From Dehalococcoidia bacterium (GTDB taxonomy: Bacteria > Chloroflexota > Dehalococcoidia > Plut-88900): a DNA stretch of 64,000 bases. The notes beneath the pieces are model-generated. The model saw only the letters and a list, made by a program, of their open reading frames with translations. It was not told the DNA's origin and made no database searches. The translations under genes and the position numbers were made by a program. The DNA lies in the NCBI GenBank assembly GCA_965207225.1, contig CBDBLV010000001.1, forward strand, positions 64,001 to 128,000, given 5' to 3'. This document shows, one piece after another, positions 1-64,000 of the stretch; position 1 is the stretch's first letter, and every line of letters begins with the position of its first letter.

Positions 1-78
1 ATCACCCTTCCGCGCCATAAGACTATTGCAATACCAGTTGCAGCAGACATTTCGAAGGTAGCAGGCTGGAATGAATAG
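1..78 (+). CDS. hicA: HicA-family toxin, C-terminal fragment (5' end outside window)
   Basis: Frame 1 reads ITLPRHKTIAIPVAADISKVAGWNE*, matching the HicA 'vP.H...i.k.aG' end; directly precedes a HicB gene. Confidence 0.75.
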   Translation: MTLPRHKTIAIPVAADISKVAGWNE

Positions 79-88
79 GAGCGCCATT

Positions 89-487
89 ATGACCAATGAG
101 ACACTCCGTTACCCCGCCCTTGTAGCCGGACGGGAAGGCGCGTATGGAGTCGTCTTCCCTGACCTGCCGGGTTGTGTTGCTATGGGCTACACCGTTGACG
201 ACGCCCTGGTAAACGCCGAGGATGCCTTGCGTGACTATACCTTGGATGTAGAAGAAGACGGAGAAGTCCTGCCCGGTCCCAGCCTCTTCCAGTCGATTGA
301 CGTTCCAAAGGGTAGCCAGCTAGTCTCCATACCCCTCCTAAGAATCTCGGGCCGCAAGGTCCGTGCAAACCTCACCCTGGACGAGGGCGTAGCCGCCTTC
401 ATCGACAGCGAAGCCCGACGCCGCAAAATGACCCGCACCGCCTACATCACCTGGATGGCCCGGCGCATCGCCCAAATGGGCGGATAA
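89..487 (+). CDS. hicB: HicB-family antitoxin with C-terminal ribbon-helix-helix
   Basis: YPALV...YGVVFPDLPGCVAMG..DDALVNAEDAL HicB motif; C-terminal RANLTLDEG..IDSEARRRKMTR; ATG 89 follows AGGAG. Confidence 0.9.
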   Translation: MTNETLRYPALVAGREGAYGVVFPDLPGCVAMGYTVDDALVNAEDALRDYTLDVEEDGEVLPGPSLFQSIDVPKGSQLVSIPLLRISGRKVRANLTLDEGVAAFIDSEARRRKMTRTAYITWMARRIAQMGG

Positions 488-583
488 CCCACCCCCCTCC
501 CAAATCAGTCATTGCATAGTTTGCATCGCGTATAAGCTTCAACCAAACACAGCTGAACTTTGAGGCAGAGAGGGTAATTCTAT

Positions 584-2608
584 TTGAGCTATGGACACGC
601 GTCATCCGTAAGAGAGTTCATAAGCACTGCAGAAGACACCTTAATAGGTCGGTTAACCAGTGGTATTGCCTCTACCGGGGTGCCCAATCAAAGGACGGCT
701 CAAATTGAAGCTTGGAGGCGGGAGATACGTCTCCTCAAAGAGCAACTAGCATCTCCGCAGTTCCAACACTGGCACATTATTCTGGAGTATGAGATACCTC
801 GTCGCTCTCGCCGACCCGACGTAGTCCTCTTGAACTCTACGACGGTCTTTGTGATCGAGTTCAAGATGGGTGCGCGAGCCTTTGACTCCACTTCTCGCTG
901 GCAAGCAACGTCCTACGCCCGAGATCTCCGGGATTTTCACGCAGAGTCCCACGACCGGAGAATCGTTCCCATGCTGTGCGCTACAGATGCCGAAACGGGC
1001 CTGTCCGGCTTTTCCGGCTTGGTGGAGAGCAATCCGGATGTCACCACCTTAGTTAAGACTAATGGAACAAATCTGGGCCAGCACCTTCTTAGTGTGCAGA
1101 GTGACGGTGACCATGCTCCAGCAGAATTTATAACTCCAAGGAGGTGGCTGAATTCTCCCTACCGTCCGACGCCCACGATAATCGAGGCTGCAACACTTCT
1201 CTACGATGGGCACGATGTTCGCGAATTGTCTCATAGGCATGCGCGCAACCTCGATCAAACTACACAGATGCTCTTCGAAGCCATCCAGGATGCTCAACGG
1301 AATAGCCGCCGAACAGTCTGCTTCGTCACGGGCATCCCAGGAGCCGGGAAGACCCTGACTGGTCTCAATGTCGTTCACGGCCAAGGAATGCGACACTCAT
1401 CCTCTCTCTCTGGAATATTTCTGTCCGGCAACGGACCGTTGGTTAAAGTGGTACGCGAGGCCTTAGTCCAGAATCAGGTCGGCAAAGGTCGTAAGCGGAA
1501 AGAATGTGAACATGAAGTCACTACTTTCATTCAAAACGTGCACAATTTCCTCCGATTTCACTTGGAACGGCCCGAAGAGCTTCCACATGAGAATGTAGTA
1601 ATTTTCGATGAGGCCCAACGGGCATGGGACAGTAAGCAGATGGCCCGCAAACGTGACGTAAACTCCTCGGAAGCTTCACTACTTTGCGAGGTAATGGAGC
1701 GTTTGCCTGACTGGACTGTAATCGTTGCTTTGGTGGGTGGCGGGCAAGAGATATTCCTAGGTGAGGCTGGATTGGAGGAATGGGGCCGAGCGCTCCAAGA
1801 TCGACCTGTTCCCTGGCAAGTGATTGCTTCCCCGGAAGTACTAATTGGTGGTGAGAGCGTAGCAGGGCACAAGTTGTTCGACGGTGCCATTCCCGCAAAC
1901 GTTGCATTTAAAGAAGAACCTCTAGCTCACCTTGATGTTGTGGTTAGGAATCACCGCGCTCAGCGTTGGATCGAGTGGGTCAACGAGTTTCTGTCACTTC
2001 GCTTCGATATCGCAAGAACGCACTTCCCCGTTACGGAAGATTTTCCGTGCTACGTAACTCGTGAACTGACGACGGCGCGTGCATGTTTGCGGATGCATCA
2101 TCGTCTTGACCCAATGGATAGGACTGGTCTGGTCGCAACATCTATGGACCTGAGATTGAGAGCCGATGGGCTTGAACGATCCAGCGGGTTTCGGTTGAAC
2201 TTTCCTTACGAAAAGTGGTTTTTGGAGCCAGGCCTAGACGTTCGTTCTAGCTACTCCTTGGAAGTGGCCGCATCGGAATTCGAATGTCAGGGACTGGAGT
2301 TGGACTGGGTTGGCTTGTGTTGGGGCCTCGACCTAACACCACTTGAATTGGGAGATGCATGGGACTATCGCAAATTCCGCGGCGCCCGTTGGCAAAATGT
2401 ACAAAATGAGGCCGAGCGCGATTTCACGCTCAACAGGTATCGGGTTCTGTTGACGCGAGCGCGAAAGGGCCTCGTGATATGGGTACCCAAGGGTGACCAT
2501 AGCGACCCTACCCGTGACCCCACACAATACGATCGTGTATATGATGCCCTGCGATGCGCAGGAGTACCGGATCTGCCCTCGGATCACTCCGATGGGTGGT
2601 CTCTCTGA
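584..2608 (+). CDS. DUF2075 (Schlafen group 3-like) helicase/ATPase with N-terminal PD-(D/E)xK-like nuclease domain
   Basis: RRPDVVLL...VIEFK nuclease-like motif, Walker A GIPGAGKT, Walker B VVIFDEAQR, C-terminal CQGLELD and YRVLLTRARKG. Confidence 0.85.
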   Translation: MSYGHASSVREFISTAEDTLIGRLTSGIASTGVPNQRTAQIEAWRREIRLLKEQLASPQFQHWHIILEYEIPRRSRRPDVVLLNSTTVFVIEFKMGARAFDSTSRWQATSYARDLRDFHAESHDRRIVPMLCATDAETGLSGFSGLVESNPDVTTLVKTNGTNLGQHLLSVQSDGDHAPAEFITPRRWLNSPYRPTPTIIEAATLLYDGHDVRELSHRHARNLDQTTQMLFEAIQDAQRNSRRTVCFVTGIPGAGKTLTGLNVVHGQGMRHSSSLSGIFLSGNGPLVKVVREALVQNQVGKGRKRKECEHEVTTFIQNVHNFLRFHLERPEELPHENVVIFDEAQRAWDSKQMARKRDVNSSEASLLCEVMERLPDWTVIVALVGGGQEIFLGEAGLEEWGRALQDRPVPWQVIASPEVLIGGESVAGHKLFDGAIPANVAFKEEPLAHLDVVVRNHRAQRWIEWVNEFLSLRFDIARTHFPVTEDFPCYVTRELTTARACLRMHHRLDPMDRTGLVATSMDLRLRADGLERSSGFRLNFPYEKWFLEPGLDVRSSYSLEVAASEFECQGLELDWVGLCWGLDLTPLELGDAWDYRKFRGARWQNVQNEAERDFTLNRYRVLLTRARKGLVIWVPKGDHSDPTRDPTQYDRVYDALRCAGVPDLPSDHSDGWSL

Positions 2609-2703
2609 AGTGATATGGCTCCCAACCCCTTAAAATATTCAATCATCTCCCCCGATTGCTGAGCTCCTGTAGTCCTACTCGTATCACAAACCCCCCTCCC
2701 CCC

Positions 2704-2819
2704 AGTACCAAACTAGAGGGAGACACCTGCGCCAGGGCGCAGGTGTCTCCCTCTGTTTTTTCCTCCCCCTCTCCCTTAATGGCCCTAAGGGAGAGGGGGA
2801 TCAAGGGGGTGAGGGTTCC
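2704..2819 (+). repeat. Dispersed ~115-bp double-hairpin repeat, copy a
   Basis: AGTACCAAACT + 19-bp-arm palindrome 2715-2754 + T-tract + CCCCTCTCCCTTA..TAAGGGAGAGGGG hairpin; related copies at 26150, 26598, 31701, 61912. Confidence 0.85.
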
Positions 2820-2846
2820 TCAGTGGGGCCGGGGGCATCCCCTCCC

Positions 2847-2871
2847 GTAGGGGCGACCGGCTGGTCGCCCT
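2847..2871 (+). repeat. GTAG-type REP palindrome
   Basis: GTAGGGGCGACC-GGCT-GGTCGCCCT; related copies at 25863, 26987, 59216. Confidence 0.8.
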
Positions 2872-2913
2872 GGGGCGGGGCACATCCCCTCCCCCCAAAT
2901 GTGACTTTGCCCC

Positions 2914-2948
2914 TTGACAGGCAAACATTTGAGCCTTATATTTGTTCT
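2914..2948 (+). promoter_or_regulatory. Sigma70-type promoter with LexA-like half site
   Basis: TTGACA (2914-2919), 17 nt, TATATT (2937-2942); ATATTTGTTCT (2938-2948) overlaps the -10. Confidence 0.65.
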
Positions 2949-3166
2949 AAGTCTAGACCCGACACCAACCTTAAGGAGGAACCAAAAACCCAGGGAAGCC
3001 CCCGAGACCCGACCCGAGGACTCAACGCCCTAGCCCATCCCAACGGCCCCGCGCAGGCCCGAGGCTCAAGCTGTCGTTACCCAAGATCTTTGAGCCAGGT
3101 TACCCACGAACATTGAGCCACCCTGAACGCCGATGATACGGATTATGACAGGATGCTATCGGCGGT

Positions 3167-3961
3167 TCAATCACCTCCCTTCTTGCCGAGGATTTTGGCC
3201 ACTTTGCCCAGTAGGGCGCGGTGAGGAGAGAGCCTCTCCCGGTAGCTGGTGCCCTCGATGACGATCTGGTAGCTGGTGTTGGCCAGACGGTCCAGGGCGC
3301 TGTTGCCCAGGATGGGATCGTTGAAGAGGCCGAGCCACTCCTCGATGGCGCGGTTGGAGGTGATGACGAAGCTGGAGGCCCGATGCTTGCCGACGATGAG
3401 CTGGTAGAGGTCCGATGACTGTTGTGCGTTGAGACGGTGCAGGCCCAGGTCGTCGAGGATGAGCAGGTCGGGGGAGAGGAAGGAGCGGAAGGCTTTGTCC
3501 ACCGAGTTGTCCACCCTGGCTTGGGACATGGCTTTGAAGAAGTCGTATGCGTGGATGAAGCGGACGGAGTATCCGGCTCTGACGGCGGCGTAGCCGAGGG
3601 CCTGGGCCAGGAAGCTCTTGCCGACGCCCGCCGGTCCCATGAGCAGGACGTGCTCGTGCCTGGGGATGAAGTCCAGGGAGAAGGCGGCGTCAAGGAGGCG
3701 GCGGTCCAGGGTGATTTCGGACGTCCAGTCGAAGTCCTCCAGGCGGCAGGTCTCCTCGAAGCCGGCCCGGTTCAGGCGGGTCTCGATGCGCCGGTTCTCC
3801 CTGCGGCTGACCTCGTCGGCTAGGATGATCTCCAGGAAGGCGGCATAGTCCAACTGGTCCCTTCGGGCCAGGGCGATGCGCTCGGGCAGGGTGTCCAGCA
3901 TGCCGCTGAGCTTGAGGGTCTTGAGCAGCGGGGCCAGATCGACGTTGCGGTTGCGGGTCAT
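3167..3961 (-). CDS. istB: IS21 helper AAA+ ATPase IstB
   Basis: GPAGVGKS Walker A, LLILDDLG Walker B, ITSN, ALDRL; start overlaps istA stop. Confidence 0.95.
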   Translation of the reverse strand: MTRNRNVDLAPLLKTLKLSGMLDTLPERIALARRDQLDYAAFLEIILADEVSRRENRRIETRLNRAGFEETCRLEDFDWTSEITLDRRLLDAAFSLDFIPRHEHVLLMGPAGVGKSFLAQALGYAAVRAGYSVRFIHAYDFFKAMSQARVDNSVDKAFRSFLSPDLLILDDLGLHRLNAQQSSDLYQLIVGKHRASSFVITSNRAIEEWLGLFNDPILGNSALDRLANTSYQIVIEGTSYRERLSPHRALLGKVAKILGKKGGD

Positions 3962-5538
3962 AGCGTAACTCCTTCGGTTGGGTGATGGCCGTTGACCAGG
4001 GCGAAGACGGAGCCGGGCCTGGCGAAGCGCCCCGGCGGTATGAGGTCGGCAAGGGGCGGCGCATCCTGCTGCTCCAGGGCTTCAACCAGGATGCGCTCGA
4101 CGCGGTGCACGTCGATGAGGTCCACGTCCAAGGCCTTGCGGCAGGCGTCGTTCAGCCGGTCGGGGGTGTAGCGCTGGGCGAGGCGGAGCAGCTTGTGTCC
4201 CTGCCGCACCTTGGCCCAAGGCGTGGGGCCTTCGAAGAGCCGGTCGGCGAAGGCGGCCACCGCCTCTCCCAGCTCCGCCGCGCTCTGCTTGATCTTGTCG
4301 GGCCCTCGCAGGGTGTAGGCGATGAACTCCTTTGGGTAGTCGTCGGTGTCGGTGGAGCGTTTGCCCCTGGGCTGACGGGGATGGACCTTGATCAGCTTGC
4401 CCCGGTGGTAGATGCGCACCAGCTTGCTGTCCAGCGCGATCTCCACCTGCTGCCCCGGAGGGCACAGGGCCGACGGCACCGAGTAGAGGGCGTGCTGGCA
4501 GGTCACGTGGTGGTCGCGCTGCACCTTGGCGTTGCGCCAGCGGGTAACCTCGTAGGGATCGCCGTCCCAGGGCAGCAACGTCTGGCGCTCCTCTGTGTCG
4601 AAGACCTCCACGGGCTTGCGCCTGGTGGTGCCGTGCACCCGCTGTCCGGCCACCTCACGGCACCAGTGGAGCGCTTCCTTCCGCATGTGAGGCAGGTCCC
4701 TGAAGGAGGCTCCCTTGAAGAAGCGCTCTCTCACGTACTGGACTCCCCGCTCCACCTTGGGCTTATCCCTGGGGTGGCGCACCCGGGCCGGGTCGGTGAT
4801 GAAGCCCCGGCGCTGCGAGTACTCCAGGAAGCCCCTGGTCAGCCTGGGGTGCAGGGCGTCGGCCCCGGCCACCGCCGCCGGGAAGTTGTCGATGACCAGG
4901 TACTTGGGTATGCCGTCGAAGAAAGCCCAGGCCGCCTCCAGTCCGGCGACCACGTCCTCCAGCTTCTGCCCGTGGGTGGGCCAGACGAAGCTGTGCCGCG
5001 AGTAGGCCAGCACCACGATCAGCGCCCACACCGTCCGGCGGCGTCCCGTCTCCGGGTCCTCCAGCGGCCCCAGCCGACCGAAGTCCAGCTCCGCCACCTC
5101 GCCCGGAGGACTCTCCTCCATCCGCACCGTCCGAAGACTGCGGCCTCGCCAGTTGCGGCGGGCCACGAAGCGCTGTAACGACGAATAGGGCACATCGCAG
5201 CCCCGCTCCAAGAGCAACTCCCGGATGCGGGTCAGTTGCAGCCGGTCCCCGATGAGCCACTGCTGAATCTGGTCGGCCCAGGGGGACAGCCTCTCCTCTA
5301 TGGGCATCTTGGTCTGCCGCGGTCCCGCACGGCCGATGGCCGCCAGCTTGCTCAGCTGCTCCTCGCTGGGACCCGGTCCGTCCCGGGACAGCCCCAACCT
5401 CTCCGCCGAGGAGATGTATTTGACCACCGTGTTCCGGGACAGGCCCGTCCCAGTCGCTATGTGGCGCTGGCTCTCTCCAGCCTGCCAGCGCCGGATGACT
5501 TCTTCTATCTCCACTCTGAGTACCTCCTTGTAGGCCAT
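3958..5538 (-). CDS. istA: IS21 DDE transposase IstA
   Basis: N-terminal HTH, ELDFG, LVIDN, PRDKPKVERGV, HGTT motifs. Confidence 0.95.
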   Translation of the reverse strand: MAYKEVLRVEIEEVIRRWQAGESQRHIATGTGLSRNTVVKYISSAERLGLSRDGPGPSEEQLSKLAAIGRAGPRQTKMPIEERLSPWADQIQQWLIGDRLQLTRIRELLLERGCDVPYSSLQRFVARRNWRGRSLRTVRMEESPPGEVAELDFGRLGPLEDPETGRRRTVWALIVVLAYSRHSFVWPTHGQKLEDVVAGLEAAWAFFDGIPKYLVIDNFPAAVAGADALHPRLTRGFLEYSQRRGFITDPARVRHPRDKPKVERGVQYVRERFFKGASFRDLPHMRKEALHWCREVAGQRVHGTTRRKPVEVFDTEERQTLLPWDGDPYEVTRWRNAKVQRDHHVTCQHALYSVPSALCPPGQQVEIALDSKLVRIYHRGKLIKVHPRQPRGKRSTDTDDYPKEFIAYTLRGPDKIKQSAAELGEAVAAFADRLFEGPTPWAKVRQGHKLLRLAQRYTPDRLNDACRKALDVDLIDVHRVERILVEALEQQDAPPLADLIPPGRFARPGSVFALVNGHHPTEGVTL

Positions 5539-6181
5539 CGCGGCACCTCCTTATCAAGTGCTGCAATGGTCTAAGCTGGGGCGCTCAGGGTGGCTCAAAG
5601 ACCCTGGTTATCTGGCTCAATGTTAGTGGGTATTGTGGCTCAATGTTCCTGGGTATTGACAAAGCCGAAGGTGTTATCTCCTCAACACGGGTCCCGTGCC
5701 CCTTCCCTGCCCCCCAGGCGATGGAAAGACGTTCTGGCCTAAGCTGTTCCCGTCAGGCCTAACCCCGCAGAAGCGGGCCCAGGCCTTGCCCCAGGCGCGT
5801 TGGTGGCGCGCCAAGTGGGCCGGCGTCGATATGGCGTCCGGCGGCAGTAACCTTCCGTTCCTGCTCACCACAGGAGCAGGTATGGCCGTAACCTGATTGA
5901 ACACGGCTGATAGAATTTCATTCCTACGGCCCCTGGGCCGGTGCGCCTCTCCCCTGGGCGCATGTCTAAAATCTGCCCGAATGGGAACAGGGGCACAGCC
6001 TCCGGCCAGCGTCTTCCATCGCCGACCCAAAACCCGACAAACAGAACGAAAACCGGAAACCCCACAACCGAATAGAGACCCGGCCTGCCGGGCAGACCCC
6101 CACCCTTCCCCCTCCCCCCGACCCGGTGATAAAATCACCTTTGGCCCTCGGTACTCCCTTTAGCTAAGGTGTCTGCCTCTC

Positions 6182-9079
<2,898 letters not shown>

Positions 9080-9100
9080 ACCTTCCCGGGGGATGGGCCG

Positions 9101-9126
9101 ATCACCCTGAGCGGAGTCGAAGGGTC
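9101..9126 (+). repeat. CCTGAGC.GAGTCGAAGGG-type intergenic repeat
   Basis: Near-identical cores at about 56163-56187 and 58155-58178, each shortly downstream of a gene. Confidence 0.65.
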
Positions 9127-9192
9127 GAGCGGGGGGTAGTCCAAGAAAGCCGGACCGCCGCGACCTTCCCACAAATCCACTCTTCACCCCCC

Positions 9193-9238
9193 TTGACAGC
9201 GGTATTAATGATGATAAACTAATTTATATCACAAACTA
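9193..9238 (+). promoter_or_regulatory. Putative promoter and AT-rich operator of the 9281-10215 operon
   Basis: TTGACA, 16 nt, TAAACT; imperfect inverted repeat TGATAAA..TTTATATCA. Confidence 0.45.
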
Positions 9239-9280
9239 TATTGGCATCTGAAGACCGGAAAAAACACAAGGAGGCTCACC

Positions 9281-9904
9281 ATGCAAGACGTCAAACGTGA
9301 ACTCACCCCCGAGGAAAGCTGGAACGCAATCCACGCCACCTTCGACCGGGCCCGGGCCTCCATGTACATCGCAGGAATTACCAACATCCTGCTCTACAGC
9401 GGCGCCCTCGTAGCCCTCGCTTTCTTCACCCACTACGCCATCGAGACCTTCGCCCCCAACTTCGCCTCTGAGCACCCCTGGTATCCCGGAATCGTCTGGG
9501 GAGTCATGGGCGCCCTCGCAATGATCGGCAACTCCATAATCGGCCACAGCGCCGGCAAGAAACTGTCGCAAGGTGATGCCGCCCGCAACGCCGGCATCCG
9601 CATCTTCGCCTTCTGGATGACCGTCGTGGCTGCCTGTTTCCTGATCCCTGCCGCAGCCGGCATGTGGAACTCCGACTCCGGAGAAATGATTCCCGGTGTC
9701 ACCGTGGGCGTAATAGCCCTCGGGTACATCCTCTTCGGCATCCTGTTCCGGCCCATGCTGGTCGCGGTTGGCGCAGGTCTCGCAGCCTCTTACTACCTTC
9801 CCGCACATTACGCTGGCGACAACGCCCTGGCTTTTCAGGGAGCGGCCACCCTTGCAGTATGTGTCCTGGGAGCCTTGTGGCTTCGAAGGAGCAGCGCCTC
9901 GTGA
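9281..9904 (+). CDS. Multi-pass membrane protein
   Basis: About 6 hydrophobic segments; AGGAGG RBS; coupled to a downstream regulator. Confidence 0.8.
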   Translation: MQDVKRELTPEESWNAIHATFDRARASMYIAGITNILLYSGALVALAFFTHYAIETFAPNFASEHPWYPGIVWGVMGALAMIGNSIIGHSAGKKLSQGDAARNAGIRIFAFWMTVVAACFLIPAAAGMWNSDSGEMIPGVTVGVIALGYILFGILFRPMLVAVGAGLAASYYLPAHYAGDNALAFQGAATLAVCVLGALWLRRSSAS

Positions 9905-10215
9905 TCGACCAGTATGTAAACCTCGACGAGACCATCCACCAGCCCACCCGACTCCGCATTATGACTATGCTCGTCGCCCAGTCCCCCTCGGACCGCCTTG
10001 CCTACCCCTTCATTCAGAAGACCCTGGGCCTCACCGGAGGCAACCTAACTATCCACCTCCGGAAGCTCGAAAATGCCGGCTTTCTCTCCATCACCAAGGA
10101 ATTCCTGGACTCCAAGCCGCGCACTTGGGTGGAAGCCACCCCCGAGGGTCGACGTGCCTTCACCGACTACCTCTCCAACCTGCTGGAAACCCTGAACTGG
10201 AAACCCCCTCCCTAA
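9901..10215 (+). CDS. Winged-helix transcriptional regulator (ArsR/MarR-like)
   Basis: LDETIHQPTRLRIM...LGLTGGNLTIHLRKLENAG...PRTWVEATPEGRRAF; GTGA overlap with upstream stop. Confidence 0.9.
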   Translation: MIDQYVNLDETIHQPTRLRIMTMLVAQSPSDRLAYPFIQKTLGLTGGNLTIHLRKLENAGFLSITKEFLDSKPRTWVEATPEGRRAFTDYLSNLLETLNWKPPP

Positions 10216-10274
10216 CCCCGACCCAAACCCCACCCCCATTTGACACCCTTCCCGTCAATCCCTACGATTCCACC

Positions 10275-10808
10275 ATGCCTCCCGACAAAGCACCGGACCT
10301 CGGCCGCATCCTCGTATCTGAGTCTCAAATCTCCGAAGCAATCGCCCGCCTCTCCTCCGAAATCGCCCGGGACTACGACCTTTCCACCCTGGTCCTCGTT
10401 GGCGTTATGGATGGTTCCGTCCCCTTCCTCGCCGACCTCATGCGCTCCTTCGAGCAGTCAGTGATCGTGACAACGGCCCGGATTCGCAGCTACTACGGGA
10501 CCACGGGCGGCCAGCTGATTATCGACTCCTTGCCATTGCGCGACAGGATCCAGGGTAGGCACGTCCTCATCGTTGAGGACATCCTCGATAGCGGCGCCAC
10601 CTGTGAGCTGTTTACTCGAAGGCTAACGGAGATGGGCGCGTTGTCCGTTAAGATTTGCGCCATGCTGGACAAGCCCTCGCGGCGCATCCACAACGTCAAG
10701 GCTGACTACTTCGGCTTCGAAGTCCCTGACACCTTCGTCGTCGGCTACGGCCTCGACCACGATGGCAAGTACCGCAACCTCCGCAACATCCACGCCCTCA
10801 AGAAATAG
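10275..10808 (+). CDS. hpt: Hypoxanthine phosphoribosyltransferase
   Basis: VLIVEDILDSGAT PRPP motif, FVVGYGLD...YRNL. Confidence 0.93.
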   Translation: MPPDKAPDLGRILVSESQISEAIARLSSEIARDYDLSTLVLVGVMDGSVPFLADLMRSFEQSVIVTTARIRSYYGTTGGQLIIDSLPLRDRIQGRHVLIVEDILDSGATCELFTRRLTEMGALSVKICAMLDKPSRRIHNVKADYFGFEVPDTFVVGYGLDHDGKYRNLRNIHALKK

Positions 10809-10883
10809 ACTGACAAAGCTTTACTAGTCAGGCATACCGGACTAGTTGAGCGACCGCTCCCTCCACCTCCCTCAGTATCTCCC

Positions 10884-12101
10884 CTAAATCCTCACCCCCG
10901 TGGCCCGGGCCACCGTATCGATGTCCTTGTCCCCTCGCCCCGACAGGTTCACTAGCACTATGTCGTCCCTGCTCAAAGTCCTCGCCAGCTCCACGCCGTA
11001 GTACACTGCATGAGCCGACTCCAGCGCCGGGATTATCCCCTCTGATTCGCTCAGAAGCTTGAATCCCTCCAGCGCTTCATCGTCCGTCACTGAGACATAC
11101 GTCGCCCGACCCGTCGACTTCAAGTGACTGTGCTCGGGCCCGACGCCCGGGTAGTCCAGCCCCGCCGATATGCTGTGCGCCTCCAACACCTGCCCGTTCT
11201 GGTCTTGCAGCAGGTACGAGTTAGACCCGTGCAGCACCCCCGGCCTTCCATGTCCCAGTGACGAGGCATGTTTCCCGCTCTCGATCCCCTCGCCCGCCGC
11301 CTCCACCCCGACCAACCCCACCTCCTCATCACCGATAAAAGGGTGGAACATCCCCATCGCGTTGCTCCCTCCGCCCACGCAAGCCACCGCATAGTCCGGC
11401 AGACGGCCCTCTGCCTCCAGCATCTGTTCCCTGGCCTCCCTGCCTATCACCGACTGGAAGTCTCTCACCAGCATCGGATAAGGGTGCGGCCCGACCACGC
11501 TTCCCAGCAGGTAGTGTGTCGTCTGGACGTTGGTCACCCAGTCCCGGATCGCTTCGTTGATCGCATCCTTCAGAGTCCTGCTCCCCGACTTAACGCTCAC
11601 TACCTCCGCACCCAGCAATTTCATCCTGTACACGTTGAGCGCCTGCCGTTCCACGTCCTTCTCACCCATATATACGATGCACTCCAGCCCGAGCATTGCG
11701 CAGATTGTGGCCGTTGCCACCCCGTGCTGCCCCGCACCCGTCTCCGCGATGATCCGCTTCTTCCCCATCCGCTCCGCCAGCAGCCCCTGCCCCAGCACGT
11801 TGTTGATTTTGTGCGCCCCCGTGTGCGCTAGGTCCTCCCTCTTCAGGTAGACCTTGGTCCCGCCGGCTCTCTCCGTGAGCGTCGCGGCCAGGTACAGGGG
11901 TGTTGGGCGGCCGGCATAGGTCTTGGAAAGCTCCTCCACCCGTGCCCCGAACCCCGGGTCCACCCTTGCCGCCCGATATTCTTCTTCCAGCTCGTCCAGA
12001 GCGGGCATCAGGGTCTCGGGGATGAACTTCCCCCCGAAGTCCCCGTACCGCCCCGACTCATCAGGGCACGCGTAGGTCGATGCCGCGTCGGAGCCAGTCA
12101 T
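10884..12101 (-). CDS. trpB: Tryptophan synthase beta chain
   Basis: [39 protein letters not shown]. Confidence 0.97.
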
Positions 12102-12781
12102 ACTGGCTCCCGGATCGCCTTGTCCGCCTGCTCCACCGCCCGTGCGAAAGCCTTGATCTTCCCAAGGTCCTTCTTCCCATCCGTTTCCACACCGCTCGAA
12201 ACGTCCACCACCGATGGCCCGACCTGCTCAATCGCCCTGCCAACGTTCTCCGGGTTCAACCCCCCCGACAATACGAAGTCGAACTTCTTGGCCAGCTCAG
12301 TCGCCAGCCCCCAGTCGAAGGTCTCGCCCGTGCCCCCGTAGTAGGGCCCCTTGGAGACGGTGTCGAGCATCGGCGTGTGCCCTGCGTCCACGATCGCCCC
12401 AAGCTCTTCTTCCAAGGTGCGAAGAAGCCCCTCCCCCCTCGCCCCCGCCTCGATCCTGACCACCTTGAAAACCGGCCTCTCAATACCCGAGCAATACTCC
12501 AGGGTCTCATCCCCATGAAGCTGAATCCTGTCTAACCCGCAGTATTCGGCGGTACGGTTGACCTCGTCGGCAAGGGCATTTACGAAGACTCCAACGGCCT
12601 CAGGCATCTTGCTATCCGACCCATATGCCGTCCGAGCTTCCTCCAATATCCCATGCGCCGCCTCTGCCGTTAGCTGCCTCTTGCTCGGCGCGAAGATCAG
12701 GCCAATGAAGCTCGCCCCTTCGCCGATGGCGGTAACGGCGTCCTCGGCTCGCCTGAGCCCGCACACCTTGAATCTAGTCAC
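12098..12781 (-). CDS. trpF: Phosphoribosylanthranilate isomerase
   Basis: [37 protein letters not shown]; GTG start overlapping the trpC end chosen. Confidence 0.95.
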
Positions 12782-13595
12782 GGGCCACCCGCTCAAGGCT
12801 CGCCGACGCCAGCTCCCGTACCTTCGCTCCCACGTCCCCCGACTTCACCAGCCCCTCCCCGACCAGCACCGCATCCACCCCCCACCCCGCCACCATCGCC
12901 ACGTCGTCCCGCGTGAATATCCCACTCTCCGCCACCACCGGGACATCCGCGGGGACCAGGGGCCTCAGCCTCCACGTGGTCTCTAAATCCACCTCGAAAG
13001 TCGCCAGGTCCCGATTGTTGATCCCGATTAGAGACGCCCCCGCGGAAATCGACATCTCCACCTCGGCCTCCGTATGCGTCTCCACGAGAGCGTCCATCCC
13101 CAGCCCCCGAGCTTCGGCTATAAGCGACTTCATTTCCTCCTCTTCCAGTATCGACGCGATAAGCAATATCGCATCCGCCCCCCACGCCCGAGCCTCCCAC
13201 ACCTGGTACTCGTCAAATATGAAGTCTTTTCGCAACAACGGAGGACAACTGGCCCCGATGTCCTCTTTGATAGCAGCCATGAATTCCAGCCGACCCTGGA
13301 AGTGCGGCGTCTCCGTCAACACTGATATCGCCGATGCCCCGTTCTCCGCATAAGTGCGGGCCAGGGCCACGGGGTCGAAGTCGGGGGCCAGCAGACCCCG
13401 GGACGGCGAGGCCTTCTTCACCTCAGCAATCAGTGACACCCCTTCACCCTGCAGCGCTCTGGTCAATGACCTTGCCCCAGTCTGCCCAAGCGCCCGCGCC
13501 TCGACCTCCGCCCGCGGCATCTCCGCCTTCGCCCTCGCGAGGTCCTTCCTCTTTACCGCCACTATCTTGTCGAGAATCGTCCCAGTCTTAGCCAT
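12774..13595 (-). CDS. trpC: Indole-3-glycerol phosphate synthase
   Basis: IAEVKKASPSRG, LRKDFI, GINNRDL, VAESGI, LVGE. Confidence 0.96.
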   Translation of the reverse strand: MAKTGTILDKIVAVKRKDLARAKAEMPRAEVEARALGQTGARSLTRALQGEGVSLIAEVKKASPSRGLLAPDFDPVALARTYAENGASAISVLTETPHFQGRLEFMAAIKEDIGASCPPLLRKDFIFDEYQVWEARAWGADAILLIASILEEEEMKSLIAEARGLGMDALVETHTEAEVEMSISAGASLIGINNRDLATFEVDLETTWRLRPLVPADVPVVAESGIFTRDDVAMVAGWGVDAVLVGEGLVKSGDVGAKVRELASASLERVARD

Positions 13596-13609
13596 GTCCC
13601 TGGTTTCCG

Positions 13610-14623
13610 CTACTCCAGCCCCTGGCTCACATCTCTCAATTTCTCAAGCCTCTTCATCGCTTCCCCACTGTCAATTGACTCCTGCGCCACCCGTACCCCT
13701 TCTCGAAGGTCGACCGCTTTGCCCCCCGCCAGGATCCCCCCCGCCGCATTCGCCACCACCACGTCCCTTGGAGATCCTCTCTCTCCACTTAGCACCGCTG
13801 TCATTATCTCTGCGTTCTCTTCAACCGACCCCCCGGCCAGCGACTCCAGAGACGCCGCGCCCAGCCCCAAGTCCCCCGCCGATATCTTGTAGTGGCTAAC
13901 CTCTCCGTCTCTCAGTTCCCACACGCCCGTCTTGCCGTTCAGCGATATCTCGTCCAGCCCGTCTTCCGCATGCACCACCAGCACCCTCTCTGAACCGAGC
14001 CTCTGGAGCACCTGTACCATCTTCTCCCCTACCGCATCCGTCGGCACCCCCAGCACCTGCGCCTTCGCCCCAGCCGGGTTGGTCAAAGGTCCCAGAATGT
14101 TGAACACCGTCCTGACCCCTATCTCCCGTCGGGGCTGAACCGCAAACTTCATCGCGGGATGGAACCGAGGCGCGAACATGAACCCGATGCCCGCCTCTTC
14201 CATGCACCGCTTCACCCCATTCGGCCCGAGGTCTATCTTGATCCCCTGCTGTTCCAGAACGTCGGCGCTGCCGCTCTTGGACGTCATTGCCCGGTTCCCG
14301 TGCTTCGCAACCGCAATTCCCGCCCCCGCCACCACGAAAGCCGCCACCGTAGATATATTGAACGTCCCCGAGTCGTCGCCCCCCGTGCCGCAGGTGTCGA
14401 CGCTCGGGCCCCGGTAGTCCACCTTCAACGACTTCGCCCGCATCACCGTCGCCAGGCCCGTCATCTCGTCTACCGTCTCGCCCTTCAGCCTCAGCGCAAT
14501 CACGAACGCCCCGAACTGCGCGGGCGTCGCCTCCCCGGTCATGATCTCTTCCATGACCTGCGCCGCCGCCTCCTCGGTCAGGTCCGACCCCCTCGTCAGT
14601 TTTTCGATCGCTTCTCTTATCAT
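13610..14623 (-). CDS. trpD: Anthranilate phosphoribosyltransferase
   Basis: DTCGTGGD, NIST, KHGNR, GSAD, FNILGPLTNP. Confidence 0.96.
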   Translation of the reverse strand: MIREAIEKLTRGSDLTEEAAAQVMEEIMTGEATPAQFGAFVIALRLKGETVDEMTGLATVMRAKSLKVDYRGPSVDTCGTGGDDSGTFNISTVAAFVVAGAGIAVAKHGNRAMTSKSGSADVLEQQGIKIDLGPNGVKRCMEEAGIGFMFAPRFHPAMKFAVQPRREIGVRTVFNILGPLTNPAGAKAQVLGVPTDAVGEKMVQVLQRLGSERVLVVHAEDGLDEISLNGKTGVWELRDGEVSHYKISAGDLGLGAASLESLAGGSVEENAEIMTAVLSGERGSPRDVVVANAAGGILAGGKAVDLREGVRVAQESIDSGEAMKRLEKLRDVSQGLE

Positions 14624-14627
14624 CAGC

Positions 14628-15209
14628 CTACGCCGGGACCGGGATTTCTTGCCCCAGGAAATTCCTGAGCAGGTTTTTCCCCTCAGGGGTCATTATCGAC
14701 TCCGGGTGGGCCTGGAATCCCTCAACCTGGTACTCCTTGTGCCTGACTCCCATGATGATCCCGTTCGCCGTCCGGGCGGTCACCTCCAGACAGTCAGGGA
14801 ATCCCTCCTCCTGGATTGCCAGCGAATGGTACCTGATCGCCTCGAAGGGGTTGGATAGGCCCCTGTAAACGCCCTTCCCGTCGTGGTGTACCATCGACGA
14901 CTTCCCGTGCATGATCTCTCCCGCATACCCGACCACACCCCCATACGCCGCCCCGATGCACTGGTGCCCCAGGCACACCCCCAGCACCGGGAGTCGGGGC
15001 CCGAAGTGCCGTATCACGTCCACCGAGATCCCCGCCTCCTTTGGCGTGCACGGCCCCGGCGACACGATGATCCGCTCCGGGCCCCAGCTGGCAATCTCCT
15101 CCAGTGAGGTCTTGTCGTTCCGCACAACCTCCACTTCTTGCCCCAGTTCGCAGAGGTACTGGTACAGGTTGTAGGTGAAGCTGTCGTAGTTGTCTATCAG
15201 CGCCAACAT
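14628..15209 (-). CDS. trpG: Anthranilate synthase component II
   Basis: IDNYDSFTYNL, SPGPC, GVCLGHQ, RYHSL, HPES. Confidence 0.96.
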   Translation of the reverse strand: MLALIDNYDSFTYNLYQYLCELGQEVEVVRNDKTSLEEIASWGPERIIVSPGPCTPKEAGISVDVIRHFGPRLPVLGVCLGHQCIGAAYGGVVGYAGEIMHGKSSMVHHDGKGVYRGLSNPFEAIRYHSLAIQEEGFPDCLEVTARTANGIIMGVRHKEYQVEGFQAHPESIMTPEGKNLLRNFLGQEIPVPA

Positions 15210-15221
15210 TGGTGACTAGTC

Positions 15222-16013
15222 CTATTCCTGCGGCAAATAATTGCGCGGCAACTCCGCACCGACCGCCGCCCTCACGTATATAACCTCCCCGGATATGTGG
15301 CTCCCCTCCTCCGACGCCAGGAATACGCACAGGTTGCCTATGTCCTCGGACCTCACCATCCTGCCCAGCGGCATGCCCTTGTCAACCTCTTCGAAGGTGT
15401 CTTTGCCCGTGGTCCGGGATATCCCTCCCCATGCCATGTCCGTCGGTACGAGACCCGGGTTCACCGCGTTCACCCGCACCCCCTGGTACCGCTCCTCCTT
15501 CGCCACCCCTTTGGCCAGTGCATCAATCGCTGCCTTGGCCGCGTTGTAGTCCGAGTCATTTGCCATCAGCATGTCCGTGCTTCGGGACGAAATGAGGATT
15601 AAGTCTCCCCTTACGTTGTTCCTCAGGTGTGGAAGCGCCGCCCGGGAGCAGTTGAACGCCCCTATAAGGTGGTTCCGGATCGTGTAGGCGAACTCGTCGT
15701 GGGTAAGCTCGATAAGCGGCTTCCCGTGTCCCTTGGTTCCCGCATTCGCCACCATGATGTCCAGCTTCCCGAACCTCGACACCGTCTCCTCCACCATCGA
15801 CTCCACCTCCCCGTAGTCCCCCACATCCGCCTTCATGGCGACCGCCGTTCCTCCCGCCGCCTCTATGTCCGCCACCACCTCCGCTGCGGGCCCCGGCGAC
15901 TTGAAGTAGTTCACAACTACCTTCGCCCCCTCACGGGCCATGCACCTGGCTATCCCGGAGCCTATACCCCTGGAACCCCCGCTTACTATCGCTACTCTTC
16001 CTTGCAGTCTCAT
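15222..16013 (-). CDS. SDR-family oxidoreductase
   Basis: SGGSRGIG, NAG, ISS, YNAAK. Confidence 0.92.
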   Translation of the reverse strand: MRLQGRVAIVSGGSRGIGSGIARCMAREGAKVVVNYFKSPGPAAEVVADIEAAGGTAVAMKADVGDYGEVESMVEETVSRFGKLDIMVANAGTKGHGKPLIELTHDEFAYTIRNHLIGAFNCSRAALPHLRNNVRGDLILISSRSTDMLMANDSDYNAAKAAIDALAKGVAKEERYQGVRVNAVNPGLVPTDMAWGGISRTTGKDTFEEVDKGMPLGRMVRSEDIGNLCVFLASEEGSHISGEVIYVRAAVGAELPRNYLPQE

Positions 16014-16059
16014 ATTTCCCCTGTCTTATCTTTGTGTTTTTCTTACCTCGTGGTAACGC

Positions 16060-16869
16060 TTAAGCCGAGTAATAGGGCTTTGGCCCGTTCACGTAGAAAG
16101 AGGGCGGCTCTCCCCCCACCGCACCCCGCACATATATCACCTCGCCCGAGATGTGACTCCCCTGCTCCGATGCCAGGAATGTACACAGGTTCCCGATGTC
16201 CTCCGGCCTCATCATCCGCCCAAAGGGCATCACTTTGTCCACCTCCTCGACGCTGTCCTTGCCCGTGGTTGCCATCAGCTCTTCCATCAGGATGTCCGTC
16301 GGGACCAGGCCCGGCGCCACCACATTCACCCGTATCCCGTTGTAACGTTCCTCTTTCGCAAGTCCTTGCGCCATGCCGTCCATCCCCGCCTTTGCAGCGT
16401 TATACGGCGAGGAGTTTGGTGGGAAGAAGTCGGTCTGCCGGGACGAAATGAATATGATGTCGCCCCTCTCCTGCTCTCTCATGTGGTGCAGCAGGCAGTG
16501 TGAAGTGTTGAATGACCCTATCAGGTGATTGTTGACAACCCCTTCAAATTCCTCGGGTGTGATATCTGCCATCGGGCCGTATGGCCCCGCTATGCCCGCG
16601 TTGTTCACCAGGATGTCCACCTTGCCGAACTCCGCTATCGATCGCTCCACCATAGACTTCACCTGTGCATAGTTCCCCACGTCCGCCTGGATCGCAATCG
16701 CCCGACCCCCCTTCCCCTGGATCCCTTCCACCACCTCGTTCGCCAGCCTTTCCGACTGCACGTAGTTCACCACCACCGCCGCCCCCTCCTCCGCCATGCA
16801 CCGCGCTATCCCCGCCCCGATTCCTCGTGACCCGCCCGTGACCAGTGCTACCCGACCTTCCAGTCTCAT
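16060..16869 (-). CDS. SDR-family oxidoreductase
   Basis: TGGSRGIG, NNAG, ISS, YNAAK; ATG 16869 overlaps the upstream stop. Confidence 0.92.
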   Translation of the reverse strand: MRLEGRVALVTGGSRGIGAGIARCMAEEGAAVVVNYVQSERLANEVVEGIQGKGGRAIAIQADVGNYAQVKSMVERSIAEFGKVDILVNNAGIAGPYGPMADITPEEFEGVVNNHLIGSFNTSHCLLHHMREQERGDIIFISSRQTDFFPPNSSPYNAAKAGMDGMAQGLAKEERYNGIRVNVVAPGLVPTDILMEELMATTGKDSVEEVDKVMPFGRMMRPEDIGNLCTFLASEQGSHISGEVIYVRGAVGGEPPSFYVNGPKPYYSA

Positions 16870-17687
16870 ATTCCACTCCTCTGCGACGCCGATGAGAAGA
16901 ACTCCTGCGTCGGCTTTCTGTCCTGCGATGCGTCCACGTAGATCACCTGCCCCGAGATATGACCCCCCGCCTCCGACGCCAGGAACGCACACAGGTTACC
17001 CGTGTCCCGGGGTTGGGCTATCCGACCCAACGGCAGGTATGGGTCAACCTCCCTGAAGCTGGAGAAGCCGTACCTCTTCAACAGACCCGTGGCCATGTCC
17101 GTCTCCGTAGTCGTCGGCGCTATAACGTTCACCCGGATCCCGTGGCCCTGCTCCTCCTTCGAAAGCACCCGGCCCATCACTTCTATGCCTGCCTTGGCCA
17201 CGTTGTAGGAGGTCAGCCCCACGGGGAGCATCTTCGCGTTCGTAGATCCTATCAGTTGGATGTCCCCCCGGGCCTGCACCCTCATGTGCGGCAATACCGC
17301 CTGCACACAGGTGAATGCCCCCATTATGTGGTTCTCAATGACCTCCCGAAACTCTTCCAGGTCCGCCTCGTGTACGTGGCTGTCCCGACGTATGATCCCC
17401 GCATTGCAGACCAGGATGTCTACCTTCCCCAACCCCTCCACCCCTGCCCCGACCATCGCCTTTACCGCATCCACGTCCCCCACGTCTGCCCTGTAAGTAA
17501 GAGCCCTACGGCCCAACGCCCGAATTTCCTCGGCCGTGGCTTCTGCGGCCGTCGCATTGCTCACGTAGTTCACCATCACGTCAGCGCCGGCCTCAGCCAT
17601 AGCTAGCGAGATCGCCTTCCCAATCCCCCGGGACCCGCCCGTCACCAGGGCAACCCGCCCTTCCAACGACCTTCCCGAATCAGTCAT
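16866..17687 (-). CDS. SDR-family oxidoreductase
   Basis: TGGSRGIG, CNAG, IGS, YNVAK. Confidence 0.92.
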   Translation of the reverse strand: MTDSGRSLEGRVALVTGGSRGIGKAISLAMAEAGADVMVNYVSNATAAEATAEEIRALGRRALTYRADVGDVDAVKAMVGAGVEGLGKVDILVCNAGIIRRDSHVHEADLEEFREVIENHIMGAFTCVQAVLPHMRVQARGDIQLIGSTNAKMLPVGLTSYNVAKAGIEVMGRVLSKEEQGHGIRVNVIAPTTTETDMATGLLKRYGFSSFREVDPYLPLGRIAQPRDTGNLCAFLASEAGGHISGQVIYVDASQDRKPTQEFFSSASQRSGI

Positions 17688-17796
17688 TATTTGATCTTCT
17701 CTCCTGTCATACAGCGGCCCTCCCCAATGTCATTCCGATGCCCTGCGAGGAATCTGGGGTGGGGCTCCCCTCCTGGCAAAGGCCTCCCACCCATGC

Positions 17797-18603
17797 CTAC
17801 CTCTGCGCCCGGGCCTCGGGCGTCACGAACTCCCGCAGCGACGACGGCCCTATGCCGCAGTCTAGGTAGATCACCTGCCCCGACACATGGCTGGCCTTGT
17901 CACTGCAGAGCCATACGCACATGTTCCCCACGTCGTAGGGCTGGATCAGCCTGTCGAAGGGCACTATGCCGTCCAGGTTCCGGGGGTCGTCTATCTGTGC
18001 CCAGTCCAGCACCAGCTTCAACCCCATGTCCGACTCCACGATGGTCGGTGCAATGGCGTTCACCCGGATCCCGTGCCAGCTCAGCTCCTTGGATATCGTC
18101 TTAACGAACGTCCCCATCCACGCCTTCGCGCTGGCATAGGCCCATTCGTCGGGCCACAGCTGCTGAGTCGCCAGCGAGCTTATAAAGTGGATGTCGCCCC
18201 TTTTCTGCTCCTTCATGTGCGGCAGTACCGCCTGCGTGCAGTAGAACGACCCCGCAATGTGAGTCCCGTAAACATCGTGGAACACGGCCATCGCATCTTC
18301 TGCCATTATCGACTTCGAATAATGCTGACCGGCGTTGTTGACCAGGATGTCCACCCGACCGAAGGTCGCAATGGTCTCGTCCACCATCGCCTGCACCTCG
18401 TCGTAGTTCTGCACGTTGGCCTGGTACAGCAGCGCCTTCCTCCCCCGGGCCTCGACGTCCGACGCCGTCTGCTCCGCACCCTCCTTGTTGCGTTGGTAGT
18501 TCACCACAATGTCCGCCCCTTCATCCGCCATGCTCTGCGCAATCCCCTGGCCTATGCCCCGGGACGCCCCCGTTATCAGCGCAACTCTTCCTTCAAGCTC
18601 CAT
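17797..18603 (-). CDS. SDR-family oxidoreductase
   Basis: TGASRGIG, NNAG, ISS, YASAK. Confidence 0.92.
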   Translation of the reverse strand: MELEGRVALITGASRGIGQGIAQSMADEGADIVVNYQRNKEGAEQTASDVEARGRKALLYQANVQNYDEVQAMVDETIATFGRVDILVNNAGQHYSKSIMAEDAMAVFHDVYGTHIAGSFYCTQAVLPHMKEQKRGDIHFISSLATQQLWPDEWAYASAKAWMGTFVKTISKELSWHGIRVNAIAPTIVESDMGLKLVLDWAQIDDPRNLDGIVPFDRLIQPYDVGNMCVWLCSDKASHVSGQVIYLDCGIGPSSLREFVTPEARAQR

Positions 18604-18628
18604 GATTAGCCTCCAAATTGCTCCTTGG

Positions 18629-19390
18629 TCACCGCGCCATCCCACCGTCCAGATGAATAACGTGCCCCGAGATATACCCCCCGTCCTCCGACGCCAGGAA
18701 TGCTGACAGCTTCGCTATGTCCTCCGGCTGGCACACCCTCCCGAACGGGTAGTCCGGGTATATATCCTTGATGTCGTCGACGCCCTGGGTCGCCTTCACC
18801 AGCCTCTTCCCCATCTCCGTCTCCACCAGCCCCGGCGCTATTACGTTCACCCGTATCCCGTGCTGGCGCTCGTCCTTCGCCATCGACATCGCCAATGCTT
18901 CCAGGCACGCCTTTGCCGTGGCGTAAGGCCCGTGCCCAGCCTCCGCCCTGAACGGCGACGTCGACGAAATGAAATGCACGTCCCCCCGACTCCGCTCCCG
19001 CATCCCGGGCAACAACGCCCTTGCGAAATGCAGCGCTCCGAAAAGGTGCACGTCCAGCACCCGGCGCATCTCCCTCGGCTCAGTCTCTCCCAGGTGGTTC
19101 CCCCGGGAAGCGACCCCCGCATTGCACACCAGGATGTCTACCCCACCGAACAACTCGATAGCCTCCGACACCATGGCCTCCACCGCAGCGTTGTCCGTCA
19201 CATCCGTCTGTCGGGCCAGCACCCGACGCCCTAACCCTTCGATCTCCGCCGCTGTCTCCCGCGCCGACTCCTCATCCTTGCGATAATTGAACGCCACGTC
19301 CGCACCCTGCGCGGCCAGCTCCAGGGCCACCGCTTTCCCGATGCCCCGGTTGCCGCCTGTGACTATGGCTGCTCTGCCTTTCAGCTTCAT
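18629..19390 (-). CDS. SDR-family oxidoreductase
   Basis: TGGNRGIG, CNAG, ISS, YATAK. Confidence 0.92.
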   Translation of the reverse strand: MKLKGRAAIVTGGNRGIGKAVALELAAQGADVAFNYRKDEESARETAAEIEGLGRRVLARQTDVTDNAAVEAMVSEAIELFGGVDILVCNAGVASRGNHLGETEPREMRRVLDVHLFGALHFARALLPGMRERSRGDVHFISSTSPFRAEAGHGPYATAKACLEALAMSMAKDERQHGIRVNVIAPGLVETEMGKRLVKATQGVDDIKDIYPDYPFGRVCQPEDIAKLSAFLASEDGGYISGHVIHLDGGMAR

Positions 19391-19421
19391 TTCTGGGGTG
19401 TCCTCCAGGACGGCCCAAATA

Positions 19422-20894
19422 CTACCATGACCGCGCCTCCGCCTCATCGATTGCCCTCATGATCGCACCCGCCTTGTGTACCGTTTCCATGTACTCCAGG
19501 TGCGGGACGCTGTCGTACACGATTCCTGCCCCTGCCTGCATGTGGGCCACCCCTTTGTGAAACACCATAGTCCGTAGGGTTATGCAGGTGTCCATGTTCC
19601 CCGAAAAGCTGAAATACCCCACCGACCCCGAGTACGGCCCCCTCTTGATCGGCTCCAGCTCCGCAATGATCTCCATCGCCCTCAGCTTCGGCGCCCCCGA
19701 GACCGTACCCGCAGGGAAGCACGACCAGAAAGCATCGTAGATTGAGGCGTCGGGCTTCAGTTTCCCTTTCACGTGGGATACCAGGTGGATTACGTGCGAA
19801 TACCGCTCGATGTCCATGATCTGCGTCACCTGTACCGACCCCGGAACGCTCACCCGGCCGATGTCGTTCCGACCCAGGTCCAGCAGCATGATGTGTTCCG
19901 CCCGGTCCTTCTCGTCGGCCAAGAGCTCTTGCTCATTTGCCTGGTCCTCTTCTTCATCTTTACCCCGGGGCCTCGTGCCTGCCAGCGGGTGATAGTCCAA
20001 CTGACCCTCCTCCTCCCTCACCAGCAACTCCGGCGACGCCCCAACAAGCTGGAATATCCCCAAATCCAGGTAGAACATGTAGGGCGAGGGGTTCACCGTC
20101 CTCAAGGCGCGGTAGATGTTGAACGGGTGGACATCCGTCTTCCTGGAAAACCTCTGCGAAATCACCGCCTGGATGATGTCCCCCGCTTTGATGTACTCCT
20201 TTGTGACCTCCACGTTTCTCTCGTACTGCTCTTTGGTCACGTTGGGCTCTATCTGGTAGCCCGACGTCGGCCCTCCCCTCAGCGGGGCGAGGAACGGCTC
20301 TATCGGCTGCCGCAGCCTGTCCACCAGCTCGTCTATCTTCTCCGTCGCCCGACGGTACGCCGAGGCTAGGTCCCCTTCATCCATCCTCACGTGGGAGACC
20401 ACCTTGATGCTGTGCTTGATGTGGTCAAAGACCAGCAGGGTGTCGGCGAACATGAATATCGCCTCCGGCAGCCCCAGCGTGTCTACCTCCGGCGATGGCA
20501 CATCCTCGTAGTGGTGCATCGCCTCATAGCTGATGTACCCCACCCCTCCCCCGTGGAACCTCGGCACCCCCGACGCCCCCGCCACCGACCACCTTTCCAT
20601 CTCCTCTCGTACCAACTCCAACGGGTTCGCCTCGTCGTCCTGCTGCCCTCGCCCCGTCACTATCTTCTTGTAAGGCTCCGTTCCGATGAAGCTGTAGCGC
20701 GCCATCCGTTCCCCGCCCTCCACGCTCTCCAGCAGGAACGAGTAGTTCCCGCGCGCCACCTTCAGGTACGCCGACACCGGAGTCTCCAGGTCGGCCTCAA
20801 TCTCTCTGTACACCGGCACAAGATTCCCCAGCCCCGAGAGTCCTTCCAGCGCCTCCAGGTTCGGCGTATATGCGCTCTTTGTAACTGTGGTCAT
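19422..20894 (-). CDS. trpE: Anthranilate synthase component I
   Basis: [47 protein letters not shown]. Confidence 0.97.
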
Positions 20895-20914
20895 GGCACT
20901 TTCCCGTTCTCGAC

Positions 20915-21262
20915 GAACAAACCCCCCTCGTCCTCAGGGGCGAGGGGGGTTCTCGCGGTGCCACCCTAATTTATCCGGCCGCACCCGCTTCACGGCATGT
21001 AACCGCGAATCGGGCACTGCACTGCGGCTGGCCGGCTAATCTCTAACAGGTACGTCCTCGGTCAGGCTTTCGGCCTGCCTCGGAGATACCCTGGGCCCTG
21101 GTAACGGCGCCCCTTCCGTCCAAGCCTACTCCCCCGACTCCCGTCGGCCTTTCGGTTGGCGACTCCCGGGTCCATTCAGCCTCCGCGCTGAGGTCGGCTC
21201 TCACCTGCCCCGACTCTCTGGCCCCCGCTTCAGGCTTACTACTCCCGTTCGCTGTCTTTATT
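20915..21262 (-). promoter_or_regulatory. T-box riboswitch with Trp specifier and terminator
   Basis: Minus strand: AGAGAG and GGTG stem I motifs, specifier GAA-TGG-ACC (TGG at 21174-21172), T-box AATTAGGGTGGCACCGCG (20971-20954), terminator ACCCCCCTCG..CGAGGGGGGTTTGTT. Confidence 0.92.
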
Positions 21263-21341
21263 TCGATTTTGCTGTAGCTAAAAGGCTAATACGTCTATGC
21301 CCAAACGTCAAACCCAGACATCGTTTGACTCTCCAACCGGC

Positions 21342-21388
21342 AGAGCCCCCGTCCCCGGTTTTGCACTAGGAACGGGGGCCTCCTTTGC
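21342..21388. terminator. Putative intrinsic terminator hairpin
   Basis: GCCCCCGT...ACGGGGGC stem downstream of the minus-strand binding-protein gene. Confidence 0.4.
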
Positions 21389-21454
21389 TGAAGCGACCTC
21401 TTAAGGAACGCTTCTATTGATTTTGGCAGCCTTCACCCCGACCCTATGCCCTGC

Positions 21455-22789
21455 TTACTGCGTCGCCAGCAGGTACTGCTCGTTGGCCCAGTCCAGGTTT
21501 TCACCCAGCCAGACTTCGTCCCACAGAATCGAGTACGGAATGTTGGCGCCGGAGGTCGGCAGTTCGTCTCTGACCTCGTCGTACGCGGGATCATCCATGA
21601 AAGCGAAGGACTTCTTGTTGATGGGGCCGTAGGTGATGAACTGGGCTATCCTGACGTTCTTTTCGGGGAAGGTCGCCCATGCTATGGCAAGATTGACCAG
21701 GTCGAATTTCTCCGGGTCCTGCTCTTTGAGCCCCTTCGCCACCGTCCATCCGCCTGTTCCGGTCATGAAACCGCACTCCCAGCATATCTCGATGGGCGCT
21801 CCTGTCTGCTGGGCGTCGAAGATTCTGCCGTTCCATGCGCTGCACATATCGACTTCGCCCGATATCAGAAATTCTGGGCACTGCGAGCCCGTGTCCCAGT
21901 AAATGATGTTGTTTCCGGCTTCCTTAGTCCATTCGGCAAACCAGGCGAAGTCCTCTTCCATCTGCTCCCGAGAAGGCGTCGCGATCTCCAGCTTTCCTTC
22001 GGGGGTGTTCAGCAGATCGGGATTCCTGGCCAGTCTCTGGATTTGAATCTGTCCGCCGTAGGAAACTTCGTTCCGCAGAGAGCGTCGTCCGGGGAAATTC
22101 TCCAGATCGAAGAAGTCGGCCCAGGTCTTGGGCCCTGTGTCGCCTGGGTACACCTCAGTGTTGTAGGCCAGGATTGTGGACCAGGTAATGCCTCCTCCCG
22201 CTATGTAGGGGCCCGGCGCCCTGACGATATCCAGCAGGTCATCGGCGTTTACGATCGCCGGATCGTATGCCCCCAGACTGTCCGTCTTCAGCAGGGCGGC
22301 AACCTGGTCGGTCCCCAGGTCGATGATGTCCCAGGCGATATTGCCGGTCTCGGCCTGGGTTCGCACCCTGGCTACTCCCGGACCTGGGCTCTCTTCGATT
22401 ATCTCCAGGCCGAACATCTCCCTGAGGGGGTCCAGCCACGCCCGCCTGACCGCCGCCTGGAACGCCCCGCCCTCGGATATGAACGTAAAGCTAGAACCTC
22501 TGCGCTTCTCCAGTTCCGCCTCTATCTCCTCCAGGGTTGCAGGGTTGTCCGCGGTCCACTCGGACAAGGGTCTGATGCCTGTCTCGGGCTCTTCAGGTTC
22601 GGGCTCGGAGGGTGGAGTGGTTGCTGTCGGTTGCGGTGCGGGAGCCGCTTCATCCGGTACGGGCGTCGCCGTCGCCGACGCCCCACACCCCGCCGCCACC
22701 ACCCCTAGGACCACAAGCAACGTGAGAACACCCAGGGAAATCCGTCGCCTCTTGGCGCTCTTGACTCTTTGCCATGCTTCTCGTTTCAT
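21455..22789 (-). CDS. ABC transporter substrate-binding lipoprotein, polyamine (PotD/PotF)-like
   Basis: Lipobox-like VAAGC, Pro/Thr linker, WDIIDL, ILAYNT, PKTWADFFD...FPGRRSLR, AWNGR. Confidence 0.8.
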   Translation of the reverse strand: MKREAWQRVKSAKRRRISLGVLTLLVVLGVVAAGCGASATATPVPDEAAPAPQPTATTPPSEPEPEEPETGIRPLSEWTADNPATLEEIEAELEKRRGSSFTFISEGGAFQAAVRRAWLDPLREMFGLEIIEESPGPGVARVRTQAETGNIAWDIIDLGTDQVAALLKTDSLGAYDPAIVNADDLLDIVRAPGPYIAGGGITWSTILAYNTEVYPGDTGPKTWADFFDLENFPGRRSLRNEVSYGGQIQIQRLARNPDLLNTPEGKLEIATPSREQMEEDFAWFAEWTKEAGNNIIYWDTGSQCPEFLISGEVDMCSAWNGRIFDAQQTGAPIEICWECGFMTGTGGWTVAKGLKEQDPEKFDLVNLAIAWATFPEKNVRIAQFITYGPINKKSFAFMDDPAYDEVRDELPTSGANIPYSILWDEVWLGENLDWANEQYLLATQ

Positions 22790-23238
22790 TCGACTCCCTC
22801 CTCGTCTGACCGCAGACCGGAGTCCCGTGCCTGCTGCCCCTAGCTACTTCCCACCAGCCGACTTACCTCCATTTACTGCCCTCCTCTCCCCAACATGAAG
22901 CGTTCTCTTCTACACTCTTCCGCCCCAAGTACCCTGGATTTAGTTTTCGGATTTCACTTATTGGTCTGGGTAGATTGTCTTCTCTCGTCTCGTTGCTGAC
23001 CGCGGTCCTGTAATCGATTGAAAGCAAAGTCACTCGGATCAGGGTATTGGTCGTCTGCACACGACCCCGTCGTGCCCCACCCCTCCCGTCCCCACCCCCG
23101 TCTGCTATCTTGCCACAACCTCCCCACTCTTGCTACTTAAGCCTCAAAAATGCAAATTGAAAACAAGCGCATCGAGCCTCGGGCCCAAAAGGAAAACGCG
23201 TGAAGAAGTTTCGGGACTAAGGGTGTGGACTTGCGAGG

Positions 23239-24198
23239 CTAACAGAGCCCGTTCGGAGAAGCTTTCCGCCGGATAACGCTCTTCGCCGCCTGAGTTATCC
23301 GCTCCGGCGTAAGCCCCCGCAGCTTCAACAGCTGTTCCGCCTCCCCCGACGGACTGTAGACCTCGTCTATCGCCACCATTGACAGCGGGACAGGGCAGTG
23401 CTCACCCAGCACCTCCGCCACTATGCTCCCGAGACCCCCGTGCTTCAGATGCTCCTCTGCCGTCACCACCGCTCCCGTGTCCCGGGCGCACTGCAGCACC
23501 GTCTCCCGGTCCAGGGGTTTCAGCGTCGAGACGTTCACCACCCGCGCCCCGATCGACTCCCGAGCCAGGGCCTCCGCCGCTTCCAGCGCCATGCCCACCA
23601 TTATCCCGGTGGCCAGAATCGTCACGTCCGTGCCCGGCCCGAATACCTCCGCCTTCCCAATCTGGAACCGGTAGCCTTCGGGACATACCAGTGGTGTAGC
23701 CGGCCGGTTCAGCCGCAGGTAGCAGGGGCCCTTCATCTCGGCCAGGGCCCGGACCGCCTGTGTAGTCTCCTCTGCATCCGCCGGCACCACCACCGTGAAC
23801 CCGACCAGCGAGCACATCAATGCCAGGTCCTCGATCCCGTGCGCCGACATCCCGTCCGGGCCCGTGATTATCCCCGCATGAGTGACAACTATCTTAACGT
23901 TTGCCCGGGCCTGCGCTATCGATATCCTGATCTGGTCGAACGGCCTACCCGACCCAAAAACCGCAAACGTGCTCACGAAAGGAATCTTCCCCACCGCCGC
24001 CAGCCCCGAGGCTATCCCCATCATGTTCTGCTCCGCCGCCCCGCAGTCGAAGAACCTGTCCGGGAACTCCTTCGCGAACAGCGTTGTCATCGTCGACTTG
24101 TTAAGGTCCCCACCGATGACCACAATGTCGGGGTTGCTTCGCCCCAGCTCCACCAGGGCCTCGCCGTAGGCCTGTCGGGTGGCGACCTTCGTTACCAA
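23239..24198 (-). CDS. Transketolase, C-terminal subunit
   Basis: ATRQAYGEAL, GAAEQNM, DGMSAH, TLKPLD, EEH...GGLG. Confidence 0.93.
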   Translation of the reverse strand: MVTKVATRQAYGEALVELGRSNPDIVVIGGDLNKSTMTTLFAKEFPDRFFDCGAAEQNMMGIASGLAAVGKIPFVSTFAVFGSGRPFDQIRISIAQARANVKIVVTHAGIITGPDGMSAHGIEDLALMCSLVGFTVVVPADAEETTQAVRALAEMKGPCYLRLNRPATPLVCPEGYRFQIGKAEVFGPGTDVTILATGIMVGMALEAAEALARESIGARVVNVSTLKPLDRETVLQCARDTGAVVTAEEHLKHGGLGSIVAEVLGEHCPVPLSMVAIDEVYSPSGEAEQLLKLRGLTPERITQAAKSVIRRKASPNGLC

Positions 24199-24202
24199 GG
24201 CT

Positions 24203-25042
24203 CTAACCTATCTCCGCGAGAGCGGCCTTGAGTTCGTCCGCGTTGGGGGCCTTGCCGTGAAAGTCGGGGTTGTTCTCCATGAAGCTGATCCCCTTCCCTT
24301 TCACCGTCCGGGCGATGATCGTGTGCCGCTTCCCATCCCTCTCCGAAGCATTGCTCAATGCCTCCACCATCTGCCTCAGGTTGTGCCCGTCCGCCTCATG
24401 CACCTCCCACCCGAAGGCCCGCCATTTGTCGGGCAGCGGCTCCAGGTTCATCGCCTCGTGAGTCCACCGGTCGTTTTGGATGCCGTTCCGGTCCACCACC
24501 ACCGTGATGTTGTCTAGCCCGAAATGCGACGCCGCCATCGCAGCCTCCCAGATCTGTCCCTCGTCGCACTCCCCGTCCCCGACCAGCACGTAAACGTTGT
24601 GCTCGCTCCCGTCCAACCGGCCCCCCAGCGCCATCCCCACCCCTACGGACAAACCCTGCCCCAGCGAGCCGGAGCAGTGTTCGACGCCCGGCGTCGAGTT
24701 GTGGCAGTGCCCGTGCAGCCGGCTGTCAACCTTGCGGAAAGTCGCCAGTTCCTCCACCGGAAAGTACCCCGCTTCCGCCAGCGTCGAATACAGGACAGGA
24801 GTACAGTGGCCCTTGCTCAGGATGAACCTGTCGCGGCCTGACCACTCGGGGTTGTCGGGGTCGTGCCTGAGCACATTGAAATAGAGCGCCGTCAGGATTT
24901 CAACTGCAGAAAGGGAACCGCCCGGGTGTCCACTCCCCGCGGCCGCCGTCATTTCGACAATGTGTCGGCGTATAGCCCTGGTCAGGCCCGACATATCCTC
25001 CATGGACAGCTTTGCGCGCGCTCGTTGGCCGTTCGTCATCAA
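24203..25042 (-). CDS. Transketolase, N-terminal subunit
   Basis: SGHPGGSLS, DRFILSKGH, GSLGQGL, GDGECDEG TPP motif, TVKGKG. Confidence 0.93.
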   Translation of the reverse strand: MMTNGQRARAKLSMEDMSGLTRAIRRHIVEMTAAAGSGHPGGSLSAVEILTALYFNVLRHDPDNPEWSGRDRFILSKGHCTPVLYSTLAEAGYFPVEELATFRKVDSRLHGHCHNSTPGVEHCSGSLGQGLSVGVGMALGGRLDGSEHNVYVLVGDGECDEGQIWEAAMAASHFGLDNITVVVDRNGIQNDRWTHEAMNLEPLPDKWRAFGWEVHEADGHNLRQMVEALSNASERDGKRHTIIARTVKGKGISFMENNPDFHGKAPNADELKAALAEIG

Positions 25043-25314
25043 TTTGCTGGCAGTGGAGTTAGGGCCGAGAAGTGTGTAATCGAAGCTTCAGTCATTTGGT
25101 GTCAGGGCGCCGCCGTCGCCTCTGTGATGACCCATTATAGGGCCCTCTTCCGGCCACTGTCCATAATATGCCGCCCTAATTTGCACTTGACTCTCAGTGC
25201 CAAAACGGAAGTACAGCGAGTCCCTCTCCGGGTGGAGGGGCCGCTCGTGCTGATGCTCCTCTTAAGCCTGCCCCGATTCCCTCGAGGGGTATGAGCGGGG
25301 GGATGCACGCGTTC

Positions 25315-25728
25315 CTACCCCGCTCCCTCCTCGCACGCCTCCCGGTAGCTCTCCAGGAAGGGACTCAGCAGGGGCACGAACCTCATCAGCTTGTGCATCG
25401 GCACGCCCTTCAGCTTTATCTGCCCCGACAAAAACATCTTCGCCATGTTCCCCCGACCGTATACCACCTGGTGCAGCCGCTCCGCATCCATCGTGATATG
25501 CGCATCCGCCGACCCATCTATCGATTCTGCATACCCGAAGTTCCCCTCCGAGTCGAGCACCGTGTACGCCGAAAGCTCGTAGTCCGGGAAGTCCCACCGC
25601 AGCGACTTGAAAATCTTGTACAGCTTCCCCACGCTCTCCGTCGACACCTTGCCTCCCGTCAGCTCCAGCGTCCGACGCATCACCTTCGGGAACTCCTCTT
25701 TGACCGGTATCTCTACTGCCTCAGGCAT
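25315..25728 (-). CDS. SCP2 sterol-binding-like domain protein
   Basis: ADAHITMDAE...MFLSGQIKLKG resembles the SCP2 C-terminal motif. Confidence 0.65.
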   Translation of the reverse strand: MPEAVEIPVKEEFPKVMRRTLELTGGKVSTESVGKLYKIFKSLRWDFPDYELSAYTVLDSEGNFGYAESIDGSADAHITMDAERLHQVVYGRGNMAKMFLSGQIKLKGVPMHKLMRFVPLLSPFLESYREACEEGAG

Positions 25729-25795
25729 GCCCTTTCCCTTCTGCCCAATGCTCTGACTCCTATAGTATATATCCTCCCACCCCGCCCTCCCCTTC

Positions 25796-25821
25796 CGTCA
25801 TTCCCGAGTAGTCGGGAATCT
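25796..25821 (+). repeat. CGTC-type REP palindrome
   Basis: CGTCATTCCCG-AGTAGT-CGGGAATC; variants near 17729, 30675, 56113, 58067. Confidence 0.7.
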
Positions 25822-25862
25822 AGGGGTGTGATGGTGTGGGGAAGTCCAGTCTTCTCTCTCCC

Positions 25863-25887
25863 GTAGGGGCGACCCGCCGGTCGCCCT
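25863..25887 (+). repeat. GTAG-type REP palindrome
   Basis: GTAGGGGCGACC-CGCC-GGTCGCCCT. Confidence 0.8.
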
Positions 25888-25954
25888 GGGGAGGTGGGTG
25901 GCCCACGCATCTACGGATTCTCGCATGCTTCCACCACCAAACCGCACCCCTCCA

Positions 25955-26715
25955 TGTCACCCCGAGGCCCCGCGAAGAATCTCCAGCACACCTCCCTAAA
26001 CCCACCCCTGCAATCCCACTCACCCCTCCCCCCCTTGGCAAAGACATACCAAAAATGCACTGCATTCTTGGTATGTCAATAAATCAGGGCGGGTGGTCGG
26101 GACTCCATTTAGTCCGGGGGGATAGGGAGAAGCGCTCCCCCTCCCTCCCAGTACTGAACTAGAGGCCCACGTGGGTGCGTCGCACCCACGTGGGCCTCTG
26201 TTCTTTTTCATTCCCTCTCCCTCGATGGGAGAAGGTTAGGGTGAGGGTGAGACGAGTGCCGAGAGACCAGTCATGCAAAGCCCTCTTAGTGGCCCTATGG
26301 GAGAGGGAGACCAAAAGGGGTAAGGATTCCCGCCCTCGGCGGCGGGGATGCTTCTGGACCCCGTCGCCTCTGCCATCTCCAAGCACGCCCTATTGTGTCA
26401 TCCCGAGGCCCCGCGAGGGATCTCCAGCACCCCTCCCCAAATCCACTTCTATTTCACACCGCTCCCGGCCGTTCCCCCTTGCCAACGAATTACCAGAAAT
26501 TTGCCGAGGCAAATTTCTGGTAATTCAAAAGACCGGGCGGGCGGGTGGGACTCATATTATTTCCGGGGGGTTGGGAAGGGCACTCTTCCCTTCCCCCAGT
26601 ACCAAACTAGAGGGAAGCGCCTGCGCCATGGCGCAGGCGCTTCCCTCTGTTTTTTCCTCCCCCTCTCCCTTACAGGCCCTAAGGGAGAGGGGGAGGAAGG
26701 GGGAGAGGGTTCCCT
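25955..26715 (+). repeat. Two tandem composite repeat units (about 440-bp period), each with two long palindromes
   Basis: Units start GTCA(C/T)CCCGAGGCCCCGCGA..ATCTCCAGCAC near 25956 and 26397; palindromes 26043-26077, 26161-26199, 26487-26526, 26609-26648. Confidence 0.75.
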
Positions 26716-26815
26716 CGTGGGGCTGGGGGTATCCCTCCCCCCAACAAATCAGACCAATCCGTCAATCCCATGAAGCACAGTTCAGATATTCCTCCCAAAA
26801 GCCGCACATTTGCTC

Positions 26816-26865
26816 TTGACACATCTGTCCGGCAGTACTATCATATCCTGCGACAGAACAAATAT
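26816..26865 (+). promoter_or_regulatory. Sigma70-type promoter with LexA-like boxes
   Basis: TTGACA (26816-26821), 17 nt, TATCAT (26839-26844); GCAC-ATTT-GCTC just before the -35 and AGAACAAATAT (26855-26865). Confidence 0.65.
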
Positions 26866-27640
26866 CTCACTATCAAAGGAGGAAACCAAAACCCAGGGAA
26901 ACCCCCGAGACCCGACCCAAGGCATCGCCCCCGAGAAATCGGGGGACTCAACGCCCTAACCCATCCCAATACCTATCTCCTCTCTTGTAGGGGCGACCGG
27001 CCAATCGCCCCCCTTGCGAGGCAGGCAGGTTGCGGCACAAGCGACAGCGTTATCCCCGAGACGTCGGGGACGCCACCTCCTCATCCCACGGGTCTCGTGC
27101 CCCCTTCCCTGTCCCCCGGGCGATGGAAAGACGCCCTGGATAGAAGCCAAGCAGACCGGCCATCCCCCGCCGAGAGACCGTCTCGGAGGTCGGTCTGTAG
27201 CGAACTTGCGCTATATCAAGATAGGGGTGGCGGGCTGGCTAGCCCCGCTCCGGACAAGTTACCGGTGGTTGGCCCGTCGGCGAGCTTACGCCACACCGAA
27301 TCAAGCATAACCTGGGGTCGCTGGGGCACTCGGGACCTGCGGGTGCGCCACGTAATAGAAACTCCCGGGGGCTAACGGCCCGATCACTGGCCCTCACTGC
27401 GCCCTGAGGGCGCCTGGGAGCGGGTCAAGGCCCGGCTGTCCGCCCGAACAGCCGGAGCACAAATCGAGCAGAAGGGTGCGGCCGGCTGCAATCCGCCCCC
27501 GGCGGACCTCCATGGCCCCGGACAGCTGGAACACCGCATGGTAGGGACCACCGGCTCACCAGGTGCGTCTTCCATCGCCGCCCCAAAACCCAACAGACAG
27601 ACCCAAAACCCGAAACCCCACAACTGAATAAAAACCCGGC
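26851..27640 (+). ncRNA. Candidate large structured RNA, copy 2 (about 790 nt)
   Basis: CAGGGAA/TTCCCTG (26894-26900/27105-27111), CGAGACCCG/CGGGTCTCG (26906-26914/27089-27097), GGCGATGGAAAGACG/CGTCTTCCATCGCC (27119-27133/27566-27579); A/C-rich tail shared with copy 1. Confidence 0.55.
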
Positions 27641-27809
27641 GTGTCACCAGCCTTCCGAACGAGTACACCCCTTGAACCCGACACCCAACACCCTGTACAA
27701 TCGCCCCCGCAGCCGACCGCGAGCGGCGGTAAGCATCTACCGGGCAACCCTACAAAAAGCCCAATGGCCGGTATCATCGGGAACCGGACCGGGCGCTGAA
27801 TAGCATCTT

Positions 27810-28817
27810 GTGAACCCTCGCGGTCGGTTTGCGAGGGTTTTGTTGTACGACACGATAACCGACGTACCCGGCATCCGGGTGGGCCACTACACTGACTCCG
27901 AGGCCGTCACCGGCTGCACCGTAGTCCTCGCCCTTGAGGGCGCAGTCGCAGGCGTCGACGTACGGGGTGCGGCCCCCGGCACCCGTGAGACCGACCTCCT
28001 CCGACCCCTCAACCTCGTCCAGGAGGCCCACGCCGTCGTCCTCAGCGGTGGCAGTGCCTACGGTCTCGCTGCCGCCGACGGTGTGATGACCTGGCTCGAA
28101 GAGCAGGGAGTCGGCTTTCCCGTGGGCGTGGGTGTCGTTCCTATCGTCGCCTCCGCCATCCTTTTCGACCTCGCCATCGGCGACCCCACCACCCGCCCCC
28201 GCCCCGAGCACGGCTACCAGGCCAGCGCTGCCGCCGATTCTTCCGCCCCGGCCCAGGGCTCCGTAGGTGCAGGCACGGGCGCAACCGTAGGTAAGGCCCT
28301 CGGCCAGGAACGCGCCGTCAAGGGTGGCCTCGGGTGCGCCAGCCGACGCGTGGGCGAATACACCGTCGGGGCCCTCGTCGCAGTCAATGCCCTCGGCAGT
28401 GTCGTAGACGCCGAAACAGGTGAAGTCATCGCCGGCCCCCGTGAACCGAGCGGTCTCGGCTTCCTGGACAGCGTAGACATCCTGGAAGACGTGAAGACTC
28501 CCGTTGCGGCCTCGGCCCTCCAGAACACCACCCTCGCCGTCGTCGCCACCGACGCCCCTCTCACCAAGGAGCAGGCCAACAAGCTCGCCCAGATGGCCCA
28601 CGACGGACTCGCCCTTGCCATCCGACCCGCCCACACCATGTTTGACGGCGACGTCGTATTCGCACTGTCCACAGGCAAAGCCGTCCCCGTCCCCGACGTC
28701 ACCCCCTTCGGCGCCGCCGCCGCCCGGGCCCTCAGCAGCGCCATTGTCAAAGCCCTAACCCACGCCTCTAGCCTCGGAGGCGTCCCCTCAATCACATGCC
28801 TAAACCAGAACTCGTAA
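27810..28817 (+). CDS. P1/S58-family (DmpA/NylC-like) self-processing hydrolase
   Basis: ITDVPGIRVGH, VDVRGAAPGTRET, LSGGSAYGL, GSVGAGTGA, QNTTLAVVATDA, HTMFDGD; start may be slightly downstream. Confidence 0.9.
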   Translation: MNPRGRFARVLLYDTITDVPGIRVGHYTDSEAVTGCTVVLALEGAVAGVDVRGAAPGTRETDLLRPLNLVQEAHAVVLSGGSAYGLAAADGVMTWLEEQGVGFPVGVGVVPIVASAILFDLAIGDPTTRPRPEHGYQASAAADSSAPAQGSVGAGTGATVGKALGQERAVKGGLGCASRRVGEYTVGALVAVNALGSVVDAETGEVIAGPREPSGLGFLDSVDILEDVKTPVAASALQNTTLAVVATDAPLTKEQANKLAQMAHDGLALAIRPAHTMFDGDVVFALSTGKAVPVPDVTPFGAAAARALSSAIVKALTHASSLGGVPSITCLNQNS

Positions 28818-28970
28818 CAGGGAGAACACAGAAGAATCGGGGTGTGCAGAGGGGCAGCGCCCCTCGCCGGGAGTCTGAGGGTGTCCCTCAGAATAACTTC
28901 TTTTCTCCCGGGGTGGGGGGCCATGAGAAAGTGTCTAAGCATCCTTCCATAGGTAGCAAGGAGAGTCGTA

Positions 28971-29807
28971 ATGCGTAAGACCACTGCGTCCATCATCAAG
29001 ATGAAACGGGACGGTGAGAAGATCCCCATGCTCACCGCCTACGACTATCCTACCGCCAGAGCCCTCGACGAACTGGGCATCCCCATGATCCTCGTCGGCG
29101 ACAGCCTGGGCATGGTAGTCCTCGGCTACGAGTCCACCGTCTACGTCACCATGGACGACATGGTCCACCACACGAAGGCCGTGGCCCGGGGCGCCAAGCG
29201 CTCCCTCATCGTCTCAGACCTCCCCTTCATGAGCTACCGATGCGGCAACGACGAGGCCCTCAAGAACTCAGCCCGGCTCCTCCAGGAGGGCGGCGCCCAG
29301 GCCGTCAAGATGGAGGGTGGGGTCTCGGTGGCCGACACCGTCCGCCATATAGTCGAGAGTGGCATCCCGGTCATGGGCCATATTGGCCTAACCCCTCAGT
29401 CGGTGAATCAGCTCGGCGGGTACCGCATCCAGGGCAAGACCCCCGAGAAGGCTGCCCAGCTACTCCGCGACGCCAAGGCCCTTGAAGACGCTGGAGTGTT
29501 CTCCATCGTACTCGAATGCGTCCCCGCCCCCCTCGCCCGACTCATCACCGAGCGCGTTTCCGTCCCCACCATCGGCATCGGCGCAGGAGCCCACTGCGAC
29601 GGCCAGGTCCAGGTCATCAATGACATCCTCGCCACCTGCCCCGACTTCACCCCCCGCCACGCCCGCACCTACGCCTCCATAGGCGCCGCCACCGCCGACG
29701 CCATAGCCCGCTACCGTGACGACGTCCGGTCCTCCCAATTCCCCACCGATAAACAGAGCTTCAACATGGATCCCAGCGTCCTCTCCGAGTTGATGCAGTA
29801 CGCGTAG
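28971..29807 (+). CDS. panB: 3-methyl-2-oxobutanoate hydroxymethyltransferase
   Basis: MLTAYD, ILVGDSLG, VKMEGG, GHIGLTPQS, TIGIGAG. Confidence 0.97.
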   Translation: MRKTTASIIKMKRDGEKIPMLTAYDYPTARALDELGIPMILVGDSLGMVVLGYESTVYVTMDDMVHHTKAVARGAKRSLIVSDLPFMSYRCGNDEALKNSARLLQEGGAQAVKMEGGVSVADTVRHIVESGIPVMGHIGLTPQSVNQLGGYRIQGKTPEKAAQLLRDAKALEDAGVFSIVLECVPAPLARLITERVSVPTIGIGAGAHCDGQVQVINDILATCPDFTPRHARTYASIGAATADAIARYRDDVRSSQFPTDKQSFNMDPSVLSELMQYA

Positions 29808-29826
29808 CCTGCTCTCTCCATATCCC

Positions 29827-30663
29827 ATGCAGGTCCTGGAGACTATCTCTGACTTTCGAGCCGCCCGGGCCTCGACCCCCGGTTCCCTCGGCCTCGTCCC
29901 GACTATGGGCTACCTCCACCGCGGCCACATGGCCCTCGTCGAACGTGCAGCCGTCGAGAACGACGCCGTAGCCGCCTCCATTTTCGTCAACCCCACCCAG
30001 TTCGGCCCCGACGAGGACTTCATGTCCTACCCCCGTGACCTCGACCGTGACCTCAAGATGCTCGACGAGGCCGGCGTCAGCCTCGTCTTCACCCCAACCC
30101 CTGAGGAGATGTACCGCCCCGGCTCCCACACCAGGGTCGACCCCGGCCCCATCGCCAATCTCCACGAAGGCGCCTCGAGGCCCGGCCACTTCATCGGCGT
30201 CGCCACCGTTGTTTCCAAGCTCTTCCACATCGTCCAGCCCGACCGTGCCTACTTCGGCCAGAAGGACGCTCAGCAGCTCGTCATCATCCGACGTATGGTC
30301 GGGGACCTCGACTTCCCCCTCGAAGTCGTCGGCGTACCCACCGTTCGCGAGCCCGACGGCCTCGCCATCAGTAGCCGCAACGTCTACCTGACGCCCGATC
30401 AACGCCAGGCCGCTACAGTTCTCTGGAAAGCCCTCTCTCGTGCCCAGGCTCTCTGCAACGAAGGTGTCCTCTCCTGCCCCGACATCACCTCCGAGATGGC
30501 CCGCATCATCAACTCCCAACTCCTCGCCCAACTCGACTACGCCACCATCGCCCACCCCGAAACCCTCCTACCCCTCACCGCAGCCCAAAACGGCGCCCTC
30601 GCCCTGCTCGCTGTCCAAATAGGTGACACCCGCCTCATAGACAACCTCCCCCTGATCATCTAA
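29827..30663 (+). CDS. panC: Pantoate--beta-alanine ligase
   Basis: VPTMGYLHRGH, SIFVNPTQF, RPGHF, FGQKD, GLAISSRN, RLIDN. Confidence 0.97.
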   Translation: MQVLETISDFRAARASTPGSLGLVPTMGYLHRGHMALVERAAVENDAVAASIFVNPTQFGPDEDFMSYPRDLDRDLKMLDEAGVSLVFTPTPEEMYRPGSHTRVDPGPIANLHEGASRPGHFIGVATVVSKLFHIVQPDRAYFGQKDAQQLVIIRRMVGDLDFPLEVVGVPTVREPDGLAISSRNVYLTPDQRQAATVLWKALSRAQALCNEGVLSCPDITSEMARIINSQLLAQLDYATIAHPETLLPLTAAQNGALALLAVQIGDTRLIDNLPLII

Positions 30664-30840
30664 CCCCCTTTTCCCGTCATTCCTGACTCCAATCGGGAGT
30701 CCATCCCCGGTTGCGGGGCCGCTCGTGCTGAGGCACTCGAAGTATGAGCGGTGGGCGGTTCGCGTTCACCCATCCGTCACCTACGACGACCCCCACTATG
30801 CTAAACTCTCCCCGCATTTCACCACGGAGCACCCCCGACC

Positions 30841-31629
30841 TTGAAAATCCTCGTAACCAACGACGACGGCATCTCCTCCCCCGGCCTCTGGGCCCTCGCC
30901 GAGAGCCTTAAGAAGGTCGGCGAAGTCGTAGTCGTCGCCCCCGACAGGCAGCAGAGTGGCGTCGGCAGTTCTGTGACCCTCCACCACGCAGTCCGCATGG
31001 CCCCGACTATGTTCAACCGCGACGGCATCAAGTCCTACGCCGTCGAGGGCACCCCCGGCGACAGCGTCATCCTCGCCACCGAAAAGCTCGTCAAAGGCCC
31101 CATCGACCTTCTGGTCTCGGGCATCAATACCGGCTCCAACATGGGCAACGATGTCTTTGTCTCCGGGACCGTCGGGGCCGCCTTCCACGGCTTCTTCCGC
31201 GGCATCACGTCCATGGCCGTCTCCGTCACCGCTCTCTACGACGTCCACTTCGAACCCGCCGCCCGAGTCGCCTACCTCCTCGCCCTCAAGGCCCGGGACG
31301 GCCTCTTCCCGCCCCGAGCCCTCATCAACGTCAACGTCCCCAACAAGCCCCTCTCCCAGCTCAAGGGCCTCCGGGTCACCCGACTCGCCGACGGCTCCTA
31401 CACCGAGGTTGTCGACGAAGGCAACGATCCCCGACGCCTCTACTACTGGATCAACCGCTCCCGTCCCAACTGGACATCCCAGCCCGGCACCGACATCTGG
31501 GCTGCAGAAAACGACCTCATCTCCATCACCCCTCTACACAACGACGTCACCGCTCACTCATCCCTCCCCAACTTGACCGGCCTCACCGACAATATATTCC
31601 ATGACCTCCGCAACGGCCTGGAGAAGTAG
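30841..31629 (+). CDS. surE: 5'/3'-nucleotidase SurE
   Basis: ILVTNDDG, VVAP, GTPGDSV, SGINTGSN, SGTV, ISITPL. Confidence 0.95.
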   Translation: MKILVTNDDGISSPGLWALAESLKKVGEVVVVAPDRQQSGVGSSVTLHHAVRMAPTMFNRDGIKSYAVEGTPGDSVILATEKLVKGPIDLLVSGINTGSNMGNDVFVSGTVGAAFHGFFRGITSMAVSVTALYDVHFEPAARVAYLLALKARDGLFPPRALINVNVPNKPLSQLKGLRVTRLADGSYTEVVDEGNDPRRLYYWINRSRPNWTSQPGTDIWAAENDLISITPLHNDVTAHSSLPNLTGLTDNIFHDLRNGLEK

Positions 31630-31700
31630 TTCATCTTTCGGCCTCCGAGCCGGAACCTATCTCTGGGCAGGGCGGGGGTGAAGTCCTGCCCCCTCTCCCC

Positions 31701-31816
31701 AGTACCAAACTAGAGGCATACGCCTGCGCCGAGGCGCAGGCGTATGCCTCTGTTTTTTCCTCCCCCTCTCCCTTAAAGGCCCTAAGGGAGAGGGGGATCG
31801 AGGGGGTGAGGGTTCC
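31701..31816 (+). repeat. Dispersed double-hairpin repeat, copy d
   Basis: AGTACCAAACT + palindrome 31712-31751 + T-tract + second hairpin. Confidence 0.85.
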
Positions 31817-31892
31817 TCCGGTGGCGTGGGGTGATTTGAGATATCCCGCAACCCGCGATACCCTTCTTCATATCCCTCCGGAGGTAACCACC

Positions 31893-32375
31893 ATGGCCCC
31901 CGAAATCCAAGGCTACTCAGACTTCATAGACATGCTTCTGGAAAAAGCCGACTCCCACGCCGCATCTCTGTCAACCGACGCCCTTAACTGGCAACCCCTG
32001 GACGCCGACACCAACTCTGTAGCCGCCCTTTGCGCCCACATGTGCGGCGTCGTCCGGTGGTGGGTCCATCAGGGCCTCACCGGCAACGACGTCGGCCGCC
32101 AGCGGGACACCGAGTTCGTCGCCCGCGTAGACGACAGCGGCAACATCAACTTCTGGGGCGCCCACAGGACCATCTCCGACGTAATCTCCGAGACCCGCGC
32201 CATCTCCAGGGAAATCCTCGCCAACCTCGACCCTGCCGCTCTCACCCAACTGAGCGCCGTCGACACCCTCGGCCCCCGACTCAACCGCTGGGCCCTCGTC
32301 CACACCATCGACGAACTATCCCAGCACATCGGCCACATGGAACTCACCATCCAGATGTGGAAGGCCCGGGCGTAA
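31893..32375 (+). CDS. DinB/DUF664-like protein
   Basis: LNWQP..NSVAALCAH...WALVHTIDELSQHIGH His pattern; GGAGG RBS. Confidence 0.8.
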   Translation: MAPEIQGYSDFIDMLLEKADSHAASLSTDALNWQPLDADTNSVAALCAHMCGVVRWWVHQGLTGNDVGRQRDTEFVARVDDSGNINFWGAHRTISDVISETRAISREILANLDPAALTQLSAVDTLGPRLNRWALVHTIDELSQHIGHMELTIQMWKARA

Positions 32376-32433
32376 GGCTCCGATTGACTGGCCGAAAATC
32401 TGGTGCTAGATTTGTAGCCTGACCGTACCTCCC

Positions 32434-32509
32434 GGCAACGTAGCTCAGTGGTTAGAGCGGGGTCTTCATAAGGCTTAGGTCGCTGGTTCGAATCCAGCCG
32501 TTGCCACCA
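32434..32509 (+). tRNA. tRNA with CAT anticodon, probably elongator tRNA-Met (Ile2 not excluded)
   Basis: GGCAACG/CGTTGCC acceptor, GCTC/GAGC D-arm, loop TTCATAA, GCTGG-TTCGAAT-CCAGC T-arm, encoded CCA. Confidence 0.92.
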
Positions 32510-32698
32510 TACTACTATCTCATCAACTTCTTTGCTCTCCTGCCCCCTGCTACCATATCCACCCAAGGCTGCAGCCTTAACTGGGCACCGTTGAGTGCTA
32601 CGCGAACTGCCGAAATGTAACTGTTGTGCCAGTGTGCGAAGTGTGCTAGTATTTATGCACGCTCATAGCATGGTCAACTTTAGTAGGGAGTTGCTATC

Positions 32699-33181
32699 TT
32701 GCAGGAATCTGAGTTGCCCCGAGGCAAGATCGAACTAACGCTAGGAAACACGAGATTCTCAGCCGAAGGAGAACAAGAGTGGCTAGATCAGCAATTGAGA
32801 ATGTTTATCGATAGATTCGGCAATTCGAATGACAGCAGTTCAGACAACACTGCTCCACCCCATTCCATGGCGAAGCAAGAGGGAATGTCATTTGCCGAGT
32901 CGCTCGCAAGTTATCTCCGCAAAAAGGGTGCTGAAGCGGTGCAGGTTCAACGATTCTTGGCTACTGCAGGATGGCTCTATCATCGTGGTGATAGATCTTT
33001 AACAACCAAAGCAATATCCAAGGCCCTTCAAGAGCATCAACAAAAAAGGCTGAGCAATCCGGCAGACTGCCTCAACCAAAATGTTGGAAGGGGGTTTTGC
33101 GAAAAGACCCCTTCAGGATTTTTCATAACGCCAGATGGCTGGACGCAACTTGGTGAAGAGGTGCCTGGTGCCTCCGCATAA
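32699..33181 (+). CDS. Hypothetical protein with probable C-terminal winged helix
   Basis: Lower-GC ORF, TTG after GGGAG; ends LSNPADCLNQNVGRGFCEK...FFITPDG, a wHTH-like wing. Confidence 0.65.
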   Translation: MQESELPRGKIELTLGNTRFSAEGEQEWLDQQLRMFIDRFGNSNDSSSDNTAPPHSMAKQEGMSFAESLASYLRKKGAEAVQVQRFLATAGWLYHRGDRSLTTKAISKALQEHQQKRLSNPADCLNQNVGRGFCEKTPSGFFITPDGWTQLGEEVPGASA

Positions 33182-33938
33182 TCTGCTTGGATCATTGCCC
33201 GAAGATCTTAGGACACCACTATTGGAGGAATATCAAAGTATTATTCAATCCTATTCAGAGAACAGGTGGTTGCCATCTGAGTTAAGTGGTGGGAGATTCT
33301 GTGAGATTGTATTCACAATTGTCGAGGGATATGCAACTAGTAAGTATGCCATTAGTCCCGAAAAACCTCAGGACTTTGTTGCTGCTTGCCGTTCATTAGA
33401 GAAGAATACTCACGTCCCTCGTAGCTTTCAGATTCTGATCCCAAGACTCCTCTCCGCTCTGTTTGAGGTGCGAAACAATAGAGGAGTTGGTCATGTGGGT
33501 GGTGATGTCGACCCTAACTATACAGATGCAACCTTCGTAGTGACCAGTTGCAGTTGGGTGATGGGTGAACTAATTCGGGTATTTCACAATGTTTCAATTG
33601 AAGAGGCCCAGTCTTCGGTTGATAGTCTCGCTCAACGACGTATCCCGCTCATATGGGAAGGCCACGATACCCGTCGAGTCTTGCAACCCAATCTGCTTAT
33701 CCGTTCTCAGATTTTATTGTTACTGGCTACATCAAAGGGTTCTGTAAATACTTGTGACTTATTGAATTGGATTGAATGTAAGAATGTCCGTTACTTCAAG
33801 ACTCTATTGCGCAATATGCACAGTCAACGTCTAGTCGAACTTTACGATGACGGCAAGCATGTAGAGATACTACCTCCTGGTAGGAAAGAAGCTAGCGAAA
33901 TCATTCGCGATAGGACTGCCCAGTTACAAACTGCCTAG
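33168..33938 (+). CDS. Hypothetical protein with HEPN-like Rx6H motif and C-terminal wHTH-like region
   Basis: GGRFCE and RNNRGVGH motifs; GTG 33168 after GAGG overlaps the upstream stop (ORF open from 33135). Confidence 0.65.
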   Translation: MPPHNLLGSLPEDLRTPLLEEYQSIIQSYSENRWLPSELSGGRFCEIVFTIVEGYATSKYAISPEKPQDFVAACRSLEKNTHVPRSFQILIPRLLSALFEVRNNRGVGHVGGDVDPNYTDATFVVTSCSWVMGELIRVFHNVSIEEAQSSVDSLAQRRIPLIWEGHDTRRVLQPNLLIRSQILLLLATSKGSVNTCDLLNWIECKNVRYFKTLLRNMHSQRLVELYDDGKHVEILPPGRKEASEIIRDRTAQLQTA

Positions 33939-34064
33939 AGCCCTTCATCTGCCCTTTCGAATTGAGGCGAGTGTCGGCGTCTTAATGGGAGGTAGGAGAG
34001 CCTTGTATACCATGATTCAAAGGCCCCCACGTGACATCCGTCCCGCCCACCATTCTACCAACCT

Positions 34065-35219
34065 ATGACTAACCCAATCAAAACCCTCCCCCTCCTCATC
34101 CTCCCCCTAATCCTCATAATCGCCGCCTGCGGCGGTGAACCAGACACCTTCCGTATCGGCGTCATGGAGTCCCTCACCGGCGCCGGCGAGACCTATGGCA
34201 CCGTCGCCCACCAGTCCAAGCAGATGGCCCTCGACGAGATTAACGCCGCCGGCGGCATCAACGGCCGCATGCTGGAGTTCGTCGTCGAGGACTCCAAGTG
34301 CAACGCCGCCGACGCCATCACCGCCTACAACAAGCTCACCAACGTCGACGGCGTCAAGATCATCCTCGGCACCTCCTGCAGCAGCGCTATGCTCGGTGTT
34401 GCACCCCTCGCCGAGGCCGACGGCGTGGTCCTCTTCTCCGGCCTCGCCAGCAACCCCGACATCGCCCACGCTGGCGACTACATCTTCCGCACCCAGATCA
34501 GCGACATCGAGGTTGGCATCAACACCGGCAACACCCTCTGGGCCGACGGCATACGTCGCCTCGCCACCATCACCGAGGAGACCGACTACGCCGAGGGCGT
34601 CCGGCGCACCTCCGTTGAGCAGTTCGAGAAGAACGGTGGCCAGGTCGTCGCCTCCGAACGTTACGCCACCGATGTCACCGACTTCCGCACCCAACTCACC
34701 AAGCTCTTCGCCGCAAACCCCGACGCCCTACACATCGCTCCCCAGTCCGAGTTCGCTGCCGGGGCCATCATCAAGCAGGCCCGGGAGCTTGGCTACGAAG
34801 GCCCCATCTACGGTGAGACAGTGTCCGTCGGGACCACCGCCCAGGACATCGCCGGGGACGCCGCCACCGGCATGAAGGCCATCACCGCCGCCCCGGACCC
34901 CACCAACGCCAAGTCCCAGGAAGTCCTCGCCAACTTCCGGGAGCGCTACGAGTACATCACCCTACCCTGGCACCTCGGCTCCGCCTACGACAACGTCTAC
35001 ATAGCCGCCGAGTGCCTCAGGCAGACCGCCGACGACCAAGACGCCGATGGCTTCCGCGACTGCCTCTATGGCATCACCTGGAGCGGCGCCCTCGGCGACA
35101 ACTACAGCTTCGACGAAAACGGCGAGGTTGTCGGGCTATCCAGGGCCGTCGTCGAAGTCCTCCCCCCCGACCAAAGGACACCCGAGAACTTCGGCTACCA
35201 GGTCCTGACCGGCAACTAG
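34065..35219 (+). CDS. Branched-chain amino acid-type ABC substrate-binding lipoprotein
   Basis: Lipobox IAAC, SLTG..YG, EINAAGGINGR, EDSKC, TDFRTQLTK. Confidence 0.9.
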   Translation: MTNPIKTLPLLILPLILIIAACGGEPDTFRIGVMESLTGAGETYGTVAHQSKQMALDEINAAGGINGRMLEFVVEDSKCNAADAITAYNKLTNVDGVKIILGTSCSSAMLGVAPLAEADGVVLFSGLASNPDIAHAGDYIFRTQISDIEVGINTGNTLWADGIRRLATITEETDYAEGVRRTSVEQFEKNGGQVVASERYATDVTDFRTQLTKLFAANPDALHIAPQSEFAAGAIIKQARELGYEGPIYGETVSVGTTAQDIAGDAATGMKAITAAPDPTNAKSQEVLANFRERYEYITLPWHLGSAYDNVYIAAECLRQTADDQDADGFRDCLYGITWSGALGDNYSFDENGEVVGLSRAVVEVLPPDQRTPENFGYQVLTGN

Positions 35220-35323
35220 CACATGCGGATTCGATGCGATATTCCTCCTCTACGAAACACATTACCGATGAATACAATTAACGTGACCACGCATAAGGCA
35301 ATGCCGGTCAAGGGTCTAGTGCC

Positions 35324-35548
35324 GTGAAGACCATCGAAACCGCCGACTTCAAGGACCAATGCCTAGCCCTGCTGGACAAACTGGATGCCGAAGGCTTGGT
35401 CATCACCAAAAACGGCATACCCGTGGCCCGGGTGCTTCCGTTTGAAGGCCCCCATGCACACCTTATCGGTAGCATGCGCCACAAAGTGACGGTAAAGGGA
35501 GACCTGTTATCCACTGGCGTCCCTTGGAATGCCAGCTCTCAACCGTGA
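35324..35548 (+). CDS. Phd/YefM-family antitoxin-like protein
   Basis: FKDQCLALLD...VITKNGIPVARVLP, homologous to 59341-59622. Confidence 0.8.
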   Translation: MKTIETADFKDQCLALLDKLDAEGLVITKNGIPVARVLPFEGPHAHLIGSMRHKVTVKGDLLSTGVPWNASSQP

Positions 35549-36321
35549 CACCCGATTCCCGCAGACCAGCTCGTAGCTGTGCTTCCCGTCCCACAAGGAC
35601 CCGCGACCGGGTCTCCTTCGAAGGCACGACCATCGAGTACCGCGTCCGCCGTAGCCCTCGACGCAAGAAGACCATCGAGTTCTCCCTCACCCCTGACGGC
35701 CTCCTGGTCTCCGCCCCGGCTCGTGCTTCCTACGCCCTGATCCGCTCGGTCGTCCTTGATAGGGCGCCGAAACTTATCAAACTCCTGGCCGAATCACCTA
35801 ACGGCGGCCAACCCCTGGCCCTCGTCACCGGCGACGTTCTCCCCTATTTAGGTCGTAGCTACCCCCTGGTGGTGGAACCTGCCCAAATCGCCAGGCCCAA
35901 GATCGAACTGCACGCCGAGACCTTTCAAGTCTCCGTGCCCCCCGCCCTCGATGATGAAGAGCGTCGCGTCGTCCTACGCAAAGTCTTCGAGGCCTGGTAT
36001 CGCGCCCGGGCCCAGGACCACATCCCCCCTCTTGTCGACCAATGGTGGTCCCGCATGGGCCTCAGGAAGAAGTATCGGGTCATGGTCAGGACTCAGCGCA
36101 GCCAGTGGGGCAGCTGCGCCCCGGACGGGACCCTCCGTTTCAGCTGGCGCAATATGATGCTCCCCCCCGACGTTATCGAATACATCGTGGTCCACGAGCT
36201 GGCCCATCTGTCCGTGATGGGCCACTCCCCCGATTTCTGGGAGGTCGTAGCCCGGGCCCTCCCCGATGTCAAGCACCGCCGCAAGCTCCTCCGCGAAGCC
36301 GGCGCCTCCCTTCCCCTATGA
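35545..36321 (+). CDS. YgjP/DUF45 (M48-like) zinc-dependent hydrolase
   Basis: RRSPRRKKT, PYLG, QWGSC, YIVVHELAHL, HSPDFW; GTGA overlap with the antitoxin stop. Confidence 0.88.
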   Translation: MTPDSRRPARSCASRPTRTRDRVSFEGTTIEYRVRRSPRRKKTIEFSLTPDGLLVSAPARASYALIRSVVLDRAPKLIKLLAESPNGGQPLALVTGDVLPYLGRSYPLVVEPAQIARPKIELHAETFQVSVPPALDDEERRVVLRKVFEAWYRARAQDHIPPLVDQWWSRMGLRKKYRVMVRTQRSQWGSCAPDGTLRFSWRNMMLPPDVIEYIVVHELAHLSVMGHSPDFWEVVARALPDVKHRRKLLREAGASLPL

Positions 36322-36370
36322 ACCTCCCCGTCGGCCCCTCCTCCGGCGCTATGGCATAATCTAAACAGCC

Positions 36371-37558
36371 ATGCTGCCGTTACGCCTCCCATTCCCACCC
36401 CCAACCCTGCTGGCGTTGGCCCTCCTTTTCAGCCTGCTGGCAGCATGTAGCTCAGACCCGACTCCCACCCCACCCCCAACCCCCACCTCTGCTCCAGCGC
36501 CAACCTCAACACCTGGCCCACTCCCCACCTCAACCCTTTCACCCGAGCCGTCGCCCATCCCCACCCCTACCCCCTGGCCCGACGGCATAGTGCAGCTCCC
36601 CCACGATGAGGGCATCCACGCCGCACCCCTGGAATGGTGGTACTTCAACGGCCACATTGCCGCGAAGGACGGCAAAGAGTTCAGTTTTCACTTCGTGACC
36701 TTTCAGTCAGTTCTCGAAGATGGCTTTACCCCTCGCATTGCGCATCTTTCCTGGGCCGACCACGAAAAGGGCCTCCACCTCGCCGCAGAGCAGCCCGACC
36801 TCCCCATCCTCGAAACCACCTCCGGCGAGTTCGACATCACCATAGCCGGCTGGCACATGAGCGGCGACGGTCAGGCCTACCAGCTCTCCTTCCAGGTCGG
36901 CGACTACGCCGTGGAGCTTGAAGCTGACGCCCGTAAACCCGCCGTCCTCCACGATGACACCGGCTTCGTCGACCTTAGTGTGGCTGGCAAGACCTTCTAC
37001 TACTCCCGAACCGACCTCGAGACCACCGGTACGGTCTCCATCTCCGGCGACTCCCTTCCCGTCACCGGCACCACATGGTTCGACCACCAGTGGGGCAACT
37101 TCAGCATCGCACCTATAGGCTGGGACTGGCTCAGCCTCAATTTGGATGACGGCTCCGACCTCATGGTCTCGGTCGTCTGGGACCAGGAAGACCGGTCGCA
37201 TATCGCCACTTACGGCACCTACGTCCCCCCCGACTCCGACCCAGTACACCTCCCCGCCCCCGACGTCTCCCTCGAACCCACTGGTTCCTGGACAAGCCCC
37301 GACACCGGCGGCGAATACCCCATGGGCTGGAAACTCAACGTCGACTCCCTTGGCCTTGCTCTTATCCTGGCCCCCGTGATAGAGCGCTCCGAATTCAACA
37401 TCAGCCAGTTCATTCCCGTAATCTACTGGGAGGGTGCCGTTTCGGCATCGGGCGCCAGAGAGGGCTCTCCCGTGTCCGGCAAAGGCTTCGTCGAGATGGT
37501 CGGCTATGTACCCTCGGTGCCCATAGCCCCGCCCCCAACCCCCACCCCCGAGTCCTAG
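36371..37558 (+). CDS. AttH/CrtC-like lipocalin-fold lipoprotein
   Basis: Lipobox LAAC, PT linker, EWWYFNG, YYSRT, WFDHQWG, GWDW, YWEG..GFVEMVGY. Confidence 0.85.
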   Translation: MLPLRLPFPPPTLLALALLFSLLAACSSDPTPTPPPTPTSAPAPTSTPGPLPTSTLSPEPSPIPTPTPWPDGIVQLPHDEGIHAAPLEWWYFNGHIAAKDGKEFSFHFVTFQSVLEDGFTPRIAHLSWADHEKGLHLAAEQPDLPILETTSGEFDITIAGWHMSGDGQAYQLSFQVGDYAVELEADARKPAVLHDDTGFVDLSVAGKTFYYSRTDLETTGTVSISGDSLPVTGTTWFDHQWGNFSIAPIGWDWLSLNLDDGSDLMVSVVWDQEDRSHIATYGTYVPPDSDPVHLPAPDVSLEPTGSWTSPDTGGEYPMGWKLNVDSLGLALILAPVIERSEFNISQFIPVIYWEGAVSASGAREGSPVSGKGFVEMVGYVPSVPIAPPPTPTPES

Positions 37559-37627
37559 CTGCACTCTAGCCGTCCGGCCCTATACCCTGTATCCTTCCGA
37601 CCTAACTCGTCCACGGGGGATGCGGCA

Positions 37628-40174
37628 ATGCACAATGAGCTAACGATGAATGAAGCAAATTCACCCTCGTCCCGACTCCGTGCTCTGGCCATCGCGGGCG
37701 CTATTGCTGCCCTCATTGCCGTCGCACTTATCGGCGTTGCCCTCATCGCTTCAGGCCCCGACACCCTCCTTGCCCAGCAAGACCCTGATTGCCTCGTCAC
37801 CGACCTCGGGACTCTGACGTCAGACACTGAGCTGCAGGCCAGCGGACGCTGGACCACCGATGACTGCGACTCGCGTTTTCGCACCGATAGCGATGCTCAT
37901 ACCTTCCGCTTTGAAGTCACGGAAGCCGGCAGAGTCCGCATCAATCTCAACTCCGCGGACGCAGATTCATTCCTTTATCTCATGACCGAAGACGGCGTCC
38001 GCATAACTGAAAACGACGACGGAGGGGCAGGCGTCGACGCCCGTATTGAGCGCACTCTCGCCCCGGGCATTTACCTCGTTGAAGCAACCACCGTCGGGGG
38101 CCGCGCCCGCGGCCCTGCCAACTTCTCCCTCTCCGTCAGCTACGTCGAAGGCTGTGACATCATCGACTTGGGAGCCCTACTCTCGGGCGCCGACCTCACC
38201 GCCTCCGGCTCCTGGAACATCGACACCTGTGGCTCCCGCTTCGTCGAGGCCCACCCGGCCTACGGATACTCCTTCACCCTCCCCCAGGCCGGCACAGTGC
38301 GCGTCGACCTCGAGTCCGAGGAAGGCGACCCCGTCCTATCCATGGCTTCGGCCACCGGGAATGTCATTGGCGCCAACGACGATGGCGGCGGCGGCCGGAA
38401 CGCCCGCATTGAACAATTCCTGCAGCCCGGGGTATATCTGATTGAGGCTACGACCTACCTGGAGCGCGACCTTCAGCCCCTGTCCGCAGATTTTAACCTG
38501 ACCATCCACCTCGTCTCCGAGGAGGAAAAACAGGGTAGGGTGCTCATCAAGGTCGAGGCCACCGGCGTGCCCGAACAAGCGATAGCGGGGGAGCCTCTCA
38601 CCGTTAACTATCGCGTCGGCAACCTGGGCGGCGGTAACTTGGCCGATGTTGGCGGAAACGCCATCGTCTACGTCGTCGGGCCCCGGGTCTTTGAAAGGAC
38701 CGACGCAATTGATGCTTCCGAGGACATCTGGCAGGCCGGTGGGTCTCATCATTCCAGCGAGGATCTGGCCACTGCTGCTAGCACCTCCATCGAAGAATTG
38801 ACCCCCCTGGAGGTGACTTTCCGCGAATCCGGGCCATCCTGGGTATTCGTCGCAGTCATCGCCGACGATGAGGATGAGAACGAGGTAAGCTGGCACGGCG
38901 TCTGGCACAATCTCATGGTCCTCAGCGGGCCGACCTTTGACTCGGTCCCGGTGAGGGTGGGCAGTTCTATTTACGAAGTCTCTGCAGCGGCAGATGAGGA
39001 GGGAGAGGTCGCCAACTCTGTAACTCCCGTATCCAACCCTGGTGCCGAAGTGGATGAGGACACCGAGGCCAAGGCGGTCTACGCCGCGGGAGTTCGAATG
39101 CGGATGCTGGACGGTATCTTCGAACGAGAGGCCATCTCCGAATTGTCGGTTGGCTTTGCCCGGAAGATGTTGACCCTGGAGGGTCCATCGTCCGATTCTC
39201 TACTCAAGGCATTCACTGAGCAATACACTGCCGCCATTGCCGATTCCGGCCTGAACGAGGGTTTTGCCGCTGGCGAGGCTATCAACCCCGCCATGATCGA
39301 AGAAATGCTTATCGACTCAGCGGACTTGGCATCTGCCCATTATTCCTCCATGGCCTCTTACTGGATGTCTCATCAGATATGGGCTGAGCATGGCAGGGCG
39401 CTCCTGTTCACGGAGGCGATTACCCTTCATTCCCACCTTAACTACGCCGAGGCTGCGATCGCACCCACGGTCAAAGCCGGTCAGATAGTGCGTGCCGCCC
39501 GTGACGCGCAGCTCGGGTGGGAAGCCCCTGATGTCCAGGAAATGTTTGAAGAACTTGACGGGCAGGCAACCTGCGGCAGTACGAAGAACGCCCTGCGCAG
39601 CGCCCTACATGCTGCGGGGGTGGAGGACGTTGACGGAATGCTGGACCTCGACGCAGAAATGCGCTCCGTCCTACCTGTATTCGGCCTGACCATCGACAGT
39701 GTGCTTTGTTCCATGGATGCTGTTGACAATGACATCTCGGGTTTCTTAAGGCTGTTCTCAATAGCCGGCAACGATGCACTGCAGGAATTGCTGTTCCCAG
39801 AGCCACCAGCCACAGCTACTCCACACCAGTTGCGTATCATTGCCCGACTAGGCGCTGACGGCCGGATAGAACACGGCGTCGAGACATCCGGCGGCGAGCA
39901 GGTGCTGCCCGACGCCAGACACATGCCAGCCGACGCTACTGTCGGCCAGTGGCTGCTCAGCAGTGACGTAGAGATAGAGGATACCCTGATAGGCCAGATT
40001 CGCACCCGACGCCTCTCCGACGGTCGTGTCGAAATAAGTTTCCTCGCCGCCACCGGCCAGATCATCACCCCCGACATCCGTTTCCTGGCCTCGGACATCC
40101 CAACCGGTGTCTGGCTTCGCACCAGCGAGATAGAAGTCCCGCGAGTGACCGAAAGTATGGGCCAACTGGAATAG
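37628..40174 (+). CDS. Large secreted protein with two PPC-like beta-sandwich repeats
   Basis: N-terminal signal/TM; repeated 'RINL.S..D..L...NDDGG.G.(D/N)ARIE..L.PG.YL.EATT'. Confidence 0.7.
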   Translation: MHNELTMNEANSPSSRLRALAIAGAIAALIAVALIGVALIASGPDTLLAQQDPDCLVTDLGTLTSDTELQASGRWTTDDCDSRFRTDSDAHTFRFEVTEAGRVRINLNSADADSFLYLMTEDGVRITENDDGGAGVDARIERTLAPGIYLVEATTVGGRARGPANFSLSVSYVEGCDIIDLGALLSGADLTASGSWNIDTCGSRFVEAHPAYGYSFTLPQAGTVRVDLESEEGDPVLSMASATGNVIGANDDGGGGRNARIEQFLQPGVYLIEATTYLERDLQPLSADFNLTIHLVSEEEKQGRVLIKVEATGVPEQAIAGEPLTVNYRVGNLGGGNLADVGGNAIVYVVGPRVFERTDAIDASEDIWQAGGSHHSSEDLATAASTSIEELTPLEVTFRESGPSWVFVAVIADDEDENEVSWHGVWHNLMVLSGPTFDSVPVRVGSSIYEVSAAADEEGEVANSVTPVSNPGAEVDEDTEAKAVYAAGVRMRMLDGIFEREAISELSVGFARKMLTLEGPSSDSLLKAFTEQYTAAIADSGLNEGFAAGEAINPAMIEEMLIDSADLASAHYSSMASYWMSHQIWAEHGRALLFTEAITLHSHLNYAEAAIAPTVKAGQIVRAARDAQLGWEAPDVQEMFEELDGQATCGSTKNALRSALHAAGVEDVDGMLDLDAEMRSVLPVFGLTIDSVLCSMDAVDNDISGFLRLFSIAGNDALQELLFPEPPATATPHQLRIIARLGADGRIEHGVETSGGEQVLPDARHMPADATVGQWLLSSDVEIEDTLIGQIRTRRLSDGRVEISFLAATGQIITPDIRFLASDIPTGVWLRTSEIEVPRVTESMGQLE

Positions 40175-40212
40175 CCGGGAGTCCAAGCCCAAATAGTCCT
40201 GCCGCCAAAAGC

Positions 40213-40246
40213 AAAGCCACCGGGGGAGGATCCCCCGGCGGCTTTC
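40213..40246. terminator. Bidirectional terminator between convergent genes
   Basis: AAAGCCACCGGGGGA-GGA-TCCCCCGGCGGCTTT. Confidence 0.7.
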
Positions 40247-40277
40247 TCACTTCTAAGCAGGTTTGGAAAGCTGCCCT

Positions 40278-40940
40278 CTATGCGCTCGGGTCTTTCACCG
40301 TCCGCAGGTAGGGCTTCACCGTTTCCCAGCCGTCTGGGAAGAGCTCCTTGGCCGCATCGTTGTTCACCGCGGGAACTATTATCACGTCCTCACCCTGGTT
40401 CCAGTTGGCCGGCGTCGCAACCTTGTGATTCGCCGTCAGCTGGCAGGAGTCGATGACCCGAAGTAGCTCGTCGAAGTTCCGACCCGTGCTCATCGGGTAG
40501 GTCAGGCTCATCTTAATCTTCTTGTCCGGCCCGACCAGGAACACCGTTCGGACCGTGGCGTTGGTGGCCGCCGTCCTGCCCTCGGAAGAGTCCCCTTCGT
40601 CCGCAGGCAGCATGTCGTAGAGCTTGGCTACCTTCAGGTCCTCGTCGGCGATGATGGGGAAATTCAGCGCTGTCCCGGCCAGGTCTTCTATGTCTGATGC
40701 CCAACGCTGGTGGTCTTCCACTTTGTCGACGCTCAGGCCCATGACCTTGCAGCCGCGTTTCTCGAACTCGCCCTTCACGCTTGCCACGTGGCCCAGCTCG
40801 GTCGCACAGACCGGCGTAAAGTCCTTTGGATGCGAAAAGAGCATTGCCCAGCCGTCGCCGATCCACTCGTGAAAGTTGACCGTGCCTTCACTGGTCTTTG
40901 CCGTAAAGTCCGGGGCCGTATCGTTGATGCGAAGTGCCAT
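40278..40940 (-). CDS. 1-Cys peroxiredoxin (Prx6)
   Basis: FSHPKDFTPVCATE, YPMSTGRNFDE, VATPANW. Confidence 0.95.
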   Translation of the reverse strand: MALRINDTAPDFTAKTSEGTVNFHEWIGDGWAMLFSHPKDFTPVCATELGHVASVKGEFEKRGCKVMGLSVDKVEDHQRWASDIEDLAGTALNFPIIADEDLKVAKLYDMLPADEGDSSEGRTAATNATVRTVFLVGPDKKIKMSLTYPMSTGRNFDELLRVIDSCQLTANHKVATPANWNQGEDVIIVPAVNNDAAKELFPDGWETVKPYLRTVKDPSA

Positions 40941-41088
40941 AATTTCCCCCTCTCTTTCAAATTTCAGTTGATGGCGCTCTCCCGCCTCAACCGCTTGGGT
41001 CAGCTATGCGACTCGCGTCCGAAACTTTAACAGAACTTACCCGCAAGGGATAGGCCGCTGCGATAGAGGCCCCCAACCCCCGCTTCAG

Positions 41089-41559
41089 CTATCCGCTCTC
41101 TGACTTCGCGTCCTTTGTCGAGGCGTCGGCCCACATGTGGCAACCCGTCACACCCATGGTTATCGGCAGCAGAGTGTCCACCACTGCCCATATCACCCAC
41201 CTCTGGTGGTTGCCGCTAGCATCGGGACCGCCCAGGTTGTCCGCTCCCAACCCCAGCAGTGCAAACCAGTTGTGCAGGAACAGTATTGTAATGCCGGCAG
41301 TGAGGTAGAAGAGCAGGTTGACCTCCAGGTATCTCCGGCTCACCGGCTCCCCCGCATCCCGTCCCCCCTCCCGACGCTTCCTGTCGTAGTTGAACAGCAG
41401 GGCAAAGCCCAGCGCTATCACCATCAGGATGTCCAGGATCTCCCAGACGCTCAGCGAATCGAAGTCGTCGGGCAGGAATCCACCGATAATGAAATATACG
41501 GCGACTGCTACCGCCAAACCGACTAGGTACACCGCGACCAGTTTCTTTATTGCTTCCAT
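41089..41559 (-). CDS. Membrane protein (about 4 TM)
   Basis: Four hydrophobic segments; GGAGG RBS. Confidence 0.7.
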   Translation of the reverse strand: MEAIKKLVAVYLVGLAVAVAVYFIIGGFLPDDFDSLSVWEILDILMVIALGFALLFNYDRKRREGGRDAGEPVSRRYLEVNLLFYLTAGITILFLHNWFALLGLGADNLGGPDASGNHQRWVIWAVVDTLLPITMGVTGCHMWADASTKDAKSESG

Positions 41560-41721
41560 GAGCCCTCCATTCCCCGTTTCTCGACCGATCTCCTCACACT
41601 ATAGCGGCATCTTTGCCGTTCTCCCACCCCCATAGCGCCTTTCCTCAGCGGGGCTACTGTTCAGGCATGATAGAATCTGATACATCTTGATGATAGTCGC
41701 GGTCGCCACCGAAACGGCAAG

Positions 41722-44025
41722 ATGACCAAGTACCTGGCAAGAATAAGTGCACGCAGACCGTACCTAATCGTAACGCTTTGGCTCATCCTCGCCGTCATTG
41801 GCGGTGGGCTCGCCGACGACGCAGGACTCGGCCTCAACTTCGGCTTCGTAGATCTCCTCAAGCCCGCCACCACCACGGAGCTCACCCTGGGCAGTGGTGC
41901 CGAGTCCTCACGCACAGACAAGTTGCTGGAAGAAGGATTCGGCGACACCAAGCCTATACACGAGATCATCATCGTTCAATCCGACTCCCTCACCGTTGAC
42001 GACCCCCAATTCCGCAACAGGGTTGTCTCCCTCGCCGCCGAATTCGCAGACCTCGGCCCCGAGATCATCGCCTCTCCTCCAGAGCACTACTTCATCCCCG
42101 AGGTTCTTCTCCCCCTCCTATCCCCCGAACAACTTGCCCAGCGCGAGCAGACCGTATCCGCCGACCGGAAGACGGCCATCATGCGCCTCACCATAGCCGG
42201 AGAATTCGACGAGGCCCTGGAAAACGTCGAACCCGTCCTCGAAATCGTCAAGAAGACTAACGATCAGGACGACTTCGACATCTTCATCATCGGTGATGCC
42301 ACCATCTCCCACGAACAGAACGAGATCGCCGAAAACGACCTCCGCCGCGGCGAGCAAGTCGGAATCCCCGTCGCTCTCGTCATACTCATAGTCCTTTTCG
42401 GCACCGTTGTCGCCGCCCTCATGCCTATAGTCCTAGCCCTGGCTTGCATCATCGTTACCCTGGGCATCACCGCCCTCATAGGTCAGGCCCTGGACCTGGT
42501 CTTCTTCATCACCCTGATGATCATCATGATCGGCCTGGCCGTGGGCATCGACTACTCCCTCCTCATCGTCTCCCGATTCAGGGACGAGCTCGACCGCGGC
42601 CTCGATAGGCAGACCGCCATCGAACGCGCCGGCGAGACCGCGGGCCGCACCGTGCTCTTCAGCGGCGTCACCGTAGTCATCGCCCTCTGCGGCATCCTGA
42701 TAGTGCCCTTCGGATTCTTCCAATCCCTGGGTCTCGGGGCCATCTTGGTGGTTCTTGTCGCCATGGCCGGTACCCTCACCCTTCTCCCTGCCAACCTCGC
42801 CATCCACGGTGGCAGGATCGACAGATTTCCCATCCCCTTCTTCGGGAGAAGGAAGGCCAACCCCTCCAAGGTTTCCGGCGATGGCCTTTGGGAGCTCGTG
42901 ACCCGCGCCGTCACCCGGTACCCTGTCATCAGCGTCATCGCCATTGGCGCACCCATGGTCGCCGCCACGGTCTTCTACTTCCAGATAAACACCGGCCTCA
43001 ACGGCGTCGACGCCTTTCCCGAGGGCGCCCAGACCCGGGATGCCTTCTTCGTAATGGAGGAGCACTTCTCCTTCGGCCTCGTCAATCCCACCGACATCGT
43101 CATAGACGGCGACATTGATAGCCCTCAAGTCCAGCAGGCCATCGCAAAACTGCAGGCCTCCCTTGGAGAAAATCCCGCTCTGTCCCTTGACCCCGGCCCC
43201 CTCATCAGCGAGGACCGGGATCTGGCAAGGCTCACGGTCTTCATCAACGGCGAGTCCCGCAGCCAGGATGCAGTGAACGTCATCGAGACCATCCGAAATG
43301 ACTACGCCCCCGACGCCTTTGACGGCGTAAGCGCCGAGGTCTTCGTCGGTGGCATTAGCGCCATCGCCGCTGACGTCTTCTCCATCGTTGACCTGTACAC
43401 GCCCATCGTCTTCGCCTTCGTCCTCGGCTTCAGCTTCCTCGTCCTCATGCTGGTCTTCCGCTCCATAATCATCCCCATCAAGGCCGTGTTCATGAACCTG
43501 CTCTCCGTAGGGACCGCGTACGGTCTCATGGTCCTGGTGTTCCAGAAGGGCGGCGCGGACCTGTTCGGCTTCCAGCACGCCGAGGTCATTGAGATCTGGA
43601 TGCCCCTTTTCCTCTTTTCCATCCTCTTCGGCCTCTCAATGGACTACCACGTCTTCCTTCTCAGCCGCATCCGGGAGCGCTATGACCAGACCGGTGACAA
43701 CGCCGAGGCCGTAGCCTACGGCCTCCGGTCCACCGCCAGCATTATCACCGGCGCCGCTCTCATCATGGTCGCAGTCTTCGGGGCCTTTGCCTCGGGCGAG
43801 AGCACCATCAACCAGCAGATGGGCTTTGGGCTTGCCGTCGCCGTTTTCCTGGACGCTACCCTGGTGCGCTCGATTCTCGTCCCCGCCAGCATGGAGGTCC
43901 TTGGGAGACGCAACTGGTACCTACCGTCCTGGCTCCACTGGCTCCCCGACCTCCGCGTCGAACCCGCAGAGCATGAAGACATTTCCCCTACCAACCCGGA
44001 ACCCGCAGAGGCCCAACCCCGATGA
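41722..44025 (+). CDS. MMPL-family (RND) transporter
   Basis: GLAVGIDYSLLIVSRFRDE, TAGRTVLFSG, FGLSMDYHVFLLSRIRE, DATLVR. Confidence 0.93.
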   Translation: MTKYLARISARRPYLIVTLWLILAVIGGGLADDAGLGLNFGFVDLLKPATTTELTLGSGAESSRTDKLLEEGFGDTKPIHEIIIVQSDSLTVDDPQFRNRVVSLAAEFADLGPEIIASPPEHYFIPEVLLPLLSPEQLAQREQTVSADRKTAIMRLTIAGEFDEALENVEPVLEIVKKTNDQDDFDIFIIGDATISHEQNEIAENDLRRGEQVGIPVALVILIVLFGTVVAALMPIVLALACIIVTLGITALIGQALDLVFFITLMIIMIGLAVGIDYSLLIVSRFRDELDRGLDRQTAIERAGETAGRTVLFSGVTVVIALCGILIVPFGFFQSLGLGAILVVLVAMAGTLTLLPANLAIHGGRIDRFPIPFFGRRKANPSKVSGDGLWELVTRAVTRYPVISVIAIGAPMVAATVFYFQINTGLNGVDAFPEGAQTRDAFFVMEEHFSFGLVNPTDIVIDGDIDSPQVQQAIAKLQASLGENPALSLDPGPLISEDRDLARLTVFINGESRSQDAVNVIETIRNDYAPDAFDGVSAEVFVGGISAIAADVFSIVDLYTPIVFAFVLGFSFLVLMLVFRSIIIPIKAVFMNLLSVGTAYGLMVLVFQKGGADLFGFQHAEVIEIWMPLFLFSILFGLSMDYHVFLLSRIRERYDQTGDNAEAVAYGLRSTASIITGAALIMVAVFGAFASGESTINQQMGFGLAVAVFLDATLVRSILVPASMEVLGRRNWYLPSWLHWLPDLRVEPAEHEDISPTNPEPAEAQPR

Positions 44026-45194
44026 ACATCCCGACCTGCTACACCGAGGAAGGCGGCTACGCCCAGGCGCGACTCCTGAACCAGGAGATGGCCGACAACT
44101 ACCTGGCTCACACCGTTATCGGAGATCCTCTCGCCGACGCCGCCATTGAACAACTCTCTTCTTATAGCCAGAAGGAAGCTTCCCGCTTCATACGCGCCGG
44201 CATGCGCCAGGACGAAGAGGAATTTACCCAGGCCCCTCCCCTCCTCCGGGAGTTCTTCCACAGCCAGGACACCCCTCCCGACTGGGTCAGGGACGTCGAC
44301 TTCGGCCCCGGAGTCCGCATGTTTCACCGTAACTCTAGGCTTGTCCTGGGCGCCATGGTCGGCGGCACTCTTGTCGAAGGATTCACCACCAACATTGCCA
44401 AATCATTTTTTATAACCGGCCGCCTCCGTGAACAGGGTGTCAGGCGGCTGAAGCAGAACAATCGGCACATGGTCGAAATATTCATGCCCGGCGGCATGGA
44501 TAGAGCAGGCGATGGCTGGAAGTTGTCCGTACGCATCCGGCTGATTCACGCCATGGTCAGGCGACTGCTAAACGCATCCGGAGACTGGGACAGCGCAGCC
44601 TGGGGGGCGCCCATCAGCGCTGCCCACGTGGGATTCGCCATTACCGCCTTTTCTGCAAGACTCCTAGTTCACCTGAAAAGTCTCGGCGCCGAATTCAATG
44701 ACGAAGAACGGGCTAGCTTCATGCAGGTGTGGCGCTATTCAGGCCACCTTATGGGCATACCGGACTCGATCCTCTTTCACACGGAAGAAGATGCCCTGGA
44801 AATGTTCAAGATAGGCGCCATGTGTGAACCTCCTCCCGGGATGGAGTCCATCGTCCTCGCCCACTCCCTGGTCAACTCCGCCCCATTGATCGCGGGAGTC
44901 ACCGAACCGAAAGCCCGTGCAGACCTCGCCGGGTACGTCTTTCGCGTATCCCGCGCGCTCATCGGGCCCAAGACCGCCAAGAGCCTCCGGTACCCTTTCT
45001 TCCCCACCTTCGGGGTCCTCTTCTGGTTCAGGCTTCAGGACCGCTACAACCGTCTCATGGACAGGTTGATCCCCGGCCGACTCCAAAGGAAGAACCCTCT
45101 TCTCACCCTGTTCAATGTGTCTATGTTCGATGAGGAAGGCATAACTTTTCGGCTCCCCGACCACGTTTACGACGAGCGGTCCAGCCGGTGGTAG
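44022..45194 (+). CDS. MpaB/DUF2236 (Lcp-like) oxygenase family protein
   Basis: GDPLADA, PPDWV, VRIRLIHAMVR, WGAPIS, WRYSGHLMGI; ATGA overlap with the MMPL stop. Confidence 0.8.
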   Translation: MNIPTCYTEEGGYAQARLLNQEMADNYLAHTVIGDPLADAAIEQLSSYSQKEASRFIRAGMRQDEEEFTQAPPLLREFFHSQDTPPDWVRDVDFGPGVRMFHRNSRLVLGAMVGGTLVEGFTTNIAKSFFITGRLREQGVRRLKQNNRHMVEIFMPGGMDRAGDGWKLSVRIRLIHAMVRRLLNASGDWDSAAWGAPISAAHVGFAITAFSARLLVHLKSLGAEFNDEERASFMQVWRYSGHLMGIPDSILFHTEEDALEMFKIGAMCEPPPGMESIVLAHSLVNSAPLIAGVTEPKARADLAGYVFRVSRALIGPKTAKSLRYPFFPTFGVLFWFRLQDRYNRLMDRLIPGRLQRKNPLLTLFNVSMFDEEGITFRLPDHVYDERSSRW

Positions 45195-45359
45195 TTGGCA
45201 TGTTTGCGTCCCGCATTGCGTTATCCCAAGAACGTCCTTAGGTGCTATAATGCCGCCGGAGAATCACGTAGCCTAAACCAATCCCGACCAACCTCTTCGG
45301 CAGGGCGGAGTGCCGGAGAATACATTGCAGGGTGTGGCAAATCCAATTAGGGGGCCCCA

Positions 45360-45758
45360 ATGGTGACGAACGAACAGGAAGGCGGACCGACAACCTGGTC
45401 TGTCGCCGATACCAAAAATCTGACTATAGAGGGTGAACGTAAGTCAGGCACGCTGATAGCCAAAGCCTCGGGCCGCATTGACGGCAGCAACGCCCGGGAA
45501 TTCCAGGATGCCCTGGAGACCTTCCTGGAAGGCGAGGTGTCTTCCTTGGTCTTGGACCTGGAGCATCTTTCCTATATCAGTAGTGCAGGTCTCAGAGTTA
45601 TTCTGCTGGTTTCCAAGAAGTTGCAGCGAAACTCCGCCCAGTTTGGCGTCTGCTCCCTTTCAGTCTCTATCAGTGAAGTCTTTCAGATAAGCGGCTTCGA
45701 CAAGATTATCCGTACTCACTCAACCCAGGCCGATGCCCTCTCCGCTATCAACGCCTAA
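45360..45758 (+). CDS. STAS anti-sigma-factor antagonist
   Basis: GRID, LDLEHLSYISSAGLRV, VFQISGF. Confidence 0.92.
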   Translation: MVTNEQEGGPTTWSVADTKNLTIEGERKSGTLIAKASGRIDGSNAREFQDALETFLEGEVSSLVLDLEHLSYISSAGLRVILLVSKKLQRNSAQFGVCSLSVSISEVFQISGFDKIIRTHSTQADALSAINA

Positions 45759-45855
45759 GCCCGGCTTTCGTCCCCGGTCCTACCCTCCTTCCTGGGAAGA
45801 GGCATTTCAATCCCGCAAGTTCCCCGTGACCCGGTACAAAATCGGCTAATTTGAC

Positions 45856-47016
45856 ATGGAACCCCCATACAAAATCCTCGTTGTAGACGACGAACCCGAC
45901 CTCGAACCCCTTATGCTCCAGCGCATGCGCAGGGACATCCGCAAGGGTCAATATGAATTCGTATTCGCCCATGACGGCAATGAGGCCCTCGAACGCCTCG
46001 ATGAGCACAAAGACGTTGATATGATCCTGTCCGATATCAACATGCCCGGTATGGACGGACTCACCCTCCTCGAGCAGATCCCGAAAGTTGACCCCGAGCT
46101 TCGCGCCGTCATGGTCTCAGCCTACGGCGACATGAAGAACATCCGCACCGCCATGAACCGCGGTGCCTTCGACTTCGTCACCAAGCCCATCGACTTCGAA
46201 GACCTCCGCATTACCATCGACCGCACCCTCCGTCACATGGCCGAATGGCGCGAGGCCCTCGCCACGCGCGACAAGCTCGTCGCCATTCAGAACGAGCTTG
46301 GCGTAGCCCAGAAGATCCAGCAGTCCGTCCTCCCTACTGAATTCCCCACTAGCGATGCTTACGAAATCGATGGCCGCATGGAGCCCGCCCGCGAAGTCGG
46401 CGGCGATTTCTATGACGTCCTCCGACTTGAAAACGATAGGATCGGCCTTTCCGTCGCCGATGTCTCCGACAAGGGCGTACCCGCCGCACTCTTTATGATG
46501 TCGACCCTTACCGCCCTTAAAGGCTCGGCCATAGGCCTCGGAGACCCGGGCGCCGTCCTCACCGAGGTTAACACCCTCCTCGAAGAGGAAAACGAGGCCG
46601 CCATGTTCGTCACCCTGTTCTACGCCGTCTTTAACCCCGCCAACGGCCTCTTTACATACGCCAATGGCGGCCACAACCCGCCTGTCATCGTTCACGCCGA
46701 CGGCTCCTCGACTATCCTCCCTGTCACCAACGGCGTTGCCTTGGGCATCGCCCCGGGCTGGGAATACGACGAGGCCGCAGTCACTCTCGCCCCTGGAGAG
46801 ACCATCATCCTCTACACCGACGGCGTAACCGAGGCCATGAACGCCGAGGGCGAAGAGTTCGGCCTCGACCGCCTTTGCCAGATACTTAGCCAGTCTCGAC
46901 CTACGGGTGCAAAACAAGCCAACTCCATAATCTTCGACGCCGTCAGAGATTTTGCCGGCGACACCCCCCAGTCCGACGATATAACCTGCCTCACTTTCCG
47001 GCGGAGCGAGTCCTGA
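45856..47016 (+). CDS. Receiver domain-SpoIIE/PP2C phosphatase (RsbU-like)
   Basis: ILVVDDE, SDINMP, KP; EVGGDFYD, ADVSDKG, YTDGVTEA, DDIT. Confidence 0.93.
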   Translation: MEPPYKILVVDDEPDLEPLMLQRMRRDIRKGQYEFVFAHDGNEALERLDEHKDVDMILSDINMPGMDGLTLLEQIPKVDPELRAVMVSAYGDMKNIRTAMNRGAFDFVTKPIDFEDLRITIDRTLRHMAEWREALATRDKLVAIQNELGVAQKIQQSVLPTEFPTSDAYEIDGRMEPAREVGGDFYDVLRLENDRIGLSVADVSDKGVPAALFMMSTLTALKGSAIGLGDPGAVLTEVNTLLEEENEAAMFVTLFYAVFNPANGLFTYANGGHNPPVIVHADGSSTILPVTNGVALGIAPGWEYDEAAVTLAPGETIILYTDGVTEAMNAEGEEFGLDRLCQILSQSRPTGAKQANSIIFDAVRDFAGDTPQSDDITCLTFRRSES

Positions 47017-47019
47017 ACC

Positions 47020-47439
47020 TTGAGCGCTAACCTCTCCATCAAGGTCAAGTCCGACCGTGAAGAGCTCGACGGCATCACCGCCGCCGTTGAGGCCTTGTCC
47101 GTCGACGAAGCCTGGTCCTCGGACCTCCTCTTCCGCATCAACCTCGTCATTGAAGAGCTCGTCCTCAACATCATGGACTACGGCTACGATGATGACCAGC
47201 ATGAAATCGAGATAAATCTCAAGTCAGACTCGGAGGCCGTCACCATCGACATCCTGGACGAAGGTCGTTCCTTTGACCCCCTCCATGATGCCCCCGTCCC
47301 CGATATCAACGCTCCCTTGGAAGAGCGCTCGGTCGGGGGCTTGGGCATCCACCTGGCCAAGACCATGATGGACGAACTCTCCTACCACAGGGAGGACGCT
47401 CGCAACCATCTCCAGCTGGTCAAGCGCCGCGAGGAATAG
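47020..47439 (+). CDS. Anti-sigma factor Ser/Thr kinase (RsbW-like)
   Basis: EELVLNI, DEGRSFDP, GGLGIHL. Confidence 0.9.
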   Translation: MSANLSIKVKSDREELDGITAAVEALSVDEAWSSDLLFRINLVIEELVLNIMDYGYDDDQHEIEINLKSDSEAVTIDILDEGRSFDPLHDAPVPDINAPLEERSVGGLGIHLAKTMMDELSYHREDARNHLQLVKRREE

Positions 47440-47468
47440 CCCACGCCTCGTTGACAGATGAAAGCCAG

Positions 47469-47502
47469 GAGGCCCGGCGCTCAGCGCCGGGCCTCTTCTT
47501 TT
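47469..47502 (+). terminator. Intrinsic terminator
   Basis: GAGGCCCGGCGC-TCA-GCGCCGGGCCTC then TTCTTTT. Confidence 0.75.
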
Positions 47503-47533
47503 CTCTTCAGGCCACAGGTGAAAGTCGAATGTC

Positions 47534-48487
47534 TCACCCGATCTGGTAGTGAAAATACGTCAGGCTCACCAGGTCGTGCAACTCCCGGCAGTGTCTTCCC
47601 GCCCGGCTCAGAAACTCCTGACGGTCGTGCCAGTCGTGCCAGTCGTATTCAACCATCGCCCCGAGCCTTCCCGCAAGCCTCCTCGCTGCAGCCCCGGAAC
47701 CCTCGTCGGGCGCAGGCCCGAATCCCGACAGTTCCTGCCCGATCCTGACCGCCGACCCGATCAGCGAGCTCGGCAGCTGCGGGTCCGTTACCAGCAGGTC
47801 CAGCACCCGGTGCGAGTCTACTTCCAGCCCGTGCCTGTTCGCATACGCCTCGAATGCGTTGTAGACCCTGAGCAGGGTTGACCAGTCGGCATCCGAGTCC
47901 TCCTTCAGAGTTGCCGCTGTCGCCAGCTGCGCTGCCAGCAGCGAAATCAGCAGCTGCGCCCGCTCCATTGCCTGCCCCAGCTGCATGAAGCGCCATCCAT
48001 CGTCCCGGTACATCGTCGTGTCCGCCACGCCCTTGAACCGGTTGATGTCCCCTACCGTCTCCGCGTAGAAGTTCTGGGGAGAGGTCGACCAGATGTCCTG
48101 CATCCCCATTTTCTGGATCCGCAGGTATGACACGTTCAGCGACATCCACATCTCCCCGCTTATCCGGTTTCGCATCTGCCGCGCATTCTCCCGACCCATC
48201 CAGAAGCACTGCCACACCGACCCCGAGTTCGACCTCTCGAACGTCAGGTCATCCGCCAGCGTGAAGGAGTCCGCCAGCAGGAAGTCGTCATCACTGTCGA
48301 CCTCTAGTGCGCCCCCCGGCGGGACCCGACCCAGTGTGGCATAGATCCTTCGCCATCCGAAGTAGATCTCCCCCACTGGTCGGTCCACCAGGGCCTCCGT
48401 CTGCAGCTGCAGCATCCGGCTCAGGTGCCGGGCCCGCTCCAGGTAGCGGCCCATCCAGTACAGGCCCGCAGCGCTACGCGAGAGCAT
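47534..48487 (-). CDS. Alpha-E domain protein (DUF403)
   Basis: MLSR.A..LYWMGRYLERA, RENARQMR..IS.EMW, F.QLG..MERA. Confidence 0.92.
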   Translation of the reverse strand: MLSRSAAGLYWMGRYLERARHLSRMLQLQTEALVDRPVGEIYFGWRRIYATLGRVPPGGALEVDSDDDFLLADSFTLADDLTFERSNSGSVWQCFWMGRENARQMRNRISGEMWMSLNVSYLRIQKMGMQDIWSTSPQNFYAETVGDINRFKGVADTTMYRDDGWRFMQLGQAMERAQLLISLLAAQLATAATLKEDSDADWSTLLRVYNAFEAYANRHGLEVDSHRVLDLLVTDPQLPSSLIGSAVRIGQELSGFGPAPDEGSGAAARRLAGRLGAMVEYDWHDWHDRQEFLSRAGRHCRELHDLVSLTYFHYQIG

Positions 48488-49886
48488 CTGCTTTCTTCGG
48501 CTCCGTCTCCTCGTCGAACTCTTCCGGCATCAGCACGAACTCGGGGTATGACTCCATGCCCAGCTCCCCGACGTCCTGGCCCAGCTCTTCTACCTGCCGC
48601 GATATCCGCACTCCGAGCACCCTGTCCAGCACATACCACACCGTGAATGCGCTGCCAAACACGAAGCCGCCAATCGCAGCTATGCCCATCAGCTGGACGT
48701 GGAACTGCGCCTCGCCGGGAGCGGTGAAACTCACGGCAATGGTGCCCCAGACACCCGCGATCAGGTGTGCCGGGATCGCCCCTACCACGTCATCCAGCTT
48801 CAAACGTTCCAGCAGCTTCAGACCGGCCGTGCAAACCAGGCCGCCTATGGCCCCAACCACTATTGCCCAGAAATGGTCGGGATTCGCAGGCCACGCCGTC
48901 ACCGCAACAAGTCCCGCTATAGCTCCGTTCAGACCCGCAAACAGGTCTATCCGACCCAGGATCGGCCTCGAAACCGCCAGCGCCGTGACCACCCCTGCCG
49001 CTGCGCCCAGGTTGGTGTTCACTAGGACAACGCTCATTGCTACCGCGTCGAGCGCGCTCCCGAGCGCCAGCTGGGACCCGCCGTTGAACCCGAACCAGCC
49101 CAACCACAGGATGAACACGCCCAGCGTCACCAGCAATACGTTGGAGGGCGGCGTCGCCTTGACGCTCCCGTCCCTGCGGTACTTGCCCAGCCTTGGCCCC
49201 ACCAGCATGATCCCCGCCAGCGCCGCCCAGCCTCCCGTGCTGTGCACTATCGTCGAGCCCGCAAAGTCGGAGAATCCCGCCTGTGCCAGCCATCCCCCTC
49301 CCCACGTCCAGGACCCCACTATCGGGTAGATGAACCCCGTCAGCGCCAGCGTAAACAGGAAGAACGGGAGCAGCTTTATCCGCTCCGCTATCGCACCCGA
49401 TACCACAGACGCCGCAGTCGCCACGAACACCATCTGGAAGAACCAGTCCGACATCACCGAGTAGCCGTTCCCGACCACCTCACCCACCGCACCCTCATCC
49501 TCACCAATTAACGCAATCTCGGCTTCCGACGGTCCGTACAGGAATTCGAACCGCCCCCACAACCCGACATCCCCCACGTCCGTGTACATCAGGTTGTATC
49601 CGATGAAGAAGAACGCCAGCCCCGCTATCGAATAGATGCCGATGTTCTTCAGGCAGATGGTCGATGCGTTCTTTGTCCGCACCGACCCCGACTCCAGCAT
49701 CGTGAAACCGGCGCACATCCACATCACCAGTGCTCCCCAGATCAGGAACGCAAAGGTGTTCAGGATGAACTGCGACTCTTCGTCCACCCCCGCTGCATGG
49801 GCGATGGCCGGCCTGGCCAGAAAGGCCCCCATTGTCACAAGTCCGACCAATGCGATTAAGATTGCGGGTCTGCGAATCACAAGCAT
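48474..49886 (-). CDS. amt: Ammonium transporter
   Basis: GFTMLESGSVRTKN, FFQMVF, DFAGSTIVH, GWFGFNGGS, DDVVGAIPAH. Confidence 0.95.
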   Translation of the reverse strand: MLVIRRPAILIALVGLVTMGAFLARPAIAHAAGVDEESQFILNTFAFLIWGALVMWMCAGFTMLESGSVRTKNASTICLKNIGIYSIAGLAFFFIGYNLMYTDVGDVGLWGRFEFLYGPSEAEIALIGEDEGAVGEVVGNGYSVMSDWFFQMVFVATAASVVSGAIAERIKLLPFFLFTLALTGFIYPIVGSWTWGGGWLAQAGFSDFAGSTIVHSTGGWAALAGIMLVGPRLGKYRRDGSVKATPPSNVLLVTLGVFILWLGWFGFNGGSQLALGSALDAVAMSVVLVNTNLGAAAGVVTALAVSRPILGRIDLFAGLNGAIAGLVAVTAWPANPDHFWAIVVGAIGGLVCTAGLKLLERLKLDDVVGAIPAHLIAGVWGTIAVSFTAPGEAQFHVQLMGIAAIGGFVFGSAFTVWYVLDRVLGVRISRQVEELGQDVGELGMESYPEFVLMPEEFDEETEPKKADALA

Positions 49887-49939
49887 GTTACAGGCCTCCT
49901 GGCTCTTTGTGTTTTAAGGGACCCTCATCTATCCGATAC

Positions 49940-51373
49940 TCAGTCTTCCAATACCCAGAAGTCTTTCCCTCCGCCCCCCTGGCTCGAGTTTACCACCAGG
50001 CTCCCCCGGCGCAGCGCCACCCGGCAGAATGCCCCCGGCACCAGCCGCGTGTTCTGCCCGTGTAATACGAATGGCCGAAGGTCCACGTGCCGGGGCTCGA
50101 ATTTCCCATCTATCAGGCAAGGCGACCTCGAAAGCGCGAGCACCGGTTGCGATATATAGTTCGCTGGGTCTGCTCGCAGCTCCTCTGCATACGCCTCTCG
50201 TTCCTCCGCCGTCGAATGTGGGCCTATCAGCATCCCGTATCCCCCGGAACCCCCCACCTGCTTGACTACCAAGTCTTCAAGGTTGTCCAGCGTGTACTCC
50301 AGGTCCTCCGGGCGCCGGCATAGCCGTGTATCGACGTTTTGGAGGATCGCTTCTTCGCCCAGGTAGAACCTTATCATGTCCGGCACATAGGCGTATACGC
50401 TCTTGTCGTCCGCCACCCCTGTCCCGGGAGCGTTCACCAGTCCTACGTTGCCCAGCTTGTAGGCATGCACCAGCCCCGGCACCCCCAGCAGCGAATCAGG
50501 CCTGAATGTCAGCGGGTCCAGGAAATCGTCATCCACCCGGCGGTATACCACGTCCACCCTCTTCAGCCCCCCGGTCGTCCGCATGTATACCATGCCCTCT
50601 TTCACAAGCAGGTCCTGGCCCTCCACCAACTCCGCCCCTATCTCCTGGGCCAGGAAGATGTGCTCGTAGAACGCAGAGTTGTACACTCCGGGCGTCAAAA
50701 GGACGATGGTCGGGTCCGTCCGACCGCTCGGGGCCATCTCCAGCAGCGTCTCTCTCAACGCCCGACCGTAGTGCTCCACCTCCCTGACCCTGGAAGTCCT
50801 GTACAGACGCCTCAAACTGGCCTTCGCCGCCTTACGGTTCGCCAGCATGTACGACACCCCGGACGGCACCCGCAGGTTGTCCTCCAGCACCCGCCACCCG
50901 TCATTCGTCCTCACTAGGTCCGTGCCGCAAATGCCTACCCATGTCCCGTACGGCGCTGAAAAGCCTCGCATCTCCGTTCGATACTGGGGACATCCCATCA
51001 CCACGTCGGCGGGTATCACCCCGTCCCGTATGATTCGTGCCTCGCCGTACACATCCTCCAGGAACGCGTTAAGCCCCTTCAGCCTCTGCGTAAGCCCGCG
51101 CTCCAGGAGGCCCCACTCCTCGCTGGACATGGCCCGGGGCAGGCAGTCTATGGGGATAATCCGCTCGTCCGCCTCTTCGTCCCCATACACGATGAAAGTT
51201 ATCCCTTCCGTCGAAAAAGAGCGCATGACGCGCTCCTGGATGCTGTGCAGCTCCTCGGCGGAAAGTCGGGTCAGCGTCTCTACAATCTGCCGACAGTGCT
51301 CCCGCGGAGCACCGTCCGGCAGGAACATTTCGTCATATATCGCAGGATCGAGATCGTAGGTATCAAAATCCAC
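49940..51373 (-). CDS. Circularly permuted type 2 ATP-grasp protein
   Basis: YDEM, LEDNLRVPSGVSYM, NSAFYEH, YRRVDDDFLDP, GVADDK, VVNSSQGGGGKD. Confidence 0.93.
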   Translation of the reverse strand: MDFDTYDLDPAIYDEMFLPDGAPREHCRQIVETLTRLSAEELHSIQERVMRSFSTEGITFIVYGDEEADERIIPIDCLPRAMSSEEWGLLERGLTQRLKGLNAFLEDVYGEARIIRDGVIPADVVMGCPQYRTEMRGFSAPYGTWVGICGTDLVRTNDGWRVLEDNLRVPSGVSYMLANRKAAKASLRRLYRTSRVREVEHYGRALRETLLEMAPSGRTDPTIVLLTPGVYNSAFYEHIFLAQEIGAELVEGQDLLVKEGMVYMRTTGGLKRVDVVYRRVDDDFLDPLTFRPDSLLGVPGLVHAYKLGNVGLVNAPGTGVADDKSVYAYVPDMIRFYLGEEAILQNVDTRLCRRPEDLEYTLDNLEDLVVKQVGGSGGYGMLIGPHSTAEEREAYAEELRADPANYISQPVLALSRSPCLIDGKFEPRHVDLRPFVLHGQNTRLVPGAFCRVALRRGSLVVNSSQGGGGKDFWVLED

Positions 51374-51498
51374 GGCGCCAACCTAACTGAGAAAGTGCGA
51401 TTATACCAGAGCAGCTATACGGTATCGGTTTGGGCCCGCCCAACTCCTAAGCGTCACAGCCAAGCCCCGACTCCCTTTTCATCTATAATTTCTACAGC

Positions 51499-52005
51499 AT
51501 GAACGCCGGAATCACCGCAGGGGCCATCGCCGCCATAATCGCCGTCCTCGTCTCCATCCCCCTCAAGTCACCCGACGACGCCCTCCTAAACTCCGCTACC
51601 GTCGGAATCGCATCCCTTCTCGTTGGCCTCCTCTCGGCCCTCATGTGGCGAATGCTCATCAACACCGAGAAACACGTCAAGAATTACCTCATCCTTTGGG
51701 CAGTCTCCTCCGTGACCGTCGGCTCCATGCTCATCTCCGCCTTCGCCGTCCAGCTCGACAACCTCGTCCCCTTCGCCCTTCCCTTGACCATCATCGTCTG
51801 CGTCATCACTGGCGTGCTCACCCCCGTATGTGGCCGGGACCCTTCCCCCCTGAAGTGGTGGGCTGCCCCCGCCGCCGTAGCCCTTGCCCTTGCCCTCGCC
51901 ATTCCCCTCGCCGAGGTCGGAGACCAGGAGTCCGGCCGCCTCGAGCTCCCCCCGAAGACCCGACTTGTGCAGCCCGCCCCCGACCTGTACCTTGAGGCCA
52001 CGTAA
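51499..52005 (+). CDS. Membrane protein
   Basis: About five hydrophobic segments; TATAAT just upstream. Confidence 0.7.
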   Translation: MNAGITAGAIAAIIAVLVSIPLKSPDDALLNSATVGIASLLVGLLSALMWRMLINTEKHVKNYLILWAVSSVTVGSMLISAFAVQLDNLVPFALPLTIIVCVITGVLTPVCGRDPSPLKWWAAPAAVALALALAIPLAEVGDQESGRLELPPKTRLVQPAPDLYLEAT

Positions 52006-52024
52006 ACCCAACCGGAGGTTCCTG

Positions 52025-52795
52025 ATGCCCAGACCCGTCCCCCGACTCACGGGCCTGTCTCTTATTCCCGCCTTGGTTTTCCTCCTGTTCTTCCTTGCAG
52101 CCTGCGGGTCCGTGTCAATAGAATTCGAGACCACAACCTCTACCCCTGCCCCCGACCCCACCCCCACGCCTGCCCCGGCTCCCACAGCTACAGTTGCACC
52201 TGTTGACACCCCCACCCCTTCCCCTCCCCCCGCCGACGATCCTCCGGGCCTCGGAAACTACGAAGGGTTCACCTACCACGTCGGCGTCGGTTCCGAGGCC
52301 ACCTTCACCGTCGAGGAAAAGCTTGCCAGCCTCCCCCTCCCAAACGACGCCGTAGTCCGCACCACCGCACTCTCCGGGGAGGTTCATTTCGACGGTCGGG
52401 CCTCCGTCATCGAAATTGACCTCCACAAGATGGAGAGCGACCAGCCCCGACGTGACCGCTATATCCGCGAGCGCATGTTCCCCAACGACCCCGTCGCCAT
52501 CTTTAGCCTCCCCACCACCCTCCCCCTCCCCGACGGCTTCTCTGACGGCGAGGAAATCACCACGGAGATTACCGGCCAGTTGGAGATTCGGGGCGTGAAG
52601 GCTCCCGTCACCTTCCAGATCGAGGCCCGGGACGATGGCGATGTAGTCCACATCCTTGGCCGCACCTCCTTCGTCTGGTCCGACTTCGATATCCCCGTCC
52701 CCAACGTCGGTACATTCGTCCGCGTTACCGACGAAGTATCCGTCGAGATTCTCCTCGCCGCCCGCCCCGCCGACCTCTGGGAGGACCACTCGTGA
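52025..52795 (+). CDS. YceI-family lipoprotein (copy 1)
   Basis: Lipobox LAAC, SEATFTVEEKL, SDQPRRD, GQLEIRGV..PVTF; GGAGG RBS. Confidence 0.85.
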   Translation: MPRPVPRLTGLSLIPALVFLLFFLAACGSVSIEFETTTSTPAPDPTPTPAPAPTATVAPVDTPTPSPPPADDPPGLGNYEGFTYHVGVGSEATFTVEEKLASLPLPNDAVVRTTALSGEVHFDGRASVIEIDLHKMESDQPRRDRYIRERMFPNDPVAIFSLPTTLPLPDGFSDGEEITTEITGQLEIRGVKAPVTFQIEARDDGDVVHILGRTSFVWSDFDIPVPNVGTFVRVTDEVSVEILLAARPADLWEDHS

Positions 52796-52905
52796 AATTC
52801 GGCCTCTTCATAAACGCTCACCACCCGCCCGGCGAGTCCGTCTCCCTCCCAGGTCGGGTCTTGTACAACCCGAGTCCTCCCTGTACCTTGACTACATACA
52901 ACGTG
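52792..52905 (+). pseudogene. Duplication-junction relic: LLM gene 5' fragment joined to a membrane-gene 3' fragment
   Basis: VKFGLFINAHHPPGESVSL versus MKFGLFINAQHPPGESVAL (53672); LPPRSGLVQPESSLYL versus LPPKTRLVQPAPDLYL (end of the 51499 gene). Confidence 0.8.
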
Positions 52906-52919
52906 AAAGGAGGTCACTG

Positions 52920-53657
52920 ATGCCGAGATTCGCCCCGCGGCTCGCGGGCTCTTCCCTGGTCCCGGCTGTCATCCTCCTCCTGCTCTTTGCCGCCTGTGGC
53001 TCGGTCGAAATAGACATTGAACGCACCACATCCACCCCCGGACCTGACCCCACTCCTACCTCGGCTCCCGCACCGGCCAAAACTCCCGCTGCAAGCACAG
53101 AGCGGGATGACTCCCAGGCGCCTACCCGAGGCTCCTATAAGGGCCTCACGTACGTCGTGGGCGAAGGCTCGAAGGCCACTTTCACCGTGGAAGAAAAGCT
53201 TGCCAGCTTGCCCCTGCCCAACGATGCAGTGGTACACACTACCGCTCTCTCGGGGGACGTCAACCTCGACGGCCGACGCTCCCTTATCAAGATTGACCTT
53301 CACAAGCTGGAAAGTGACCAGTCCCGCCGGGACCGCTACATACGCGAAAGGATGTTCCCCAACGACCCCATAGCCGTCTTCACCCTGCCAACTTCCCTAC
53401 CCCTCCCCAAGGGCTTCGCAGAGGGCGAGGAAGTCACCACAGAAATTACCGGAGAGCTCGAAATTAAGGGCGTAACTGCTCCCGTCACCTTCCAGATCGA
53501 GGCACGGGATGACGGCGACGTGATCTACATCATTGGGCGGACCTCTTTCGTTTGGGAGGATTTCGGGATGACCGCGCCCCGGGTGGACAGCTTCGTTCAG
53601 GTTACCGACGAGGTCACCGTTGAAATACTGATCGCGGCCAGGCCTTACTGGGGTTGA
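52920..53657 (+). CDS. YceI-family lipoprotein (copy 2)
   Basis: Close paralog of 52025-52795 (ATFTVEEKLASLPLPNDAVV identical); AGGAGG RBS. Confidence 0.85.
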   Translation: MPRFAPRLAGSSLVPAVILLLLFAACGSVEIDIERTTSTPGPDPTPTSAPAPAKTPAASTERDDSQAPTRGSYKGLTYVVGEGSKATFTVEEKLASLPLPNDAVVHTTALSGDVNLDGRRSLIKIDLHKLESDQSRRDRYIRERMFPNDPIAVFTLPTSLPLPKGFAEGEEVTTEITGELEIKGVTAPVTFQIEARDDGDVIYIIGRTSFVWEDFGMTAPRVDSFVQVTDEVTVEILIAARPYWG

Positions 53658-53671
53658 AGAAAGGACCGGGA

Positions 53672-54676
53672 ATGAAATTCGGCCTCTTCATCAACGCCCA
53701 GCACCCTCCCGGTGAGTCCGTTGCCCTCCGCCTCGCCGACGCCGTGGACCAGGTCCGCCTCGCCCGTGACGTCGGCTTCGATATGATCTGTGCCGGACAG
53801 CACTACCTCTCTCACCCCTACCAGATGAGCGCCATCATCCCCCTCCTCGCCCGCCTCACGGCGGAGGCCGAAGGCATGGAGATTGCGCCTACCGTCCTCC
53901 TCCTCCCCCTCCTCAACCCAGTGGACATCGCCGAAACCTCCGCCACCCTCGACGCCATGTCCGGTGGCCGCTTCATTCTCGGTGTGGGCATCGGCTACCG
54001 GGACGAGGAATACACCGCCTTCGGTGTCAAACGCTCAGAGCGCATCGGACGCCTCAACGAAGCCCTCGAAATCATCCGTCTCCTCTGGACTCAGGATGAA
54101 GTCGAATACCAAGGCAAGTATTACCAGGTCCCGAGAGTGAAGGTCGCCACCCATCCTGTGCAGAAGCCCCACCCTCCCATCTGGGTCGCCGCCAACGGGC
54201 CTCCGGCCATCGCCCGAGCCGCCCGCTGGGGCTATCCCTGGGTCATAAACCCCCACGCCACCATCGGCATGATCAAGGACCAGCTCGACTACTACCGACA
54301 AGTTGCTGCAGAAGCCGGCCAACGAGTCCCGGAAAGAATGCCCATGATGCGGGAGCTATACGTCGCCCCCGACTCCGCTGCCGCCTACTCCGAAAGCCGT
54401 CCCTACTTGGAAAGCAAGTACGCTGCCTACGCCTCCTGGGGCCAGGACAAGGCCCTCCCCGAAGGCGAGTCCTTTTCCGTTCCCTTCGACGAGCTCGCCC
54501 GGGACCGCTTCCTCATCGGCAACCCCGAGGAAGTGGTCAACGAAATCTGCCGCTACCGCGACGAACTCGGCGTCAACCACCTCAACTTCCGTCTCCAGTG
54601 GCCCGGCACACCCCACGCCAACGCCATGCGCCAACTGGAGCTGCTGGGCAAAGAAGTACTGCCCCATTTCCGCTAG
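53672..54676 (+). CDS. LLM-class flavin-dependent oxidoreductase
   Basis: MKFGLF, GQHY, TLDAMSGGRFILGVGIGYR, PVQKPHPPIWVA. Confidence 0.92.
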   Translation: MKFGLFINAQHPPGESVALRLADAVDQVRLARDVGFDMICAGQHYLSHPYQMSAIIPLLARLTAEAEGMEIAPTVLLLPLLNPVDIAETSATLDAMSGGRFILGVGIGYRDEEYTAFGVKRSERIGRLNEALEIIRLLWTQDEVEYQGKYYQVPRVKVATHPVQKPHPPIWVAANGPPAIARAARWGYPWVINPHATIGMIKDQLDYYRQVAAEAGQRVPERMPMMRELYVAPDSAAAYSESRPYLESKYAAYASWGQDKALPEGESFSVPFDELARDRFLIGNPEEVVNEICRYRDELGVNHLNFRLQWPGTPHANAMRQLELLGKEVLPHFR

Positions 54677-54694
54677 TCTTCAAGGAGGACTCAA

Positions 54695-55153
54695 ATGGCC
54701 CTGGCCAACAAGATAAACCCATTCCTCTGGTTAGATGGAAGGGCCAAAGAAGCAGCCAACTTTTACGTCTCCATCTTCAAAGATGCGAATATCCTTAACG
54801 TCTCCCAGCTAGAGGCAGGCCCCGCCGAAGGAAACCATTTCGTTGAATTCGAACTGGAGGGACTCAAGTTTGCCGCTGTCGATGCCCTGCCCGCATTCGA
54901 CTTCACCCCCGCCATCTCCTTCGTGGTCTCTTGCGACACCCAGGAAGAGATCGACCATTTCTGGGAGTCGCTTTCCGAGGGAGGCGAGAAGGAACAATGC
55001 GGCTGGCTGAAGGACAAGTTCGGCATCTCCTGGCAGATAGTTCCTTCCCTCATGCCCAAACTCATGGCAAAGGCCCAGAAGGAAGTGATCGAAGTCCTCC
55101 TCCCGATGAAGAAAATCGAAATAGCCAAGCTACGTGAAGCCGCAGGGTTGTAG
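54695..55153 (+). CDS. VOC/PhnB-like protein
   Basis: INPFLW...AANFY.SIF, FTPAISF, CGWLKDKFGISWQIVP. Confidence 0.9.
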   Translation: MALANKINPFLWLDGRAKEAANFYVSIFKDANILNVSQLEAGPAEGNHFVEFELEGLKFAAVDALPAFDFTPAISFVVSCDTQEEIDHFWESLSEGGEKEQCGWLKDKFGISWQIVPSLMPKLMAKAQKEVIEVLLPMKKIEIAKLREAAGL

Positions 55154-55159
55154 ACAAAA

Positions 55160-56107
55160 ATGACCAACCTGCTCATCAGAGACCGCACCGCCGTCGGCAT
55201 AGCCGTCCCCCAGATGTTCCCCCCAGGCCCCACCGACCTCGGCCTCATCAAGGACCACCTGACCCTCGTCGAAGAACTCGGTTACGAAAGCGTCTGGACC
55301 CAGCACGGCGTATTCGCCACTGCGCCCAACCTCGATCCCTTCACCCTCCTCTCTTACGCCGCCTCCTACACCAACTCCATCAAGCTTGGCATATCCGTAG
55401 TCGTCCTCCCCTACCACGATCCCGTGAACGTGGCCAAGCTGTCCGCCAGCGTCGACCAGATATCCGGCGGCCGCTTCATCCTGGGTGTCGGCATCGGCGG
55501 CGATGGGGAGGCCTACCCCGCCTTCGGGTTTGACGAATCCCACAGAGTCACCCGATTCGAAGACGCCATAACCCTGATCCGCCGCCTCTGGTCCGAGCCT
55601 TCCGTCGATTTCGAAAACCAATTCTGGAAACTGGATAACATCTCCGTAAATCCCAAACCCGTGCAGAAGCCAGGCATCCCTATCCTATTCGGCGCATCCG
55701 CCCCCTCCGCCGTCGAGCGCGCCGCCAGGATGGGCGACGGCTTCATGGGTGCCGGCGCAGCCAATGCATCTGACATCGCCGCCTTCAGAAAAGTTCTCGT
55801 CAACCTCCGCAATGCCCTCCAAAAACACGGCCGGGACCCGAGCGCCTACCCCATCTCTAAACGCGTTTACCTCGCCATAGATAACGACAGGGAATCGGCG
55901 GAGCGCAAGATCCAGGAGTGGTTCGTTGACCACTACCACAGTGCCGAACTCGGCATGACCGTCTCCCTCATCGGCTCCGTTGATGAGATCGTGGACAAGC
56001 TCGGCCCTCTGGTCGACGAAGGCCTGGACATGATTATGTTCAACCCCGTCTACAACCTCATCGAGCACGCCCAGGTCATTGCCGAACGCGTCGTCCCCCA
56101 GCTCTAA
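55160..56107 (+). CDS. LLM-class flavin-dependent oxidoreductase
   Basis: EELGYESVW, SVDQISGGRFILGVGIG, PKPVQKP, RAARMGDG. Confidence 0.92.
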   Translation: MTNLLIRDRTAVGIAVPQMFPPGPTDLGLIKDHLTLVEELGYESVWTQHGVFATAPNLDPFTLLSYAASYTNSIKLGISVVVLPYHDPVNVAKLSASVDQISGGRFILGVGIGGDGEAYPAFGFDESHRVTRFEDAITLIRRLWSEPSVDFENQFWKLDNISVNPKPVQKPGIPILFGASAPSAVERAARMGDGFMGAGAANASDIAAFRKVLVNLRNALQKHGRDPSAYPISKRVYLAIDNDRESAERKIQEWFVDHYHSAELGMTVSLIGSVDEIVDKLGPLVDEGLDMIMFNPVYNLIEHAQVIAERVVPQL

Positions 56108-56292
56108 CCTCCCGTCATTCCGGCCCCTGATCCATAGTCCATCCCTGGTGTGGGTGTTCCGTTCGCCCTGAGCTGAGTCGAAGGGTCAACCGAACGGAAC
56201 GGGGCAGAGGTTCCCCTCCACGTGCAGGAAACCCCAATGCCTGCTATCATCTACCCCGCTTTACTCACGACCACCCTCAGGAGACCCCTGCC

Positions 56293-57783
56293 ATGCAGAC
56301 CCTTGCCCAGTTGCTTGACTCCGGCGCCCCGGAAAAAGCTGCCATCGTCGTCCCCGGCGGCCCGACCCTCACCTACGCCGGGCTCCATGACCAGGTCGAG
56401 CATTTGGCTTCTGCACTGTCCAACGCGGGCCTTGCCCGAGGCCAGGCCGCATCCATAGTCCTCGGCAACGACATCCGGTTCGTAACCACCTTCCTCGCCG
56501 TGGCCCGACTCGGCGCCGTTGCCGCCCCCCTCAACCCCAACTACACCGAGGACGAGTACCGCTTCTACATGGAAGACGCCGGCGCTTCCCTCGCCGTTCT
56601 CCCCCCCGAAGACCACCCCGCCCGTGCCGCCGCCCAGGGACTTGGACTCCCGTGTATTGAGGCCCTGGACTCGGGCGACGGGACCGTCCGCCTTGAAAAA
56701 GAAGGCGTAGCCCTCCAGGCCGAGGGCCAGCCCGATGGCCCCACCCCCGACGATATAGCCCTCTTCCTCCATACCAGCGGTACCACCAGCCACCCCAAAG
56801 GCGTTCCCCTCAGCCACGCTAACCTCGCCGCCTCACTGGACAACATCGTCGGCACCTACGGTCTCTCCGAAGAGGACAACGCCCTGATGATTATGCCCCT
56901 CTTCCACGTCCACGGCCTCATTGGCGTCCTCTTTTCCACCCTTGCCAGCGGCGGCACGAATATTGTTCCCAGCCGCTTCAGCGCCAGCAACTTCTGGCCC
57001 GTAGCTCGAGACCACGCCGCCACCTGGTTCTCCGGCGTCCCGACCATGCACCAGATCCTCCTCACCCGCGCCGACAGCGACAACGCCCCCCGGGGCACGT
57101 TCCGCTTCATGCGCTCCTGCAGCGCCGCCCTCGCCCCGACCGTAATCGAAGGCCTCGAGGCCCGTTTCGACTCCCCCGTCCTTGAGGCCTACGGCATGAC
57201 CGAGGCCTCCCACCAGATGTCCTCCAACCCCCTGCCACCGGGAGAGCGATTCGCCGGGACTGTGGGCAAGGGCACCGGCGTGCAGATTGCCATTATGGAC
57301 GAGGCCGGCGCCAAACTCCCGGACGGCGAGCGTGGCGAGGTCGTCATCAAGGGCCCCAACGTCATGGGCGGCTACCGCAACAACCCCGAGGCCAACGCCT
57401 CCTCCTTCACCGATGGCTGGTTCCGCACCGGCGACCAGGGCTTCATCGACACCCTCGGCTACCTCAGCATCACCGGCCGACTTAAGGAACTGATAAACCG
57501 CGGCGGCGAGAAAATCTCACCCCTGGAGGTCGACGCCGTCCTCGCCCAGCACCCTGCCGTCCAGGATGCCATCTGCTTCGGTGTGCCCGACGTCAAGTAC
57601 GGCGAAGAGGTGCACGCCGCCGTCGTCCTGAGCGCTGACGCCTCCCAGGAAGACATCCAGTCCTTCTGCCAGAAGCACCTCATCGACTTCAAAGTCCCCA
57701 AGACCGTCCACATCGTCGACTCCCTCCCCCGCACCGCCACCGGCAAAATCCAGCGCAGAAACGTCGCCGCCCAGTTCAGCTAG
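56293..57783 (+). CDS. Acyl-CoA synthetase, oxalate--CoA ligase-like
   Basis: LHTSGTTSHPK, PLFHVHGL, RSCSAAL, EAYGMTEASHQMSSNP, FRTGDQG, PRTATGKIQR. Confidence 0.88.
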   Translation: MQTLAQLLDSGAPEKAAIVVPGGPTLTYAGLHDQVEHLASALSNAGLARGQAASIVLGNDIRFVTTFLAVARLGAVAAPLNPNYTEDEYRFYMEDAGASLAVLPPEDHPARAAAQGLGLPCIEALDSGDGTVRLEKEGVALQAEGQPDGPTPDDIALFLHTSGTTSHPKGVPLSHANLAASLDNIVGTYGLSEEDNALMIMPLFHVHGLIGVLFSTLASGGTNIVPSRFSASNFWPVARDHAATWFSGVPTMHQILLTRADSDNAPRGTFRFMRSCSAALAPTVIEGLEARFDSPVLEAYGMTEASHQMSSNPLPPGERFAGTVGKGTGVQIAIMDEAGAKLPDGERGEVVIKGPNVMGGYRNNPEANASSFTDGWFRTGDQGFIDTLGYLSITGRLKELINRGGEKISPLEVDAVLAQHPAVQDAICFGVPDVKYGEEVHAAVVLSADASQEDIQSFCQKHLIDFKVPKTVHIVDSLPRTATGKIQRRNVAAQFS

Positions 57784-57795
57784 GACGCCATTACC

Positions 57796-57984
57796 ATGCA
57801 GCAAAACTATCGCCCCTGGTCCCGAGTCTTCACTCTCGCAGTAGCCGTCACCCTGCTTATAATCATCGCCACAGCCATCATCAACCCCCTCTTCGACCGC
57901 GTGGTCAATTGGGGAATGCTCGCCGTCGTTTCCCTGCTGATTTTCGGTGTCCTGGTCGTCGCATTCCGCCGCCGCTGGTTCTAG
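57796..57984 (+). CDS. Small two-TM membrane protein
   Basis: Two hydrophobic helices, basic C-terminus, 12 bp after the ligase stop. Confidence 0.6.
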   Translation: MQQNYRPWSRVFTLAVAVTLLIIIATAIINPLFDRVVNWGMLAVVSLLIFGVLVVAFRRRWF

Positions 57985-58369
57985 CAGCTGTGCCATCCGA
58001 CCCTTGCGCCCCGACGCCATCCCCCCATATCCTGTCCCCAATGACACCCCCGCAACACACCTATGCCGTCATTCCTGCGGAGGCAGGAATCCATCCCGGG
58101 CCGCAACACACGTACCAACTTGGCAACCCACCCCCTCCCCGGTGTGGGGCCACTCGTCCTGAGCGGAGTCGAAGGGTCTCAAGAGCGGAAAGGTCGCGGT
58201 GCCCCGTACCCCTAGCTCTCGCAGTTATGCAAATCCCACCCGGAGGAAAGAGGGCCGGAGTCTACCCCATCCCCGCCCCCAACAAGAATCTCTCCCTTAA
58301 ACAATCAAACCCGTGCCTGAAATGGCAAATCAATCAAACCTGCACCCCTCCCTCCGAAAGGAGCCGTAA

Positions 58370-59194
58370 ATGGAGCTAGCCCCCGGCCTTCACTCCCTCC
58401 ACGTCGACATCGAAGGGTCCTTTTTCTTCCGTAACTACCCGCCCAACGCCTACCTTCTCACCCACGGTGAAGGCGCCCTCATCGACACCGGAAACGGCGA
58501 TGATCACTCCATCAGCAGCCGCCTCGACCAACTCAAGGAACTCGGCAACCCCGACTTCCGATACATCATCCTCACCCACCCCCACCCCGACCACCTTGGC
58601 GGCGCCGAAAGGCTCAAGCAGCTCACCGGCGCCCGCCTCCTCATCCACGCCGATGACGCCAACACCGCCAACGAAGAGTTTGAAAACACCCGCATCGACG
58701 AAACCCTTAATGACGGCGACGTTATCGACCTCGGTGGCCTGGAACTCGAAATGGTCCACACCCCGGGCCACACCCACGGCCATACCTGCATCCTCAACCG
58801 TACCGACCGCTCCCTATTCACCGGCGACCACATCCTCGGCACCGGCACCACCGCCGTCAGCCCCGACCGCGGCGACATGGCCAGGTATATCGACTCCCTG
58901 CGCAAGCTCCAACCCCTGGACATAAGCGCCCTTTACCCGGGCCACGGCGCCCCCGTCAAACAGCCGCAGGCCAAGATTAAGGAACTCCTCGACCACCGCC
59001 TCGAGCGGGAACGCCAGATCATCGGCTTCCTCTCGGAGGGCCGAAGCACCGTCGACAGCCTCGTCAAGGCCATCTATCCTGAACTCGACCAGGACCTCCT
59101 CTCCGAGGCCCAGGGCCAGGTCAAAGTCCACCTCATCAAACTCATCAACGAGTCCAGAGTCCAGTCCCACGGAGACACCTACACCCTGGTCTAA
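58370..59194 (+). CDS. MBL-fold metallo-hydrolase (LACTB2-like)
   Basis: IDTG, THPHPDH, HTPGHT, FTGDHILG, PGHG. Confidence 0.92.
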   Translation: MELAPGLHSLHVDIEGSFFFRNYPPNAYLLTHGEGALIDTGNGDDHSISSRLDQLKELGNPDFRYIILTHPHPDHLGGAERLKQLTGARLLIHADDANTANEEFENTRIDETLNDGDVIDLGGLELEMVHTPGHTHGHTCILNRTDRSLFTGDHILGTGTTAVSPDRGDMARYIDSLRKLQPLDISALYPGHGAPVKQPQAKIKELLDHRLERERQIIGFLSEGRSTVDSLVKAIYPELDQDLLSEAQGQVKVHLIKLINESRVQSHGDTYTLV

Positions 59195-59215
59195 TCCCTA
59201 TCCCTCATACCTCCC

Positions 59216-59240
59216 GTAGGGGTGACCGGCGGGTCGCCCT
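59216..59240 (+). repeat. GTAG-type REP palindrome
   Basis: GTAGGGGTGACC-GGCG-GGTCGCCCT. Confidence 0.75.
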
Positions 59241-59282
59241 CCCCGGTACGGGCCCCTCTCACCCTAGGTATGGAACTCAGAA

Positions 59283-59304
59283 CATGACCATGGTCATGAC
59301 CATG
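59283..59304. promoter_or_regulatory. Probable TA autorepression operator
   Basis: Overlapping perfect palindromes CATGACCATGGTCATG (59283-59298) and CATGGTCATGACCATG (59289-59304). Confidence 0.6.
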
Positions 59305-59340
59305 TTATTATGTAGTCATCCTCTCATCGGGAACACCGCA

Positions 59341-59622
59341 ATGAACACACGAGATGACATAGCTACGGGTCTCAGGACCATTAAGGCCTCAGAGTTCAAG
59401 GCCAAGTGCCTCAAGCTCATGGACGAAGTTGCCGAGACCGGGCAGGACATCGTCATTACCAAGAACGGCCGCCCCGTCTCCCGACTTACACCCTACCGCA
59501 AGCCCCCCCACACCTTCTTCGGCGCAGACAAGGGCAAAATCAAAATCCTCGGCGATATCGTCTCCCCTATGCCGGCCGAGTGGTTCGAAGACCCCGAGGA
59601 ACGTGATCAGGACCTCTTTTGA
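59341..59622 (+). CDS. Phd/YefM-family antitoxin
   Basis: IKASEFKAKCLKLMDEV...IVITKNGRPVSRL. Confidence 0.9.
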   Translation: MNTRDDIATGLRTIKASEFKAKCLKLMDEVAETGQDIVITKNGRPVSRLTPYRKPPHTFFGADKGKIKILGDIVSPMPAEWFEDPEERDQDLF

Positions 59623-60017
59623 TACTCCTTGACACCCACGTCGTCATCTGGCTGCGTACGGGCGACCGAAGGCTGGGACGCCGGTCGCGGCGTGAAATCG
59701 AAGTGAGGCTGCAAGAGGGCAATGCTGCAATTTCTGCCATTTCCTTCTGGGAGGCCGGGATGCGAGCCCAAAAGGGTAGGCTCAACCTTGGACAGCATCT
59801 GGATTCGTGGAGAGAAGACGTCATCCAGAATGGCATCGTTGAAATTCCCGTCAATGGCGTTATAGCTGCTCGGGCAGCTCTCCTGACCGGAATGCACGGA
59901 GACCCTGCAGATCGCATCATCGTCGCCACCGCCCTCGAAGGCCACCGACTCCTCACCGCCGACGACCGCATCCTCCGCTGGTCAGGCCAGCTCAGCACCC
60001 TCGACGCCCGCACCTGA
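59619..60017 (+). CDS. vapC: VapC PIN-domain toxin
   Basis: LLDTHVVIW, SAISFWE, HGDPADRIIVATA, LLTAD; overlaps the antitoxin stop. Confidence 0.92.
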   Translation: MILLDTHVVIWLRTGDRRLGRRSRREIEVRLQEGNAAISAISFWEAGMRAQKGRLNLGQHLDSWREDVIQNGIVEIPVNGVIAARAALLTGMHGDPADRIIVATALEGHRLLTADDRILRWSGQLSTLDART

Positions 60018-60074
60018 CCCCCGTATCCGTGCCCTACCCATAGGGGCCCCTCGCCCCGTGTTATCATCCCCCCA

Positions 60075-61085
60075 ATGCAAGTTGGCAAGCTCCCTCCCGA
60101 CCTCCTCCACAAGCTCCTCTCCTCCTCCCCACCCACCGACCCCCGGGTCCTCATTGGCCCGGGCATCGGCGAGGACGCCGCCGTAATCTCCATGTCCGAC
60201 GACCGCGTCCTCGTTGCCAAGACCGACCCCATTACATTCGCCTCCAACGAAATCGGCTGGTACGCCGTCCACGTCAACGCCAATGACATCGCCGCCACGG
60301 GCGCCGAGCCGCGCTGGTTCCTCGCAACCCTCCTCGTCCCCGAGGATATGCCCCAGGCCCGGGTCGAAGACGCCTTCCGTCAGATCTCCAACGCCTGCGC
60401 CGACATCGGAGTCTCCCTCATCGGTGGCCACACCGAGATCACCTACGACATCAACCGGCCCATCGTCATGGGCGCCATGCTCGGCGAAGCCCACCCCTCC
60501 GACCTCACCCCCACCTCCGCCGCCCAGGTCGGAGACGCAGTCCTGCTGACCAAGGCCATCGCCATCGAGGGTTCCTCCGTCCTGGCCCGGGAGTCCGCCC
60601 CGCCCCTATTTGCCAGGGGCATTAGCGGAGATGCCGTTGAACAGGCCAGCGTCTTCCTCTACGACCCCGGCATCAGCGTCCTCAAGGACTCCCGTATCGC
60701 TCGGGCCGCGGCAAAAGTTCATGCAATGCACGACCCCACCGAGGGCGGCCTCGTAACTGGTCTTCGAGAGATCGGTTGGGCCTCCGGCACGGGTGTCCGC
60801 CTGGACCTCCCCTCCGTGCCCATCCTCCCCGACTCCCTCGCATTCTGCCGCGCCCTCTCTCTGGATCCCCTCGGCCTCCTCGCCTCCGGTGCCCTCCTCG
60901 TCACCCTCCCCCCCGAGAACGTCGCCTCCGTAGCCTCCGCCCTGGAAGCCGCTTGCATCCCCGTCACCCGCATTGGAGAAATCACGCCCCCGGAGGACGG
61001 CTTCGTTATGATCACCCCCGAAGGCGAACGCGAAATGCCTGACTTCCCCATCGACGAACTGGCCCGCTTCCTCTCATCCCAATGA
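60075..61085 (+). CDS. AIR synthase-related (HypE/ThiL-like) ATP-binding protein
   Basis: GKLP, GPGIGEDAAV, TDPIT, NANDIA, GGHTE, MHDPTEGG. Confidence 0.88.
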   Translation: MQVGKLPPDLLHKLLSSSPPTDPRVLIGPGIGEDAAVISMSDDRVLVAKTDPITFASNEIGWYAVHVNANDIAATGAEPRWFLATLLVPEDMPQARVEDAFRQISNACADIGVSLIGGHTEITYDINRPIVMGAMLGEAHPSDLTPTSAAQVGDAVLLTKAIAIEGSSVLARESAPPLFARGISGDAVEQASVFLYDPGISVLKDSRIARAAAKVHAMHDPTEGGLVTGLREIGWASGTGVRLDLPSVPILPDSLAFCRALSLDPLGLLASGALLVTLPPENVASVASALEAACIPVTRIGEITPPEDGFVMITPEGEREMPDFPIDELARFLSSQ

Positions 61086-61924
61086 CCTACAAACTCCTCG
61101 CCCTCGATATCGACGGCACCATCTACGAACGTATTACCGATACTTCCCTCACCGAGCGAACAAAGCGGGCCATCGCCCGTGTCATGGAGACCGGCGCGGG
61201 CGTTACCCTTGCCACTGGACGCACCTACAACTCCGCCCTCCATTTCAGCCGGGACCTGGGTCTCACCCTCCCCATCATCTGCTACCAGGGCTCCTTCACG
61301 TCCAACCCCGTCACGCATGAAATAGTCCGCGAGACCCCCGTCCCCCTACCCCTCGCCCATCGCCTCATACGCCTGCTCAAGGCCCAGGGACTGAACCCCT
61401 ATGTCTACGTCCGGGACCATTTCTACGTGCAGGAAATTACCGAGGCCGTCCGCCAATCGGAGAAATACCTCAAGATTAAGGCTGAACTCCTGACCGACCT
61501 CATCCGCGACGTAACCGAACCACCCACCAAGATAGTCGTCACCGGCGACGCCGAGGTCATCGGTGGTGTCCAGGCCTTGGTCGATTCCCACTTCAACGGC
61601 GACATCGCCGCCATGCACACCTACGACTACCTCTGCGAAATCGGCCACCCCGACGGCAGCAAGGGCGCAGCCCTCCAGCACCTCGCCGACTCCCTCGGCG
61701 TGAAGAGAGAGGAAGTCGTCGCCGTCGGCGACAGCCCCAACGACGTCGACATGATCCAGTGGGCGGGACTCGGCGTGGCCATGGGCAACGCCCCCGACAA
61801 GGTCAAGTCTTCTGCCGACCACGTCACCCTCCCCGCCTCCAACCACGGCGTAGCCCTCCTCCTCGAAACCCTCCTCTCCGAAAACCGCTTCACCCCCCTC
61901 CCCTTTCCCCGAGTACCAAACTAG
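61082..61924 (+). CDS. Cof-type HAD-IIB hydrolase
   Basis: ALDIDGT, LATGR, SKG, GDSPND, AMGNA. Confidence 0.92.
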   Translation: MTYKLLALDIDGTIYERITDTSLTERTKRAIARVMETGAGVTLATGRTYNSALHFSRDLGLTLPIICYQGSFTSNPVTHEIVRETPVPLPLAHRLIRLLKAQGLNPYVYVRDHFYVQEITEAVRQSEKYLKIKAELLTDLIRDVTEPPTKIVVTGDAEVIGGVQALVDSHFNGDIAAMHTYDYLCEIGHPDGSKGAALQHLADSLGVKREEVVAVGDSPNDVDMIQWAGLGVAMGNAPDKVKSSADHVTLPASNHGVALLLETLLSENRFTPLPFPRVPN

Positions 61925-62026
61925 AGGCAGACGCCTGCGGCTTGGCGCAGGCGTCTGCCTCTGTTTTTCCTCCCCCTCTCCCTTGAAGGTCCTAAGGGAG
62001 AGGGAGACCAAGGGGGTGAGGGTTCC
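61912..62026 (+). repeat. Dispersed double-hairpin repeat, copy e
   Basis: AGTACCAAACT + palindrome 61923-61962 + T-tract + second hairpin, between convergent genes. Confidence 0.85.
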
Positions 62027-62042
62027 CTGGGGCTGTGAGGGG

Positions 62043-62819
62043 CTACCTTCCCGTAAACTCCGGCTCCCGCTTCTCCATGAAAGACCTCCTCCCCTCCTGC
62101 GCATCCTCCGAGTCCGATACCGGCTTTTCTATCAACGTCTGCAGCGTCAGACCCCTCTCCCAGTCGATAAACGCATTCATCGACTGCTTCATGTACGCTA
62201 TCGACGTCGTCGCCCCCTTGGCTAGACGCTCGGCCCATTCCGCCACAGCGTTATCTAGCTCCTCGGCGGGCACGGCCTTGTTCACCAGCCCAATCCGCTC
62301 CGCTTCCGTGCCGCTTATCCAGTCTCCCAGGAACAGTATTTCGCACGCCCGCCGGTACCCTACTGCCGTCAAAATAGAGAACGTCCCCGACGCCAACCCG
62401 CGTTGCACATACGGTATTCCCAGCCTCGCATCCTCCGCCGCAATAACCAGGTCCGCCCCCAGCGCCACCTCGAACGCCCCGCCCAGCGCGTACCCGTGAA
62501 GCTGAGCGATCACCGGCTTAAGGAAACCCCGTAGCGCCTTCACCATCCCCGGCGGCCCCTGCAGCTGCGCCGATAGCGAGTCCGTCGCTATCCTTCGCGA
62601 TGTCTTTCCCATCCCCTTCAAGTCATCCCCCGCACTGAACGCCCGACCCTCCCCCTTCAGCACCAGCACCCGCACATCCGGGTCCGACGCCGCATCCGCC
62701 AGGGCATCCAGCATCTCGTCGAAAGTCTGGTGGTTCAGCGCATTCAGCTGCTTCGGCCTGTTCAGTATAATCGTCGCAATTCCATCGGTCTTCTCATAGA
62801 GGATTAACTCATATTCCAT
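62043..62819 (-). CDS. Enoyl-CoA hydratase/isomerase family protein
   Basis: LNRPKQLNAL, AFSAGDDL, KPVIAQLHGYALGG, EAERIGLVN, FMEKREPEF. Confidence 0.93.
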   Translation of the reverse strand: MEYELILYEKTDGIATIILNRPKQLNALNHQTFDEMLDALADAASDPDVRVLVLKGEGRAFSAGDDLKGMGKTSRRIATDSLSAQLQGPPGMVKALRGFLKPVIAQLHGYALGGAFEVALGADLVIAAEDARLGIPYVQRGLASGTFSILTAVGYRRACEILFLGDWISGTEAERIGLVNKAVPAEELDNAVAEWAERLAKGATTSIAYMKQSMNAFIDWERGLTLQTLIEKPVSDSEDAQEGRRSFMEKREPEFTGR

Positions 62820-62996
62820 GCAAATGTCTCCTGGGATCGATACTTTTCGGCGCGCCTATGATACACCCACCCCTCCCATCCCGAGGCCCCGCGAGGGATC
62901 TAGGACTTGCCCGCTCACATTCCCCTCAACCCTCAGCAATTAGTGTTAACCTTGTATTAGAGACCTTTCACTAGAATCCGACAACGAGGCTCACCA

Positions 62997-63668
62997 ATGA
63001 AACACGAAATCCTCTACAAGCCCTCCTACTCCCTCGCCGTCCTCAGCATGGACCGCGGCGATGAGATCGTCGCCGAGTCCGGCGCCATGGTCAGCATGTC
63101 CCCCACCATCAACATCGAGACCTCCACCCGGGGCGGCGGCCTCCTTGGTGGCCTCGCCCGCAAGTTCCTCACCAACGAAAGCTTCTTCCTCAACACCTTC
63201 CATGCCGACGACGCCGGCGAGATCACCCTCGCCCCTGCCCTCCCAGGAGACGTCTTCCACACTGACATGCGCAACGAAACCCTCTTCGTCCAGTCCGGTT
63301 CTTACATGGCCTCCTCCAAGTCCCTCAACGTCGACACCCAGTGGGGCGGCGCCAAGACCTTCTTCTCCAAGGAAGGCCTCTTCCTCATCAGGGTCCAGGG
63401 CTCCGGCGACCTCTTCCTCTCCAGTTACGGCGCAATCCACACCAAGGAACTTAAGCACGGCGAGAGCTACATCGTGGATACCGGCCACATGGTCGCCTTC
63501 GACGAAAGCGTCAACTACCGTGTCACGAGAGTCGGCGGGCTGAAGTCCACCCTTTTCAGCGGCGAGGGCCTGGTCGTCGAGCTCACGGGGCCCGGGAGAG
63601 TCCTCATCCAGTCCCGCAGCGCCGACTCCTTCCTCTCCTGGCTAATCCCCAATCTGCCCAGCCGTTAG
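62997..63668 (+). CDS. TIGR00266/AIM24-family protein
   Basis: AESGAMVSM, ESFFLN, LAPALPGD, VDTGHMVAF, SGEGLV..LTGPGRV.IQSR. Confidence 0.9.
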   Translation: MKHEILYKPSYSLAVLSMDRGDEIVAESGAMVSMSPTINIETSTRGGGLLGGLARKFLTNESFFLNTFHADDAGEITLAPALPGDVFHTDMRNETLFVQSGSYMASSKSLNVDTQWGGAKTFFSKEGLFLIRVQGSGDLFLSSYGAIHTKELKHGESYIVDTGHMVAFDESVNYRVTRVGGLKSTLFSGEGLVVELTGPGRVLIQSRSADSFLSWLIPNLPSR

Positions 63669-64000
63669 CCCAGGGCCCAGAGCAGCAGGCTCAGGCTCCC
63701 GACATAGACCACCGTCGCGCTGAACCCGCTCAGGAAATAACCCCACTTCTCGCTTTCTATTAGCCGCATCAGCAGCGTGGACACTACCACCGCCGCCAGG
63801 GGCACGATGTTCACCAGCGCCACCGTCGGCACCTCGACATCCAGCTCCTCCTGCCCCGTTATCGCCCAGTATGTCGGGATGTTGAACACCATGAACCCTA
63901 TAACGGCTCCCACCACGAACAACAGCGGGTCAACCCGTTTCGGCGCACCGTACCTGAACGCCGCCAGTATCCCCGCTGACCATATGGACAGGGTGTAACC
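63665..64000 (-). CDS. Membrane protein, partial (start outside window)
   Basis: Frame open to the window edge (GYTLSIWSAG...FVVGAVIGF), hydrophobic segments. Confidence 0.65.
   Translation of the reverse strand, partial: GYTLSIWSAGILAAFRYGAPKRVDPLLFVVGAVIGFMVFNIPTYWAITGQEELDVEVPTVALVNIVPLAAVVVSTLLMRLIESEKWGYFLSGFSATVVYVGSLSLLLWALG

Follow-up and report, generated by a model that had tools for sequence, protein, structure and literature searches.

Upstream of a gene for a peptidase of family S58, the window (the whole 64,000-nt stretch of DNA that was analysed) holds a plus-strand element, at 26816-27640, in which a promoter, a Shine-Dalgarno-like sequence, two folded domains, and an A/C-rich tail follow one another up to a short terminal module that abuts the -35 box of the peptidase gene's own promoter (Table 1). 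The element's promoter agrees with the consensus at 11 of 12 positions (the promoter scan found 2 sites versus 0.3 expected) and would place the start of transcription near 26851. Comparison of filled with empty sites puts the beginning of the element about 30 to 45 nt before its own -35 box. Past its core, helix II of this copy extends through one bulged A and then CCTGG/CCAGG. The terminator-like hairpin further upstream is a member of a separate 153-nt repeat family (D1), which has 4 copies in the window and lies upstream of several copies of the element.

Table 1. Features of the focal locus (copy 2) and of copy 1, with positions in the window
Feature	Position	Strand	Basis
Terminator-like hairpin, 19-bp stem then T6; outside the element proper	26608..26649	+	terminator scan
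Element 5′ terminal region, before the -35 box; 5′ boundary approximate	26770..26815	+	conserved within promoter types
Element promoter, sigma-70-type TTGACA-17-TATCAT, type A	26816..26844	+	promoter scan
Shine-Dalgarno-like AAGGAGG without start codon; candidate 5′ stabiliser	26876..26882	+	read in sequence
Domain I, nested hairpin closed by P1 and P2, optional hairpin modules inserted	26894..27111	+	fold and inverted-repeat scan
P1, CAGGGAA / TTCCCTG	26894-26900 / 27105-27111	+	read in sequence
P2, CGAGACCCG / CGGGTCTCG	26906-26914 / 27089-27097	+	inverted-repeat scan
Domain II, long-range helix II around the T2 interior	27119..27579	+	helix arms 27119-27139 with 27559-27579
Helix II core, GGCGATGGAA / TTCCATCGCC	27119-27128 / 27570-27579	+	inverted-repeat scan
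Tail, A/C-rich, G-poor, unstructured, ending ..CACAACTGAATAAAAA; candidate Rho loading (rut) site	27580..27636	+	composition, fold
3′ terminal module CCCGGCGTGTCACC..CCGAACGAGTACACCCC, abuts the next gene's -35 box	27637..27671	+	absent at empty orthologous sites
Native promoter of downstream gene, TTGAAC-18-TACAAT, outside the element	27672..27701	+	promoter scan; genome comparison
Downstream gene, peptidase family S58; true start maybe slightly further downstream	27810..28817	+	PF03576, 3.5e-59
Copy 1, 5′ part: type C promoter, AAGGAGG 2973-2979, start of domain I	2914..3071	+	sequence, nhmmer
IS21-family insertion sequence splitting copy 1	3072..5661	-	istA-like 3961-5538, istB 3170-3961
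Copy 1, 3′ part: rest of domain I, domain II, tail	5662..6090	+	interior type T5

Copy 1, which is followed by uvrA (6182-9079), is interrupted by an insertion sequence assigned to the IS21 family by its IstB (PF01695 at 7e-58), the rve domain of its IstA-like protein, and its terminal inverted repeats; the insertion is flanked by a 4-bp AAGC duplication (3068-3071 and 5662-5665). The helix II arms of copy 1 (5717-5731 and 6010-6023) enclose 278 nt, versus 432 nt in copy 2, and the tails of the two copies are 87% identical over 79 nt. All the sequence features listed in the original prediction (promoter, AAGGAGG, helices, tail, and shared interior words) are present at both loci, and its view that the copy at 2914-3071+5666-6083 had been split by an IS21 element is confirmed by the protein domains, terminal repeats, and duplication just described.

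Size, anatomy, and distribution of the family

The locus had been described as a two-copy RNA gene. A genome-wide search returned 89 BLAST matches and iterated nhmmer at least 40 copies, such that the two loci instead belong to a dispersed family that combines three types of promoter with about 11 types of interior and whose members are placed with reference to the promoters of unrelated downstream genes. The iterated search recovered 40 tails in the genome, each matched by a same-strand 5′ module 240 to 820 nt upstream (3.1 kb in the one copy split by the insertion sequence), and all 40 copies carry TTGAC[ATC] at 59 to 65 nt before AAGGAGGA as well as both arms of helix II; one extra copy has a degenerate tail. 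The promoter types account for 17, 12, and 11 copies. The interiors are interchangeable (the focal copy has type T2), making the family a mosaic of promoter types by interior types; domain I is 70 to 308 nt long depending on the copy, and the protein-less cassettes measure 0.35 to 0.8 kb.

The family was detected in a single genus-level group of uncultured Dehalococcoidia: it occurs in 8/8 congeners and in 0/145 other genomes of the class, as assessed by covariance-model (CM) search and BLAST of relatives, in which two matches lying outside the genus, at E 6.4e-4, were treated as noise. A scan of GTDB species genomes gave matches in Dehalococcoidia MAGs only.

Fold, transcription, and coding potential

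No known RNA family accounts for the element, as had been supposed from the sequence: at the gathering threshold only a tRNA passes in the entire window, and at E ≤ 10 over 26600-27900 the only Rfam models overlapping 26816-27640 are mir-593 (20.6 bits, against a gathering score of 100) and two lower microRNA models. Eleven representatives spanning all interior types produced no Rfam match at E ≤ 0.01 (an intact locus, L063, of the same interior type T5, stood in for the split copy 1), and none reached the threshold for a family of Rfam 15, including OLE, GOLLD, ROOL, HEARO, raiA, Chloroflexi-1, and the riboswitches. Literature searches found no paper on this repeat family.

Nor was an ORF common to the copies found, in agreement with the original prediction that none is conserved. 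In the focal copy, no match to any of 12 frames was better than E 0.028 in Pfam or E 0.3 in PHROGs, and 95 open frames (≥55 aa) taken from the 11 representatives yielded no Pfam matches and one PHROGs match (E 0.0094, function unknown). A search of the genome (92% complete) for the Terminase_6N domain likewise gave no match at E ≤ 0.01. Open frames vary in strand and length between copies of the same interior type, and no ATG, GTG, or TTG lies 4 to 16 nt after AAGGAGG in any of 40 copies. The T2 alignment lacks codon phase (280/306/286, p 0.53); only 4 of its 38 gap runs are multiples of 3, and 25 of 38 distinct runs are 1 to 2 nt long. A decayed or cryptic protein-coding gene would find some encouragement in the weak codon-phase asymmetry of the T1 alignment (357/326/247), but 27 of 35 distinct gap runs in that alignment are likewise 1 to 2 nt long, and with the database results, the inconstant frames, and the missing start codons, we regard such a gene as highly improbable.

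By contrast with codon structure, base pairing is well maintained. The T2 fold comprises 120 pairs, with 97.8% of cells paired versus 34 to 46% when partners are slid, and the T1 fold comprises 80 pairs, with 97.7% paired versus 41 to 48%; compensatory change on both sides affects 10 pairs in T2 (shuffle mean, 4.4) and 8 in T1 (shuffle mean, 4.2), values reached in 0/500 shuffles in either case, with the proviso that both structures were predicted from the alignments on which they were tested and that the copies are related, which inflates these controls. Compensatory change is present, if modest; in the scaffold helices (P1, P2, and the core of helix II), variation is too slight to offer covariation evidence either way. 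Many pairs are invariant or alternating G-U pairs, which on the opposite strand are A-C mismatches, and the fold z-score is -2.8 for the plus strand versus -1.6 for the minus strand. Together with the compensatory changes, these G-U pairs indicate that what is selected is an RNA folded from the plus strand and not a DNA palindrome.

Contigs from one metatranscriptome run cover 27124-27594, among them one of 255 nt (6 mismatches, 2 gaps). This run is a single study, derives from a relative (about 97% identity), and its contigs give neither strand nor level, so that the transcription anticipated for the locus is weakly shown. In the same run, the downstream gene, the tail, domain I (26808-27110), and, outside a short repeat at 26204-26247, the upstream flank have no cover or a depth no greater than ~1; because contigs break at repeats and the run is from a relative, we did not use these gaps as evidence.

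Both ends of the putative transcript have recognizable features. Across 40 tails of 65 nt, composition is 40.5% A, 40.5% C, 12.2% G, and 6.8% T (A+C, 81%), and the tail is unpaired in the predicted fold. Rho utilization (rut) sites are unstructured stretches of ~60 to 80 nt that are C-rich and G-poor; the tail has these properties, and the genome has a Rho gene, making the tail a candidate site. A strong hairpin with a T-run follows helix II within 260 nt in 13/39 copies, by a crude rule of our own. At the other end, AAGGAGG is complementary to the 3′ end of the host 16S rRNA (..CACCTCCTTTCT), and a genome search found a gene for RNase J and none for RNase E/G. The arrangement resembles the STAB-SD of Bacillus thuringiensis cry3A, in the description of which (PMC4113751) a Shine-Dalgarno-like sequence near the 5′ end, complementary to 16S rRNA and serving no translation start, occurs in a host with RNase J; AAGGAGG with that complementarity and with start codons downstream in 0/40 copies has the sequence of a STAB-SD. 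There the STAB-SD is part of a single mRNA's leader, whereas here the sequence heads a repeated non-coding RNA, for which it is a candidate stabiliser by analogy.

Probable mobility and placement against host promoters

Orthologous sites differ in whether they hold an element. It precedes the S58 peptidase gene in 6/9 genomes, recA in 3/9, nusA in 4/9, an amidohydrolase gene in 3/9, and lgt at 8/10 loci, in both clades of the genus; the interior type at the same site differs between species. In one clean filled/empty pair, the lgt insertion is flanked by the 6-bp GCGGAT, and a second clean insertion (L194), where the A/C-rich tail is joined to an A/C-rich target, has an imperfect repeat of ~11 nt at its flanks; no duplication is readable in the other pairs. 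A scan of 26765-27672 detected no terminal inverted repeats, only internal helices, and the one inverted pair found end to end (11 nt, 82%) is not terminal. Neither a transposase nor an autonomous partner sharing the ends of the element turned up in this genome (92% complete), where the 40 module pairs keep the spacing given above in all but the IS21-split copy, and what we call insertion could for that reason be, in part, deletion or gene conversion. When the element flanks of relatives were mapped to this genome, 21/33 pairs looked non-collinear, a count that carries no claim, since left flanks often hold other repeat families and best hits are unreliable. Separately, the junction word CCACAACYGAAYA was considered as a general recombination site and dropped, having only 25 matches, 21 of them inside elements.

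Of the two options raised originally, a structured RNA or a transcribed non-autonomous element, the latter fits these observations better. One form of it is a purely selfish, MITE- or SINE-like element whose hairpins serve transposition, DNA recombination, or retro-copying, whose promoter is incidental or drives a transposition intermediate, and whose RNA has no function in the cell. Many copies restricted to one genus, presence/absence polymorphism, mosaicism, the possible 6-bp target duplication, and the tail-to-target junction at L194 would all be expected of it, as might the reverse transcriptase genes at 4 loci of the genome. None of these loci adjoins an element, however; terminal inverted repeats are lacking, the G-U pairs and compensatory changes suggest a selected plus-strand fold, and long invariant stretches persist across 9 species. 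Moreover, a transcript would exclude its own upstream promoter, so RNA-mediated copying leaves the promoters retained in 40/40 copies unexplained. We consider a purely selfish element quite unlikely. The original prediction had also pointed to protein genes that might co-occur; neither IscB, TnpB, nor any other protein gene is associated with the elements.

Elements point at the next gene: according to our own crude gene caller, the downstream gene is co-directional in 36/39 cases and the upstream gene in 18/40, with 38/42 and 18/40, respectively, in relatives. The 39 downstream ORFs all proved to be genuine genes without relation to one another (among them uvrA, recA, gyrB, rpoB, nusA, rpsO, leuS, def, lgt, and katG), with functions in DNA repair, transcription, translation, and varied metabolism that do not form the functional grouping typical of riboswitches. 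Promoter-like sites occur 90 to 99 nt after helix II in 15/33 hits and, under a strict rule, start at +84 to +98 in 17/82 elements; in the remaining elements, other repeats lie between element and gene. In seven filled/empty comparisons, the insertion ends 0 to 15 nt before the host -35 box, and the host promoter is conserved at filled and empty sites alike (that of the S58 peptidase gene in 9/9 genomes, 3 of them without the element). The clean insertion L194 has no adjoining promoter. To our knowledge, insertion at the edge of a -35 box in fixed orientation has not been described for bacterial elements; it would call for a new mechanism of targeting or else for strong selection on transcription close to the promoter.

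Such placement might also suit a portable cis-regulatory leader, in which the element supplies a second, distal promoter and a structured 5′ UTR of 0.6 to 0.9 kb, its interior acting as a sensor and its tail as a Rho-dependent attenuator. The strict co-orientation with the next gene, the fixed register with the host promoter, and the retention of the lgt element in both clades speak for a leader, as do the rut-like tail in a host with Rho and the lack, by our rule, of an intrinsic terminator between tail and gene in 26/39 copies. Against this, the genes are unrelated in function and keep their own promoters whether or not an element is present, a strong terminator-like repeat stands behind the tail in the other 13/39 copies, and no riboswitch or leader family matches; a change of interior type between close species at one gene is, furthermore, unexpected for a gene-specific sensor. 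On balance, a leader strikes us as unlikely.

A probable family of structured-RNA cassettes and its relation to known systems

We think it probable, with some reserve, that the locus belongs to a family, restricted to one genus, of mobile, self-promoted, protein-less structured-RNA cassettes that number at least 40 in this genome. Support was found for the original characterization of the locus as a non-coding, structured plus-strand element driven by a promoter, in which the scaffold is conserved and the interior varies. Under the cassette reading, each copy would be its own transcription unit, expressed from a near-consensus sigma-70 promoter, and its plus-strand RNA would start about 25 nt before a perfect anti-16S AAGGAGG that lacks a start codon and then fold into two helix-closed domains, I, whose length varies, and II, which holds any one of about 11 interiors, followed by the ~60-nt A/C-rich tail. 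The RNA would be made as a stable non-coding RNA, AAGGAGG binding the 30S subunit and, like a STAB-SD, protecting the 5′ end against RNase J; its 3′ end would be set by Rho loading on the C-rich tail, by analogy with known rut sites, or, in about a third of copies, by the intrinsic-terminator repeat after the tail. As DNA, cassettes appear to behave as non-autonomous mobile or recombining units, intergenic, variably present, exchanging interiors, and pointing at the next gene, with the 3′ end set against the upstream edge of that gene's -35 box, such that transcription from the strong cassette promoter may stop at, or collide with, the host promoter. A bolder version, which we regard as quite unlikely, would make this a new class of mobile element: its sole cargo would be a large, self-promoted, modular structured RNA, and the element would home one-way to the upstream -35 edge of sigma-70 promoters as a portable regulator, the 5′ end of its RNA kept by the 30S subunit, transcription ended by Rho at the host promoter, and the interior setting what is sensed or bound, with dozens of housekeeping promoters (rpoB, nusA, recA, gyrB, uvrA, and others) rewired as a result.

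If the cassette reading is true, about 1 in 100 genes in these widespread soil bacteria, core genes such as rpoB, nusA, recA, gyrB, and uvrA among them, has a strongly promoted structured-RNA gene of 0.5 to 0.8 kb set against its promoter. It would also join orphan large structured RNAs with mobile promoter elements, which are usually separate fields, and would provide work on covariation and structure with a natural modular RNA system, in which one scaffold takes about 11 interiors and each genome has dozens of paralogs.

Several described systems share part of this profile. Like MITEs and mobile insertion cassettes, the elements are multi-copy, non-coding, lineage-restricted, and present or absent at orthologous sites; in contrast to MITEs, they yielded neither terminal inverted repeats nor an autonomous partner sharing their ends, and they occupy promoter edges in a fixed orientation. 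RNAs of the HEARO type ride on mobile DNA and exist in many copies. With OLE, GOLLD, ROOL, and HEARO (the omega RNA of IS200/IS605), the elements have in common a non-coding RNA of 450 to 800 nt with many conserved helices and no known function. They differ from all four in matching no Rfam model, in occurring about 40 times per genome with a promoter in every copy, in their modular interiors, and in having no IscB or TnpB.

The closest parallels among promoter-bearing repeats are the putative mobile promoters (PMPs), Correia elements, ERIC, and REPIN, which are roughly 100 to 150 bp long (PMC3575422). The cassettes are set apart from these by their size (0.35 to 0.8 kb), by a promoter that would drive their own structured RNA and not simply face outward, by interchangeable interiors and the lack of terminal inverted repeats, and by a fixed register to the host -35 box. 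With these repeats, they share a similar promoter-containing intergenic sequence before unrelated genes, the absence of an encoded protein, and movement that is unknown or trans-dependent (PMC3575422). PMPs are defined by at least 80% identity over a promoter region of at least 50 nt, upstream of non-paralogous genes within one genome (PMC3575422), and promoter families answering to that definition, with 17, 12, and 11 copies, lie here upstream of 39 unrelated genes.

Copy number and modular construction

The element is dispersed through the genome. The original prediction counted two copies; the window's own 4.03-Mb genome yields 89 BLAST matches, and iterated nhmmer searches return 47 matches to the 5′ module and 40 to the A/C-rich 3′ tail. 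Each of the 40 tails has a same-strand 5′ module 240 to 820 nt upstream (3.1 kb in the copy split by an insertion sequence [IS]), and one further copy has a degenerate tail. All 40 carry TTGAC[ATC] 59 to 65 nt before AAGGAGGA and both arms of helix II, the long-range helix that surrounds the interior in domain II. At the two window loci, direct reading recovered every feature originally named, along with the enclosed lengths of 278 nt (copy 1) and 432 nt (copy 2, the focal copy), and scanning of the copy 2 region gave two promoter sites (versus 0.3 expected). The IS21-family element that splits copy 1 encodes an IstB domain (PF01695, 7e-58) and an integrase core resembling IstA; it has inverted repeats at its termini and a duplicated 4-bp AAGC.

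Coordinates in the window of the two element copies and of neighboring features
Feature	Position	Strand	Basis or remark
Promoter, copy 2 (TTGACA-17-TATCAT)	26816-26844	+	Promoter scan, 11/12
AAGGAGG, copy 2	26876-26882	+	Direct reading
P1, nested 5′ hairpin, copy 2	26894-26900 with 27105-27111	+	Inverted-repeat scan
P2, nested 5′ hairpin, copy 2	26906-26914 with 27089-27097	+	Inverted-repeat scan
Long-range helix II, copy 2	27119-27139 with 27559-27579	+	One bulged A
A/C-rich tail, copy 2	End near 27636	+	
Copy 1	2914-3071 plus 5662-6090	+	2.6-kb IS21-family element between halves
153-nt repeat	2694-2846, 26588-26740, 31691-31843, 61902-62054		Terminator-like on + at 26608-26649
Small REP-like repeats	2842-2878, 25858-25894, 26982-27018, 59211-59247; also 17718, 25945, 26386, 62864		
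Promoter of S58 peptidase gene	27672-27701		
S58 peptidase leader	27702-27860		~130 nt
Five-unit tandem	15270-19400	-	Spacing 787-931 nt

By clustering, promoters fall into three families (17, 12, and 11 copies) and interiors into about 11 types (14, 5, 5, 4, 2, 2, 2, 2, 2, 1, and 1 copies), the two combining freely, and tails are uniform; the focal copy joins a type A promoter to a T2 interior, and copy 1 joins type C to T5. Domain I (the nested 5′ hairpin, P1 and P2) measures 70 to 308 nt among copies, enlarged by nested hairpin modules, some of which are small repeats found elsewhere in the genome too. REP-like small palindromes (TAGGGGCGACCGGC..GGTCGCCC and GTCATCCCGAGGCCCCGCGAGGGATCT) occur in the window, and since one such repeat lies inside the focal copy's domain I, this domain tolerates insertions.

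A protein-less unit with a conserved plus-strand fold

As predicted, the element has no Rfam match at gathering or permissive thresholds: the whole window returned tRNA only at the gathering threshold, the focal copy nothing credible at E ≤ 10, and 11 representatives covering all interior types no match at E ≤ 0.01. The expected lack of a conserved open reading frame (ORF) also held, with frames varying in strand and length among copies of one interior type. Twelve frames of the focal copy gave no Pfam match below E 0.028 and no PHROGs match below E 0.3; among 95 open frames ≥55 aa long in the 11 representatives, none matched Pfam and one matched PHROGs (E 0.0094, function unknown). A start codon is found 4 to 16 nt downstream of GGAGG in none of the 40 copies, and the 3′ end of the genome's 16S rRNA is a perfect complement of AAGGAGG. 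A decayed gene is a very improbable reading. Codon phase is absent from the T2 alignment (280/306/286, p 0.53), where 4 of 38 gap runs are divisible by three; the T1 alignment shows an unexplained asymmetry of phases (357/326/247), but no more than 2 of its 35 gap runs are divisible by three. Terminase_6N has no match anywhere in this genome.

Consensus folds were predicted from domain II alignments from nine genomes (17 T2-type and 36 T1-type sequences), and pairs were counted against slid-partner and shuffle controls. With structures taken from these same alignments and copies related to each other, T2 has 120 pairs, with 97.8% of cells paired (34 to 46% with slid partners) and both-side changes in 10 pairs (shuffle mean, 4.4; 0/500 shuffles as high) spanning 38 cells versus 13.3 in shuffles, and T1 has 80 pairs, 97.7% paired (41 to 48%), with both-side changes in 8 pairs (mean, 4.2; 0/500) spanning 26 cells versus 9.6. 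Numerous pairs are either fixed as G-U or switch between G-U and G-C or A-U, and these would be mismatches if read on the other strand or as a DNA cruciform; the folding z-score is -2.8 for the plus strand and -1.6 for the minus strand. P1, P2, and the core of helix II are nearly invariant and thus uninformative on pairing, either way. The helix II extension exists as two alternative sequences, both paired as had been proposed, and the variant follows interior type.

Sequence closely related to domain II occurs in an RNA library: contigs of one metatranscriptome run, from which strand, ends, and level are unreadable, cover 27124-27594, and one of them, 255 nt long, aligns to 27124-27374 at the cost of 6 mismatches and 2 gaps. 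The whole 3 kb is covered by two DNA-like runs.

Placement at host promoters and change between species

Element orientation and register are tied to host promoters. With genes called by our own simple codon-bias caller, elements overlap no gene, the exceptions being the IS of copy 1 and a single dubious ORF. The downstream gene is co-directional in 36/39 cases and the upstream gene in only 18/40; for 43 further elements in relatives, the counts are 38/42 and 18/40, and the two sets are not independent because some sites are orthologous. Pfam domains were assigned to all 39 downstream ORFs, which are mutually unrelated (uvrA, recA, gyrB, rpoB, nusA, rpsO, leuS, Glu/Gln-tRNA ligase, def, lgt, folD, ribF, rnhB, speH, katG, moaA, many hydrolases, and one IS481 transposase). 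This co-directionality favors a portable cis-acting leader or attenuator, an unlikely description overall. In many copies the gene's own promoter lies at a fixed distance, between tail and gene. Under the rule of the scan tool, promoter-like matches within 300 nt number 33, of which 15 start 90 to 99 nt after helix II; such a site lies at +84 to +98 in 17/82 elements. In other copies the tail-to-gene gap is occupied by other repeat families, and by our own rule a strong hairpin plus T-run unit lies within 260 nt in 13/39.

The element is restricted in its distribution, with many copies in all eight other genomes of the genus and none in three genomes representing other genera in the family. 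Of 151 genomes sampled across the class, 6 matched a covariance model built on the minimal scaffold, every one belonging to this genus. Scanning a single genome for each GTDB species for exact 26-mer matches returned 87 stretches; among the matches listed (80 of 87), all were titled Dehalococcoidia MAGs, in eight records, one of which may fall outside the nine genomes studied.

Elements are gained and lost, and their modules exchanged, between species. Orthologous genes have the element in 6/9 genomes at the S58 peptidase (the focal downstream gene), 3/9 at recA, 4/9 at nusA, 3/9 at an amidohydrolase, and at 8/10 lgt loci; in every set having both states, the host gene's promoter is conserved whether the element is there or not. 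The extra DNA stops 0 to 5 nt before the -35 box at S58, nusA, and lgt, and about 12 to 15 nt before it at the amidohydrolase. Four further clean empty sites emerged when the flanking sequences of relatives' elements were placed on this genome; in three of them the insertion ends at a conserved promoter; the insertion at locus L194 is not at a promoter, its A/C-rich tail being joined to an A/C-rich target. In the cleanest filled/empty pair (lgt, congeners G002/G003 versus G004), the 872-nt insertion begins about 35 to 45 nt ahead of the -35 box that belongs to the element and is flanked by GCGGAT at either end. Interior type at lgt differs between this genome and congener G008, although the neighboring protein is 98% identical, so interiors are exchanged between copies. 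A purely selfish reading, in which the folds serve to copy the element and which such gains and losses bring to mind, seems less probable still than a portable leader. Flanks of 33 relatives' elements are non-collinear on this genome in 21 cases, a hint, unproven since left flanks often hold other repeats, that elements may be rearrangement breakpoints. The suggested search for co-occurring reverse transcriptases found four RVT_1 loci (C2:158087-158773, C5:1548409-1549095, C5:1553608-1554405, and C5:1671488-1672288), none adjoining an element; their open frames are 586 to 652 aa, two with identical scores, and they are probably of group II intron type.

Proposed reading, known systems, and neighboring repeats

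The element represents a new kind of repeat, restricted to one lineage and lying close to promoters, with a structured RNA under a promoter of its own; the original interpretation stands as to a noncoding, structured unit without Rfam match and falls as to two copies only. We lean toward a self-promoted structured noncoding RNA cassette, mobile or recombining and promoter-proximal, and would hold any particular role for the RNA with far less confidence. Such a cassette would be transcribed independently. Its AAGGAGG without a start codon may hold a 30S subunit and protect the 5′ end from RNase J, by analogy with STAB-SD of cry3A, where, according to PMC4113751, a 30S-held Shine-Dalgarno-like site shields the 5′ end of the mRNA from that nuclease; an RNase J gene is present in this genome and RNase E/G was not detected in it. 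The G-poor, C-rich, unpaired tail could load Rho, whose gene is present, so that transcription would stop in the ~45 nt before the host -35 box; in copies invaded by other repeats, it would instead end at an intrinsic terminator.

By the working definition in PMC3575422, the element is a putative mobile promoter (PMP) and, like Correia elements, it is a promoter-bearing repeat. Unlike Correia-type repeats, it is several times larger, lacks terminal inverted repeats (inverted-repeat scan), and has a promoter that makes its own large RNA. Orphan large RNAs are alike in size and complexity, but the element matches none of their models. We found no paper on such an element in Dehalococcoidia; published PMP lists may include it.

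Many repeat families seem to make up the intergenic DNA of the genus. A 153-nt repeat (core, a 19-bp GC-rich hairpin and then T6) sits just upstream of both window copies, and units of its kind come after the tails of further copies across the genome. Short units of the TTCAATCAA type (..GTCATTCAATCAAAACAGCTACGAGTTCAATCAACGTTCAATCAA..) are strung together in many of the gaps separating elements from gene starts, as upstream of recA in several species (L080-L084). Behind copy C4_598803, outside the window, lies a 5S rRNA-like sequence (contig C4, ~597,440-597,700) that has a promoter to itself, placing an element upstream of an RNA gene too. The S58 leader, between promoter and coding region, is kept in 9/9 genomes; it has a chance-level Rfam match only (rnk_leader, E 1.5), and a hairpin and T-run (CCCTCGCGG..GCGAGGG TTTTGTTGT) form its 3′ end, making it a possible attenuator or riboswitch-like leader. 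The minus-strand tandem comprises five paralogous units, corresponds to repeat families D2, D3, D5, D6, D9, and D12, and resembles a tandem set of five related genes.
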